Part shown: positions 1 to 64,000 of the stretch, piece by piece | Position numbering within the stretch: the first letter of the stretch is position 1 | Layout of the letters: every line of letters starts with the position of its first letter | The notes under the pieces: model-generated | Databases searched by the model: none | The model's input: only the letters and a program-made list of their open reading frames with translations | Told to the model about the DNA's origin: nothing | Program-made: the position numbers and the translations under genes | Assembly (NCBI GenBank): GCA_020137815.1 | Contig: CM035351.1 | Coordinates: 2,480,001-2,544,000 of the forward strand | DNA: 64,000 nucleotides | Direction: 5' to 3' | DNA from: Hormiphora californensis | Lineage: Eukaryota > Animalia > Ctenophora

Positions 1-119
1 GTTCATGAGCAAGCATGTATATGTTCGTGTGTGAGACGGGAGTGAACGCCGTGTGCTGGTCGTGCAATTTGATAGTGTTCGTGAAAAATGGTTATGCTCA
101 AGGGTAAAGATAAATAGAA

Positions 120-120
120 A

Positions 121-201
<81 letters not shown>

Positions 202-338
202 AGAGAGCTAGAGAGATAGATTAAGATAGATAGAGAAAGGGATAAATTCAATATATACATCATGAATATAAAGAAATAATCCCGGCTGGCTCCTATCGAC
301 AGGCTGTCCATAGCGAGAGAGAGAGAGTGAGAGAGAGA

Positions 339-376
<38 letters not shown>

Positions 377-382
377 GAGAGA

Positions 383-419
<37 letters not shown>

Positions 420-420
420 C
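120..420. repeat. (GA)n microsatellite; similar GA/TC tracts at ~1925-1975, 2134-2370, 2623-2790, 21310-21422, 21550-21680, 23740-24540, 25395-25520, 36797-36930
   Basis: Dinucleotide runs seen directly; they explain the SLSLSL/RERERE ORFs. Confidence 0.97.
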
Positions 421-584
421 AGAAGGAGAGGACTACCGACCGGATCCACTTTTGCGGGAAAGGACTACCAATCACCAACACCCTCGGCCTAAGCTAAGAC
501 GCAAACCCGCCCAGTCTGGATGGATACTGCTGCTGCTTCAGTACAGCACCATAACAGACAGCCACCATCACTCCATAAGCCCCC

Positions 585-1875
585 CCCCTCCCCCCGGAAA
601 TCCACAGGCGCAAATGTGGGTTCGGTACTCCTCTCTTCAGGGTAAATGGTGTCCGGAAGAAAAGGCCGGTAGGTGACGTGGATGAGTGGCTTGTGATGTA
701 CGCATTAAGCTGCGGTAAGGTGCTGGCTGAGTTGACTTGCGTGTTGTGCCAACTTTTTGAAGATGGTCAGTACCACAGCCTGTGGCACTGTACCACAGGC
801 TGTGGTACTTTCCACCAGCCTAAGGAACCCTCACCCTAACTCTACCCCGGTGGAAAAGAAAGATGGAGAGAAAGGGAAAAAACAAAGAAAAAAAGAGAAG
901 CGAAGAGAAGTGGATAAGAGAGAGGAAGAGGAGAGAGCGGGGTGGTTCATAGAAAAAAAAAAAAAAAAACCCCCCCAAAAAGGGAAAAAACCCCCCTTTC
1001 CCCCACCCCCCCCCCCCCCCGGGGGGGGAATTTTAAAAAGGGGGGTTTGGGGGGGGGGGGGAAAAAAAGGGGGGGGGAAAACCCTTAAAAAAATTTTTTT
1101 TAAAAAAAAAGGGGTTGGGGGGCCCCCCCAAAAACGGCCCAAGGTTCCCCCCCCAAAAAAAAAGAGGGGGGGGAAAAAATTTCCCCCGGGGGCCCCAAAA
1201 AAAAAAAAAAATTTTTTTTTTTAAAAAAAGGGCCCCCCGGGGGGGTTGGGGGTTTTTTTAAAAAAGGGGGGCCCCCCAAAATTTTAAAGGGCCCCCCCCC
1301 CCCGGGGGAAAAAGGGGGGGTTTTTTCCCCCCAAAAAGGGGGAAAAAATTTTCCCCTGGGGAGGGTTGGGGGGGGTTTTTAAAAAAAAAAAAAAGGGGGG
1401 GAAAGGTTTGGGGGAAAAAAGGGGGAAAAAAAAGGGCCCCCGGGGGGAAAAAAGGGGGGGCCCCCCCCCCAAAAAGGGGGGGTTTTTTTGGGGGGAAAAA
1501 ACGCCCCAGGGGGGGGGTCGCTCCATTTGCGAAGGACTACCAAAAATGGCCTAGCTGGAGAAATGGGTTCGTGTCTAGTACAGCCCCATAACAGACCCCC
1601 CTCCCCCGGAAATCCACAGCCGCAAATGTGGGTTCGGTACTCCTCTCTTCAGGTAAATGGTGTCCGGAAGAAAAGGCCGGGTAGTTGACTGGATGAGTGG
1701 CTCTTGTGATGGTACGCATTAAGCTGGGCGGTAAGGTGCTGGCTGAGTTTGCCTTGCCGTGTTGTGCCAAACTTTTTGAAGATGGTCAGTACCACAGCCT
1801 GTGGCACTGTACCACAGGCTGTGGTACTTTCCACCTAGCCTAAGGAACCCTCACCCTAACTCTACCCCGGTGGAT
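585..1875. repeat. Direct repeat of ~270-350 bp (~585-853 and ~1596-1875), each copy with a 17-bp-stem hairpin, separated by homopolymer-rich junk (~950-1517)
   Basis: Both copies read ggaaatccacag...gtaccacagcctgtgg-cactgta-ccacaggctgtggtac...ctctaccccggtgga and differ mainly by 1-nt indels. Confidence 0.85.
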
Positions 1876-2132
1876 AAATGAGAAAGAATGGGAGAGAGAA
1901 AAGGGAGAAAAAAAGAAAGGAAGCTAGAGAGAGAGAGTGAGAGAGAGAGAGGGAGAGAGAGAGAGAGAGGGGGGGGGGTGGTTTCAAAATTAAGTTTTCA
2001 AAAAGATTCGAAAAGATGGAATTAGTAGGTTTTGTGCAAACATTGCATTAGGCATCATGCTTTAACACCAGGCTCGCAAGGAAAATCAAAATAACACTCT
2101 CGTGCTGTGTTGTGTTAAGGAACACGGATATG

Positions 2133-2181
<49 letters not shown>

Positions 2182-2217
2182 TCTCCCTCTCTCCCTCTCT
2201 CTATCATCTCACTCACT

Positions 2218-2266
<49 letters not shown>

Positions 2267-2642
2267 TCTCTCTCTCACTCTCTCTCTCCTCTCTCTCTCT
2301 ATCTCTCCTCTCTCTCTCTTCTCTCTCTCTCTCTCTCTCTCTCTCCCTCTCTCTCACTCTCTCCTCTCAACCACCCTTCATAAACAAACACCTATCAGGT
2401 GGTGCAGCCAATCGGGTCATTGACCAACCCAAGACCAACTGCTAATGGAATATATTACTCGTATTGGCACTGAGGGTTTCATAAAATGAACGGCAAGAAA
2501 ATGATCTTAGAGAAAAACTAATTTTCCTGTTGCTATCTCCATCATTGCAGTGGTGCAGTAAGAAGTGAAGCTAATGCAAATGTATTATAACCAACATGAA
2601 CAGCATCGTCGTTCTAACTATATCTTTCTCTCTCTCTCTCTG

Positions 2643-2709
<67 letters not shown>

Positions 2710-3064
2710 CCCTCTTTCTCTCTCTCTCCCATGCTTCTTGTGTACGCAAACAGGAAATGGATAATTCTAAACTCTCTCTCTCTCTCGTTTTCTCATGCGT
2801 CTTTTTATGTAGACAGCGTTTTCTATAATCTATTACGAGTCTGTGAATAATAATTATATTCAAAGACTCTAGATAATCTCTACATCATAGAAGTCAGGAC
2901 CAGCCATACAAACTGATGCTATAGATAAGAGAGCAGTGAACTCTCGATCTAATAACAATCACTTTTCACTTTCACAATGGTCCTAGCATTAACCCAATAC
3001 CCTCCCTCCTTGAAAAAGTAATAGTTCACTACGTAGTACTAACCAACTCACCTTTGTTTATAGC

Positions 3065-5788
3065 ATGGTCAAGAAGATTGCCAGTGTTACGCTCCAGCAG
3101 CTCCTCTATGAGTGGGACCATGTGAGTTGAAAGAAGTCAACTAGACTCAATTAGACATGCAGACAGCTAATGTAACAGAGGGTGGGATAAATCAAAAAGA
3201 AGGACTGACAAACCGACGGACAGAGAAACAGATAGATCATAAAAATAAACATAAAATGGAAGAGTTCTTCCATACTTACATAGAATCCTTTTCCTTTCAG
3301 GGTAAAACGAAAGCACGGGAGAGGATTTTGTCCAACTTTATAGCGAACCATATCAATGTCAGTGGACCAGACCTTGAAGAGGAATTCGCAGATGCAGCAT
3401 CTCTCTTTCTTACACGCATCACTACCTGGCTTCGACTCACGTAATATTGATACTGCTGCATTGTTTGTTTGTTTGTGTGTGTGAGTTTGTTTTTCGGTGT
3501 GGGGATACGTGCAGTGAACACACGTGTGGGCGGGGGACAATAGGAATATGTGGAGGACAGCCTACAGTTATATTGGAGAGGGAGGGAGAGAGTAGGGAAG
3601 TTAAGAAAGAAGGGGAGGTGTAAACCTTTGTTCAGATTTATAATTAGAGGTATTCATTTGACACGTTTTCCTTCATATTATACAGGTACCTGCTAGGAGG
3701 AAACATCAATATCCAGTTGGATTCTGTCAAGATTTTCCTCTCGGCTTCCTGTGGGTGAGTGTCCAAGAGGATCAATATTACCAATTCTCACGCTCTACAG
3801 TCTACCGTTATTGTTTGTTGGGTGTATTCGTTTGACTGTCGAGTTCCTCTCTGGGAACTTCACTCAGTTCACAGCTTTAGTTGATGCGTGGTGGTGGACG
3901 ACCCCCTAGCAACACTGCTGCGAAACAGTAACGCGCAGAGTCCTGGTTGTGTGAAAAGTAAAGTGCTCGCGCGCAATGACACTGGACGTCTTTGCAATAT
4001 GAATATCACTTTCTGAATCTGATCGTCATCTCACCATTTCAGAGAGCTATTGTTTGTAATTTGTTTAAGTTTCGGACTTCGGTTTCAGTTGGAGCCCCCT
4101 AGGGTCGAGAATTAGCCCTACCTCTAAATCCCCCACCCTTTCCAGGCAGAGGTATCTATCGGAATTTCTTGAAGTTGGCGGTATCCTCACTCTCCTAGAA
4201 ATCCTTGGACTCAAATCGGCTCGGGAGATTGACAAATGTTCCTGCTCTCCAGCTCCTTGAAACGATCTCCAAATGTGGGAGAAAGTACAAGGAGGTGATA
4301 TGTGAGAGCTATGGTGTGAGGGCTGCGGCAGAGTGTATGGCACGTTCATTCTCTGCCGACACCCAACAAAATGGGTTGTCGCTCCTTCACTCTCTGGCCC
4401 AGGGCAACCCTCGGTATCAGAAACAAATTCACCAGGTTCTCAAGGATCTTCTACCCAGCACTAACCCTGGTAAGATTGTAGATATACGCCGGGTAAGATA
4501 TTTGGGATTTTAGGAGCAGTTTTACAGGGTGAACCTAAACAGTCTTAATATAACCTAAACAGTCTTAATATAACATTGGTAACTAAGGTTTAACACTCGA
4601 GACCAAATCTGATAATCTATTTGATTCTTTTACAGTTTACTACCCCTTATCCAGGCACCCAAAAGGTTGCAGCCCAAGGACTACGGCAGATCCAGAAACT
4701 AGTTGGTTCACCTACCCCCTCACTTGTTGAGAATGTGCTGGCTCTACTGAGGAGTGTTCACTCGGATGTCCAATATGAAGCATCCCAATTGTTACAGGTT
4801 AGGAGTGGGTGGGTCATTTTTGAGCTGGTTTGTATTTCATAGTGGGGTGAGGTCTTTCAAAACGAGGTCTGGTGTCGCCAGACAGGGTTGTCCCACTGCC
4901 TTGTGGAATAATCAATAAATCCCATTCTACTCAAGTAACATATTCCCATAACGATTTGCAATTGTAATACCCTATCCCATCTCCCAGATATTGTAAATAT
5001 CAAATCCCCCAGATGTAGTAACTAACATGTACCCCCCCCCCCAGATGTTGGTAGACTATGAAGATGTAAGGGAGGTGGTGGTGTGTGGTCTAATCGCCCT
5101 CCTGACCCCCACCCTAGATGATGTATCCCGTGCTACTGATGCACCTCTCGCTCAGCACCTTCAACAGGTATATCAGCTGTCTAATATAGCAAAATATATC
5201 TTACGACATAACATATCCCCGACATAAATTTTGTTAGTTAGATGTGACTAAAACTGCTGCTCTAGTGCTCTATATTTTTAAGAACAAAGTTTCATTTAGT
5301 TGATTACTACCTCGATCCTCTCCTCTAGGCAGCAGCAGCTAAACTGCTAGGTATTCTCTGTGACGATTCCCCCAAACTGGCTGCCCTGGCAGTGAGGAAT
5401 GGAGTGGTAGCTGGGTTAGCGGTGGTGCTGAGCAATGCTCGGCATAGAAACAGCCAGCAACACGCAGCCCGGACCCTGGCATTGTTAGTTGAGATGTTTA
5501 AGGAGGTGGAGAAGACGCTCTGTGAGTCTCTGGGACAGGAAATACTGGACGAGTTCAGAAGGTACGTGGTTTTTACTTCTCAGAAAGTGAAACCGCAAGT
5601 GAAAATTTTGGAATAATGCTTGAATTGCAACCACCATATAATATAAGTGAGTGAATAAGAACAATACACATGTTTCCTGAAGGTGCCCAGAGGATATTCA
5701 CGAGAAGTTGAGTCCCTCCCAGCTTGATAAACTGATTGCACGGAACACCCAGATAACCCTTGTGGACAGTGATGAGAGTGATGAATGA
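3065..5788 (+). CDS. ARMH1: Armadillo-like helical domain-containing protein 1 (C1orf228), 8 exons: 3065-3121, 3301-3440, 3686-3754, 4146-4469, 4655-4797, 5045-5167, 5329-5561, 5683-5788; apparent +1 frameshift near 4240
   Basis: Spliced translation gives EWD..KARERILSNFI, ASLFLTRITTWLRLTY, YLSEFLEVGGILTLLEILGL, GRKYKEVICESYGVR, GNPRYQKQ, VQYEA and LQQAAAAK, matching ARMH1 motifs. All introns are GT-AG. Confidence 0.9.
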
Positions 5789-6784
5789 TGACGTCAGATA
5801 GCAGAGACTTTATGTGAAACACAACTCACAACCTAATTTAATCAGATCCAACTCCGAATCCATGATCATGAGTCCATTATCATTATTTTCACACATCCAG
5901 CTTCAGTTCAGCTTGTTTTTTAACACAGAGACAATGTAAAATGGTAAAGAGAGCACTATATTCTCATGTAAATATATCCAACAGATTGTAAAAAGTGTAC
6001 CAAATATGTGATATCTATTTACTTTTCGAAAGCGTGATGTTTTTTATTTGCAATTTTCTATAAGATTAATACAAAGAGGACGGTACCCGCATAAAAACTT
6101 TCTCAGCACTGCAAAAGTATAATGCGCGGTGTCGAACCGTTAAGTCGCGCGCGCGCTAGCTATCCCCATCCCAACCACACAGGCTAGTGCTGAATTTGCG
6201 AACTCTACACAGGCTACAGAACCACTGAAACAGCTGATCCTTGAACAATCTCTTCTTATCAGCGAAAAACGTGCTGAATCATGCCTTTGGGAAGCGAAAG
6301 GAGCGAAGGGGAATGTACTAAAACTAAAACGAACTATTCAAAATGCCGAAAAACAACAGGCGTGTTCACTTCTGTCCGGTACTGACAGGCGTCTATTCGA
6401 TTCACCCCCTGGTGACCTACAAGCCTGTTGACCTACTCTCTGATTGGCCTAATCAGAGACCAGGAGTATGCGATCGGGCGAGTAGGTCATAAGGCCATAC
6501 AGGTACTCGTTACCTACTGCTGAACTTCATCATAGTTTTGAATGGCAGAAACTAAAACACGTTGTTTCTCAAACAAAAACAAAAAATTCATTTTACACAA
6601 TCAGTTTAGATATCCAATATTTTTACAGTACATAACATTCGCAATCCTTCCATAAAATGAAACACTCGTTTGTAATTAAAGAGAAACAACGATTTTGCAG
6701 TACTAATATTCAATTAAGAACAGGAGCTTTCGACTGATCTATGTCAGACGTCTTCAGCTATAACAACAATGAAAATGAAAGTGT

Positions 6785-9366
6785 TTATGTAGTGGAGAAG
6801 AGGATATGGGATCCGGGGAGGGGAGGAGAGAGGAAGGGATGAGATCCGAGAAGGAAGATGCGATCCGTTTGTAGCCTTTTCTCCAGTTGTACATATACGG
6901 TCTTCCTCTTCTTTGGCGGTAGTGGCTTTCCCGTCAAGATATGCAGGATCATGGTATCCGTTTTAGCATTGAAAGTCCTCAGGATTTCCAACAGCCGCGG
7001 TATGGAAGGATGAGCGGAAGCTGCAGTATTATTTAACGCGTTGTTAGAACCCTCAGAGTAGTTGTTAGTCCTTGGGCTGCCAGAAAGGACTGCAGAGTGG
7101 ACGTTCCACATGTTGATCGGGTAGACGGTTGGGTTGTAGATCCATTCCTTCTTCACGTACTCCAGGACAGGTAGAAAGTCAGGTCTTCTTCCTAGGTGAT
7201 GTTGTAGTTCCATCCACACAGATGTAACGTCAGTTGCTGGGACGAATGCTAATCCAAAGAGAGAATGAAGAGCCTCCTTGATAGTGGGATCATAGTCATT
7301 GGAGCCCTGTCGGTAACCGGGAACTTTCTGGAATCGGCGGATGAGGCACTGCTTCCAGTGAAATAGACAACCACAAATACAGGCTTCCGGGAAGATCTGG
7401 CGGATGGCATTGTGTTCCGCAACTTCAAAATCAACCACCACTTTTCCAACAGACATTCTCGGGCAAAGATCCTTTATGAACTGAAGGGCCTTCCTGTATG
7501 ACGCTGTAGATTTGTCCTCTAGAAGGAAATATGCCAGGGGTGCAACCTCCTCGGTGTCGAACAGGAACGCCCGTACAATCCAAATCTGGGTGAAGAATTT
7601 GGGCGATGTTCGAAAAGTTCCATCAATGAAGATGTGATGGTGATGCCGGTTCAGGGCCTCAATGGTTGACTCCGTGGCGAAACCGACAACTCTCTTGCCA
7701 TTTGGTGTCGTCTCATCTCCAATAATGAACAGGTCGTTGTTGGCGTCCTCTCGGGCAGGTAAGTTGATGTCCGTAGTAGCTGCTGATGTGGCCAGGGACG
7801 CTGCGTATCCTCTATAGTTCTTGCGTTTTTTTCTCAGGGACTTCTTCAGTAACTTCTCGTCCGGTAGTTTTGTCCTGATGGGGGCAGATGTGTCCTTCAG
7901 CAAGGAATTGACAATAATTCCAGGTGCCGCTAACTCCTTCACTGCTGTTGTCCGGACAATGGAGAGGAATTCTTGGGCTCCTGCAGTTATCCAGCATCCT
8001 TGGTGGGAATGAGGGTTCTCCTTTACCACCTCACTTCCATTAGTTGTCAGCCTTCCTTTACATACGGGATCATATTTTCTCCTATCCTTGCATGTCCAGG
8101 CACGGTTTCCGTTGTTCTGGTGCCGGTTGTGGGAGTAGATGTAGTCATTGAAGATGACCTGGTCGCCACCGTTGCGTCCCTTTGTAAACTTTACAGCAGT
8201 GGCGTAGCCAGGGTTTTGAGCATGGTAGTGCATTAAGAATTTGAAGTAGTGCACCTTTAAATTTTAATCAAGGAAAATTTTACCGATTTTTGTCGATTTT
8301 TGACAATCTGAGAGCAATTTGAAACAATATGAAGGAGGCACCTGGCGTACAGCCCCCACGAGTAGGGTCCAGGGATTGCAAGCCCTGGTGGGGTCGTGGG
8401 GCGAAGCCCCCGGAAATTTTTCCTTCTTTCTGTCAATTTTGACAATCTGAGAGCAATTTGAAAACAATAATTCAAGCAATATGTCGGGTATAAAGCCCCC
8501 ACCAGCAGGGTCCAAGGACTGCAAGCGCCAAGCCCTGTGGTGGGAGCGTGGGGCGAAGCCCCCAGAATTTTTTCCCGATTTTTGCCAATTTTGACAATCT
8601 GAGAGCACTTTGAAAACAATAATTCAAACATTATGAAGGAGGCAAAGCAGGATCCTGGGACTGTAAGTCCTGGTGGGAGCATGGGGCGAAGCCCCCCGGA
8701 AATTTTTTCCCGATTTTTGTCAATTTTGACAATTTGAGAACAATTTGAACACAATCACGCAAACCAAGAAGGGTAATACACCATGGATAGCACAATCCTA
8801 GCAAGTGGGTGTTGTGCTGTTATCCCATCGAGGCATGGAACGCATGGTACTGGCGATTGCTCTCTATAAGTATAAACTTGTCACCTGAACCCCTCTCTTT
8901 TTCTCGTTCTTTGTGCTTTATCTCTATTTGTTTGGGATTCAGTGTCGTACATTACATCTCAAACGCTAATTTCAAGTTTATATCCTACCGAACTCCGAAG
9001 TAGTGCAATTTCGATAAAAATTTAGGCGTGGTAGTGCACATCAGGAAAATTTGAGGTAGTGCAGTTGGGAGCGCTCAGGTAGTGCAATGCACGTTTGCAC
9101 ATACCCTGGCTACGCCACTGCTTTACAGTGTTACAAGCAGGGGATTGGGAGGGAGGAGATGGAGGAGGAGGAGGGGTTGATGAAGGAGAAGTAGGAGATG
9201 AAGGAGGAGGAGGAGGTGGAGGAGAAGTAGGAGATGAAGGAGGAGGAGGGGATGATGGTGTAGGAAGGGGCGATGGAGGTGCTATGGCCAGGAAAGAGTC
9301 CTCAGCGTTGTTGTAGGTATCCATTGCACAACGAAGTGTATTTGGTAAAGGAGATGATGTAGACAT
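6785..9366 (-). pseudogene. FLYWCH + MULE DDE transposase interrupted by a hAT MITE
   Basis: Motifs WTC..C...HSH (FLYWCH-like), IFIDGTF, VVVDFE, CLFHW and RTNNYSEG. The Pro-rich N-terminus (9366-9121, ...ACNTVK) joins FTKGRNGG in frame once 8197-9120 and one TSD are removed. Confidence 0.88.
8197..9120. mobile_element. Non-autonomous hAT-type element (MITE) with internal ~130-150-bp tandem repeats (~8280-8750)
   Basis: Perfect 17-bp TIR cagtggcgtagccaggg/ccctggctacgccactg; exact 8-bp TSD ctttacag at 8189-8196 and 9121-9128. Confidence 0.93.
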
Positions 9367-11168
9367 AATGATTGATTGATGACGAACGTATGACGTATAG
9401 GTTTATATACTATTCACTCTACTCTTGCTCTTAATGAATGCATTCCTATCATTTTCTTGTTTAGTGTACTACTCTTGCTCTTAGTGAATGCATTCCTATC
9501 ATTTTCTTGTTTAGTGTGTATTGACAGGGTACGATGTACTGTCCAATCAGAGCTATTGATTAACTGATTGGGTCATCCGAATCGATATGAAAATACGCTT
9601 AGCTCTAGCTTCTATGGGTCATTGTCAATGAAACGGGGTCAGATTTCTGATTGGAGAAAAACACTATGATCAGTGTGATTGGTATGCCACACCTTGGAGT
9701 AGGTCACCAGGCTGGTAGGTAATTGCGACTTTTGGTCGCCGTGACCTACTGGTCCCCTAATTAGGGTTTACAGGAGTAGGTCACCAGGCTAGTAGGTCAC
9801 CAGGGGAGGCACCGTCTATTCGACGAAATATCATCTAGGGGAGCTTCAAGCTGGTTAACAGCTCTGCCTTTGAAAGAGCACGGTTTCGTCCTCAACAAAC
9901 AGCAATACCGGGACGCCATCTTGCTGCGATACAACCTTCCCCTCGAAGATGTGCCTATTGCATGTGCATGTGGCAAGGCGAACACTCTCGAGCACTGTCT
10001 CTCGTGTGCCCTCGGAGGATACGTGTATTTAAGGCACAACAATATCCGTGACCTTACAGCTAACATCCTCGTGGAAGCCGGCTGCAAAGATGTCCGCATT
10101 GAGCCGCAGCTCCTACCCATAACTGGTGAAACATTCCAATACCGTTCTACTAACACTGCTAACAGTGCCCGTTTGGATGTTTCTGCCCGTAATGTGTGGA
10201 GTGACTTGGACAAAGTTTACACTGACATCCGTGTATTCAACAGTCTTGCGCCAACCAACATCGGCAAGTCCCTCCAGGACACTATGAGGAGACACGAGAG
10301 GGAAAAGGTATTGAATTACAACGACAGAGTCCTTCAGGTCGAGAAGGCAACTTTCACACCCCTAGTCTTCTCAACAACTGGGGTTATGGGCCCCCAAGCG
10401 GAGGTGTTCTACAAGAAGGTTGCTAAACTTCTATCTGACAAAACGGGACACACCTACAACGATGCCATCCGGTACATTCGTCTCCGTCTGTCTTTCTCGC
10501 TGCTGAAGACCATTCTCATCGCGATCAGGGGGTACAGGGGCAACAAATGGACACACTTTTGTAGCAAAACAAACGATTTTCATCTTATTATCTGATTTAT
10601 TTATACTTAACTTATTACACCCATAAGAGTAAATTTTATTTTTATACCTATTCATGTAAATAATATTGTACTGACATATATTCTATTTGAACCGGTACCC
10701 CGGCCTTCACAAAAAAATAAAATTTAAAATAAAAAAGTCTGGAGATTTTTGAACCATTTTTTAAATTTTTTTCACGCATCTTTAAAAATTGGACCCGTAT
10801 GACGACTGGGCACTGGTGTGTTTACTGTGTAGTATTGAAATGAATCCCAGATGATATATCAATAAGTTCAAAAAACTGTCAATCATGAATCACAGTTGAT
10901 CCCAAATCCCCTGAAATTTTTCCAAAATTTCGTCTCATAATATCCTATCATTGATAGGGATTAGGGGTCCATAATTGGGTCCCTTATAAAATCGTTACTT
11001 TACTTCTTCTTACTTTGCACTGTAGTCTTGTGCAGAGGATTAATAGTGACCACCATGTGCGAATGCGACGTGCATACCACAAACTTTTTGCTCTTTTTTT
11101 CAAAGCACAAATCACAGCCCATATTTGTTTCTAGCCGGCAAGTTACCCCTGCCCCCGTTGTTGGTGGA

Positions 11169-14100
11169 ATGGCCGAGTGGAGTGAGGATGATAACTTAGC
11201 ATCGACATCCACCGACAACCAACTCAACTCTAATGCACCTATCAACTGGTATGTGTGTAGGGAGCAGGGTAGAATGAAATGTAACAGCTTTACAGTACCA
11301 GCTTATAATATTTCATTGCCTTGCTCGACCCTCTCTCGCCTAATTGTAAAAGAGGGATAGAACTCAAGTATTTGATATTCAAATCTCTCAGGGACCCGTT
11401 TGATCTGGACTCAGGAAGCCAAATGTAAGTCCCTCTCTCAAATTACCCAATTGAATATTCCAGCAGGTCGGAAGAATCTCGACACCGAAATATATATGTA
11501 TTTCATATCTCTTGAAAACCTTTTTACACTGATTTTTCTAGAACTCTACCCTGCTATTACAGATTCAACCAAAACATGTTTTGCAGGTCAACGTACAGTG
11601 ATCCGTTTAGTATCAGTACACTGAAGACTGAGTTGGGTGAGCTACAGGAGGGAGGGAAACATCTAACTGAGGATAATCCCTCTGAAAGGTGTGTGTAGTC
11701 ATTAATCACGATTAGAGTTGTATTTCTCAAACATTTAACATTAACAGAAATCTTCAGTTTTGACCCCCCCCCCTACCCCTCTCTCCAGTTTTATTACCTG
11801 AAACACAACCTCTGATTGGTAACATTATCTTTTTTCAGGTTTTCATTTAACGTCTCGGCGACTCCTTCAATGCTAAGTAAAGAGAATGGAAGCATTGTGA
11901 CGTATTTCAACAAGGGACAGACGTACGAGATATCTCTTCAGTGTAAAACACCCTCCCACTATAAGGGATGTCATATTGAGGTGAGGATAATTGGTGTTTC
12001 TGACATGTTTCTACATTTTACACGACACACAGTATACTATAACACACATAAATCTATATCATATTCTAAAGTTACTAGTTAATATAACATATTGTATTGG
12101 CTAATTAAGTGCTAACATTTGTTTCTCAGTGTAACGTGTTACTGCGCCTCCAAGAGAAGAAGTTACAAGCTAAGGAGCAGATCATGTTCGATCAGTGGTA
12201 CAGTGAGAGCAACACCAGGCTCCTTGAAGCAGGTAATAGTGAGAGCAACACCAGGCTCCTTCAAGCAGGTAATAGTGAGAGCAACACCAGGCTCCTTGAA
12301 GCAGGTAATAGTGAGAGCAACACCAGGCTCCTTGAAGCAGGTAATAGTGAGAGCAACACCAGGCTCCTTGAAGCAGGTAATAGTGAGAGCAACACCAGAC
12401 TCCTTGAAGCAGGTAACAGTGAGAGCAACACCAGACTCCTTGAAGCAGGTAATAGTGAGAGCAACACCAGACTCCTTGAAGCAGGTAATAGTGAGAGCAA
12501 CACCAGGCTCCTTGAAGCAGGTAACAGTGAGAGCAACACCAGGCTCCTTGAAGCAGGTAACAGTGAGAGCAACACCAGACTCCTTGAAGCAGGTAATAGT
12601 GAGAGCAACACCAGACTCCTTGAAGCAGGTAATAGTGAGAGCAACACCAGACTCCTTGAAGCAGGTAATAGTGAGAGCAACACCAGACTCCTTGAAGCAG
12701 GTAATAGTGAGAGCAACACCAGGCTCCTTGAAGCAGGTAATAGTGAGAGCAACACCAGACTCCTTGAAGCAGGTAATAGTGAGAGCAACACCAGACTCCT
12801 TGAAGCAGGTAATAGTGAGAGCAACACCAGGCTCCTTGAAGCAGGTAATAGTTAGAGCAACACCAGACTCCTTGAAGCAGGTAACACTCTGAACAGTGAA
12901 GTGTGAACACTGTTTAATTTGCTTGCGAATACTATGTCTGGAAGATGACCCCGGACCCGCCCGAATGTGAGACAGCCGCACGCAACAAGGCCACCCACCA
13001 ATCGATTTAGTATAGGTTCTTGGATAACTAACATGTCTCTTATTCTCCCTCAGATTGTCAGTCGTGTGTAAACACAGAATCAATAATAAACGACACCCTG
13101 AATCCTAACAGTGTTCATGTAGTATGGGATCCCAATAAAACCTGTACATTCTTTGTCAAGGTAAATCATTTTCCAGAAATCCTCTAACAGATTGGTCCTT
13201 TATTGATATTTTTAGTGATACCCACTTCATAATCATTAGGATATAATATTTAATAAGTCTCTAACACCCCCCCCCTCCCCCAGGTTCACTGTCTCAGTGG
13301 TGACTTCACAAAGAGAAAACACAGCGGAGAGAAAGGGGTCCCGTTCCTGTTTTGCGTTGATACATATCTTCACATGGCGGACAAGGCCAGTAAATACATG
13401 TGTACTTCAGCGTGTGTGTTAAAAATATTCCAGGTAATGCGAGTTCTAGGAATTATGTAGGGATTCGATTCTTGGTTTATGTAGGGATTCGATTCTTGGT
13501 TTTTCTAGAATTTATTTGGGGTGTATCAGATAGGTTTCCGTTATATTATTGTCAGTTTGTGTGTCCGTAATTGGCAGAGTGTGAGTGTACCGGTACATGT
13601 ATTATTATCACGCGGCCTTTCAGAGCAAAGGGGCAGAAAGGAAACACAGAAATGACGCGAAACAAATCCAAAAGCTCTCACAACAAGAAAAGGTACCTAC
13701 ATAATCATTATATTTTATTTCTGGCTAGAATCCAAATATTTACTCTCTAAATCAAGGCACCCTCCATCACAAATATTATGTGGTATTTGAGTGATTTAAT
13801 TAACTGAATTCCTTTATCAGGACCAGCTAATACGACCATCAGAAGTTACCAATCTTAAACCTGTAAGTAACAATAACGATCGATATTTCTTGCTCTGAGC
13901 TCTCTCTTTCCCCCTCTCTCTCTCTCTCTCTCTCTCTTTCCCTCTTTCTCTCTCTAATACAACTTAGTACACATTCCCTCCCTTTATATATTAACTCCTC
14001 CTCCCTCAGATAGTAAGGACGTTCAACAAGCCAGGGTGTAGCTACAGTGACGCCTACAACAGCTCCGGATATTGTGCGGACAACTCCAAACTTTCAGACT

Positions 14101-14834
14101 GGTACGCGCCCCGACAGACAACATGGGGTTGTGGCGCGAGATAGCGCGCATAATGGGGGCGCGCAACTCTCTCAAAGCAACAAAACCTGTTTCACGTGCC
14201 TGACAAGGACACAAAAAAATTACAAACCTGAACCACAAACAAACAATATTGGCATGTGATTCTAACGGTTTGTTTATGTTTCAGTTACTCCGATCCGGAC
14301 AATGAGGTGTCATCCCCCAAGAAACCATGTATTGGAGAATCTCGAGATGTGTGGAGTCTCACATCTCGCTCCTCTGTCCACGATACCCTACGATGGTTGA
14401 GGACAAACCGGTTCAATACCTATCTTTCAACATTCAACGAATACGCAGGCTCAGATCTCCTGCGGCTATCTCGGAATGATTTGAAGGATCTCATAGGAGT
14501 GACGGACGGAATCCGACTCCATAACGCCCTACAAAACAGAGTGCTGGCAAGCAGTATCTGCTTGTATGTGTTGTTCGAGGGGAATTGTACCCCTTCAAAT
14601 GTCTACCAAGCGATATACCTGGAGACACTTACATATCGTGAACTAATGAGCAAACTATGTAGCACATTCAATATTGACCCAAATACTATTGTTGGAATTC
14701 AGAAGAGTGGGCCGAGTGGAATTAACATTGCAGTGACAGATGATGTAGTCCGACACTTGGCGAACGATGCATGCTTTGTTTTTACCCTTTTGAATACTGA
14801 CCGAGCTGAATTGTCTATAATTCATCTTAAATAA
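11169..14834 (+). CDS. TFCP2: LSF/TFCP2 (CP2-family) transcription factor, 10 exons: 11169-11248, 11587-11688, 11839-11980, 12130-12232, 13054-13160, 13284-13433, 13624-13692, 13821-13862, 14010-14101, 14285-14834
   Basis: TYFNKGQTYEI, WDPNK, VHCLSGDFTKRKHSGEKGVPF and KGAERK of the CP2 domain, plus a SAM domain (WLRTNRF...GSDLLRLSRNDL...DGIRLHNAL) and GPSGI..VTDDVV tail typical of LSF rather than Grainyhead. Exon phases are consistent. Confidence 0.9.
12202..12885 (+). repeat. 19 x 36-bp tandem repeat agtgagagcaacaccagRctccttgaagcag|gtaaY spanning the exon 4 donor
   Basis: 684 bp = 19 x 36; near-identical units encoding SESNTRLLEAGN. Confidence 0.97.
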
Positions 14835-16157
14835 ATAAACTTTTCCAGACCACCCCCTTATTTGACGTGTTTATGTTTTTGTTTGTGTGGGGTTTTGGAA
14901 TGGAAATTCAGAATGAATAGGTGGTAAACAAGTTTGCTATATATGACAAGGCCCAAAGGTCATATCCATCTTCTCTGCATCGTTCTAAATCTAAGTAATT
15001 GTATTAGACGAACTGCTGGGCAGGGACAGCCCTGTAGAATAAGAGCTCCACTTCGTAGTACGCACCAAACTTTTAAAAGAGAAAAATACATGTTTGGGTG
15101 TTTAAAAACATGGACAATAATAAACCCTGTCCAATCGTGGTTACCAATTGGCGTTTAGTAAAAATACTGTTCATGCTATGGCTAGATGTGATCTCTAATT
15201 GTTGTGCGATGGGTACTAGAGGCCAATTGGTATCAGAAATGATTGACTGGGCTCAAATCTACCAAAAATCTAGCGTGATCAGCATTGTATAATAATTGGC
15301 CGGGTAAGCCCTCAGCATTCAGCTCCTATACATTGTAAACTGTAACATTCACACACGCCACTAGCCAGTGGCAGAATTTATGTCCAAAACTAAAATAATT
15401 TAAGCAGTATTGCAGTGCTTAGTTTAGCATTTCTGATCTCAAACAAGATGAAGAATATTTCCCAACTTATTTATTTCTCAACCATTTTCCTCTGTAACTA
15501 CACAATTTTATCTCCCCATCCTCACTTAGCTATTTCTCGAGGATTGTATCGATTTAATCCTGTCTCTCAACTCGTCTATATATTATGTAATTCTGAATTG
15601 AGAATTCTGACTCTAAATACAATAGAGTTGCTGCCCACGAAGAGGAAATCCACGATTTAAACTTTCCTCGCAGAAATAAATCTGTCATCCTTCATCAAGG
15701 ATTAACCTCGTGCTTTTCAATAAAACTCCTGCAATGATGTCATGCGATGAGAAGTTCAGATATTGACAATTTTATTTTATATTGGTAATAATGGGGAGGT
15801 GGGGAGGGAGTAAAATAATGATCATGCAATGCATGATCATTATTTTACTGCATGATGCATGATCTACGGAGGTGCGGCCACACCCAAGTTTAGTTCAAAT
15901 AAGGCAGCTTACCAAAAGTCTGATTGAAGGATGGGTTGTGACTTCTCTTGAAACCGAAATAAAGAGCTGTAGTCACCTGAAAGTTAAACTGTGACAGCTT
16001 AGATAACTGTATATGGTCTAGAATCTAGATACAGCTAAATTATTTATTTGGGAGAGAGCAGATGAGCATTTTCGAAAAAAACCAACCGTGAAATCTCTCA
16101 CAATGTGCCTGGCGGCGCCGATTCGATCTGGACGCACTGTCAAGACGAGGTGTGCAG

Positions 16158-16213
16158 CTTGGTGACATAGACACCTGGCGCGACCCCCGCACACAGATGT
16201 CTATGTCACCAAG
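16158..16213. mobile_element. 56-bp hairpin (mini-MITE-like) in the Gli 3' UTR
   Basis: 20-bp arms with 1 mismatch (cttggtgacatagacacctg/cagatgtctatgtcaccaag), flanked by the 8-bp direct repeat gtgtgcag. Confidence 0.6.
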
Positions 16214-16254
16214 GTGTGCAGCACCGCCAGACAGCTCACAATCACGGTTGTCAG

Positions 16255-19200
16255 CTAATTGATACCTGATTTGGAGACATCTAGATCAGTGTATACATTA
16301 GCTGGATCGATGGATGTCAATGACTTCCTCGCTACAGCTGTGGCTACCTCCATGTCAACCAAAGCTGGTCCTATCGGGGTTTGTTGTTGCTCATGCGGCG
16401 ACTAGGGTAAAGAGTTAGTTAGGTGATATTATCTCTGTCAATATATTATCTAGAATATCATGTGACATCAGATTTCTTGTTATGTTCTAACCCTCCTTTA
16501 CATATTTTGTAAAGAGCGGAGCTCGCGAAAAGGGGGTCGAGCTAGGCAACAGATTTCATTGTTGGTCGCCCCCATATCTCACAGGGACGGGACATTGATG
16601 GGTTACCGAGTATGAAGGTTGCCTGGTGTGCTCCACACTTTGCAAAAACGTCTGGTGATGCTGGAAGGTGGGGGACTTTGTGGAAGGGGGCGGTGGAACG
16701 ATTTGGCGGTGTTTCTTCGGAATCTCCAGTTGCTCCAGGAGTTGTTCGCTAAAATAGGTATCAATCAATATTCTCAGTATCTTTGAAGGACCTCACAGGG
16801 AGACCCTAGATCCTAGAATCAATTTTATACCGGGAAATCTTAATATTTAAAACAGGGAGAAGGGGTATTATTATAATAGGGATATAGGAGAGGGAGACAT
16901 GGAGGCGCTTCCACGTGACATTGATAGTTTTAACCTGTTATACATGGGGGCAGCATGATCAGCAAGACACATGGGGACTGGGAGGGAGACAGCTAATTTG
17001 GATTGGCTTCCTCAACTGCCCTGACTTCGCAATAATGCCCCTGAAAATGAGGGACATATATTCTACGAAAGATGCTACAACTTGAATTGTCAAGCGACGT
17101 ATTATATGGGCAGCATTCGAAACTATTATTAGTTATTGCGTAAGGGGTTCGGATAAACCGACAACTAAATATCACTATTTAGTGATATAAACAGTTAAAA
17201 TATCGTCATTATTGTCACCTCAAGTAAGATCTTCATACTCCCTAGACCCGTGATCAGCTCTATCAGTCTCTTCCTTTCTGTCAGCACTAAACATGTAAGC
17301 AACATGAGCCCGGTACACAAAAGTACCACGTGTATACGTACTGTGAGATATAACTCTGACTTCCCCCAGTATAACGTCTCCTGGAGGGTGCTGGGGCAGA
17401 GACCCGGGATCTAACGACATGCGATCCTGATGCTACCGCGGCAGTGGGCCCGGGAGAAACGGGATCAGATACCGATGGACGTTCTGTAAATTACAGTGTC
17501 ATGATAGATTCATTCACTATTTTGACACATATTTGTAATGGACAATGGTAGATTCAGTCACACATATTACAACATAAAACTGCTGTATCTTCTAAACTCA
17601 CGTTGTGCTAGGATGTGGGTTAGTCCAGATCTCCTAGCTCGGCTGTTGCCACTGTTCAGCTCCAAGGGACCTGGATCACTCTGCCTCTTCTTCTTGTGAA
17701 CAGAGATGAGGTGTTTTCGAAGGGAGGACGGGTCTGTATACACCTTGTTACAGTTTGCTACAGTACAGTTGTACCTGCAGGTGTGTTACGTTTAGTTTTA
17801 TCTGCAGGTTCTATACAGGCATTGAAACATTTAACAGCAGTGGTCTAGTTTGTAACCGACCCTTCTTCAAGTATCCTGGTTAAAGAAGGGTATAGACTAT
17901 AGGGTGTAAACTAGACAGCAGGAAGTGGTTGGTGTAAGGGGGGCCCTGATGGGTCACATCAATTGTTTGCCGCCACAGCAGGGTTCACTGCATGGTAACG
18001 GCATGGCCGCAATTGTACAATTTCGGGGTTTTTGAAGTGTGTGTGCGTGACTGTGAGTTCAACAGTATCACAAGGTATAGGGGGGTGTGGTAGTGTGGGT
18101 TAGTGCCAAGTGGTGGAGTGATTGGCTAACAAGTTCACGATTGTTGCTGGCGATGATCACTACTGATGATATATATATTGATAAAGCGACGTTTTGCTGA
18201 ACAAAAAACCTAGCTTGCTCACATTTTCTTCCTAATGTGAGTTCTGTTTCTGTGTTTTGCTCTGTCTGACGGATTGTTGAAGCCCCTGCCGCACTCTGGA
18301 CATATGTAAGGCTTCTCTCCTGAAAGAAAAACCGCCCACAATTACCGAAGGTTGGTGTGTTAATTGAGATGTGAACTATTTTTTTTCGGGGTTAGTCTAT
18401 TTTTAGAAACAGATGTCATTCTGTTTGTACCTGTGTGTGTTCGGATGTGTGCTTTTAGATTTTCCATCCGTGAATAGGATTTGTCACAATCGGCATACTG
18501 AAGGAGAGAAAAGTAAAATAGAAAAATGTCTATAAACACTTCTTTAAGGCACCTAGGGTACGATTTGAAGCTGCATACTAGTAGCATGCAGCTTAAAATT
18601 CTCGTACCCTGTTTTATAAAGAATAAAGATGGTCTGATATGAGCTTGGGCAAGTCAATTTATATACCATTATAGAGAATGGTTAACTTACAGGACAAATG
18701 TGAGGTCTCTCCCCGGTATGACTCCGTACATGTGTAACAATCTGGTACTGAGCCGAGAAGGGTTTGTGGGCTCTGGAACACCCTGCCCAGAAGCACACGT
18801 ACTCGTTCTTATTTACCCATGCATCACTCTGGTAGAGAGGCAAAAGGGTATAAAGGGGGAAGGGCTGTGAGGGGGTTTTGTTATGGCATAATCATCTCCC
18901 ACCCCTCCGCTTCGGGGTAATAAGTGACAATTCAGATTTCTTGAGTAATTAGTTACTCAACAAATTCAGAACATGATAGTAGCCTGATATGTGTGTGGCC
19001 TTGTATCTTTGACATTTAAAAAAGAATCCCCTCTGATCCTTGATTCTCTATCTATGGGACATGGGTGTATTAGGAAAGGAGATAACTTGAACTTATTAAT
19101 TGAAATGCATGTCCCCTTTGTGTGTGGCCTGGTAACGAACGATAATATCTTTGACATTTCACTTAATGAATTCAAGTTATTTCTTTTCCTAATATGCACC

Positions 19201-21342
19201 CATAGATGGAGAATAAAGTATCAGAGATATCCCAACTCGTTGACTCCCACGATGACAGATTGATAGACTGGAAAATAGTGTGTTCGAACCATTCTATAAT
19301 CACCCCCGTTTCCTTATATAACTTGAACCCCTTTCTTTGATCTACCGAACCCTCACAATGAAATGACATTTAACATAATCTGACTACGAAGGAGCAACAA
19401 AAAGTTTAACCCAGGAACCGACCGAATCAGGAAATACTGGTCCCTGATTGGCTGATAACCAGTCACGTGACATTAATAACGAGTTCTGATTGGTTGTTTA
19501 CTTGTTTCGGTCGGTTCCTGGTAAAACCTGTATGTGAGTACTCGAGATATGCTCCACAAGATCAGGGAGGGTGTTACCCTCAAATCTGCACTCTCCGTTC
19601 TTCCACTGACACACATGACTGCGAGTTGGACTTCGTATTGGGGCACTGAAATTATATATTGATCAGTCACAGCGGGAGTGGTTTGGGCACAAAGCAGCAA
19701 ACCATAAATTAACACAAGGTGTGTGCCCAAAATGTGGGGAAAACTACTAAACTAGCAAGCTGTTGCACCCCTCTAAAAATATATGGTTTAGAAAAAAAAC
19801 CTAAAAATTATAAGTTTTTGGTTTTGTCGAATGTGCGAGTGAAGCAACTTTAGTGTGGGTGATTCAGGGGTAAAACAACTTTATTGTGGGTGCCGGGTGG
19901 TTTATGGTGAAGCAACTATAGTGAGGCCTGTATATCGACTCTTACTTATCAAGTAGATCATGGGAGGGAGATGAGACGGGAGAATGGTCCAGATTGATAT
20001 TTTTGAAGCTGCTGACAATCATCCTATTGGTAGTGGAAGGGGTAGGAGAGAGGGCAGTAGTATCTGTTGACATCATGTACACCGGGTTCATCGGAGTAGT
20101 CTGAAAGTCCGCGTAGGGACCTGTCACAAAGAGAAAATAATGGATTTTTCAAAAGTCAAAACGGTCTGTTTCATTTTTTGGTACTCGGGTGGGTTTGAAA
20201 TACACAAGGAATTATATTTTTACAAGGGATAAACACTGAGACTAGACTATTAGACTAAATAAAATTGGAGACATGCTGATATTTTCAAATGGACTTACTG
20301 ATGGTGACGTGTAGTTGTGGATAGAGGGGGTGAAGTCCGGCAGATGGTGTGGACTGGTAGGGTTCGTTGCTGCTTAATTTCCGCCTAACTGGACTGTCCT
20401 GTTGCTGCTGATAGCAGTTCCTGTGCTCAGATACACTCCTTTGTCTTGTGGCTCCTGCTGCTCCAGAGGGCAACACCCACCCTACTTGCTGGGACTGAAA
20501 CAAGGTGATAGCTGTCAAATGTGGTGACAGCTGTCAAAATCAGTATTCTAAAGATGAAAATTGAGAAAAAGAGCGTTTGTAGTAGCTACAGCTTCGTAGT
20601 TTGGATAACACCTGAGTGAGTAAGAACACAACGTGTTGTTACGTGCAGTGTCACATGATATCTTACCGGAATGTCGGAGCAAGATTGGGAGCCGGAGATA
20701 TAAACCGGAGATCTGAGATCCTGTCTACCACGGTATGAAGACTGCTGATCCGAGGAGGTGGCAATAAACTGGTGGAGACTGGATGTGCTACTAGCTGACT
20801 GGAGGTATGATGTATACGTGTCTTTACACGGGATCTCTGGTATACTCCTGCTGAATAATCTGCATGTGTTTTGTGCTATTAAGTCATGGAAATGTTGTCA
20901 AAAACAGCCCGAACCTATATATTTTGTTCAGCTGAGAGGTGCAACTATATAGGGAGCTGCCGTCTGACAAAGTGACATCTCCCTGGTTTTAGCCCGGCGG
21001 TGCATCAAGTAAAGAGCTGCAAAACGGTACAATATCACATAACTGGGTCACGTGCTAACTTACAAGTCGGTGATGGACGTCAAGTTCATTATATGATCTC
21101 CTGGGGCCTGTTCGGTAAACAGCTGATGCTGGTGATGAGGTACTGGTTCCTGGGGATGTAAAACTAGAACCGAGAGAATAGTGCACAAAATTATAAACGG
21201 AAGTTCAAATCAAAGAAATGAGAAAAAGTAAAGAAGATAGCGTTGAAGGGGATTATTCCTTGTTTAGCGTGCCCGCATATAACCGTCCTTGCTCTTTGAA
21301 GCGTCCCGTATAGAGAGGAAGAGAGAGAGGAAGAGAGAGAGA

Positions 21343-21425
<83 letters not shown>

Positions 21426-21581
21426 CACCACTTGCAATATTCATAGAGCAAAAATAAAGATTGTGGAAAATGTGACAGATTCGTTTAATTTGAAATGATC
21501 CAGGATCGACGATCGTTGTCAAAAATGTATCGAGGTCTCTTGGCTTTTCACTCTCTCTTCTCTCTCTCTCTCTCTCTCTCT

Positions 21582-21626
<45 letters not shown>

Positions 21627-21854
21627 TTCTCTCTCTCTCTCTCTCTTTCTCTTCTTCTTCTCTCTCTTTCCCTCTTTCCCGGCAATGCTGACGTATGAAA
21701 GACAGCGATCAAAAGCTCAGCTCTTTATTTCTCCCATATATTGCCAGGTCAATGCCCTGACAGCCCAAGTACTGATTTGATGTTGGGTTTATCTTACCAT
21801 GGAAACAACTGACACTATCGGGTACTGTTCCGCGGCTGTTGAGGAATTGTACAT
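16255..21854 (-). CDS. GLI: Gli C2H2 zinc-finger transcription factor, multi-exon; ZF exons ~19528-19646, 18690-18830, 18431-18497, 18223-18319, 17622-17774; terminal exons tentative
   Basis: [19 protein letters not shown]; [34 protein letters not shown]; [24 protein letters not shown]; [15 protein letters not shown]; [22 protein letters not shown] and H.NRTH favour Gli over Glis or Zic. Confidence 0.88.
19411..19521. mobile_element. ~110-bp palindromic MITE-like repeat (second, left-truncated copy at ~39333-39421)
   Basis: 16-bp TIR ccaggaaccgaccgaa; core ctgattggctgataaccagtcacgtgac...tgattggttgtttacttgtttc is shared by both copies. Confidence 0.85.
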
Positions 21855-22389
21855 GACCTAGATAGCAAACAAATGGTATGTGACACGTGATTAGAGCTAA
21901 TGTCACGTGATCTCTATCTCACACAACACAATAGTATAACGCTAACAAGAAATAACTCTATTTGATGCAACTCGAGATCTATTATGTCACAACTACCTCA
22001 TTGTGGGTTCAGGCAACAGTATAGTCCACTAAAAAGCAGTTCACTACTGTGTGCTTGTTATGCCTCAAGATATGCGGCGGCGGGGTATCGACCCACTAGA
22101 CAATGAAGCGCCAGGTTGCTTGTTAGACAGCACTGGACTAGTTGCGGAGGTGGTGGAGGCAGGGGGTTATAAACAACACCATTGGGGCTGGCGCACAACT
22201 TCAAACTATTTGTTATTATCATGGTGTTGCGACCCACTGTCATTCCGTGTTCTGAGCTGTCCGAACTAGCTTTAGATTGCAAGAAACTTCCCCAGCCTCA
22301 CCACCAAGTATCCAGGTCGTTTAGATCTGTTAGTGAGGATTACTGGACCCGCTTGAAAGGTGATTATACAATTTAGTTTGCATGATAGA

Positions 22390-23820
22390 ATCACTGCGCT
22401 GGCAAGCGCAAAGGTGACCCCATCCATCCCCCGAAAAAAAATTCCCCCAAAAACGGCCCGCTTGCTCACAGCGTATATATAGTTATTTCATACTTTTAGC
22501 CCATTTTGGCACTTTTTGACATGCCATAACTCCCGAACCGGAAGAGCTAGGAAGCTGAAATTTTGTACTTAGAAGCTTCTTGTAGACCTCTATCGATGGT
22601 AAAAATTTCAAGTGGCTAGCTCTTTTTGTTCAAAAGTTATAACACCACCCCCAAAACAGAAAATTCAGTGTGGGGATAACTAGGTTGATACATCACTGCG
22701 CTGGCAAGCGCAAAGGTGACCCCATCCATCCCCCGAAAAAAATTTCCCCCAAATACGGCCCGCTTGCTCACAGCGTATATATAGTTATTTCATACTTTCA
22801 GCCCATTTTGGCACTTTTTGACATGTCATAACTCCCGAACCGGAAGAGCTAGGAAGCTGAAATTTTGTACTTAGAAGCTTCTTGTAGACCTCTATCGATG
22901 GTAAAAATTTCAAGTGGCTAGCTCTTTTTGTTCAAAAGTTATAACACCACCCCCAAAACAGAAAATTCAGTGTGGGGATAACTAGGTTGATACATAGATA
23001 GATAGATAGATAGATGTATAGACGCTTTGTTACCTTCCGTTTGGTCCCAGTTTGAGACGACCAGACTGTACGCCTTAAACCAAGCGGCTTCGACAGATAA
23101 TGTCCGTGCATGTACCCCATCTGGGTGGCGACTCTCCATCTCTACCTATGATCGCGCGCAATGACGTCAGAGTGACGTCATTGCGTGAGACCGACTAACT
23201 TTTTTCAAACGCCTCTAGCACCCTGAAGACGTGTTTCCGATTTCTGATTTGACGAAAAATCGTTACCGGCAAATTGTCTGAACTTTCAGATACTATATAG
23301 CGATTTTCGTAGCTTATCATTTTGAGCCCTTAAATCGCGTCGGAAGTCGAAATTTGACGAAAAACTCAAATTGAATTTTTTTCGAGTAAAAACTCCCTTT
23401 CCTGACCACTGTGGTCAATGAAACTTACAAGCTTCTTTGGGTATTGATTCAAAAATATATGTGATGCAATTACGTCGTTATGACGTCACTAATTACGTCA
23501 AATGACGTTCTTTATGACGTCTAAAACGATTTTCGACAATATATACATCATTAAATAATGTCTGCTGCTGCGATTAGAAACCAAAAAGGGACTACAAATT
23601 AAGCCAAAAAACTAATTGAAATTAGTTGGCGGGAAAGGTGACCCACTTACAACTTTGCCTGCCTGGCCGGGATCGGATGGAATAAGACAGTAAACTGTTT
23701 AGGAGTTGGAGTAGTGAGAGATTAGAGAGAGGAGAAGATAGCCTTGTGCTGAGAGATAGACCGTAAGGATGGAGGAGAGTGCGCAGAGAGAGCGAGCGAG
23801 AAGAGAGCAGCTAGAGAGAG

Positions 23821-23853
<33 letters not shown>

Positions 23854-23877
23854 GCTTCTCTCTCTCTCGCTTCTCTG

Positions 23878-23927
<50 letters not shown>

Positions 23928-24018
23928 GTCTCTCTTCTCTCTCTCTCTCTCTCGGTCTCTCTCTCTCTCTCTCGCGCTCTCTCTCTCACTCTCTCTCTCT
24001 CTCTCTCTTACTAGCTCT

Positions 24019-24069
<51 letters not shown>

Positions 24070-25429
24070 TCTTCTCTCTCCTCGTCATCTCTCTCTCTCT
24101 CGCGCTCTCTCTCTCAGCTCTCGCTCTCTCTTCTGCTCTCTCCTCGCCTCTTCCTCTTCTCGCTCTTGCTCTCGCTCTCTCCTCCTCTCTTCATTCTCTC
24201 TCTCTCTCTCTCTCATCTCTCTCGGCGTCTCTTCTCCTCGTCGCTCTCTCTCTCTGCTCTCTCTCTCTCTCGCTCTCTCTCTCTCTTCTCTCTCTCTCCT
24301 CTAACTCTCCTCTCTCTCTCTCTCTTCTCTCTCTCTCCTCTCTCTCCGCTCTCTCTCTCTCTCTCTCTCTCCTCTCTTCTCCTCTCTCTCTCTCTCTCTC
24401 ATCTACTATCTCTCTGCTCTCTCTCTCTCTCTCTTCTTCTCTCTTCTTTCCCCCGTTACTTCTCCGACTCTTATCTATCCCTCCCGCTTCCTCCTTTCCC
24501 TCTCTCCCCCTCTTTCTCTCCCTCTTTCTCCTCTAATGAGAGTTCGTGATGATACCCGGCAGGAGCAAAAGGTGTAAGTGGGTCACCTTTCCCGCCAACT
24601 AATTTCAATTAGTTTTTGGCTTAATACATACATATATATATACATAGACGTATAGACGCTTTGTTACCTTCCGTTTGGTCCCAGTTTGAGACGAACCAGA
24701 CATCGTACGACCTTAAACCAAGCGGCATTCGACAGACAATTGTCTCGTGCATGTACCCATCTGGGTGGACGACTCTCCATCTTACCTATGATGCGCGCAA
24801 TGACGTCATGAGTGACGTCATTGCGCGAGACCGACTAACTTTTTTCAACGCCTCTAGCACCCTGAAGACGTTGTTCCAATTTCTGATTTGACGAAAAAAT
24901 CGTTACCGGCAAATTGTCTGAACTTTTCAGATCCTTTATAGCGAATTTTTGTAGCTTATCATTTTGAGCCCTTAAATCGCGTCGGAAAGTAAAAAATTTG
25001 ACGAAAAATTCAGCAAATTGAACGTTTTTCGAGCAAAAACTCCCTTTCCTGACCACTGTGGTCCAATGACACTTTACAAGCTCCTTTGGGGTATTGATTC
25101 AAAATATATTGTGATGCAATTACGTCGGTTACGACGTCACTAATTACGTTCAAATGACGTCATTATGACGTCTAAAATACGATTTTCACAGAAATTCGTC
25201 TCGTTTCTCATATAACGCATCATTTCGACAATATTACATCATGAAATAATGTCATGCTGCGATTAGAAACAAAAGGGACCTAATTTAAGCAAAAACTAAT
25301 TGAAATTAGTGGCGGGAAAGGTGACCCACTTACCACCTTTGCCTGCTGCCGGGATCAGGGATATAAGAGGGTGAAATATAATGGAATAAGACAGTGAAAG
25401 AGAGTGTGATAGAGAGTGAGAGAGAGAGC

Positions 25430-25463
<34 letters not shown>

Positions 25464-25675
25464 TGAGAGAGAGAGAGAGAGAGAGACAGGGACAGGGAGA
25501 CAGGGGGGAGAGAGAGAGAGGGATAGAACGAACAGGAATAAGTTAACCCTCGAAAAAATAAGAGATTGAGATACCGAGGGATAGAATGAGAGTGTTGTGG
25601 TGATACCCGGCAGTAGCAAAAGGTGTAAGTGGGTCACCTTTCCCGCCAACTAATTTCAATTAGTTTTTGGCTTAA
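22390..25675 (-). mobile_element. Non-autonomous Helentron/HINE (DINE-1-like) composite array
   Basis: 3' subTIR gggtcaccttt followed by hairpin gcgct-tgcc-agcgc at the 22390 end. The 302-bp 3' unit is present twice (from 22390 and 22692), the ~600-bp body twice (~23000-23600, ~24630-25285), and ~75-bp inverted repeats containing aaaggtgaccc bracket microsatellites (23599-24624, 25285-25675). Confidence 0.7.
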
Positions 25676-26450
25676 TATTCTAGCAAGTGAAATGTATGTT
25701 TTATAACTTCTAGATGATTTGTTGAATAACCAAGCCTGAATACTTATAATCTCAGTTATATGAAAGTCATGATTAAATGTAGTTGACAACTACTAGTTGT
25801 AGCATGAATTGAGGTTGAAGGTTCGACCACTTGTAGGGAAGTAAAGGCCTTTATAAAGGCCTTGATATCTGTGCGGTAGTTTGATTTGCTCTGACACAAT
25901 ATGATTCATTTTATAATAGGCTCAACAATAAGCAGCAACTTATGAAATGGCGAAATAACTAATCATAAGCATAGAAAAGTCATCGCATAATCATAGGAAA
26001 GCAATAATATCTCGATATAGTTGATCAGTGATCACTAAAGCTGGGTAGGGGAGAAAGCGTATTGAGCTGGTGACAGATCACGACAGAGAATTTAAAGTGA
26101 GGATGGGATGACTAAAAGAGAAATAGAACTATATAACGTCGTGTAATATAACTTGAGCTAGGGGACAAGAGATATTGAAACACCTTTAGAACATCATAAA
26201 GGTGATCTCGAATGCAGTACAACTGATAATATCAAACTTTAATGGCACTAGGTTCCTTGACATCATTTCTATATCACCAAGTTCAAATCAAATTAAATAA
26301 GATGTCAAATTGTACAGTTCTGCGTTGAGAGAATTACGTATTCTGTGCCCGGACACAGTTACGTATTCTCCTCCGACAGAATAATCAAATGCAGATATAA
26401 AAACTGCCAAGTCTTGATCCCCCATTTATCTAGTCTACTTTAGCTTTGAC

Positions 26451-29400
26451 ATGTTCCCAGTCTGTCGGCTCTCTCACTGAGATTATCATTGAACGACAGA
26501 CTGCGTAGCATGGCAAGCTACCACTACCAAACTGAATGATAGGTGCACCTCGAGCCGTTTACTGGACCGAGCTGGGTAATATGTCAAACGGGGGAAGGTA
26601 TATATAGGTCTCCTAGAGCTCCTTATTTGGGGGACCACATACAGCACCGGTGCGAACTCCAGAACGTCGCACCACATACTGTCGGTGGAAACTTCAGTAC
26701 AGTGAGTGTATGTGGTCCCCCTTTGTAGGGCAACTTTTTCCGTGAAATTAGACCTTTTTAAATTATGTATATACTATGTGTCCAAACCAAATGTAACCAC
26801 AAATTAACCACAAGTTAACCACATATTTCTAACCACATCTCTAACCAAACAACATATCTAACAACATCTCTAACCACACAATATATCTAACCATATCTCT
26901 AACCACACATATCTAACCACACATATCTAACCACATGATCTTCTTCTCAGCTGACTTGCCGGTTTTGCCCAAAGTGCCTCCGGAGCTCGAGGTACCTGAC
27001 CTGTTCGCCTTTCCGTTCATCCTAGTTCCACTACCAGCTGAGGAGCCTTTCTTCAGGAGCTCACAGGTATACAATAGCAATGTCTCGCGGGAAGGGAGGG
27101 GCACTCAACCTTACTAGATAACACACATCTCTAGTTAGGTAACATGCATAATGTTCCCTAAATTTGGTCATCACTTATCCCTGGTTATCGCTTATCCCTT
27201 TTTTTAAATCTTGACGGTCACTAAGATTAATTTCTTTGCAAAAAATAGGGATAAGTGATGACCAGAAATGCATAAAAGATTCAGTTTTATTAAACTCAGC
27301 TTGAAGAAGCACGACCACGTACAATAAATAGCTCCTTCTCTTGGGATCGATCTTAAACAGCTTTCGCAGAAACAAGAGTCTAAGTCATCGGGGTATATTT
27401 TCTCGACAAGTTTATATAGCATAGTTTTGAGTTCTTCTGAATGCTCAAAATTCAATTATGCTGACTTCGCGTGATACACGGTCGCTTGTAGTGGGAAAAC
27501 GGTAATGGAAAACAAATATACAGTAAGACGACGCGCAACCGCGGCCAATCAGGGCGCTAGTACGTGCTGAACACATGCACTATTTGCCGCGCGTTATGCA
27601 ACGTGCGCATCTCATTACTGTATTTTGATTACGGTAATACGACTACAAGCAGCACTGATAGACCGAAGAGAGGGAAACAAGCACATCAAGGAACTACATA
27701 TCGTGTCAATTATCCGTCACGTACAAGCTAAACCAATCTTTTGATTCTGTTATTCTAATTATGTCTTTGTGTGCAGGTATGCAGTGGCGATGGGGGACTA
27801 TTTGATAGAGTTCTAGGGTATAACGAACACCGCCACCACTCACCGAGCCCCGCCCCATCCACCCATCATCGCCATGGTGACGATTCAGAACAAGAGGATC
27901 CCAAGGTAAAACAGGAGCCTATGGAAGAGGACATGAAACCCATAATAACGGAGCAACAGCAACAACTCGGGCCTACTGCAGAGGAGCAACTAGGTAAGGG
28001 CGTCTTTTCATCTAAATAATAATAGCAAAGGTGGCGGTGGCGGTCTTTTCTGTCCACTAGAAAGGGCTCTGAGCCCCGGACACCATTTTGTACAACTTGG
28101 CAAAGGGGTTCATCCCAGGGTATACGATGTGAAGCCTACAACCTCTCGTATTCCAAGAACCGTGGTGCGTGATGAAGAATCACATCCCTCACAAGGTGCC
28201 ACTGTTAATCGCTATTCTGTCCTGGGTGATACCAGACTAAACAGATAAGCGAAACGGAACACCACGGTACTAAACCAGTAAAGGTTGAAAAACAATCCGT
28301 TTCGGGAGCTTAGCAAACTCCCGTACCGTATCGGCCTGCTTACTCCTGTCTCTCCTGGAACGTTATCACGGTTGGTTTCTGGCGAGAGAGGCCGATTTAT
28401 CTTTTGGGGTTGGATCAGTTCCTGCGGTTTCCGGTGATGGACCAGTGGCGCGGCATCATCGGTTATGGAGGGTGCTATTAATGCCTACCTGAGAGGGGGG
28501 ACCCTCTCTGTACCCTCTTAGCCATCTGAAAAGTATTCAATGAAGTCCACCAATAGCACCAGGGTTAAAGCCCCTGATATTCTTGCAGAGGCCAATGGCG
28601 CCCTTGAAGTGGTAGGCTTAAAGCCTGCGGGAGGGCCTGCTACAGATGGCTGGAGGCCCGAGCCGGAACCAGAAAACCCCTTAAAAAGTACAAAAAAATC
28701 TAGGATTTTAGGGTGTAATAGTGAGACGGTTTTTGGCACCCTAAATGTGAGGACCATACGCGAGGCTTATCGTAGAGATGTCATGGAGAGCGAGTTTGTG
28801 AGGAGCGGCCTGTGTATCCTGGGGGTGCAGGAGCACCGGATTTGTCACTCTGAGAGGGTCTGTGTGCAGAGAGGGAGAGGTTTCTCGTTTATTTCTTCAT
28901 CAGCCTGGAGGTCTGGATCAGGGGCATCTTGCGGGGGTGTAGGAGTGTATGTAAATCAAGATGCGTACTCGGCAGTGAAAATGGTGAAGTCATACACTAA
29001 CCGAATACTACTTGTGAGCTTCACTGGCAACCCTGCTCTCACTCTCATTTGTGTGTACGCCCCTACTGAGGGGAGTGATCCAGCGGAGGCAGAGAGTTTC
29101 CATGAGGCCCTGAGGGGAGCTATCCATGAGGTTCCAGCACAGGATGTTCTGGTTGTGTTAGGGGACCTAAACGCCCATCTGTCTAGGGAATCGCCGGACG
29201 ATGGGGGTTGGTATTTTCATTCAACGTCGAATAGGAACGGGGCGCTGCTCCGTGATACTATGTTAGAATGTAATCTGGTGGCAGGTAATCATCGTTTCCA
29301 GAAAAAGCTGGCTAAGCTTCATACTTTCACCAGTGAGGGCACACTCTGCCAAAGTCAAATTGATTATATTCTGGTTCGACGGAAGTGGAAGAACTCTTTG

Positions 29401-32020
29401 CGAAACGTAGAGGTAGTGGACACGTTTGGTAGTGTAGGGTCTGATCATAGAGCAGTTCTCGGTTTCCTTCGCCTCAGTCTACGGAAGACTAAACGTGCTA
29501 AAGGACAGATCAAGTTCGATTATACTTGTCTCAGAGAGGAGCCTGACCTGTGTGAGAGGTACAATGTGGAGGTGAGGAATAGGTATGATGTGTTGAGAAC
29601 AGATGTGGAGGATGCTTCTGGAAGGTATGGGGCATTTGTGTCGGCTGTTGGTGAAACCAATAAGCACCTACTGCCACGGAAGCGCAGACGTGCTACCGAT
29701 AGCGCTATGAGTGACCTGAGAGTTCGTAGTGTAAGAGACGAGTTGTTCGAAGCTAAGAAAGCTTTGTTTCTCCATCCCACTGAGAATAATAGAGTCGAGG
29801 TTAGCGAGAGGAGAGAACTCTTAAAGGAAACGCATGCCTCAGTCACTGAAGAACTTATCTCTCAGAAGATTCGTCGGGTAGAAACTGCTAATGATGAGAG
29901 GAAAAATAAGGTGGCGTGGGACCTCATTAGAGATGTTACTGGGGACTCTAAAGGAAATGGTGGTGGCCTGGTAGAAGGTGGTAGTGCTGAGGGGAGGCTG
30001 GAGTCTTGGAGGAAACACTTTTCTGGGATACTCGGTGAACCGCCTAGTGTTCCTGATGAGGACCTTGTCATTAATACAGTATGTGAGGAGCTCCCTATAT
30101 CTACATATACGTTCAGTCAGGATGAGTATACCGCAGCTAAGAGGTCCATTAAGGAGGGGAAGGCGCCTGGAGATGATGGTCTAGCACCTGAGGTCCTGAA
30201 ACGGGGAGGTGTCGATGACATTGTATTAGAGTTCTTCAACGATGCACTGGAATATGGTAGTTTCCCTGAACAATGGAAGAGCCTTCTTATAGTTCCAGTT
30301 CCTAAAAAGGGGGACCTCACTAAAACTAGTAACTATAGGGGAATCTCTCTGACCTCCGTTGCTCTAAAAACTCTCAATAAGATGATCCTCAACCGCCTAC
30401 TACCCCATATTGAGCATATTTTGAGGGATAACCAGAATGGATTCCGACCAGGGAGGTCTACTACCAGTCACATTCTGGCCCTCCGGCGGTTGTTGGAAGG
30501 GGTAACAGAAAGGAAATTAACTTCTGTTATCCTATTTATAGACTTTCGGCGTGCGTTTGATTCTTTGCACAGGGGTATTCTTATGCGCATTCTGAGAGCT
30601 TACGGTATTCCTGACAAATTAGTTCGGCTTATAGAATGTTCGTATGAGGACACCATGGCCCGGGTTAAAACGGAGGACGGACTCACGGAGGCTATATTAA
30701 TTCTGGCTGGCGTTTTACAGGGGGACACCTTGGCTCCATATTTGTTTATTATAGCTATTGACTATGTCATGAGAGAGGCTCTGGCTGGTAGGGACGTTGG
30801 ATTTACCCTCAGGAAGAGGAAGAGTAGGCGTTATCCTGAAGTGAAGATCACAGACACCGATTACGCTGATGACCTGTCACTCCTTTCGGACACAATCGAA
30901 CAGGCACAGGAATTCTTAGAAAGTCTGGAAACGGCAGCGGCTGCAGTTGGTCTTCACCTGAATGAAGGGAAGACTAAGTTTATGGCTACTGGTATAGAGG
31001 AACCTTCCCTCGTTAGCTCTACGGGAAACTATCTAGAACAAGTGGACGATTTCGTTTACCTTGGTGTCCACCTTAAATCGACGGAGAAGGATTTTAACAT
31101 TAGGAAGGCTAAGGCCTGGGCAGCCTGTCATAGACTCAAAGGAATATGGAAAACTGACCTGAGAAGGAGCATTAAGGTAAACCTGTTCCGTACTACAGTA
31201 GAGGCCATTCTATTGTACGGCGCTGAAACGTGGACCCTTACATCTACTATGGAGAAACAATTGGATGGCTGTTATAGTAGGATGCTACGAATGGCGCTTG
31301 GCATCAACTGGTGGGATAGGGTCTCTAATGAGGAAGTCTTCCAGAATGTCCCCAGAGTTTCTGAGACTGTGAGGACTCGTAGACTTAGGCTGGCTGGACA
31401 TGTCCACAGACACGAGGAGCTAACAGCTCACCAACTGCTGTTTTGGGAACCTGATAGGGGCTCTAGAAGCCGGGGTAGACCCAAGAAAACCTATATTAAC
31501 CAGCTCAGGGAGGATACTGGCTTATCTAATGATGGCGATATCAAGAGGCTAATGGAAGATCGTGTGCTGTGGCGGACCGAACTGACTGCTCGGACAATGA
31601 AGCCGCCTTAAGTCAAGTAAGTCAAGTCAATAATAGCAATAGGATGTGTCCTAATATGGCCTGTTCTCATTACGAGCAGCATGGCGGCTGTCATATTGCT
31701 TCATCTCTTCAGTTCAACTTCTGAGATCGGTTATTAGGTAACCATCACACGATATCATCTTACTCTTTATAACCTCCCCAGATGAGATGATGAAAAAGAA
31801 GCCGAGGGCAGCCTACACGGTTCGGAAGAAGTGGCGGAGGAAACGGACGGTGTTCACGGAATCTGAGCTAGCGGTTTTGGAAAGTGTGTACGCAGTCCAC
31901 AAGTTTCTGAATCCGACCCTCAAGAAGAGTATACTGACTCAGGTTGATATTCCTAGTCAGGTTGTGGTCATGTGGTTCCAGAATCGAAGAGCTAAGGATC
32001 GATCATTGGGGCTACTGTAG
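26451..32020 (+). CDS. Divergent Q50 homeobox gene (PRD-like); solid exons 27777-27993 and 31782-32020, probable exon 26951-27066; 5' exons uncertain
   Basis: Homeodomain RRKRTVFTESELAVLESVYAVHKFLNPTLKKSILTQVDIPSQVVVMWFQNRRAKDR; a phase-1 splice joins 27993 to 31782; TATA-like tataaaa near 26396. Confidence 0.8.
26790..26935. repeat. Degenerate intronic minisatellite (taaccacacatatc-like)
   Basis: Seen directly. Confidence 0.8.
28029..31628 (+). mobile_element. Full-length RTE-clade LINE in the homeobox intron
   Basis: 11-bp TSD aataatagcaa (28018-28028, 31629-31639); ~510-nt 5' UTR; single ORF; 3' tail of (aagtc)-type short repeats directly after the stop. Confidence 0.93.
28540..31611 (+). 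CDS. AP endonuclease-reverse transcriptase (RTE ORF, 1023 aa)
   Basis: GTLNVRT, GVQEHR, VYAPT, GDLNA, IDYIL and SDH (APE); NYRGISL, QNGFR, GVLQGDTLAP, YADD and FVYLG (RT); GRPKKT C-terminus. Confidence 0.96.
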   Translation: MKSTNSTRVKAPDILAEANGALEVVGLKPAGGPATDGWRPEPEPENPLKSTKKSRILGCNSETVFGTLNVRTIREAYRRDVMESEFVRSGLCILGVQEHRICHSERVCVQRGRGFSFISSSAWRSGSGASCGGVGVYVNQDAYSAVKMVKSYTNRILLVSFTGNPALTLICVYAPTEGSDPAEAESFHEALRGAIHEVPAQDVLVVLGDLNAHLSRESPDDGGWYFHSTSNRNGALLRDTMLECNLVAGNHRFQKKLAKLHTFTSEGTLCQSQIDYILVRRKWKNSLRNVEVVDTFGSVGSDHRAVLGFLRLSLRKTKRAKGQIKFDYTCLREEPDLCERYNVEVRNRYDVLRTDVEDASGRYGAFVSAVGETNKHLLPRKRRRATDSAMSDLRVRSVRDELFEAKKALFLHPTENNRVEVSERRELLKETHASVTEELISQKIRRVETANDERKNKVAWDLIRDVTGDSKGNGGGLVEGGSAEGRLESWRKHFSGILGEPPSVPDEDLVINTVCEELPISTYTFSQDEYTAAKRSIKEGKAPGDDGLAPEVLKRGGVDDIVLEFFNDALEYGSFPEQWKSLLIVPVPKKGDLTKTSNYRGISLTSVALKTLNKMILNRLLPHIEHILRDNQNGFRPGRSTTSHILALRRLLEGVTERKLTSVILFIDFRRAFDSLHRGILMRILRAYGIPDKLVRLIECSYEDTMARVKTEDGLTEAILILAGVLQGDTLAPYLFIIAIDYVMREALAGRDVGFTLRKRKSRRYPEVKITDTDYADDLSLLSDTIEQAQEFLESLETAAAAVGLHLNEGKTKFMATGIEEPSLVSSTGNYLEQVDDFVYLGVHLKSTEKDFNIRKAKAWAACHRLKGIWKTDLRRSIKVNLFRTTVEAILLYGAETWTLTSTMEKQLDGCYSRMLRMALGINWWDRVSNEEVFQNVPRVSETVRTRRLRLAGHVHRHEELTAHQLLFWEPDRGSRSRGRPKKTYINQLREDTGLSNDGDIKRLMEDRVLWRTELTARTMKPP

Positions 32021-32324
32021 AACTAATGACAGGTTACACTGTCCCTCGCGGCAGACCTTGCGTTATGAGACCCTAACTTTATAACCCTCGATCGGGATGG
32101 GTGTTGTTGAAAGGTGGACTATTTGATATCTTTTGTGGAACAAAAGAGAGTGTATGATTTTGTTGAGCAAATATATGTGGTACGTTGGACTGGGCATAGT
32201 GATTATTTCTATAGATTACAGGCTGCTTTATAGAGTTGGCAGCTCGTAGATATAGTGTGTTTGATTTCACTTGAAATTGAAAAATGATGATATGTTTATT
32301 TACTCTGTGGTAAATTAAATTAAA

Positions 32325-35300
32325 CTAAACAATAAAAAGCATTTGAGTCAGTAACAAAATGACCACCCAGCCACTAACTGCCACTCTCCAGCTTCCACCC
32401 GGTACGAATGTGTTGCAGTAGTCCGTTTTACAGTGTTCCACTGAGTTAACACACCCTGTATCATTCTTCCCGCAGCTCCACGTGTCTTGCACTGGAACAC
32501 ATGAGAGAGGGGTTAAAGTAGAGACTATAATCCCCCCTATAATTATAGGGACTTGTACATGTTTCTGTCAATCATTCGAGAATATGGACGTGGCCGTGGA
32601 GACACATATCATAATGATGACAGTGGTACCGATACAATGAGAAAAGTTGTAGATGTAGGGACTGCATGATTCTCCGTCAGAGCTTTGGCAGATTATTCTA
32701 GTTTCTATACACTTACGGTTATCTGAACACGATGCAATGTAGTACTCCACTCCCAGGTTCTTCTTCATCAGCTTAGTGCAGTTCGACTTGCAGTCCTGGA
32801 AATACAGGCTTGCTGTGACATTGTATGTGACAAGTATAGTATGAGGGGTTGATAATATGACATTTTAAATGCTAATTTATCATAGATTAACTACAAACAG
32901 TATTATGGTCGTATGCTACTCGCTGGATGCTAGTGTTTTCGTCCCAGCAATAAATTTTGAACTCCTGCCGCTGTAATATGAATATTTGTAGTCTTTCATG
33001 GAAGACATTTTTCTAAACTTGACAAATTTTCTCCGTTCTCGTTCGTTGGATTTGGATCGAGGGAAACCACCGAACGAAATGTTTAATAAAAGGTTTTCAC
33101 ATGCTTCTATAGCCGCTCGTAAAGAGCGTTTATTAAACTTTTAAATTCTACTGCAATCGACTCTACTTAATTCGTTGAACTCTAAGTCTAAATCTAAATA
33201 TGCTTCGAATAAATGTTAATCTCTACCATGCTACCCTACAAAGAACTATGACGGTATGGAATCTATGAAGTAGCAAGTCTCTCCCTCACCTCTTCCCACC
33301 ACTATCTATCTCTTACCTAGCTCACCACCCCTCTCTCCATATATCACCCCTATCTCACCCCCTCTCTCACCACCCCTCTCTCGCCACCTCTCTCTCCATA
33401 CATCACCCCCTATCTCACCCCCTCTCTCCATACATCACCCCTATCTCACCCCCTCTCTCACCACCCCTCTCTCACCACCCATCTCTCCATACATAACCCC
33501 TCTCTCACCCCCTCTCTCCATATAACACCTTCTCTCCATAGATCACCCCCATCTCATCCCCTCTCTCCATATCTCTCCCATCTCCCTCCCTATCTCCATA
33601 CTTCTGTATCGGCGGTGCACACGGAAAAGTTGCTCATGGAGGGAATGTAGAGACAATTGAAACACTCCAGAGTATCATCAGGGGGAGCATTGCACTGTCC
33701 CACCACCACAATTATATCCTGCCAGTTACTGGTCACATTGGCTGACACAGTTTCACTCTCCGTGCTACTTTGGGTTATCCCATTCTTGGTGGAAACAACC
33801 TCGGTTGTGGTAGTGGTGGAGCTGATCTTCCACCACCCTGATATCTCCTCAACCGTTGTGACCGTTACCGTGGTAACCACTGTTGCACCATCTACCGTGG
33901 CAGTGCTTTTAGTTTTCTTGGTCGCCGTGGATGTTTGGTCCATGTTCTTCAAGTACCGCGTATCATTTGTGTATCCGGTTGAGCCGTAGTTACAGTTACA
34001 ATTGTAGGTGCAATTCAGGCTGGGAAATGTGGGAAATGTGGTGTTAATATAACATGTGTTAACGTACCGTATTGTCAGCGACGCAGACAGTAAAGTTGCT
34101 CATTGAGGGAATGTAGAGGCAGTTGTGGCACTGAAGGCAGTCCTCACACACCACGGGAGGGGTACACACACCCCAGGCCCTTGCCCTCCCGCTCGCATCA
34201 CCCGTTACATTGACCGTTACATTTACTGTCACCGTGGTGGTTACAACTCCTGTTGCTGAGGTGACCTTGACGACAGTAGTCTCGTTGGTATGGGTCTCCG
34301 TGACGGCGTCGTTGACAACCGTTGTCACGGTCAGGATGTTAGATTCGGTAGTTAGTCACACCATCCTCCTCACTCTCGTCGGTATCCGTTACCTCGCTGA
34401 TCGATGTTGTATTCACACCCGTCCCCCAGACCCAGTAGCCTCCGGGGCAGTTGCACGTGCAGGTTGAGCTGTGGGGAAGGAGGGGAGGGCTACAGCTCGC
34501 CACCTTGACTGCCCCAGGCCCCTCCTTAGTGGGGCGTGTTAGGATGTGAAGAGGGATGAAGAGGCAGCCAAGGGTGCGAGCAAGAGGGCACGGGGCAAAT
34601 AATGTAACCACAACTGCCTCTACAATGTGGTTAAGAGAGAAAATTTCATGTCATGTGGAACAAACTATTCCTAAATCTACAGTCAAATCTCGATTTAGGG
34701 GACTCCTCGAGGAGAGAGTTTTTCACGGTAAATCAATGACCAAGGTATTTCTAGATCCGGTAAATCGAAGTCTAACTATAAAACCAACTTACTTGATAGG
34801 GTATGCGTCCTCGTCATAGGCTGTGTAATTATACATGGTCATCTTGATCTCCTCTGTGGCTGCGAGGGCGGCAGCAACCTCAGCCGCGTCAAGTGTTGCA
34901 GTTTCCTCTGCAGTTTCATTCGACTTGTTTCGATCCTGATATGAAGGAGTGGATCAATTAGTGATCAATTAGTGATCAATTAGTGATCAATTAGTGATGA
35001 TCCAGCTAAGCTACTACTTGACCAATCTGTCGGCTCTCACATCACAGTGTTGTATGGCAAGCCGCTACAACCATACATTGTTACTCAACAAGCCCTACAC
35101 AGGTACTGGTAATTGAGATGGGCGGTAACTCCTAGGAACCTCTCCAGTCTCCCTGAACAACATTAGAACACCATTAGATCACCATTAGAACAACATTATA
35201 GTACACTCACACTTGAAGTAAGGGGATCACACACTAAAGTCCAACTGTTCCATTCGGTTGTATTTGGGCAAACTGAGCCATTAGGTAGAGATGCTATGTA

Positions 35301-35858
35301 GGTTTCCGTGCAGTCACAGTAGTTAGATGTGTTTGAAGTTGCAACTCCAGTAACGGCTCCCACACCTCCTATCGACTCTGAAAAGATGGATAGTTTTTCC
35401 CTTTCCCGAGGTAGTAGAAGAGTTCTTTTCTTCCCCAGTTTTATACAATACAGGGTACCTACTACTTGAATGCGTGTGACCTCTAATGATGGATTCATGA
35501 TGTTCTACCCAATCTCGCATAAAACTAAACAAAAAATTAGACAGTAGACAGTGTTCAAGAGCTTGAATATATTTTATGCAACCAATACCATATGAGCATT
35601 TGTCCGACATCGTCTACAGTCTAAATTACTAAATTAGGATACAATATACATTCAATGACTTGTCAGGTATCTGTTTGACGTCTTTCTCACCAGTCACCTC
35701 TGTGTATGTGTTAAATTTGAACTAGTAACACGCTCGAGAGAGAGCACAATAAATGCCGCTCCAACACGGTCCTGTAACTCACGTGTAAATATGAAGGCAA
35801 GGAAGACTGCGTATAGTGCAGCTGCTGGTAGAAGATGCCGGCACCTCGGTATTTCCAT
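32325..35858 (-). CDS. Secreted/GPI-anchored protein with a Thr-rich stalk and a C-terminal Ly6/uPAR (three-finger, Quiver-like) domain; alternative exons 34068-34468 and 33602-34019
   Basis: Hydrophobic N-terminus (LLPAAALYAVFLAFIF); 10-Cys pattern LxCxNC...VC..DCKSNCTK...SC...SC...GC...HCKTDYCN; hydrophobic tail WVVILLLTQMLFIV*. Middle exons at 35000-35700 are uncertain. Confidence 0.72.
33285..33600. repeat. Intronic pyrimidine-rich minisatellite (ccctctctcacca/ccatacatca)
   Basis: Seen directly. Confidence 0.85.
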
Positions 35859-36814
35859 GGTAACCGAGGGAGGGAGTCCTTGTATCCCTTAGTTACGGAC
35901 TCTATCTGGAGTCTTGGGAGAGATTGGGGTACAGACAGTTATACAAACAGCACACAGCTCCAAAACATGTAAACTCAGTAAACCCCGATAGCTGAACTGT
36001 TTAGCTTGCGTCTGCACGCTGCGTACACACTCAGATAGAGATACCTGGGGGATAGAGAGATAGATAGAGAGAGATAAAAGTTGGAGTGGTTGAACAGAAA
36101 CGACAGAGGTTAAAATGATTCGTAGTATTCGTAATATGCCTATAATATAGGCTACTTCGTATAACCATTAGACCAATTATAGTGGGTGCTAATGTTCAGT
36201 AAGAGTCGACAGATGATTCCTAAAATCGAGAGAGGGCATTGGTCGCATTGCTTCCGGTGCATCCTGGAGTTCGGGAAATCGATCCAAAATTGAGGGCAGT
36301 AAAGCTCTGTGCAGAGAGACATAAATACAGGAGGAGAGGAAAAGCTCTCAGCGGAAGGAGAGGTCATGAGAGAGAAAGGGGGGAGAAAAAAAGAGCTATT
36401 CTGTTCTGTGCTACTCGATTATCATCAGATTTGAGTTTGTCTGGCCGCTGCAGCAGCTGTATTTTAGTATTGAAGCACTGCCCTATCAAACAGGTGCACT
36501 TCAGAGCTGTTTCCGGCAATTTCCCCATTGTTAGATCTCGGCCTGACAACGGAACATCTAGAAATCATTCTTCTCTCTCTTTCCCATTCCCCCGGCCCTA
36601 TCTCTATGTCTCTCTTCCCCAGCCCTAGCTCTCTCTCTATGTCTCTCTTCCCCATGTCCCCCTCTCTCTCTGTATGTCTCTCTTCCCCATGTCCCCCTCT
36701 CTCTGTGTCTCTTCTCCTAACTCTTGGCCGTCGACCATCATGGTCATTATGTGTGTAATGGGCCGGATTCTGGAGGGTAAATAGATGATCACTGCTTCCG
36801 CTGAAACCCCCTAA

Positions 36815-36921
<107 letters not shown>

Positions 36922-37027
36922 TCTCTCTCTTTCGTTTAGTTTCCTTTGTTCGTAGCAAATCCATGACTTTTTCATTGCTTTAATTCTCTGAAACAGTTTA
37001 TTCTTCAGTTTATTCTTCAGCCCAGTC

Positions 37028-40000
37028 ATGATGTCAGCTCCCCTCCTCCTACTCCTCCTCTCTGGATCCCTTGTAGGAGGATACTACACCAGTTGTGACA
37101 ACGATACAACCTCAATCGGAGCCCGGATCGATGCCCTATTCCGTGAAGCCATCAATTTTGAGGTTGTCGAAGATTTGTACGCGAACCGGAGCCGTGTCTT
37201 CCAAGTTAACCATACAGAGCTCGTGGACTTCATAGCCAATACAACGGAACAAGAGTTCATGGAGGCCAGTAGGGCTATCCGGCACATCAGGGACTCTGCC
37301 CGGGAGTCATACGAAGAGCATGAGTGGAGTGCTGGCATTAACAACTCATTTTGGGATGGCTTCACCTCTCCAATCCAATCAACCGATGGCACCTTCCTTG
37401 CTATGAACTGGAGCGAGAGGTACAATGATAATGTGAGCATGTCCGAGAGTGCTATTATCCTGCCTATCAATGTGTTTAGTAACTGGACTGACGTCAAGAA
37501 CACTATCCAATGGACCAAGAAACTGAACGAAGCATTCGTTGAGAATTATCTACAGAGACCGGAGAATATATACTGGCAGTACATTGGAACCCCTCAGGGT
37601 GCCCTCAGGAGTTTCCCTGCTGCCTTCATTCAGGAGAAAGAGAAGGACACTTTTGATGTGAGGCAGAGGCCATGGTACAATGAAGGAATCGGGTGTCCTA
37701 AAGATGTTGTGATGCTGATTGATACAAGTGGAAGTTTAGAGGGGTTCCCATCGAAACTGCTCAAGACGACTGCTAAAAAACTAATTGAGCTGATCCTCAC
37801 AGATTCTGATTTTGTCACAGCTATCTCTGTGGGACCGCAAGGTAAAGTGCCTCTTTCCCTTTACTACTTTTCTACATAACAGTATTTTATAATGTTCGAG
37901 AATGATGATCTGCAGTTACTGCAGATAAACTACTGTAGTTTATGGGATTAGCAGATTTATAGAGAATTCAATTTTATGCATGTTTAGAGGTTATGGGATT
38001 AGAGAATCTATACCTGTAGCTACACATCCCCACCCCCTCGTATGAAATAAACCCATTTTCAGCCCGATATTTCGTGTGTAACGGACTACTCCAGAGGGCA
38101 GAAGCGAGTGTGAAGGTCAGACTGGAGGAAGCCATCATGAGTTACCACCCCGCTGGGGTTAGCAACTGGACAGATGGGATCGATAAAGCCTTCCAGACAT
38201 TTTACAACTCAGAGAAAGCAAATCTTACTTCTCGGTACGACTGCTTCTACAGAATTGTGATCATATACTAGTACTTCAGCTACATAGATCTGAATCAGAC
38301 TGAATCTCAAGACCATAAATATACCCCAAGAGATGTATTGACATGTCTGGTTAACTGGTATATTTTTCTTGTCTCGCAGATGCATCAAGATCATCATAAT
38401 CTTCAGCGATGAAACGAGCCAAAACCTCCATGTTAGTACCATTTAGACAGCATGATATATCTGCTACATGTCAGCCATCGATTAGACAGCTGTGCTGGTA
38501 ACCATTTAGATAGTTACTAGGTACTACCTAGCTTAACTTTCATATACATGAAGTTTATTGTTCTTCTAGTTCCTACAATCCTACGAACAAATCACATTTA
38601 ATTCCGCGGTATAAGCTACGACCTCGTCATTTCTGGGCACTCATTCCACATTCGTTCCCATACTTTTAATCACACCTGTCCGCTGTCCCCCTTTCCCCCT
38701 TCGAGACAGCTTTCTAATAGAATACTGTCCAAAATTGTATTTGTCAAATATCTATCGGGGAGCTGCGAGGGCCAGAAGAGAGAGGGATAGAGAACCACTC
38801 ATCATCACTTAATTAAGAGGGGTGACAAAAAAGGAACCCATTCCCAAGCTGATCATGCTATATCAGGAGATGATAGAATCTCACGATCCAAGCGGAATGA
38901 CGAGGGTTTACGTATTCTCCTTTCGCCGAAATGAAGGTCTCTTTCCTGATAAGTTGACCAGCCTGCCCTGCCAACACGATGGGCTCTACAACAAGATCCT
39001 GTACTTTGGGCAAATTGAGGATTCCCTACAGACCATCGTTCAGGTAACACCCCCAGAATCAGCCAGACCAATCCTTCCTGATAATATCTCGTTATAGGTT
39101 CCCATGAAAAATCTTTTTGGTAGAAATTTAAAGTCTCAACTCCCACCTAGTCGGAGAACGAACACTTGAACAATGTTGATGTAGCTGAGACGTGGAGTAA
39201 TGTCTACAAGGACATTAACGGGTTCGGATTCGTTGTCACGGTTACCCTACCACTGGTAGTGAGCACTTCACTGAGCGAAAAACTCTCCACTGGAGTGGAT
39301 AGGGAGAACAGTGTGTCCTTCCTTGGTAAGAGGGAAATACTGGTTCCTGATTGGCTGATAACCAGTCACGTGACCTAAATAACGAGTTATGATTGGTTGT
39401 TTACTTGTTTCAGTCGGTTCCTTGGTAAGAGTACAATATGTTGTTTCTCAACAAAATATGGAATGGGATGTTTTTTTATCGTGTGATGTTTTTAGTTTTA
39501 ATCGTCGGAGATCGTGGTTACTTATTTTAAATCAAGAGAGACCCGTGATCACAGTTCAACTCTTTAACTCAAAAACAACCTACCCCCGCTCAGATAGTTA
39601 CCCAATCAATCCTTTAGGTGTGGTGGGGCTGGATTTCAAGACAATGTACATCGTCCGGAAAGCAGCGAGTGTCCTGCCTCCTAGTGCCGGGGTTATCCTA
39701 CTGAATAACAAGGGGTACCCCATCCATCACAATCTTATGGATAGGTTCAAAGGCCGTGATGTCACTACTAAACTACAGGACTTTTACTTCATCGAGGAGT
39801 ATCAACATGTATGTAGCAGAGAATAGGTAGAGAGTGAATTGTTCAAATCGCAGGAAGAGAGGGAGAGAGAGACTCAATCAAGGATGTAAAAGAGGAGGAT
39901 CTAGAATTTTCGAGTTTGACTGAGTCCTTTCCTCAGTCCACCAAAGTCCATAACTTTAAAGTAAGAGTGGCGTGCCGTGTTTTCTCACAAAACTTAGTGG

Positions 40001-43000
40001 ATGAACGGGGAGTACCACCAGGACCATTGGTACGGTATCGAAAATTTCCAATTCTGTCTCGTTCATTAGTTATGACGTAATATGTTCATTAGGGTAGACC
40101 GGGGTAATTTGGACGGTTTTGGCATTCAATTGGTATTTCAAGAGCCATTAATTTACTTAATCAATTAGTTAGCTACTCAATTTGTGCAACTGAACCTTTA
40201 TCTTGAGCCTCGGAACAAATTTGAATCGAAAACATAACTTTTAGATAGCTAATTAACCTTGTTAATGAAGGTAAGTCGGAATATTTTTGATCGCGAGACA
40301 CGGGGCAATTTGGACTAGTGGCTTCTAGACCAATCACAATGCGCGCATTCAATCACGTGACCGCGACACACCACATTGCCCCAGCTGTAAATCTGCGATG
40401 TAAATCAGACCGAGGTTGGGGCTATTTGGACAAACTTAGATTGTAGCCACAGTTTTTGAGATATCGATTTCAAACTTTTCAGTCATCTAGTAATTTAGTA
40501 TCCCGTGCTATTCCTTTTTTCAAAATTAGTTAATTAAGTAGTAATTAGCCTAATTAACCAAAAAATTAAGTGTTCATCAGATCTATATCTATAGGGTGCA
40601 TTTTCGAAAGCTCAGGATTAGCCTAGTCGATTATAAAATGATTTAATCTAATCCCAAATAGGGTTTTTGAGAAAATCGACATCAAAGATCAAAAAACCAC
40701 AAATAAAGCTACGGTTTTCAAAGGAATGCTGTTTGTGTTTTCAGGTGCTTACAAGGCCAGAAATTACTATTAATTAATCATGTTAGTGGCCGATTCCCAC
40801 TCAATGCAATTCCCTGGGGTTACTATAGCAACGGAGTTTGTTACCATAGTAACCGGCGAATTTGCATTAATGTACTATTTTCTTGCTCCGAATTCACCCA
40901 TTACATCCGTATTATTAGACTATCGATTATTTAAACATGATGGTGAGTCACAATGAGACATCAGACTACCTTCAGTTACCAGCCAGTCAGGGGCTTTGGT
41001 TATCAAATGTATGCCTATTGCTCTAAGTTAGCCTGTAATTTATCCCTTTATTCAGTTTAAATATCAGCTGCATATGGATGATTATCATGATAATACACTA
41101 CTTTTGGTCATCAAAGCACCAGTCCTAGATATTCTGGAGCACCCTATGAAGTTGGTTTGTCGAATGCCACACCATGGATTGACTTGTTACCTTGGCATCC
41201 AGAGAATTGGTTGTAAAATGCGCCTTTTTTCTATTTTTTTGGTCTATTTACTCAGTTTTAGCCATCTATATTGATTGAATAGGATAATTATGAAAGCAGG
41301 TTGTCTATGGTTACCATAGAAACGAGTATAATGGCGCCATGAGGCCAATTTTTTTTAACCAATTTACCCCTTGGGGCAATTTGGTCTAGTCCAAATTGCC
41401 CCACGGGGCAATCTGGATTATGACCGAATTGCCCCCGATTTTTTCGTCCGAATTGCCCCAAATTGTCCGAATTGCCCCGCTTCATTAAAATGCCAATTAG
41501 CTAATTAAATCGAAAGCTAATGTCATTTTGATGATGAAACTGAATAGAAAATTATCATATTGTGAAATTCTGACCCTTAATTTAACTAATTATCATAATT
41601 AAGTTTACCGAAATAAAGTTTAACTTTAAAGTCGTCATTTTTCGTTATTTCACACTAAACACCACAATTTAAAAGTCCCATATAAATCACTAGTCCACAT
41701 TGCCCCGTCCTGTGACCACATTGCCCCACCGTCCAAATTACCCCGGTCTACCCTATTTCAACTTTCATAAAATTGCTTTTCAGAAAAATCTGTGCATTGT
41801 GCATTGAAATGGATGCTTGCATCGTGTTCAGCGTCAAAAAATAGCCGGGGTACCAAATTTTGGTGTCTCTACCTTGTCTGTAACGCGAGATATCGACAAT
41901 TATCAAAAACGACCAAAAATGGGAGAAAGAGAGTGTGTTATCTTTGGGTGCTAACTGCTAGTTGTTTGTGCGCGCCACCCAACTGTAAGGGACCAACTTA
42001 CAAAAAAGTACCCGGGTTAGTTAACCATAAGTACTCGGGTTAGTTAACCATAAGTACTACAATCTCTCTTTCTCTCTCTTTGGTCGTTTTTGATATTTGT
42101 CAATATCTCGCGTCACAGACAAGGTAGAGACACCAAAATTTGATACCCCGGCTATTTTTTGACGCTGAACACGATGCAATCATCCATTTCAATCCAAAAT
42201 GCACAGATTTTTCTGTAGAGCAATTTTATGAAAGTGGAAATAATGAACATATTACGTCATAACTAATGAACGAGACAGAATTGGAAATTTTCGACAATGG
42301 TCCTGGTGGTACTCCCCGTTCATCCACTAAGTTTTGTGAGAAAAAACGGCGCGCCACTCTTACTTTAAATGGTTCATTGCAGGATTTGATGGAAATTGAA
42401 GTAGCACTGATGGAGCGATCTAAAGTAATGTTAAAAACTCGGGGAGACTTCTACGTCATCGGACAGAGACGAGGAACTGCCCGGGTTCAGGTAACTGGTA
42501 ACCATGGTTACAGGTAACTATTAGTTACCATGCCATGGTAACTAATAGTTACCTGCGTATTTTCCACGTTTCCAGTCACGGTTTCAGTGAAAACCATGAC
42601 GTATCAAATCCGCACCAGCCGCTCTTTGACTTTAGATAGAGCTGTCACCGTCAACAATGAACCAGCCATTTCCAAGAACTCTCCCCTTCAGGATCTGTAT
42701 TATGAGACGAGTCATGTTCCGGGGACTCCGTTTAGTGTTGCCATAGTGAACACTGAGTATCCAATCAAGTACCACATCCTAAAGTCATATACAATATCCA
42801 TGGAACGAGTGAGGCACATTCTTAGACAGTGGAAGGGCCGGATCCTTCATAGGTATTAATAATGTTCAAATATTGACCAATCAGAGCGCTAGATTGAGTT
42901 CAAAGTGACGTCATAAGCAATGCTGAACCAATCAGATCTCGCATCTTTTTGACCTGTCTAGCAGTGTCAATGTCTCAGATCGGTTCCGCTAGACAGTTCT

Positions 43001-44387
43001 TGACAGATAACCAAAAACAGAGATCAACCCAATATAAATTTTACCCCTCCCCATTTCATTTGACAGGTTTAAGTACTACGCGTGTAAAGACCTAGCAAGG
43101 ATCCTGGAAGACCGATCTGTTTCACACTACGAATTGAACTCCTGGGACTTTTGTAACCACCGCATTTATTCAGTTTTAACGGACATCATCATGAGTCAGG
43201 AGTATCGGAAACTGACCTGGCGACCACGATCCCTCTTTAAAACCCCGGAGAACATTCCCCTGATCACCCATTATGCCATCACATCAAATAGCATTGCATT
43301 TTACAGTGCTGCAAACTACCTCCAAACCGATTTCTTCTCCATTGAAAACGTGAGACCGTATGTGGGAGTGTTCAAGAACCCCCATGTCAGGTACTATGTA
43401 GACCTGCCCCTCTGGAGACCGTCCCTCAAACGGGAGACGGTTAACATAACCCGTCGACTCACCCTGGCCGGGTCTATGGTCATGGCAGTGGGATTTGAGT
43501 TGGATTTGGCAGTTTTCCAGCGCTGGGTCTACCTTGGAGTCACAGAGCCCAAACATGAGACTCTTCTGGTGAACGAAAATGCTTTTCTAGTGAGCTATCT
43601 TCCTCACCCGGGTATACCCATTCGGAGGTTTTTGGGTCGACACCACCCCTTCCTGCTGCGAGAGATGGTAAAAATGGGGATATTCAAGACTGTCAATCAT
43701 ATCGAGTGTATTGATGTATGCCAGGCACCTAACCGAGACCTAGCACACTCCTTTTTTGGGTATACCCTCAACACTGGATCAAGAGAACTCCATCATGAGA
43801 GTAGCAGTTCTCAGAACAAAATGACCTTGTGGACCATACTCGTGCATATCCTCCGATCTCTCATGCTAACCCTCCTAACCACTCTCCCCACCATGGCCCA
43901 AGAAGTGGAAGATGCCAGTTTATCTGAGGTGTACAAAGAGCGGGCTTATTTCAGTGGTAACAAACCAGAGGACATTAGAACGGTTGAATGCTGTCAAGAG
44001 TTCACCCATTTTGAGCGTGATTACACGTTTGATTTCCACTGTCAACCCCGGCTCCTGGTCAGCAAGTGTAGGAGTGGGTGTGAGACGGAGTATTTGATTG
44101 AGGAGGTGATGGGGACCAATCTAGTTTTGGTGGTTCACCGTACCCCAAGGTGTCACTGCAGTGAGGTTGAGGAGGTTCGAATTGGACAGGGAAGGAAGAG
44201 GTTTGTGCACTCGCCATGCTACAATGATTCCCACTCTCACGCCTTTATTCCCTCCAAGACGTGTGTAATGAGTAGGAAGAACAAGACAGAGGTCGAGGAT
44301 TCGTGTAGTGGAAGGAGGAGCGGTGCAATGAGAGGGGACTTGACAATGTTATGGACCATTATAATAGTTGCAGTTGTGGGGATATGA
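37028..44387 (+). CDS. CACNA2D: Voltage-gated calcium channel auxiliary subunit alpha2delta, multi-exon
   Basis: Signal peptide; VWA_N (WTKKLNEAFVENY..IYWQYIGTPQGALRSFP, FDVRQRPWY); VWA with MIDAS (KDVVMLIDTSGS); Cache motifs (WSNVYKD..GFGFVVTVTLP, LGVVGLD, LLNNKGY, LLVNENAFLV); TNLVLVV; hydrophobic C-terminus. Confidence 0.92.
39333..39421. mobile_element. Second copy of the ~110-bp MITE, flanked by a duplicated splice donor ttccttg|gtaagag
   Basis: Core matches 19430-19520; 14-bp direct repeat at 39319-39332 and 39418-39431. Confidence 0.8.
39960..42364. mobile_element. Long-TIR (~300 bp) foldback non-autonomous transposon with TTAA TSD (Kolobok-like) in a CACNA2D intron
   Basis: ttaa|agtaagagtggcg ... 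cgccactcttact|ttaa. The left arm (39960-40091 + 41756-~41930) is the reverse complement of ~42062-42364. Confidence 0.85.
40092..41753. mobile_element. Non-autonomous TA-TSD DNA transposon (Tc1/mariner/pogo-like) nested in the foldback arm
   Basis: 25-bp TIR gggtagaccggggtaatttggacgg; TA on both sides; subterminal ggggcaatttgg repeats; the uninterrupted site is visible in the opposite arm. Confidence 0.88.
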
Positions 44388-45170
44388 TGAGAACGGTGAC
44401 AATGTCTAAAATCTGAATTTTGAATTTGATTGTTGTTAACATCTCCAAATAGCGAATAGTATTTACTTTTAGTGAATCAAGGTCAAATGAAACATGCTCA
44501 ACGTGCAGCACATGTTGCATCTCTATTTGCGCATGACAGCATAGCATATGAGATGAGGTGTATAACATGTCACGGGCTACCAATCAATCTTTCATCTTTT
44601 CACCGAGTTTGCATCCCTTCCTCTCTCTCTCTCTTTCTCTCTCTCATTCTCAGATACTCACTCACTCACTATAATCTCTAAGCCTCTCCCACTCGTCTCT
44701 CTATTAACTCCATCACAGTCGACCACTCAGACCGTGCTTGCAAAGCTCAATTGCAATACATTGTCCGGTTTAACTATCTCCATGACAAAAATCATGCTCT
44801 CTCTCCTTTTCCTCCCTCTTCTCTCTCTCTTCTGCTCCTTCTCTCTCCAAGTAAATGGCAAACGAGGTCTCGTGATAGCACGTATAACTGCACGTGACTC
44901 CCTGGATCACGTGTTGCAGAACAGATAAAGGTGCGGAATCTCCCAACATCACATTTCTACGGTTTGACCAACAGCGTGTGGCCCACCAGAGATCCTCCTC
45001 TATCAAGATCTGATCAGATCAGGGATCTGATAATTTTTGTGGTACTGCCAATCTTTCACAACCGAGTACTGGTTTTTAGTTTTTGTGTTCTTCTACAGGA
45101 GATACTTAGTTTAAATTTACACAGTTCCTGCTTGTGAAAATCGTTTAAACATAATTGCAGAGAGAAGAGT

Positions 45171-45184
45171 GCTCCCCTGGCAAC
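45171..45184. promoter_or_regulatory. Possible RFX X-box upstream of ODF3
   Basis: gctcccctggcaac approximates GTTNCCATGGCAAC and lies ~85 bp before a ciliary gene ATG; short-motif match only. Confidence 0.35.
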
Positions 45185-45267
45185 CGTAACGCTCACTTCT
45201 CAGTTTGCCATCTCGTTTTAGTTACTCTATCAGTATCTCAACTAGACACCCGGTATATTGCTAGACC

Positions 45268-46464
45268 ATGGCTGAAGGCGTAGCGAGGCCAATGATCGCG
45301 GCAGTGGAGCGCGGCCCCGGTGCTGGCAAGTACCAGCCCAACATGGCTCCCACGTGGAAAAAGGCATCTGCGTACAGCTTTGGGGATCGGCCCAAGTTTG
45401 ATATCTCTAAGATTGATGATAGCCCTGGCCCTAAATACGCTGTCGATGAGACGCTGACTACCAAGGGAGCGGTGAGGAACCCCAAGTTTAGTCTCTCTGG
45501 ACGACATAAGGATGCTATCCCCTTCAACACTCCTGGACCCGGCTCCTACCAGGTACTACAGCAAGGCCCTGATGGCTCTCCTATTGCCCAAGTTCTCTCT
45601 ACTATTTCACCATAAATCAACTTCCCTCGTTCATCCCCATCACACTATGCGACTTCATGAAACACACATCACCTCTCAACATTCCATCCTCTCTCAGATT
45701 GAGAAGTGTGCTGTTCCCGGAGAGAGGAGGTCAAGTGCCTTTGTTATGGGAATGAGGACAAGGTACAAGAAGCACGACCAGACACCCGCACCCAGCCAAT
45801 ACTCTCTACCCGCCACTCTTGGATCCAAGGTAGGGTTATTTCAAACAAGCGTGGCCAAGTGCACCTTCATCAAACAAATGAACATTTTGGCAAGATATAA
45901 GAATGTTGATCAGATCACCTCGTCCCATTCCTAGCTTCCACATACTGTTTTCCACATAACAACTCACCCCCTCCTCCTAGTTGACGACAAGCAACATGAA
46001 GGGAAGCCGAGCATTCGGATTCAACTCCAAGCCCAAGAAGGGAGGTTATGACGAGGATCTGGGAAAGACCCCCGGACCCAGCAACTACGCTCTCCATGAC
46101 GATAACAAGACAAGGAAGAAGCAGCCCCATATGAGTATCAGTAGCAGGACGTATATTCCTGGTGACCCGACACAGAAACCAGGACCTGGAGCACACAGCC
46201 CCGAGAAGGTAAGGGAGATGGGGGTTTTGTTTTAAACAAACATGATCGGATAGGTATTAGGTATATGCACTGCTCTAACTTCGAGAATTTTAGAACACCT
46301 AACGAGGAAGGAAGAGGACAACCAAAACCCTTAAAATCCAGACCATACCATAATTAACCCACTCTCTTACTTTTCAGGTTGTCATCCACAAACCTAAGGG
46401 ACCTGCATTCGCCATCGGAACCAAGCACTCCGACTTCACAACTCCTCTTATTGTGGACGCTTAA
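45268..46464 (+). CDS. ODF3: ODF3/SHIPPO-repeat ciliary microtubule-associated protein; exons 45268-45552, ~45698-45829, 45981-46208, 46378-46464
   Basis: RPMIAA..GPG.GKY, SPGPKY, TPGPGSY, TPAPSQYSLP, EDLGKTPGPSNY, KPGPGAHSPEKV and FAIGTKHSDFTTPLIVD. Confidence 0.9.
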
Positions 46465-47765
46465 AGGTAACCCGACTGTTATAGGGATCTAGAATCCATA
46501 CCTACTCACAGCTCTTGCAAGGATGTACCTAGTGTAGATTTTCTTTTTACCAAAACATCTACTGAGTAGAATATACAATATACCCTGCTGAATAGAAACT
46601 AGAAACTCGACAGACATTTAACAGCCTGACGTCAATCGTCAGAGAAACAGTACCTAATGTTCTAATCAATCTCTTTCTCTCTTCAACAGGAACTGCTAGG
46701 AAGGAACCCATCTGAAGGAACTACGGAAATTCATTAGGAGACACAGCCCCATGAAACACGAGAAACACGTAAAGGGACACTTGAGAAACACTTTTTGTAA
46801 TTTGTATACAGCTGTTTATACACTCTTTGTATACTGCTGATACATTGTAGTAGCTTTATATCAGATTTTAAGAAATCCTGTTTTTACAAAGACCACGCCT
46901 AGTTCCCTGCTGGCAGTTCAGCTAAACATATATCTCCCTCTGATCCCTCTCTCAAGACTCAATCATTCAATATATCTATCTCTGCACTCAGAAGTCTTCT
47001 CTCTTGGAAAAACCAGTGTGTGTGAGGGTGCATGTTGAGTGATATTGCCGGAGTTCGCTGCTGCAGAACAACTTTGAATGCTGACACAGTGAGCTTTCTT
47101 CACATGCGCGTCCCCGCCGCGCACACACGGCTCCATCCCCAATCTACCCTGCTGCAGCTGCCCAAAATCGGCCTATCCCCTTGTTTTGTTCAAACCGCGG
47201 GGAGGGAGGGTCGAACAAGGCAACTATCCCCCTGCAACACCTGCAGCTGTTGAATGTAACACAGGGAAATAGGATGAGACTTCCCACCACACTCAAATCT
47301 TAGAAATAAAATGGGACGGAATTTGGGGGTTCTCAACTGTGACTAGCAAATAACATCAATACAAACTCGTAACACACACACACACACACCTTTACCTTTG
47401 TATAAAAGTTTGTGTAGAACATATCTCTCGTTAAAAACGTAGCCTAGATGATATAATATACACATATTATATGTCTCTAACTTACTTTATATATAGGTGG
47501 TTAATTATACAAATTAGTCAAATATTATGTAACAGTGTATCATGTAATATGTCATCATATGCAATGTTACTATCTTACGACTCCCAAACCGGCTGGCAAC
47601 TATTTATTGCCAATGAAAATGACTCGATCACTCTCGCTCTCTAATGTCTCTCTCTTTCTCCATATTTTACACTGAGTCCTAATGAATAATATTTACAAAT
47701 CCTATCTTTCATCACCTACCCTCTCTTTCTCCCATCTCTCTCCCATCCCTCTCTTTCTCCCATCT

Positions 47766-50700
47766 CTACTTGGTGTAAGTTTCTACGGCAGACTTAGCGA
47801 GGTTTCCCAAAATCATTTTATCTTCCTCTTCCTCCTCTTCAAAATCATCTTCATAATCATACCCCTTGTTATATTCTTCGTCTGCAATCAGATCATCGTA
47901 TTCCCTGGCTGCGTACTTTTCCCAGTCCGTCATGGGGGTCTCTCCCTCCTGTGGGTGGTTTAGAGTGGTTAGTGGGGGGTCTCTCCCTCCTGTGGGTGGT
48001 TAAGAGCGGTTAGTGGTTGGTTTAGAGTGGGTATCTTTCCCTCCTGTGGGTGCTTTAAACTTTAGTTAGGTGTGGAAAGTTGGGCATGGAGAGTGGTTGT
48101 TCGAAGTGGGCTTATTGGGGATGGAGTCGGGATAGTGGGGTAGTGGAGAGAAAGATAAATGTCATTGCAGTACAGTGCAATTGTGTTATGTTGGCATAAG
48201 GTGTTGCAGCTATACAGGGTGTTCAAGATCAGTGGTGATTTTGTTTTTTTTGTAATTGCGGCTGAGTGTGTTATCCTAGTATGCGTAGGTCGACTCCCCT
48301 AAATCTGTGACAGATTGTATACCGTGCATTACAGGCCTAATTTGCCTGCCTTTAACTGATGTGCATTCAATCAGAAAGGCAAGGTATGGCCGGGTCAAGT
48401 CTGACAGCAGTCAACCATAACTATCTAAACAAGTGCAAAGTTAGTGACATGACAGACAAGAGCCACTCTAACAATCCAGTTCAAAAAACCCGTACGCACC
48501 GTACTTTACGCGGTATACCCAATCAACTCGGGGCTAGGCAATTTATTCCTATCACTGACAGGAATGCCTTCAGTATAGTAGTCACTAACTTTTGAACGTT
48601 GAAATATGCGACACCTTTAGATCTAGTGAAAGGTAGTGTTGCTGAAGGAAGGTCAAATGTTCGTGATCAAGCATGGAATTGTTCGTGTGTGTGCGACGGT
48701 AGTGATAGCCGTGAGGTGTTTGCGGTATGGTAGCGAGAAATGATAGGTCAGGGTAGGTAAAAATAGGAATGGGAGAAATCGGTAGAGATGAAAGATAGCA
48801 GCTATTTTAGAAGTAACTCTGCTCCATCGGGTAAGTGATAGACAAGAAGAGAAGGAAGAAGATGAGAGAGAGACTCGCAGACTGAGAAGATGCGAGAGAG
48901 AGACGGAGAGGAGAGAGGACAGAGGGAAGAAAAGTAGTCTGGAAGACTACGGGTTCCAAAAAATTTTCCCTTTACATTCAAAGTATTACAGACCCTGAAC
49001 GTTCCCGAATAGATAACCCTGGGATTTAAACGAGGGGGTACATCCTTGAGATGTGAAAAAATGTAACCCGTTGGCCCCCCCGGGGGTTTCTCATTGGGGG
49101 GTTAGAGGTTTGGTGGAAGGGGGTTAGCCCCCGGGTTTAATTAGTTAGGGTGGAAAGTGATGGAGTTGGGTTTCGGGGGTTCTACATAGTGGGTGTGGTG
49201 CAATATGTTTGCATGGGCTGTGCTTGGTATGTTCAGCATAAGGTTTGAGTAGACTGAGATTGATATCTCATGTAGATTGTGTGAAGTTTGAATGCGGGTT
49301 CAAGATGTGTGAATTAGCTAGCGGCTAGTTATGTAACATATGCGGCAGGAGGTGGTGATATATATATGTGTATGCGGTAGGTGTGGTCTGTATAATAATT
49401 GTGACAAGATTTATCAAAATAGGCATTACAGAGCCTAATTTAGGTTTGTATAGCTGAAGGTGTGATGTGTCCAAAATAAATGAATCGGGAAATATTGCAC
49501 CCCATCAATCAACAGATTCAATAATCCAACCAGCTAACTAATCTAAACAAGGCCACAAGATTCAGTGACACTAGAACCAAACAAGAGGCCAAAACATCTA
49601 AACAAGTCCACAAGATCCAAAGAAGACCCCACCGGCCACCGTGATACATTTACAGGGGGTATAATTTATAATTACGGGGGGTGGGGGAGATTATAATTAC
49701 CTTATTACTGAAGGGATCCCTCATCTCGTGATCCAAGAATTTCTGGATATTTAGGAAGATATTGAAAAACTGGGAGGGCTGTTTGCACTTTTTGACATCA
49801 GACAGGGTTATCTTGATTTCATCCTTGGGCCGTACCAGATCAAGAGCCTGGCAGATACAATCAAGAATGGAGCACTCTTCAACACCCAGTAGTCGCATCT
49901 TCTCTAGTTGGGCCTGGGGAGAGAAGGGAGTTAGAATTTCTGGGAGAGAGAGAATACCCTAGATATACACGCAGAACATATGGCTATTACTACCACTATT
50001 TGGTCTTGTTTTGCTAAATTTCCCCTAATTGGATACAGGAAGAGAATTTTCTATCTTTCTATTCTCTATCTTTCTATCTCTCTATCTTTCTATTCTATCT
50101 TTATGTTCTCTATCTTTCTATTCTCTATCTTTCTGTGTTTTATTTTCTCTCTGTCTGTCAGTCTGCACACACAAGACAGAGATGAATGTTTTGGCTAATT
50201 TAATCCCCTGTAGAAGGAATGGAACACAGAGAAAAGTTGGACGTTAGGTCATGGTAAATGATAGCTTTAGGAACCGGAGAAGACCTAACTCCGTAAGGAA
50301 TACTATGTACTATATAAAAACGCTGAACTTATCTCAAATTCCACCAGATGGAAAATATTACCCCGTACATACAGAATAAAGATTGTTAGTGATGTTGCAT
50401 GCATGCAATGTATCCCGCACATTTTGTATCCCCTCCCCCGACCACCGTGTATATCGAACTTGTCATGTTCTAAGTTCTATCCCTTATTTTACGTGGCGTG
50501 GCGAGAGAGGGTCCAGCACGGCAATTTACCTGATAAAAGTATTCCAGTTCGTACAGTGAGATGTACCCATCACCATCTAGATCCATCACCCTGAACCAAT
50601 ATTCAATTGCAGTGGGGTGGGCCTTGTCTTCCTCAGCCAGCAGAAACCGGATGAAGTCAGAATATGTGAGGATATCAGTTGTTTTTTGTGTCACCTGGAG

Positions 50701-53700
50701 GAACAAATCAGAATCAGACATTAAGGCCAGAGGGGGGGGGTCGGGGGGTCTAAAAAGTCACTTTCGGGGTTTGGTCCGGCTCGAAGAGCCGGACCAGATG
50801 AAATAGTTGGAATCGTTTTAGCGCGCACCGTTAAGGAGAAAATTGAGGTTAACTTTTCGCCCAAAATGAATGTAAACCTCAAAAAAGCTTGTATTTATGT
50901 CACCTACACAGATGAAAATGGTACCAATCGATAAATCTTATCGAGGAGACCAAGTATTCAAAGTTTCAGAGGTCTAAACAATATAGTTGTTCAGATATTT
51001 GAGGTTAACATATCTCCCAAAAAACAACCTTTTGTTCGATAACTTTAGGTCCACAATTTCACTTTATGCTCCACTTCCTGAAGAGACGGCTAGGACCTGG
51101 GCCTTGAAACTTGGCAGTTATGATCCTGAGATGGTGAACTAAAAATCTGGTGTAGCGATTTTTGATTTAGGCCCTAGTTCCTGAAATATTGAGGTTAACG
51201 TTTCAAAAATCAAGCTTTTTAAAATGTTAACCTCAATATTTCAGGAACTAGGGCCTAAATCAAAAATCGCTACACCAGATTTTTAGTTCACCATCTCAGG
51301 ATCATAACTGCCAAGTTTCAAGGCCCAGGTCCTAGCCGTCTCTTCAGGAAGTGGAGCATAAAGTGAAATTGTGGACCTAAAGTTATCGAACAAAAGGTTG
51401 TTTTTTGGGAGATATGTTAACCTCAAATATCTGAACAACTATATTGTTTAGACCTCTGAAACTTTGAATACTTGGTCTCCTCGATAAGATTTATCGATTG
51501 GTACCATTTTCATCTGTGTAGGTGACATAAATACAAGCTTTTTTGAGGTTTACATTCATTTTGGGCGAAAAGTTAACCTCAAAAAACAGGGCCTCCTGAT
51601 ACACTTGGTGCGCAGCTACCCAATCCAAAACTTTTCTACCACCGAGTTACATCACATATGTAAACCCCAGAAAAGTGCATTTTTTGACCCTCGGACCCCC
51701 CCTCTGGCCTTAATTGGACAATTAATTTTAATTGTAGTGGAAGTCAAATCTAACCACTATAAAACAAACCACAAACATACCGTGCCCTGGAAGAGCCGTT
51801 CAATAGCACGAGGATTGACCGTCCCATCAGCATGTTTCTTCATATCCTCCAGCGATACCTCCAAGTTATGGTCAATATCAATTTCCCAAAACTTGCAGTA
51901 GATAACGTAAAAGTGCTCATAGGAAAAGTAATCAGACACCTGGAAGAGGGGAGGGAGGGTTGATAGGCAAATTGTCTGTCACACACAACACACAACATTT
52001 GGCACACACACACACAGACACACACACTTGCAAGTCTACTACCGGCTGGCTACCAAACTGCAGTCTTAGTAGCTCTGTACAGTTGTAGGGAAGGAAAACT
52101 GATATATATGTACAAGCAAAAGCTGCACCCTTTTTGTGGTAACTATAGTCTATACATCATATTGTATGATGTCTGTATGCTGACTCTTCTCGGTAAAAGA
52201 TGCTCAGTTCCTCTCACTCTATCTATCCATTACCCTCACAGAGCGCGCTCACTCTGAGATGGATCTATCCATTACCTTCACAGAGCGAGCTCAAACCACT
52301 CAGGGACGCTCGTGCGCATTGTGCTGACACTTATAAAAACACTTGTAAAAAGCGTTGTGAAATAAAAGCGTTATGAAATATAATGTGAGCCACACTATCA
52401 GCCCTTACCTGATTTATATCTGGTTCATCTTCTAGTACTGCCATCGTCTTCAGGAATGAACCCTCCCTCAGGTCCCCCCGTCCGATCTGAAGTCTCCAGG
52501 ACCGGCTTGTGGAGTAGAATATCCTAGCTGTTACTGTCTCTATGTACCTGGGGTGAAGGATCAGAGCGGGAGAGTTAGAAAGTCACTGTGTAAAGTGGGG
52601 AGAAGAACTCTAGAGTTTCTATCTTTCATTAGTTTATTAGTATGATTGATATTTTCCAATACTGATATTAGAAACAAATCGTTCATGATTCAGGGACTTG
52701 TAAATGTATTCTCACCTAGCATGAAACTCGGGTGCGTCATCAAGGAAGGTCATGCCCGGGTGAGTGTCAATAACATCCTGTATCAAATTCTTGAAATCAC
52801 CCTCCACTAAATAATCCCGTTCTCCCTTGGATAACAGCCGTACAAACTGGGACGCTTCATCGTGACAACGCGACTTTAGGTCATCCCAAACCTACGTAAA
52901 AATTGTTTTGTTCAGGGAGGTTCGAACAAGGCAATGTGAAAAGAGGGGGGTTGGAAACCTGATAACCTGTTTTTATCTTTAGGAATGTATGAAAACCTAA
53001 TCACGTGACGTCACAAAAGAGTGTGTAGGACACACTGTGCACTGTACCTTAGTGAACTGCTCTAGAGAACATGTATCCGTTGTAGAACACGCCTCAAAGA
53101 AGGGACATTTCCAATACAGAGGAAAACCAACTGCTTTAGTAACCGACCCAAAATCCTTTTTCTGGATACAGCCATTAGGACACTCCGCAAACAACCCTTT
53201 CACTTTCTCCAAAACGGAGGTGTTTGCACTGGCATTCGGTGACTCTGGTTGAGATGAGGTGGGTTTACCGAACGGGAAGTAGAAGGGTGGTATTTCCTCC
53301 TTTGGGGCTGCTGCGGTGGTGGTTGTTGAGGGTTGTCTGGTGAGGGTACTGTGCGCTGGTGAGGGGGTACGGGCTGCAGCAGCCGCTGAGGCAGCAGACC
53401 GGCGAAGGGATTTTTGGGATGCTGATGATGAAACTCGGGGACTACCTGAAACAAAGAGAAAAATTAATTTCACAGTGTATATTGAAGTTCTCGAGTTGGA
53501 ACAATGAATAGAAGCCAGATGTAACAAAATGATAAGAGTATTACTTACTACGTGGGGATGAAACAGGGTGTTTATGGTGAGGTGGGGAGAGGGATCTGGA
53601 GAGGTGGGCCCTGTTAGTGGGGACTATCTCTGGGACCTTCCCCTTAAGAATGAGGGAGAGGTCCGAGTTGAGCTGATCGAGGACCTTGTCATCGGATAGC

Positions 53701-54038
53701 CACTGGAGAATCAACTCGTTTATCTTAACCTGCACAGGGAGATCCAGAAGTGAGGGGGTGTTGGTCTAGAGAGTGATATGAAGAGGGAGGAGAGGGAGGG
53801 GGAGTGAAAGAAGGGGAGAGAGAGAGGGAGGAGATAAAGATGTTGGTCTCGTTACAATGAAATTACATATTCTAAACCCCTGTAATAGCCTAATTACCAT
53901 ACAAACCAAACACTTGGGTGATTACAGTCCCAATCAGTGTGTTATGTAACCAAATCCCAGTATTTTTCTATGGTTACCATGGTAACCCATGTTAATTGTA
54001 ACCATGGTTACCTTGACATCTGGAATAACGGTAACCAT
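47766..54038 (-). CDS. PPP2R3: PP2A regulatory subunit B'' (PR70/PR72 family, EF-hand), multi-exon
   Basis: KINELILQWLS, IPPFYFPFGKP, FPLYWK, THPGMTFL..PEFH, DYFSYEHFYVIYCKFWEID, FLLAEEDK.HPTAIEYWFRVMDLDGDG, KITLSDVKKCK and TDWEKYAAREYD. Confidence 0.93.
50725..51709. mobile_element. TTAA-flanked non-autonomous transposon containing a 740-bp palindrome (50843-51582)
   Basis: ttaa|ggccagagggggg ... cccccctctggcc|ttaa; inner arms 50843-51199 and 51226-51582 read as reverse complements. Confidence 0.88.
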
Positions 54039-54495
54039 TTTCTTCTCATCATGTCACACCCAGCACTACATTGTCTTCTTCAGCATCGCTAGATATAGGA
54101 AAAAGGGAGGGAGAGGTGGTATACTGCTATAAATATACTTTAGGGAGACATATAATAATGAGGGTTACTGCTGCTGCAGAGGACAGTCTATACTGTAACA
54201 GGTAGTAGTGAGATGTTATAGAGGGCAGGGGGTAAACACAATAGCTGTGTTGTTCGAGAGATATATTTGGCTGTCTTCCAAATCTCACTGAATTGAGACA
54301 CTGAATTAAACACACAATGTTGTTTTTGTTGTTGTCACCCCATACACAACACTGCACTGGGATGCACACATTCCACTTCGTTATAACACGTTATCGATAC
54401 AAAATGCACAGGTCGAAAATTAATCATTACTCTTAAAATAAATTAGTGTCTCCCTTCCTTTTAAAAAGTGTAAATCATCAGATATAATCAGACAT

Positions 54496-57400
54496 TCAAA
54501 TCTTGTTGACCGGATCGGTTGCCTTCCCGTAAACCGTAACACAGTTATCCTGGCCAGCGGAGACTAGCTTATACTCAAACGGATGGAACTGCAATGACAC
54601 GCTTGGCCCGACTTTCTGGCCCATGAAACCCTCGTGGAATTTGATATCGTTCAGTTTGTCTCCCCACGTGTTCCATATCTTGATCCCCTGATCGTGGGAC
54701 CCACACGCCATGACCGGTGCATAATTGTGGAAGGCCACCGTCCTCAGCATCGAGCTAACCACCTCTCGTGTGTTTGGGGGATCTGGTCCTAGTGTCTGGT
54801 ATCGGGGCATATTCAGGTAGTCCGCCTCCTCAACATCAGATTTAGTTTTCCGCAGATCCCAGAAGCACATTTCCCCCGAGTAGGAGGCGGTGTAGATGAT
54901 CTTGTTGTCGTTGTTTGGCCGCACGTGCACACTCACCACCGGGCTGGTCTTGTTGGATCTTGGCAAATCTCCAAACTTCTGGACCACTTGGTTGTGGGAG
55001 GGTGTTCTCAGGTCGTACAGCCTGCATACACCATCCTGGAACCCAGCCAACAATAGACTCTCCTGCTCTGGACCGAGGGGCCTGTCGAATGTGGTAAACG
55101 CTGTCACCGGTAACTCTGAGTGGGTTTGGATATCCGAGTATCGGGTTTCCCGGACCAGATTCCAACTGACTATCCTCTTTATTTGCCCTGATATGAGCAG
55201 ATTAGAGGAAAACTCAGCGTAGTTTAGCAGAACCCTGCCCCGCCTGCTCGCTTCAGTGTACGCTTTGAAGGTGGAGGCCAGTGAACAATGTTCAGGACTC
55301 TCAAAGTTTCTCCAAATGTAAACCTCTGCATCGCTGTTAATTACACACAGAAAGGGGCGTTTGTGCTCGTTTAGCATTATTGAATCCTTCGCAGTTCCCC
55401 GCATCTCACAGCAAGCGAACCTGTGTTGCACCCGTGGTTTACAGTCATACTCCACCAAACTACAGAAACTGTCATCAAGGATATAGATCAGAGGCTCAAA
55501 CGGGTGAAAATCCACTTTGTGGGGCCGGATGTTGTGTTTTATCCCATAAACCTGTGCGTCCAACTTCTCATGAGCTCTCTTCTCAAGCGTGGCCCGGGCT
55601 TTGCCCTTCTTTTCAGAGTACTTTGTATCCCTCAGTACGTTCAAGGCAAATGCCTCCGAGTTTGGATCTGACTCCTCGTCCCTCATGACAAGAAGGGGTT
55701 GGGAGAAGGACGCATCTGTCCAGTCCGCAAACTTTGTCCTAATGATTTGAGTGGTCTGTTGATCTGAAACGATTGGCGGCCTTTCGTCATCATCTTTCTC
55801 AACCACTCTACCCTCCCCGAACACATCTCGTTTAGGGTTTGCGTGTGCATAAGCCTGGTATATTGGCTGAATGTTTGAGTCTGGGGAAGAATCCGTGTAA
55901 GAGGTTTCTGATGTCTTACGACGTGTGTGTCGCGGCATTTTCTTCTCGATAAACTTGATCACCTCAGAAACCAGTCTCCTCACCTCTGTGTCTGGATCTC
56001 GTTCCAAACCCTTGATAGTTCGCCAGGCGTCCACGAACTTGTTCCCAATGATCCTGCTCGGTGGGGCGATCAGCGACTTGGTCGAAGAAGATATCTTGCG
56101 GGAGGCAAACAAACTGGGAGAAGAACATGACTCATCGTCCTCACAGATTGATGTTTTCTGCATCCGTGTCGCCAAGTCCTCCGCCACGGAGGCTGCAACT
56201 GTGATGAACTTGGGCTCGTACTGCTGGATATACCGAGACAGGGCAACCACAGCCTCCCTCCTCACATGAACACACCCGTCTCGGCTGGCCAGTAAGAGAT
56301 CCTTGGCTATCTTGTGCTCGATCGTCTCCCCGTGTTGACTGTCGCTCCGTCGGGTATTCAGGAAAGTTCCCAGGGCATACACCGCGGCTGTCCGAGTCTC
56401 AGGGTTGGGATGATCTATCAATTTGACCACATATCCCTCGATTGTGTTTGCACGGACAGCTGTCCACATCGCCTTTTCATTACCATCCCAGAGATACGCT
56501 AGACACAACACGGCACAATTCTGTAGCTTGGTTGATCGGAGAGGCATGTCCTCTAGGCAGTCGTTCAACTCGTTCACTAGGTTTTCACCGAGTAGCAAGG
56601 AATTCTTCTGGGAGAACCTAACCAGAATAGAGAGGCAGAAACAGGCCATGGCACGGGTTTGTAAAATCATATCCGAGTCATTCAAGATGTTGATAAAGAA
56701 TTTCCGATAGGCAGCATCAGTTAAAATGGGATCAATTGTTGTCATTCGCCGGTCCGTAGCGAGGATTTTAGCCCAAATTAGGACCATGATGTACTTGTAA
56801 TCGCCCGTCGGTATCTTCAGCATTTGCCTCAGATAGGGCAGAAAACCGATATCCAAGAACTTTTGGACGGCGTACGGTCCCCGGTCCAAGAACTTACCGA
56901 TGAGACTCAGGCACTCTTCTCTGTACTGTGACCCCATGAGCATGTGAAACAGCACAGGGAGCTGCCGGCAGTCAATCTTGTCGTTCCGCTGGTGCTGGGA
57001 GAGGTAAACCTTGAACTCGGTGAGTTGGTCGAAGAAAAATGTGCTAATTTGTCGATGAGGTGCCGGTCGGGTGACCCTAATTTTCCTAAAAGAAAGTTCT
57101 GACATAACGCTATCTAGAGCCAAATCCCACGACTTCCACAGGGGATGCTGAGCCATGGAGGGTAGCTCCGGTACACTAAGAGGACGAACGTTGTACGACC
57201 TCATAATTCTATCTGCTAGAATATGCCCACGAAAACAGCTCGCCACGGGCCTACAGTTACGAAATAGTTTGATAAACATAGTTTGTCCCAAGTCCATTTG
57301 CCAAGCCAAGGTGTCATGAACTGCTACCAAGATCCACTCCAACTCACCCAGCATGGTGCTCTTCGTGGTGAGAGATCCAGGAATGTTGTCTAGGTAGTCT

Positions 57401-58269
57401 ATACAGTCGAGAATATGAATCCCCGTCACCTTCTGCTGGTGAAACCAAAACCGAAGGGCAGTTGCGAGTGCGGTAGTCAGACAACAAGTGTAGAGATCGG
57501 CGGGTAGCTCGGGGTTTTGTGGAAGCGTTTCGTCTGCTCCACATGCCGCCAGATGCAGTGATTTTTCCTCGAACATTGGCTCCACATAATACCGATCCCG
57601 GGAATCCTTCCAAGCCTGTTTTTTGGCCCGTGCGACATTGTTGAAAGTGTTGACGATATGACCAGCATTGTCACAATCCCAAATGTAGATGGCCGGAGTT
57701 TGCACCTTTTCCATCAGACTACCCAGAGGTAGGACTGTGTAGTGTTTCACCTGACTGTTCAGCACCCATATTCCCTGGTTATTAGCGGCAGTCTCATGCG
57801 TACACGACAGGGTTCCATGTCCGTTGTAGTAGAATATCATCCGGTTGTTGTTGATCTGCTTCCGAACTGAGTCACAGTGGCCGTAAACCTTACTCGGACT
57901 ACAGTCCATCTCCACCCGTATCGTACCCCTGTCCTTCTCGTACGACCTCACCGGTTTCTTGCTCGTCTGGGGGAAGAGGTCCGAGAATTGCCGTTTTAGG
58001 TTTTCCTTGATCGCCTCCTGGGCTTTCTTGTATTCCATCTTGGAGGGATCCACCCAGGTTTCAGTCAGTGCACACGGAGATATCTTTTGTTTCTCGGGTG
58101 GTGGCGGGTACTGCAACATGGCAATGATAACGAGGACAGCGCCCATGGATCGCGGCTGGTGCTCCAGCTCCTGGGTAATGGTCTCATGATTGCCCTGGAT
58201 CTCATCCTTGTGTATCGGATCGTTAAACAGAACCCGTATCTTCTTTATTTCTGACTCATCCAGGTCCAT
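54496..58269 (-). CDS. RPTOR: Raptor paralog A (intronless ORF, 1257 aa)
   Basis: RNC domain (YYNGHG, YIWDCDNAG, LAACGADETLP.NPELPADLYTCCLTT, GELEWIL..DTLAW, ADRIMRSYN, HPLWKSWDLA), HEAT/ARM (PETRTAAVYALGTF) and WD40 (IKFHEGFMGQKVGP...FHP). Confidence 0.95.
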   Translation of the reverse strand: MDLDESEIKKIRVLFNDPIHKDEIQGNHETITQELEHQPRSMGAVLVIIAMLQYPPPPEKQKISPCALTETWVDPSKMEYKKAQEAIKENLKRQFSDLFPQTSKKPVRSYEKDRGTIRVEMDCSPSKVYGHCDSVRKQINNNRMIFYYNGHGTLSCTHETAANNQGIWVLNSQVKHYTVLPLGSLMEKVQTPAIYIWDCDNAGHIVNTFNNVARAKKQAWKDSRDRYYVEPMFEEKSLHLAACGADETLPQNPELPADLYTCCLTTALATALRFWFHQQKVTGIHILDCIDYLDNIPGSLTTKSTMLGELEWILVAVHDTLAWQMDLGQTMFIKLFRNCRPVASCFRGHILADRIMRSYNVRPLSVPELPSMAQHPLWKSWDLALDSVMSELSFRKIRVTRPAPHRQISTFFFDQLTEFKVYLSQHQRNDKIDCRQLPVLFHMLMGSQYREECLSLIGKFLDRGPYAVQKFLDIGFLPYLRQMLKIPTGDYKYIMVLIWAKILATDRRMTTIDPILTDAAYRKFFINILNDSDMILQTRAMACFCLSILVRFSQKNSLLLGENLVNELNDCLEDMPLRSTKLQNCAVLCLAYLWDGNEKAMWTAVRANTIEGYVVKLIDHPNPETRTAAVYALGTFLNTRRSDSQHGETIEHKIAKDLLLASRDGCVHVRREAVVALSRYIQQYEPKFITVAASVAEDLATRMQKTSICEDDESCSSPSLFASRKISSSTKSLIAPPSRIIGNKFVDAWRTIKGLERDPDTEVRRLVSEVIKFIEKKMPRHTRRKTSETSYTDSSPDSNIQPIYQAYAHANPKRDVFGEGRVVEKDDDERPPIVSDQQTTQIIRTKFADWTDASFSQPLLVMRDEESDPNSEAFALNVLRDTKYSEKKGKARATLEKRAHEKLDAQVYGIKHNIRPHKVDFHPFEPLIYILDDSFCSLVEYDCKPRVQHRFACCEMRGTAKDSIMLNEHKRPFLCVINSDAEVYIWRNFESPEHCSLASTFKAYTEASRRGRVLLNYAEFSSNLLISGQIKRIVSWNLVRETRYSDIQTHSELPVTAFTTFDRPLGPEQESLLLAGFQDGVCRLYDLRTPSHNQVVQKFGDLPRSNKTSPVVSVHVRPNNDNKIIYTASYSGEMCFWDLRKTKSDVEEADYLNMPRYQTLGPDPPNTREVVSSMLRTVAFHNYAPVMACGSHDQGIKIWNTWGDKLNDIKFHEGFMGQKVGPSVSLQFHPFEYKLVSAGQDNCVTVYGKATDPVNKI

Positions 58270-58608
58270 CCACGTGCCTAGCAGGTGTCCATTTTATAAC
58301 TCTACACGGGAAAGAGAGGGAGTTATTTGAAGGGTAAGAATACTCCTGTTATAAATCTGCAGCAGGGATAGGGAGGATAAGGGGGGAGGGTAAGGTATTT
58401 TGGGGGAGGGACATTTCACAGTTGGGAAAAGGCGATGAAGTGAAAACAGTGGATAAATCCAGGTATATGAGGGAAGAAAACGCAAGTTTTTTATATCAGT
58501 TAACAGTCTCACGGTTAAATACAAAATAAACATCATGTTGAAAAAGCATTCGTAAAATAAATTATTCTCCCTGCCCAGTCCCATGGATAAAAACGGATCA
58601 AAATGTTT

Positions 58609-61600
58609 TTAAATCTTATTAACCGGATCGGTTGCCTTCCCGTAAACCGTAACACAGTTATCCTGGCCAGCGGAGACAAGCTTATACTCAAACGGATGGA
58701 ACTGCAATGACACGCTTGGCCCGACTTTCTGGCCCATGAAACCCTCGTGGAATTTGATATCGTTCAGTTTGTCTCCCCACGTGTTCCATATCTTGATCCC
58801 CTGATCGTGGGACCCACACGCCATGACCGGTGCATAATTGTGGAAGGCCACCGTCCTCATATTCCCACTGAACACCTGCAGATCCGACCGATGACAGAGT
58901 CCGGGGGGCCGGCGATTTTGTTTCGGGGCATACTCTGCTACTACATCCGTCTTTGATTGCCGCAAGTCCCACAACGATATATCCCCTGACTGGGACGCGA
59001 CGTAGATAATTCGATTGTCATTGTTAGGTTTGGTGTGGACTTTCACCACAGGGCACCCACTGGAACGACCGTGACCTCCGAACTTTTGGACAACTTGGTT
59101 GTGGGAGGGAGTCCGCAGGTCGAACAGCCGGCAGGTTCCATCCTGAAAACCGGAAACCAACAAGTCATCCTCGGTGGAGCTAGAAAATGAGGTGACTGGA
59201 TGTTCCGTGTGAGTCTGGATGTCCGGACACCGGGTTTCTCGGACCAGATTCCAGCTAACAATTCTCTTTACCTGGCTAAAAATTAACAGAGTCGAGGAAA
59301 ATTCGACGTAATGCATCAAAATCCCAACACGTCGGTTGACTTCGGAAGACGCCTTAAAGGTAGAAGCCAGAGAGCAACGGTGAGGATTTTCAAAATTTCT
59401 CCAAATATAAACTTCCGCATCACTGTTGATAACACAGAGGAAGGGGCGCTTGAGTTCGTTCAGCAAGATGACATCCTTGGTAGACCCCCTTCCGAGAGAG
59501 CACTTGAAGCGATGATATTGTTTTGGTTTCGGTTCGTACTCAACCAGATTACAGTGTCGATCATCAACAATATAAATCATAGGGGCATACGGGTGAAAAC
59601 CAACACGGTGAGGTTTGCAGTCATGTTTTATACCAAATATCTGGGCATCAAGACGCTCATGAGCTCGCTTTTGAAGGTTGGCCATAGCTTTGCGACTGTT
59701 CTCAGAGTGCCTTTTTTCGGTTTGAAACTCAAGAAAATGCTTCTCCTCTTCCGCCGGATCAGCTAGTTGGGGTTTGGAGAAGGCAGCGTCCGACCACTCG
59801 ATAAACTCGGTACTGACAATCTGCTCAACGAATTTACTGTCACCGTGACTTGGTGGCCTTTCATCCTCATTCACTTTATCCTTCGGATTGAAGTCAGAGT
59901 AAATAATGTTCAACGGCTCACTCCCCTCTCGCATGGAGTTAATCGTTGACTCCGTTGAGTTTGATCGGGTGGAATTGCGGCGGCGTTGGGCTTCCCCTTC
60001 AATGTGTCCCGTTACCCTTCCAGCTAAGCACTGAACCGACGGATCGGGGTCGGCCTCCAGCATCTCTAAACACCTCCAAACATCCATAAACTTGTTGGCA
60101 GTCTTCAAAGATTTAGTTTGCTGTTTCCGGATCCCATTTGTGCTGTGATTCTCATCACCGCCGTCCTCCTTCGCAGAATTCTGGGCTATCACAACGAACT
60201 TGTGCTGGTACTGAAGAACGTACCGAGACAGAGCGACCACGGCTTCTTTCCGAACATGCACACAGCCATCCCGACTAGCCAGCAAGAGATCCTTGGCAAT
60301 CTTGTGTTCCATACTCTCCCCATGCTGACTCTCGGATCTCTGGGTGCTGAGGAAAGTTCCCAGGGCATACACAGCGGCTGTCCGGGTCTCTGGGTTGGGA
60401 TGTTCCAGGAGCTTTACAACATAGTTTTCCATGGTGTTTGCTCTAGCTGCCATACCTACCGCCTGTTCATTGTTCTCCCACAGATGAGCAAGGCAGAGCA
60501 CCGCACAGTTCTGGAGCTTGATTGTTCCGGGGTCATGGCTGTTACCCGAATTGTGAAGCTCCTCAAGACAATCATCCAGTTCCCGAATGAGGTGGTCATT
60601 CAGGAGTTGCTCTTGGTTCCGGGCCGAGAATCGCACTAGGACCGACAAACAAAAACATGACAAGGCCCGTGTGTCCAGACCCATGTGTGGGTCGTTCATG
60701 GTACGGAGGAAAAACTGCCTGTTCTCGGGATGTCTTATGAGCATTTCAATGGTAGCAGTCCGCCGATCGACCGCAAGGACCTTGGCACTGATCAGGGCGA
60801 GAAGGTTGTTGAAGCCCCGCTGAGGAGTGGTCATCAGATAGACAATTCCCGGGAGAATCCCGACATTCAGTAACTTTTCCACGATCAGGGGACTCCGGTC
60901 TAACAAGCTGCTGATAATTCTCAGCGCCTCCCCCTGAAACTGATAACCAAGCAGCATGTGTAGGAGAATAGGAAACTTGGTACAGTCAACTCTGTCTCTC
61001 TGCTGCTCCAAAGCCACTTTAAACTCCGCCAGTTGGTCGAAAAAGAATGTACTGATCTGACGATGGAGGGCGGGAAAAGACATTCGAATCTTCCTGGAGG
61101 ATAACTCCGTCATAACGCTATCTAGAGCCAAATCCCACGACTTCCACAGGGGATGCTGAGCCATGGAGGGTAGCTCCGGTACACTAAGAGGACGAACGTT
61201 GTACGACCTCATTATTCTATCTGCTAGAATATGCCCACGAAAACAGCTCGCCACGGGCTTACAGCTCCGAAATAGCCGATAAAACTCATGTACAGATAGG
61301 GGCATCTGCCACGCTAATGTATCCAGTACTGCCACCAGTATCCACTCCAGTTCTCCTTTCATAGTTTTCTTGTCGTTCAATTCCCCTGGAATTTGGTCCA
61401 TGTATTCAATACAATCGACGATATGGAATCCAGTAACTTTCTGCTGATGAAACCAATAAGTGAGGGCCGTTCTGAGGGTGGTGGTGAGACAACAAGTATA
61501 GAGATCAGCGGGTAATTCAGGGTTCTGGGGCAATGTTTCGTCTGCTCCACACGCCGCCAAATGCATTGAATGCTCTTCAAACATTGGCTCCGCGTAATAT

Positions 61601-62256
61601 CCATCACATGAAGTCTTTTTAGCTCTCGCCAAATGCGCAAATGAGTTAACAATATGACCAGCATAGTCACAATCCCAAATGTACAGGGCAGGTGTTTTGA
61701 CGTGCTCCATAAGTTGGCTAAGGGGTATGGGATCATAAACCATGACCTCCTTTTTGACCACCCACAAATACTGTTCCCCGTCAACCCCGACATGTGATCG
61801 GCACGATGCAGCACCATGCCCGTTGTAATAAAACATCATCATGTCTTTGCCCACGTTCCGCCGTACAGTATCACATGTCTTGTAAACTGTCTGTGGGTCA
61901 CAATCAACCAATATCCTTAGCATTCTCTGATCTTTTTTATACATGCGGTTATTTCTTTTGTTTGCAAGTAAAGTATAAAACTGTTGCTTCAGGTTCTCCC
62001 GTATTTTGCTCTCCGCTTTTCGAACCTCATATTTGGTTGGGTCTAGCCAAGTTTCCGTGACCGCACATTGTGATAGTTTCTTTTTCTCTGGAGGAGGTAT
62101 ACCCAGCAGTAGGATCTCAATAATTAGGCCGCCCGTCATTTTTGGAATGGACTCCACATCCTCGGTGAGGAGAGGACAACCGGTTATATCCTCCCGGTTG
62201 ATCGCCTTATCAAATAACTCGGCGGTCTTGCAATCCCCATTAAAAACCTTTTCCAT
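58609..62256 (-). CDS. RPTOR: Raptor paralog B (intronless ORF, 1215 aa)
   Basis: Same RNC-HEAT-WD40 architecture, collinear with paralog A. Confidence 0.95.
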   Translation of the reverse strand: MEKVFNGDCKTAELFDKAINREDITGCPLLTEDVESIPKMTGGLIIEILLLGIPPPEKKKLSQCAVTETWLDPTKYEVRKAESKIRENLKQQFYTLLANKRNNRMYKKDQRMLRILVDCDPQTVYKTCDTVRRNVGKDMMMFYYNGHGAASCRSHVGVDGEQYLWVVKKEVMVYDPIPLSQLMEHVKTPALYIWDCDYAGHIVNSFAHLARAKKTSCDGYYAEPMFEEHSMHLAACGADETLPQNPELPADLYTCCLTTTLRTALTYWFHQQKVTGFHIVDCIEYMDQIPGELNDKKTMKGELEWILVAVLDTLAWQMPLSVHEFYRLFRSCKPVASCFRGHILADRIMRSYNVRPLSVPELPSMAQHPLWKSWDLALDSVMTELSSRKIRMSFPALHRQISTFFFDQLAEFKVALEQQRDRVDCTKFPILLHMLLGYQFQGEALRIISSLLDRSPLIVEKLLNVGILPGIVYLMTTPQRGFNNLLALISAKVLAVDRRTATIEMLIRHPENRQFFLRTMNDPHMGLDTRALSCFCLSVLVRFSARNQEQLLNDHLIRELDDCLEELHNSGNSHDPGTIKLQNCAVLCLAHLWENNEQAVGMAARANTMENYVVKLLEHPNPETRTAAVYALGTFLSTQRSESQHGESMEHKIAKDLLLASRDGCVHVRKEAVVALSRYVLQYQHKFVVIAQNSAKEDGGDENHSTNGIRKQQTKSLKTANKFMDVWRCLEMLEADPDPSVQCLAGRVTGHIEGEAQRRRNSTRSNSTESTINSMREGSEPLNIIYSDFNPKDKVNEDERPPSHGDSKFVEQIVSTEFIEWSDAAFSKPQLADPAEEEKHFLEFQTEKRHSENSRKAMANLQKRAHERLDAQIFGIKHDCKPHRVGFHPYAPMIYIVDDRHCNLVEYEPKPKQYHRFKCSLGRGSTKDVILLNELKRPFLCVINSDAEVYIWRNFENPHRCSLASTFKASSEVNRRVGILMHYVEFSSTLLIFSQVKRIVSWNLVRETRCPDIQTHTEHPVTSFSSSTEDDLLVSGFQDGTCRLFDLRTPSHNQVVQKFGGHGRSSGCPVVKVHTKPNNDNRIIYVASQSGDISLWDLRQSKTDVVAEYAPKQNRRPPGLCHRSDLQVFSGNMRTVAFHNYAPVMACGSHDQGIKIWNTWGDKLNDIKFHEGFMGQKVGPSVSLQFHPFEYKLVSAGQDNCVTVYGKATDPVNKI

Positions 62257-62929
62257 GTTTCATGGCTCCTAAAAATAAGGAGTGACAGGAATTGAGGGGT
62301 ATAGGTAGAGAATAATGGAGGGCTCGTGGAGTGTGGTTGGCCGACCGCCAACAAAAAGTCAGAAGACAAACACAAAATATTTGCTTGGCCTACGCTGCAG
62401 CAGTAGCCGTCAAAAACACACGCACTAGGGGACTGCAGAGCTTGCCAAAGCGAAACAGCAAACCGACAGCGCATGCCGTTACGATCTGGGTGGTTGGTGG
62501 TCTGTTTAAAGGCGCACGCTGCCAAAAAACTAAATCATCACAAAATACTTATTATTCCGCCTTGTAGCCTTTATTGCTAGAAGACCACTTAAATATACTA
62601 AATCACACACAGGCAAAACTTTCTAAAGCGATGGAGCCTACTCTGAAATTATCTGGTAGGAAATGTCAATGCCTAACCCCAACCCAAACCCCAACCCTCC
62701 TCCTACTTTAGCCCTAACCCTAAAAAACCCCAAGTGCTGACAGATTTTATCTCCGACCTGCCAAAAAAATTTTTTTTTGAAAATTCACTAACCCCAACAC
62801 CGATTGGCATCACTTTCCAACAGCCGAAGAGAAGCTGCCGAAGAGAGAAAGGGGGTAACCATATGAAGAGTTAATCGCGATGAGTCTCATTCACATTGGG
62901 TTCGATCATTTGCCCCCGGTGTTGGGGTT

Positions 62930-63262
62930 AGTAATAAATAAATCTTAAAATCACTCAAATATTACTATACATAAATAAATAAAATCTCACACATGTTTCA
63001 AATATTGAAGTCCATGTTTTCCAATCCTGTTGGGGCGTACTTTGTACGGCATCCTCTCAGCGACCTCAGGGTGGCTACCAGTAGGCAGAATCTGAGCCGC
63101 CTTCTGATTGCCGCCAAAGCCTCACTGTAGATTTCTCCGTGTTTGTTTTCAATAAGTTTGGCTGTCTTCTTAATCGCTTTGTCCATTTCAGGGCCAACAC
63201 CACCTGTTGTGGTAAACACTAGTGGAGAAAAGGTCCCGCCCTCGACAATCTGGACTCGTCTC
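62930..63262 (-). mobile_element. 3' fragment of a second CRE-type LINE family
   Basis: RRVQIVEGGTFSPLVFTTTGGVGPE...IRRRLRFCLL...LRGCR aligns with the C-terminus of ORF 9870-10595. Confidence 0.8.
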
Positions 63263-64000
63263 ATGCCAAAAAAATTGCCGAAAACGAAGTTTATACTCCA
63301 TTTTTTTTTTCAACTGTTCACCCCCCAAAGTCGTGCGCGGAATTGTTTTGCGCGTCTATCACATGTTAACGTGTAGCGCGCGCCACGAAAATTCTAAATT
63401 TCACTGAAATTTCAATTTTGGGTGAACAGTTGAAAAAAAATGGACTTTTTAAAAGTTTCATGAAATTTCATCTTTTTTATTATTATTATTATTTACCTTG
63501 GCTTATTCTGCGCCGCGCGGCCCGAAGTGGATTGCGCGCGGCGTTAATTTTGGTTTTGCGCGCGAGAATTGCAAGAATGGCGCGCAGCTCCCGTTCGATA
63601 AATTTACCTCCGCAAACAATCGTGGTGTGATGTCATCGTGCAGACCTCGTTCCAAACTGAGGTGGGGTGGATCTAGATTTATCAAAACATCTTTTTAGTT
63701 TTTTCAGAAGTTCGTTGTCAAGCGATTCTTAACTATTTGCTTGTTATTCTTCAGATGCATTTCACATATGTCAGTTGTCGCTATACATTTGCCGATTACC
63801 GATAATTGCGGTTAACTACCAGTAGGCAGTAATAGTAATACGATAATACCTCTCGTACGCGTTCTCTTGAGACGGCGTGTACCGCCATGCGCTACAACCG
63901 CACTTGCTTTTCTCAGGGCGTTTTAAAAAATCTGCATGCGACATTGCCATGCTCACTATGAGAGATCTAACACGCTTTTATTCTATAGGTAGTTGATGGG

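Follow-up and report, generated by a model that had tools for sequence, protein, structure and literature searches.

A CP2-type gene and the repeat at one of its exon borders

The window, by which we mean the whole 64,000-nucleotide stretch analyzed here (C2:2480001-2544000 in the 110,691,255-base, 45-contig genome assembly of Hormiphora californensis), carries on its forward strand a gene with a CP2-type DNA-binding domain. The exons of this gene were searched singly, not as a joined spliced sequence, and the RNA evidence on them comes from assembled contigs of three runs (seawater and transcriptome), which reach a depth of 2-7x on this gene. The mapped exons are the following, where a slash between two positions marks a splice joint.

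11839..11980, + strand: coding exon at the start of the CP2 domain, exon 3 of the preliminary description (Pfam CP2, E 1.2e-7; RNA joint 11980/12130, GT..AG)
12130..12232, + strand: array exon, 103 nt, with a phase-1 end, exon 4 of that description (RNA contig X7 record 18 covers 12128-12232; 28 of 33 residues as in Bolinopsis UBP1-like 128-160)
13054..13160, + strand: next coding exon, exon 5 of that description (RNA joint 13160/13284; 23 of 33 residues as in Bolinopsis 164-196)
13284..13433, + strand: coding exon, best-conserved stretch of the CP2 domain (spliced RNA at both ends; 40 of 50 residues as in Bolinopsis; Pfam CP2 match in the genome-wide search)
13624..13692, + strand: coding exon (RNA joint 13433/13624; tblastn)
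14010..14101, + strand: coding exon (RNA joint 14101/14285; tblastn)
14285..14834, + strand: last coding exon, with SAM_3 and a GRHL1-like C-terminal domain, followed by the stop codon (Pfam SAM_3 2.1e-15, GRHL1_C 6.3e-17; RNA contigs from three runs)

Contigs from the seawater and transcriptome runs confirm four introns bounded by GT..AG (11980/12130, 13160/13284, 13433/13624, and 14101/14285), and an RNA contig extends 5' of exon 11839-11980 into the previous exon, with a loose end at 11837. The CP2 DNA-binding domain (PF04516) exceeds its cut-off in two exons, 11839-11980 and 13284-13433, and both marks of the CP2 branch, a SAM-like domain and a C-terminal dimerization region, are present in the last exon. 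The closest named protein is the "upstream-binding protein 1-like" of Bolinopsis microptera, to which the last exon is identical at 126 of 180 residues (~70%). Across all 110,691,255 bases in 45 contigs, the Bolinopsis protein matches one place only, the locus in the window; the genome-wide Pfam CP2 search returned a second, more distant CP2-domain match on C3. Judged by its sequence, the gene belongs to the CP2/LSF subfamily of the Grainyhead/CP2 factors (TFCP2, UBP1, TFCP2L1), and it is the sole CP2/LSF-type gene in the genome. A preliminary description of the locus, made from the letters of the DNA, had spoken of a TFCP2-type DNA-binding domain, which is right at the level of the family (Pfam CP2, SAM_3, GRHL1_C). 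It had also named the array exon as exon 4; the border of that exon agrees with the RNA contig, and the number should be taken as nominal because the first exon is uncertain.

The end of exon 12130-12232, together with the first bases of the intron that follows, is repeated in tandem. The parts of this array and of the remaining intron are listed here, with a slash marking the exon–intron border.

12202..12885, + strand: minisatellite, 36 nt x 19, each unit joining 31 nt from the exon end to the first 5 bases of the intron, GTAAY (TRF, unit listing)
12233..12238, + strand: donor 1, CAG/GTAATA, with GT at 12233-12234 (match of the spliced RNA contig stops at 12232; ortholog junction RLLEA/V)
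12269..12886, + strand: 18 pseudo-donors, GT at 12269 + 36n, CAG/GTAAYA, equal in strength to donor 1 (consensus scoring)
12853..12855, + strand: in-frame TAG of unit 19, from G>T (unit listing and frame count)
12886..13053, + strand: rest of the intron, unique in sequence, whose strong acceptor has 16 pyrimidines in 20 and then CAG (sequence reading)

TRF reports the repeat at 12202-12884, with a period of 36, 19.0 copies, 97% matches, zero indels, and a score of 1268, and the window holds 19 tandem copies of the 36-nt unit at 12202-12885. Unit 1 (12202-12237) consists of the final 31 nt of the coding exon and the intron bases GTAAT. In a unit-by-unit listing, four columns vary among the 19 units, namely positions 4, 18, 25, and 36. 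Position 18 is G or A, which gives AGG or AGA and thus Arg either way, and position 36 is T or C, which gives AAT or AAC and Asn either way; these two common variants occur in all four combinations, in an irregular, non-periodic order along the array. The other two changes are each found in one unit: unit 2 alone has G>C at position 25 (E>Q), and unit 19 alone has G>T at position 4, producing the in-frame TAG. All 19 donors read CAG/GTAAYA, a match to the consensus at 7 of 9 positions, as at the other donors of the gene, and all 19 keep the frame with the acceptor before 13054. When lengths and stops are counted, donors 1-18 would add 0-204 aa without a stop, and donor 19 takes in the stop. 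The repetition of the exon end with its donor, the phase-1 donors compatible with the acceptor (exon 12130-12232 ends in phase 1), and the 18 stop-free copies before the TAG of copy 19 had all been claimed in the preliminary description, and TRF, the frame count, and the unit listing bear them out. The intron is now 821 nt long; its last GTAAC and unique remainder together come to 173 nt, and the other introns of the gene measure 123-190 nt.

Several unrelated features of the same stretch may be recorded here. A 241-aa open frame at 9870-10595 (+), ~1 kb upstream of the mapped exons of the CP2 gene, resembles part of a mobile element. Short open frames with C2H2 zinc-finger motifs of the GLI/GLIS/ZIC type at 17567-18843 (-) look like exons of a zinc-finger gene convergent on the CP2 gene, and two tandem copies of a 302-nt unit, 98% identical, lie at 22390-22995. 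Pfam matches of the read-through ORF to DUF302, Ank_KRIT1, and MgtE_N were rejected as repeat-driven: either no stretch passed alone, or the score lay far below the cut-off.

Local origin of the array and its presence in an independent sample

A genome-wide search with the unit gave 19 matches, all of them inside the array, against 0 for the control pattern. A dispersed repeat is ruled out by this result, as the unit occurs nowhere else in the 110.7-Mb genome. Because the unit is unique to the array, it was made locally, from the exon–intron junction, and the tandem-duplication origin that had been proposed beforehand holds as well. Unit 1 is immediately preceded by GGTAC, and GGTAAY closes every unit. 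Slippage between two such near-identical short repeats, the GGTAC ahead of the unit and the GGTAAC at its end, is the probable source of the first duplication. Unequal exchange would then have grown the array to 19 copies, stretching the intron from ~173 nt, its likely length before amplification, to 821 nt. The four variant combinations and their irregular order are readily understood in these terms, because repeated unequal exchange yields such patterns and assembly error does not.

An alternative is that the array is an artefact of assembly, with one or two units present at the true locus. Assemblies can mis-size tandem repeats, and contig data give no copy number. The published H. californensis assembly (110 Mb, 44 scaffolds, 13 chromosomes) was, however, built from 247x PacBio reads averaging 2.7 kb (PMC8527503), which, if it is the assembly analyzed here, far exceeds the 684-nt array, and the non-periodic order of the four unit types is unlike a collapse or expansion error. 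Moreover, in a DNA sample from an independent study (X5), some contigs cross from the flank into the array, others lie inside it and connect unit to unit, and the summed word depth of the array is ~3200-3400 against 110-470 in the flanks, a many-fold excess that is not itself a copy number. An assembly artefact thus seems to us extremely unlikely.

The X5 sample also differs from the window. One of its contigs has 2 extra bases at a unit border, giving a 38-nt unit that would break the frame. Its introns before 12130 and after 13160 are unlike those of the window for 155 and 185 letters (from 12125 and 13166), and its exons match. By its sequence, X5 may represent either a haplotype or population with very high divergence in the introns or else a close sister form, in each case one that still carries the array.

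Use of the donors and its possible consequences

One RNA contig reaches the end of the array exon. This contig (X7 record 18; 147 nt, depth 7.3, from a seawater sample) is spliced at 11980/12130 and matches the window up to precisely 12232, beyond which there are 4 unalignable letters. These letters were left unplaced by the aligner and are therefore not GTAA, the next letters of the genome; the array of this wild sample may have a copy number of its own. Among the few low-depth contigs of the three RNA runs, none lies within units 2-19 or anywhere in 12285-12986, and in the same three low-depth runs, none bridges the array exon to the next exon with at least 31 letters on each side. The RNA fits splicing at donor 1, on the thin evidence of a single low-depth contig, and with coverage this thin, minor use of nearby pseudo-donors is possible. 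Another contig of the same set, X7 record 19, joins 30 antisense letters of the upstream exon (11941-11970, -) to 13076-13158 (+), which begins 22 nt past the exon start at 13054, and then splices normally to the next exon; it is probably chimeric.

The preliminary description had suggested that each CAG/GT could serve as an acceptor–donor in recursive splicing. This suggestion finds no support: the 20 positions upstream of the CAG of each unit contain only 10-11 pyrimidines, versus 12-17 at the six real acceptors of the gene, and so poor a pyrimidine tract makes recursive splicing unlikely. Of the two features of a recursive (ratchet) site, the AG/GT is present and the strong pyrimidine tract is absent. 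Recursive splicing has been described in very long introns, and the 821-nt intron here is far shorter. Masking of the pseudo-donors by RNA structure was also considered and is ruled out, as a pre-mRNA segment made up of the exon and three units shows no more stable folding than its shuffled versions (z 0.51).

Related ctenophores have a single unit at this border. In the Bolinopsis UBP1-like protein (P0156), one copy of the unit is followed directly by the sequence of the next exon, and the same holds for P0002 and P0152, which are transcript-derived and come from another ctenophore. All four read-through ORFs from genomic contigs of relatives (P0158-P0161) lack the repeat after the RLLEA exon end, and the ortholog exon ends at the same residue as the array exon (RLLEA/V). 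A search for the spliced protein of H. californensis itself, with regions 60-260 and 290-473 of P0002 as queries, retrieved only P0002 and the Bolinopsis protein, and the exon plus three units retrieved only the genomic read-through ORFs of the relatives. Among public metagenome contigs, the conserved exon 13284-13433 found one genomic contig of a relative, which ends 71 nt upstream of the exon and thus short of the junction. In an AlphaFold model of the Bolinopsis ortholog (mean pLDDT 79.6, ~96 around the junction), the junction falls where a short beta-strand (residues 158-160) ends, within the folded core that binds DNA, and inserts of 12-204 residues are accordingly predicted to fall within a confidently modeled part of that core.

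We consider it likely that the array belongs to the "mirage" type of splice-junction minisatellite, with a 36-nt junction segment duplicated in tandem, and that its first donor is used and the array persists as a tolerated by-product, not as a device. The array has the structural features of this class of repeats. The spliceosome would pair the acceptor of the exon with the first donor it meets; with the first donor in use, the protein is the normal, single-unit form, and splicing takes out units 2-19 with the rest of the intron. This is the most likely outcome. As the pseudo-donors equal the real one in strength, the nearest of them could be used occasionally. The array itself would be a tolerated product of the very frequent tandem duplication seen in this genome. 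Against this explanation stand the thin RNA support, a single contig with 4 letters past the junction and none bridging to the next exon, and the short introns of the gene, which could favor the last donors. The 36-nt unit is also in frame, 18 copies are free of stops, and both widespread variants are synonymous, which is weakly suggestive of coding constraint, although two of four variant sites is not significant.

The preliminary description proposed that several of the 18 in-frame donors are used, so that a ladder of isoforms with 0-17 inserts of 12 aa arises in the DNA-binding domain and copy number or donor choice tunes the factor. In its favor, the donors are identical at the nine consensus positions and are in phase, 18 units lack a stop, the common variants are synonymous, and the human genes IFI6 and CBS likewise use their two nearest pseudo-donors (PMC1557585). 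A unit length divisible by three, however, has a one-in-three chance of occurring, and the exonic part is stop-free by origin. RNA contigs are absent from unit 2 on, with the one covering contig diverging from the genome at donor 1; the orthologs have a single unit; X5 contains a unit of 38 nt that breaks the frame; and the inserts would enter at a beta-strand of a confidently folded core. We found no support for the ladder, nor any for tuning of the transcription factor by copy number, and to both ideas we assign a low probability. A further variant, which we judge very unlikely, is that pseudo-donors are used at a low level or in particular tissues, giving variable 12-aa inserts by the core strand; a hypervariable copy number would then amount to heritable variation in activity or dose, and, more broadly, the many junction arrays of the genome would continually feed the extension of exons and the lengthening of introns.

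Because the introns of this gene are short (123-190 nt elsewhere), pairing across the intron could favor the last donors, restoring an intron of 173 nt and yielding either a 204-aa insert (donor 18) or a degraded, stop-containing mRNA (donor 19), such that the array would lower or cripple expression. The spliced RNA contig nevertheless departs at donor 1 without reading into unit 2, the gene is the only CP2-type locus in the genome and has all its other exons intact and expressed, and the human minisatellite cases use the upstream donor (PMC1557585); we regard this outcome as very unlikely. It is also very unlikely that the array acts as a regulatory decoy, where an intronic row of U1-binding sites would affect splicing efficiency or protect against early termination and copy number would set expression, with the protein unchanged. 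Nineteen equal U1-type sites in 684 nt invite this inference, but the array is absent in relatives, and arrays of unrelated sequence are equally common in the genome, the strong-donor motif not being enriched in them (2 arrays of 18 against 1.3 expected).

Known junction repeats and the other minisatellites of the genome

The term "mirage" was introduced for amphioxus tandem repeats that span an exon–intron boundary, which are found in Adh3, troponin C, the globins BflGb6 and BflGb9, and PGBD5 and are reported not to disturb normal splicing (PMC3087553, PMC3902484). As in the CP2 array, a splice site is reiterated and the unit is locally derived; the mirages are unstable in length (PMC3087553, PMC3902484). 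The CP2 array differs in that its host is a ctenophore and not a cephalochordate, and in that its unit is 36 nt long, in frame, present in 19 copies, and located in the DNA-binding domain of a transcription factor.

Several human genes provide closer parallels for the choice among donors. Intron 7 of F7 (IVS7) contains a 37-bp VNTR of 5-9 copies, in which the pseudo-donors are all functional and the most upstream donor alone is used (PMC1557585). There, too, the first unit crosses the exon–intron boundary and identical donors stand in a row (PMC1557585), although the F7 unit has 4 exon and 33 intron bases, in contrast to the 31 exon and 5 intron bases of the CP2 unit, and donor choice in F7 was tested by mutagenesis, whereas in the CP2 array it is read from sequence and contigs. 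In LMNB2 and a PDGF gene, the real donor alone is used (PMC1557585). IFI6 (6-16), with 25 pseudo-donors, and intron 13 of CBS, with 15-20 repeats, behave differently, using the real donor and the two nearest pseudo-donors and thereby producing a short ladder of isoforms (PMC1557585). These two share with the CP2 array a real donor followed by many pseudo-donors; use of the pseudo-donors is documented in them, whereas none is seen in the CP2 array, at low RNA depth. The IFI6 and CBS cases make minor use of donors 2-3 a realistic possibility here. If the first donor alone is used, the CP2 array would be one more natural case, with 19 equal donors competing for one acceptor. Found in an early-branching animal whose introns are short, it could then reveal whether the "first donor wins" rule of human F7 also applies outside vertebrates.

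The amphioxus globin paper cites intron gain by tandem AGGT duplication (Rogers' model) in connection with mirages (PMC3087553). The likeness to the CP2 array is that a tandem duplication containing AG/GT makes extra splice signals. The difference is that no new intron has arisen; an existing one has been lengthened by copies of its own donor, and the array illustrates an almost five-fold growth of an intron through duplication of its border. The CP2 array gives no sign of a new splicing or regulatory system; its repeat type is known from amphioxus and several human genes. A literature search for splice-junction minisatellites in ctenophores found nothing specific.

A sample of 264 kb (200 kb at round coordinates plus the window) contains 18 minisatellites not of low complexity, a density of ~one per 15 kb. 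Of the 18, 2 have a strong donor motif, versus 1.3 expected from shuffles, and an acceptor-like motif in 6, versus 4.6 expected; in this small sample of 18 arrays, motif enrichment gives no sign of a process targeted to junctions. Frequent tandem duplication in a compact, intron-rich genome would suffice to produce junction arrays of this kind. Two more are found in one intron of an EF-hand gene, within C2:6312001-6318000 (L022).

L022:3419-3692: donor-type array, 34 nt x 8, exon end plus CAG/GTAAG
L022:3869-4433: acceptor-type array, 35 nt x 16, pyrimidine tract plus CAG plus the first 7 exon bases

On C3 (4630001-4640000, L023), a 30-nt x 3.7 array with CCAG/GTATGT lies at L023:9644-9754, ~2.2 kb downstream of the second CP2-domain match, and may be another exon-end-plus-donor array, in a Grainyhead-like gene. 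A 19-nt unit (GCAGGTTAAGGAGGA...) forms arrays on both C1 and C4 (L001:9123-9732; L011:3912-4139 and 4331-4456). It has a donor-like CAG/GTTAAG and, rather than being derived locally, represents a dispersed satellite family.

A metagenome contig of a related ctenophore (L025) has its own, unrelated minisatellites at 1-71, 300-420, and ~640-760, in the introns flanking the conserved exon. That these introns carry unrelated arrays indicates that repeat-rich introns are common to the relatives and that the arrays themselves are not. The H. californensis genome is unusually rich in minisatellites, and some in the sample are very large: 33 nt x 130 at L008:3114-7403, 32 nt x 50 at L006:6448-8058, 10 nt x 200 at L003:1589-3568, and a 34/102-nt array that extends over 3.2 kb at L001:3777-7006.
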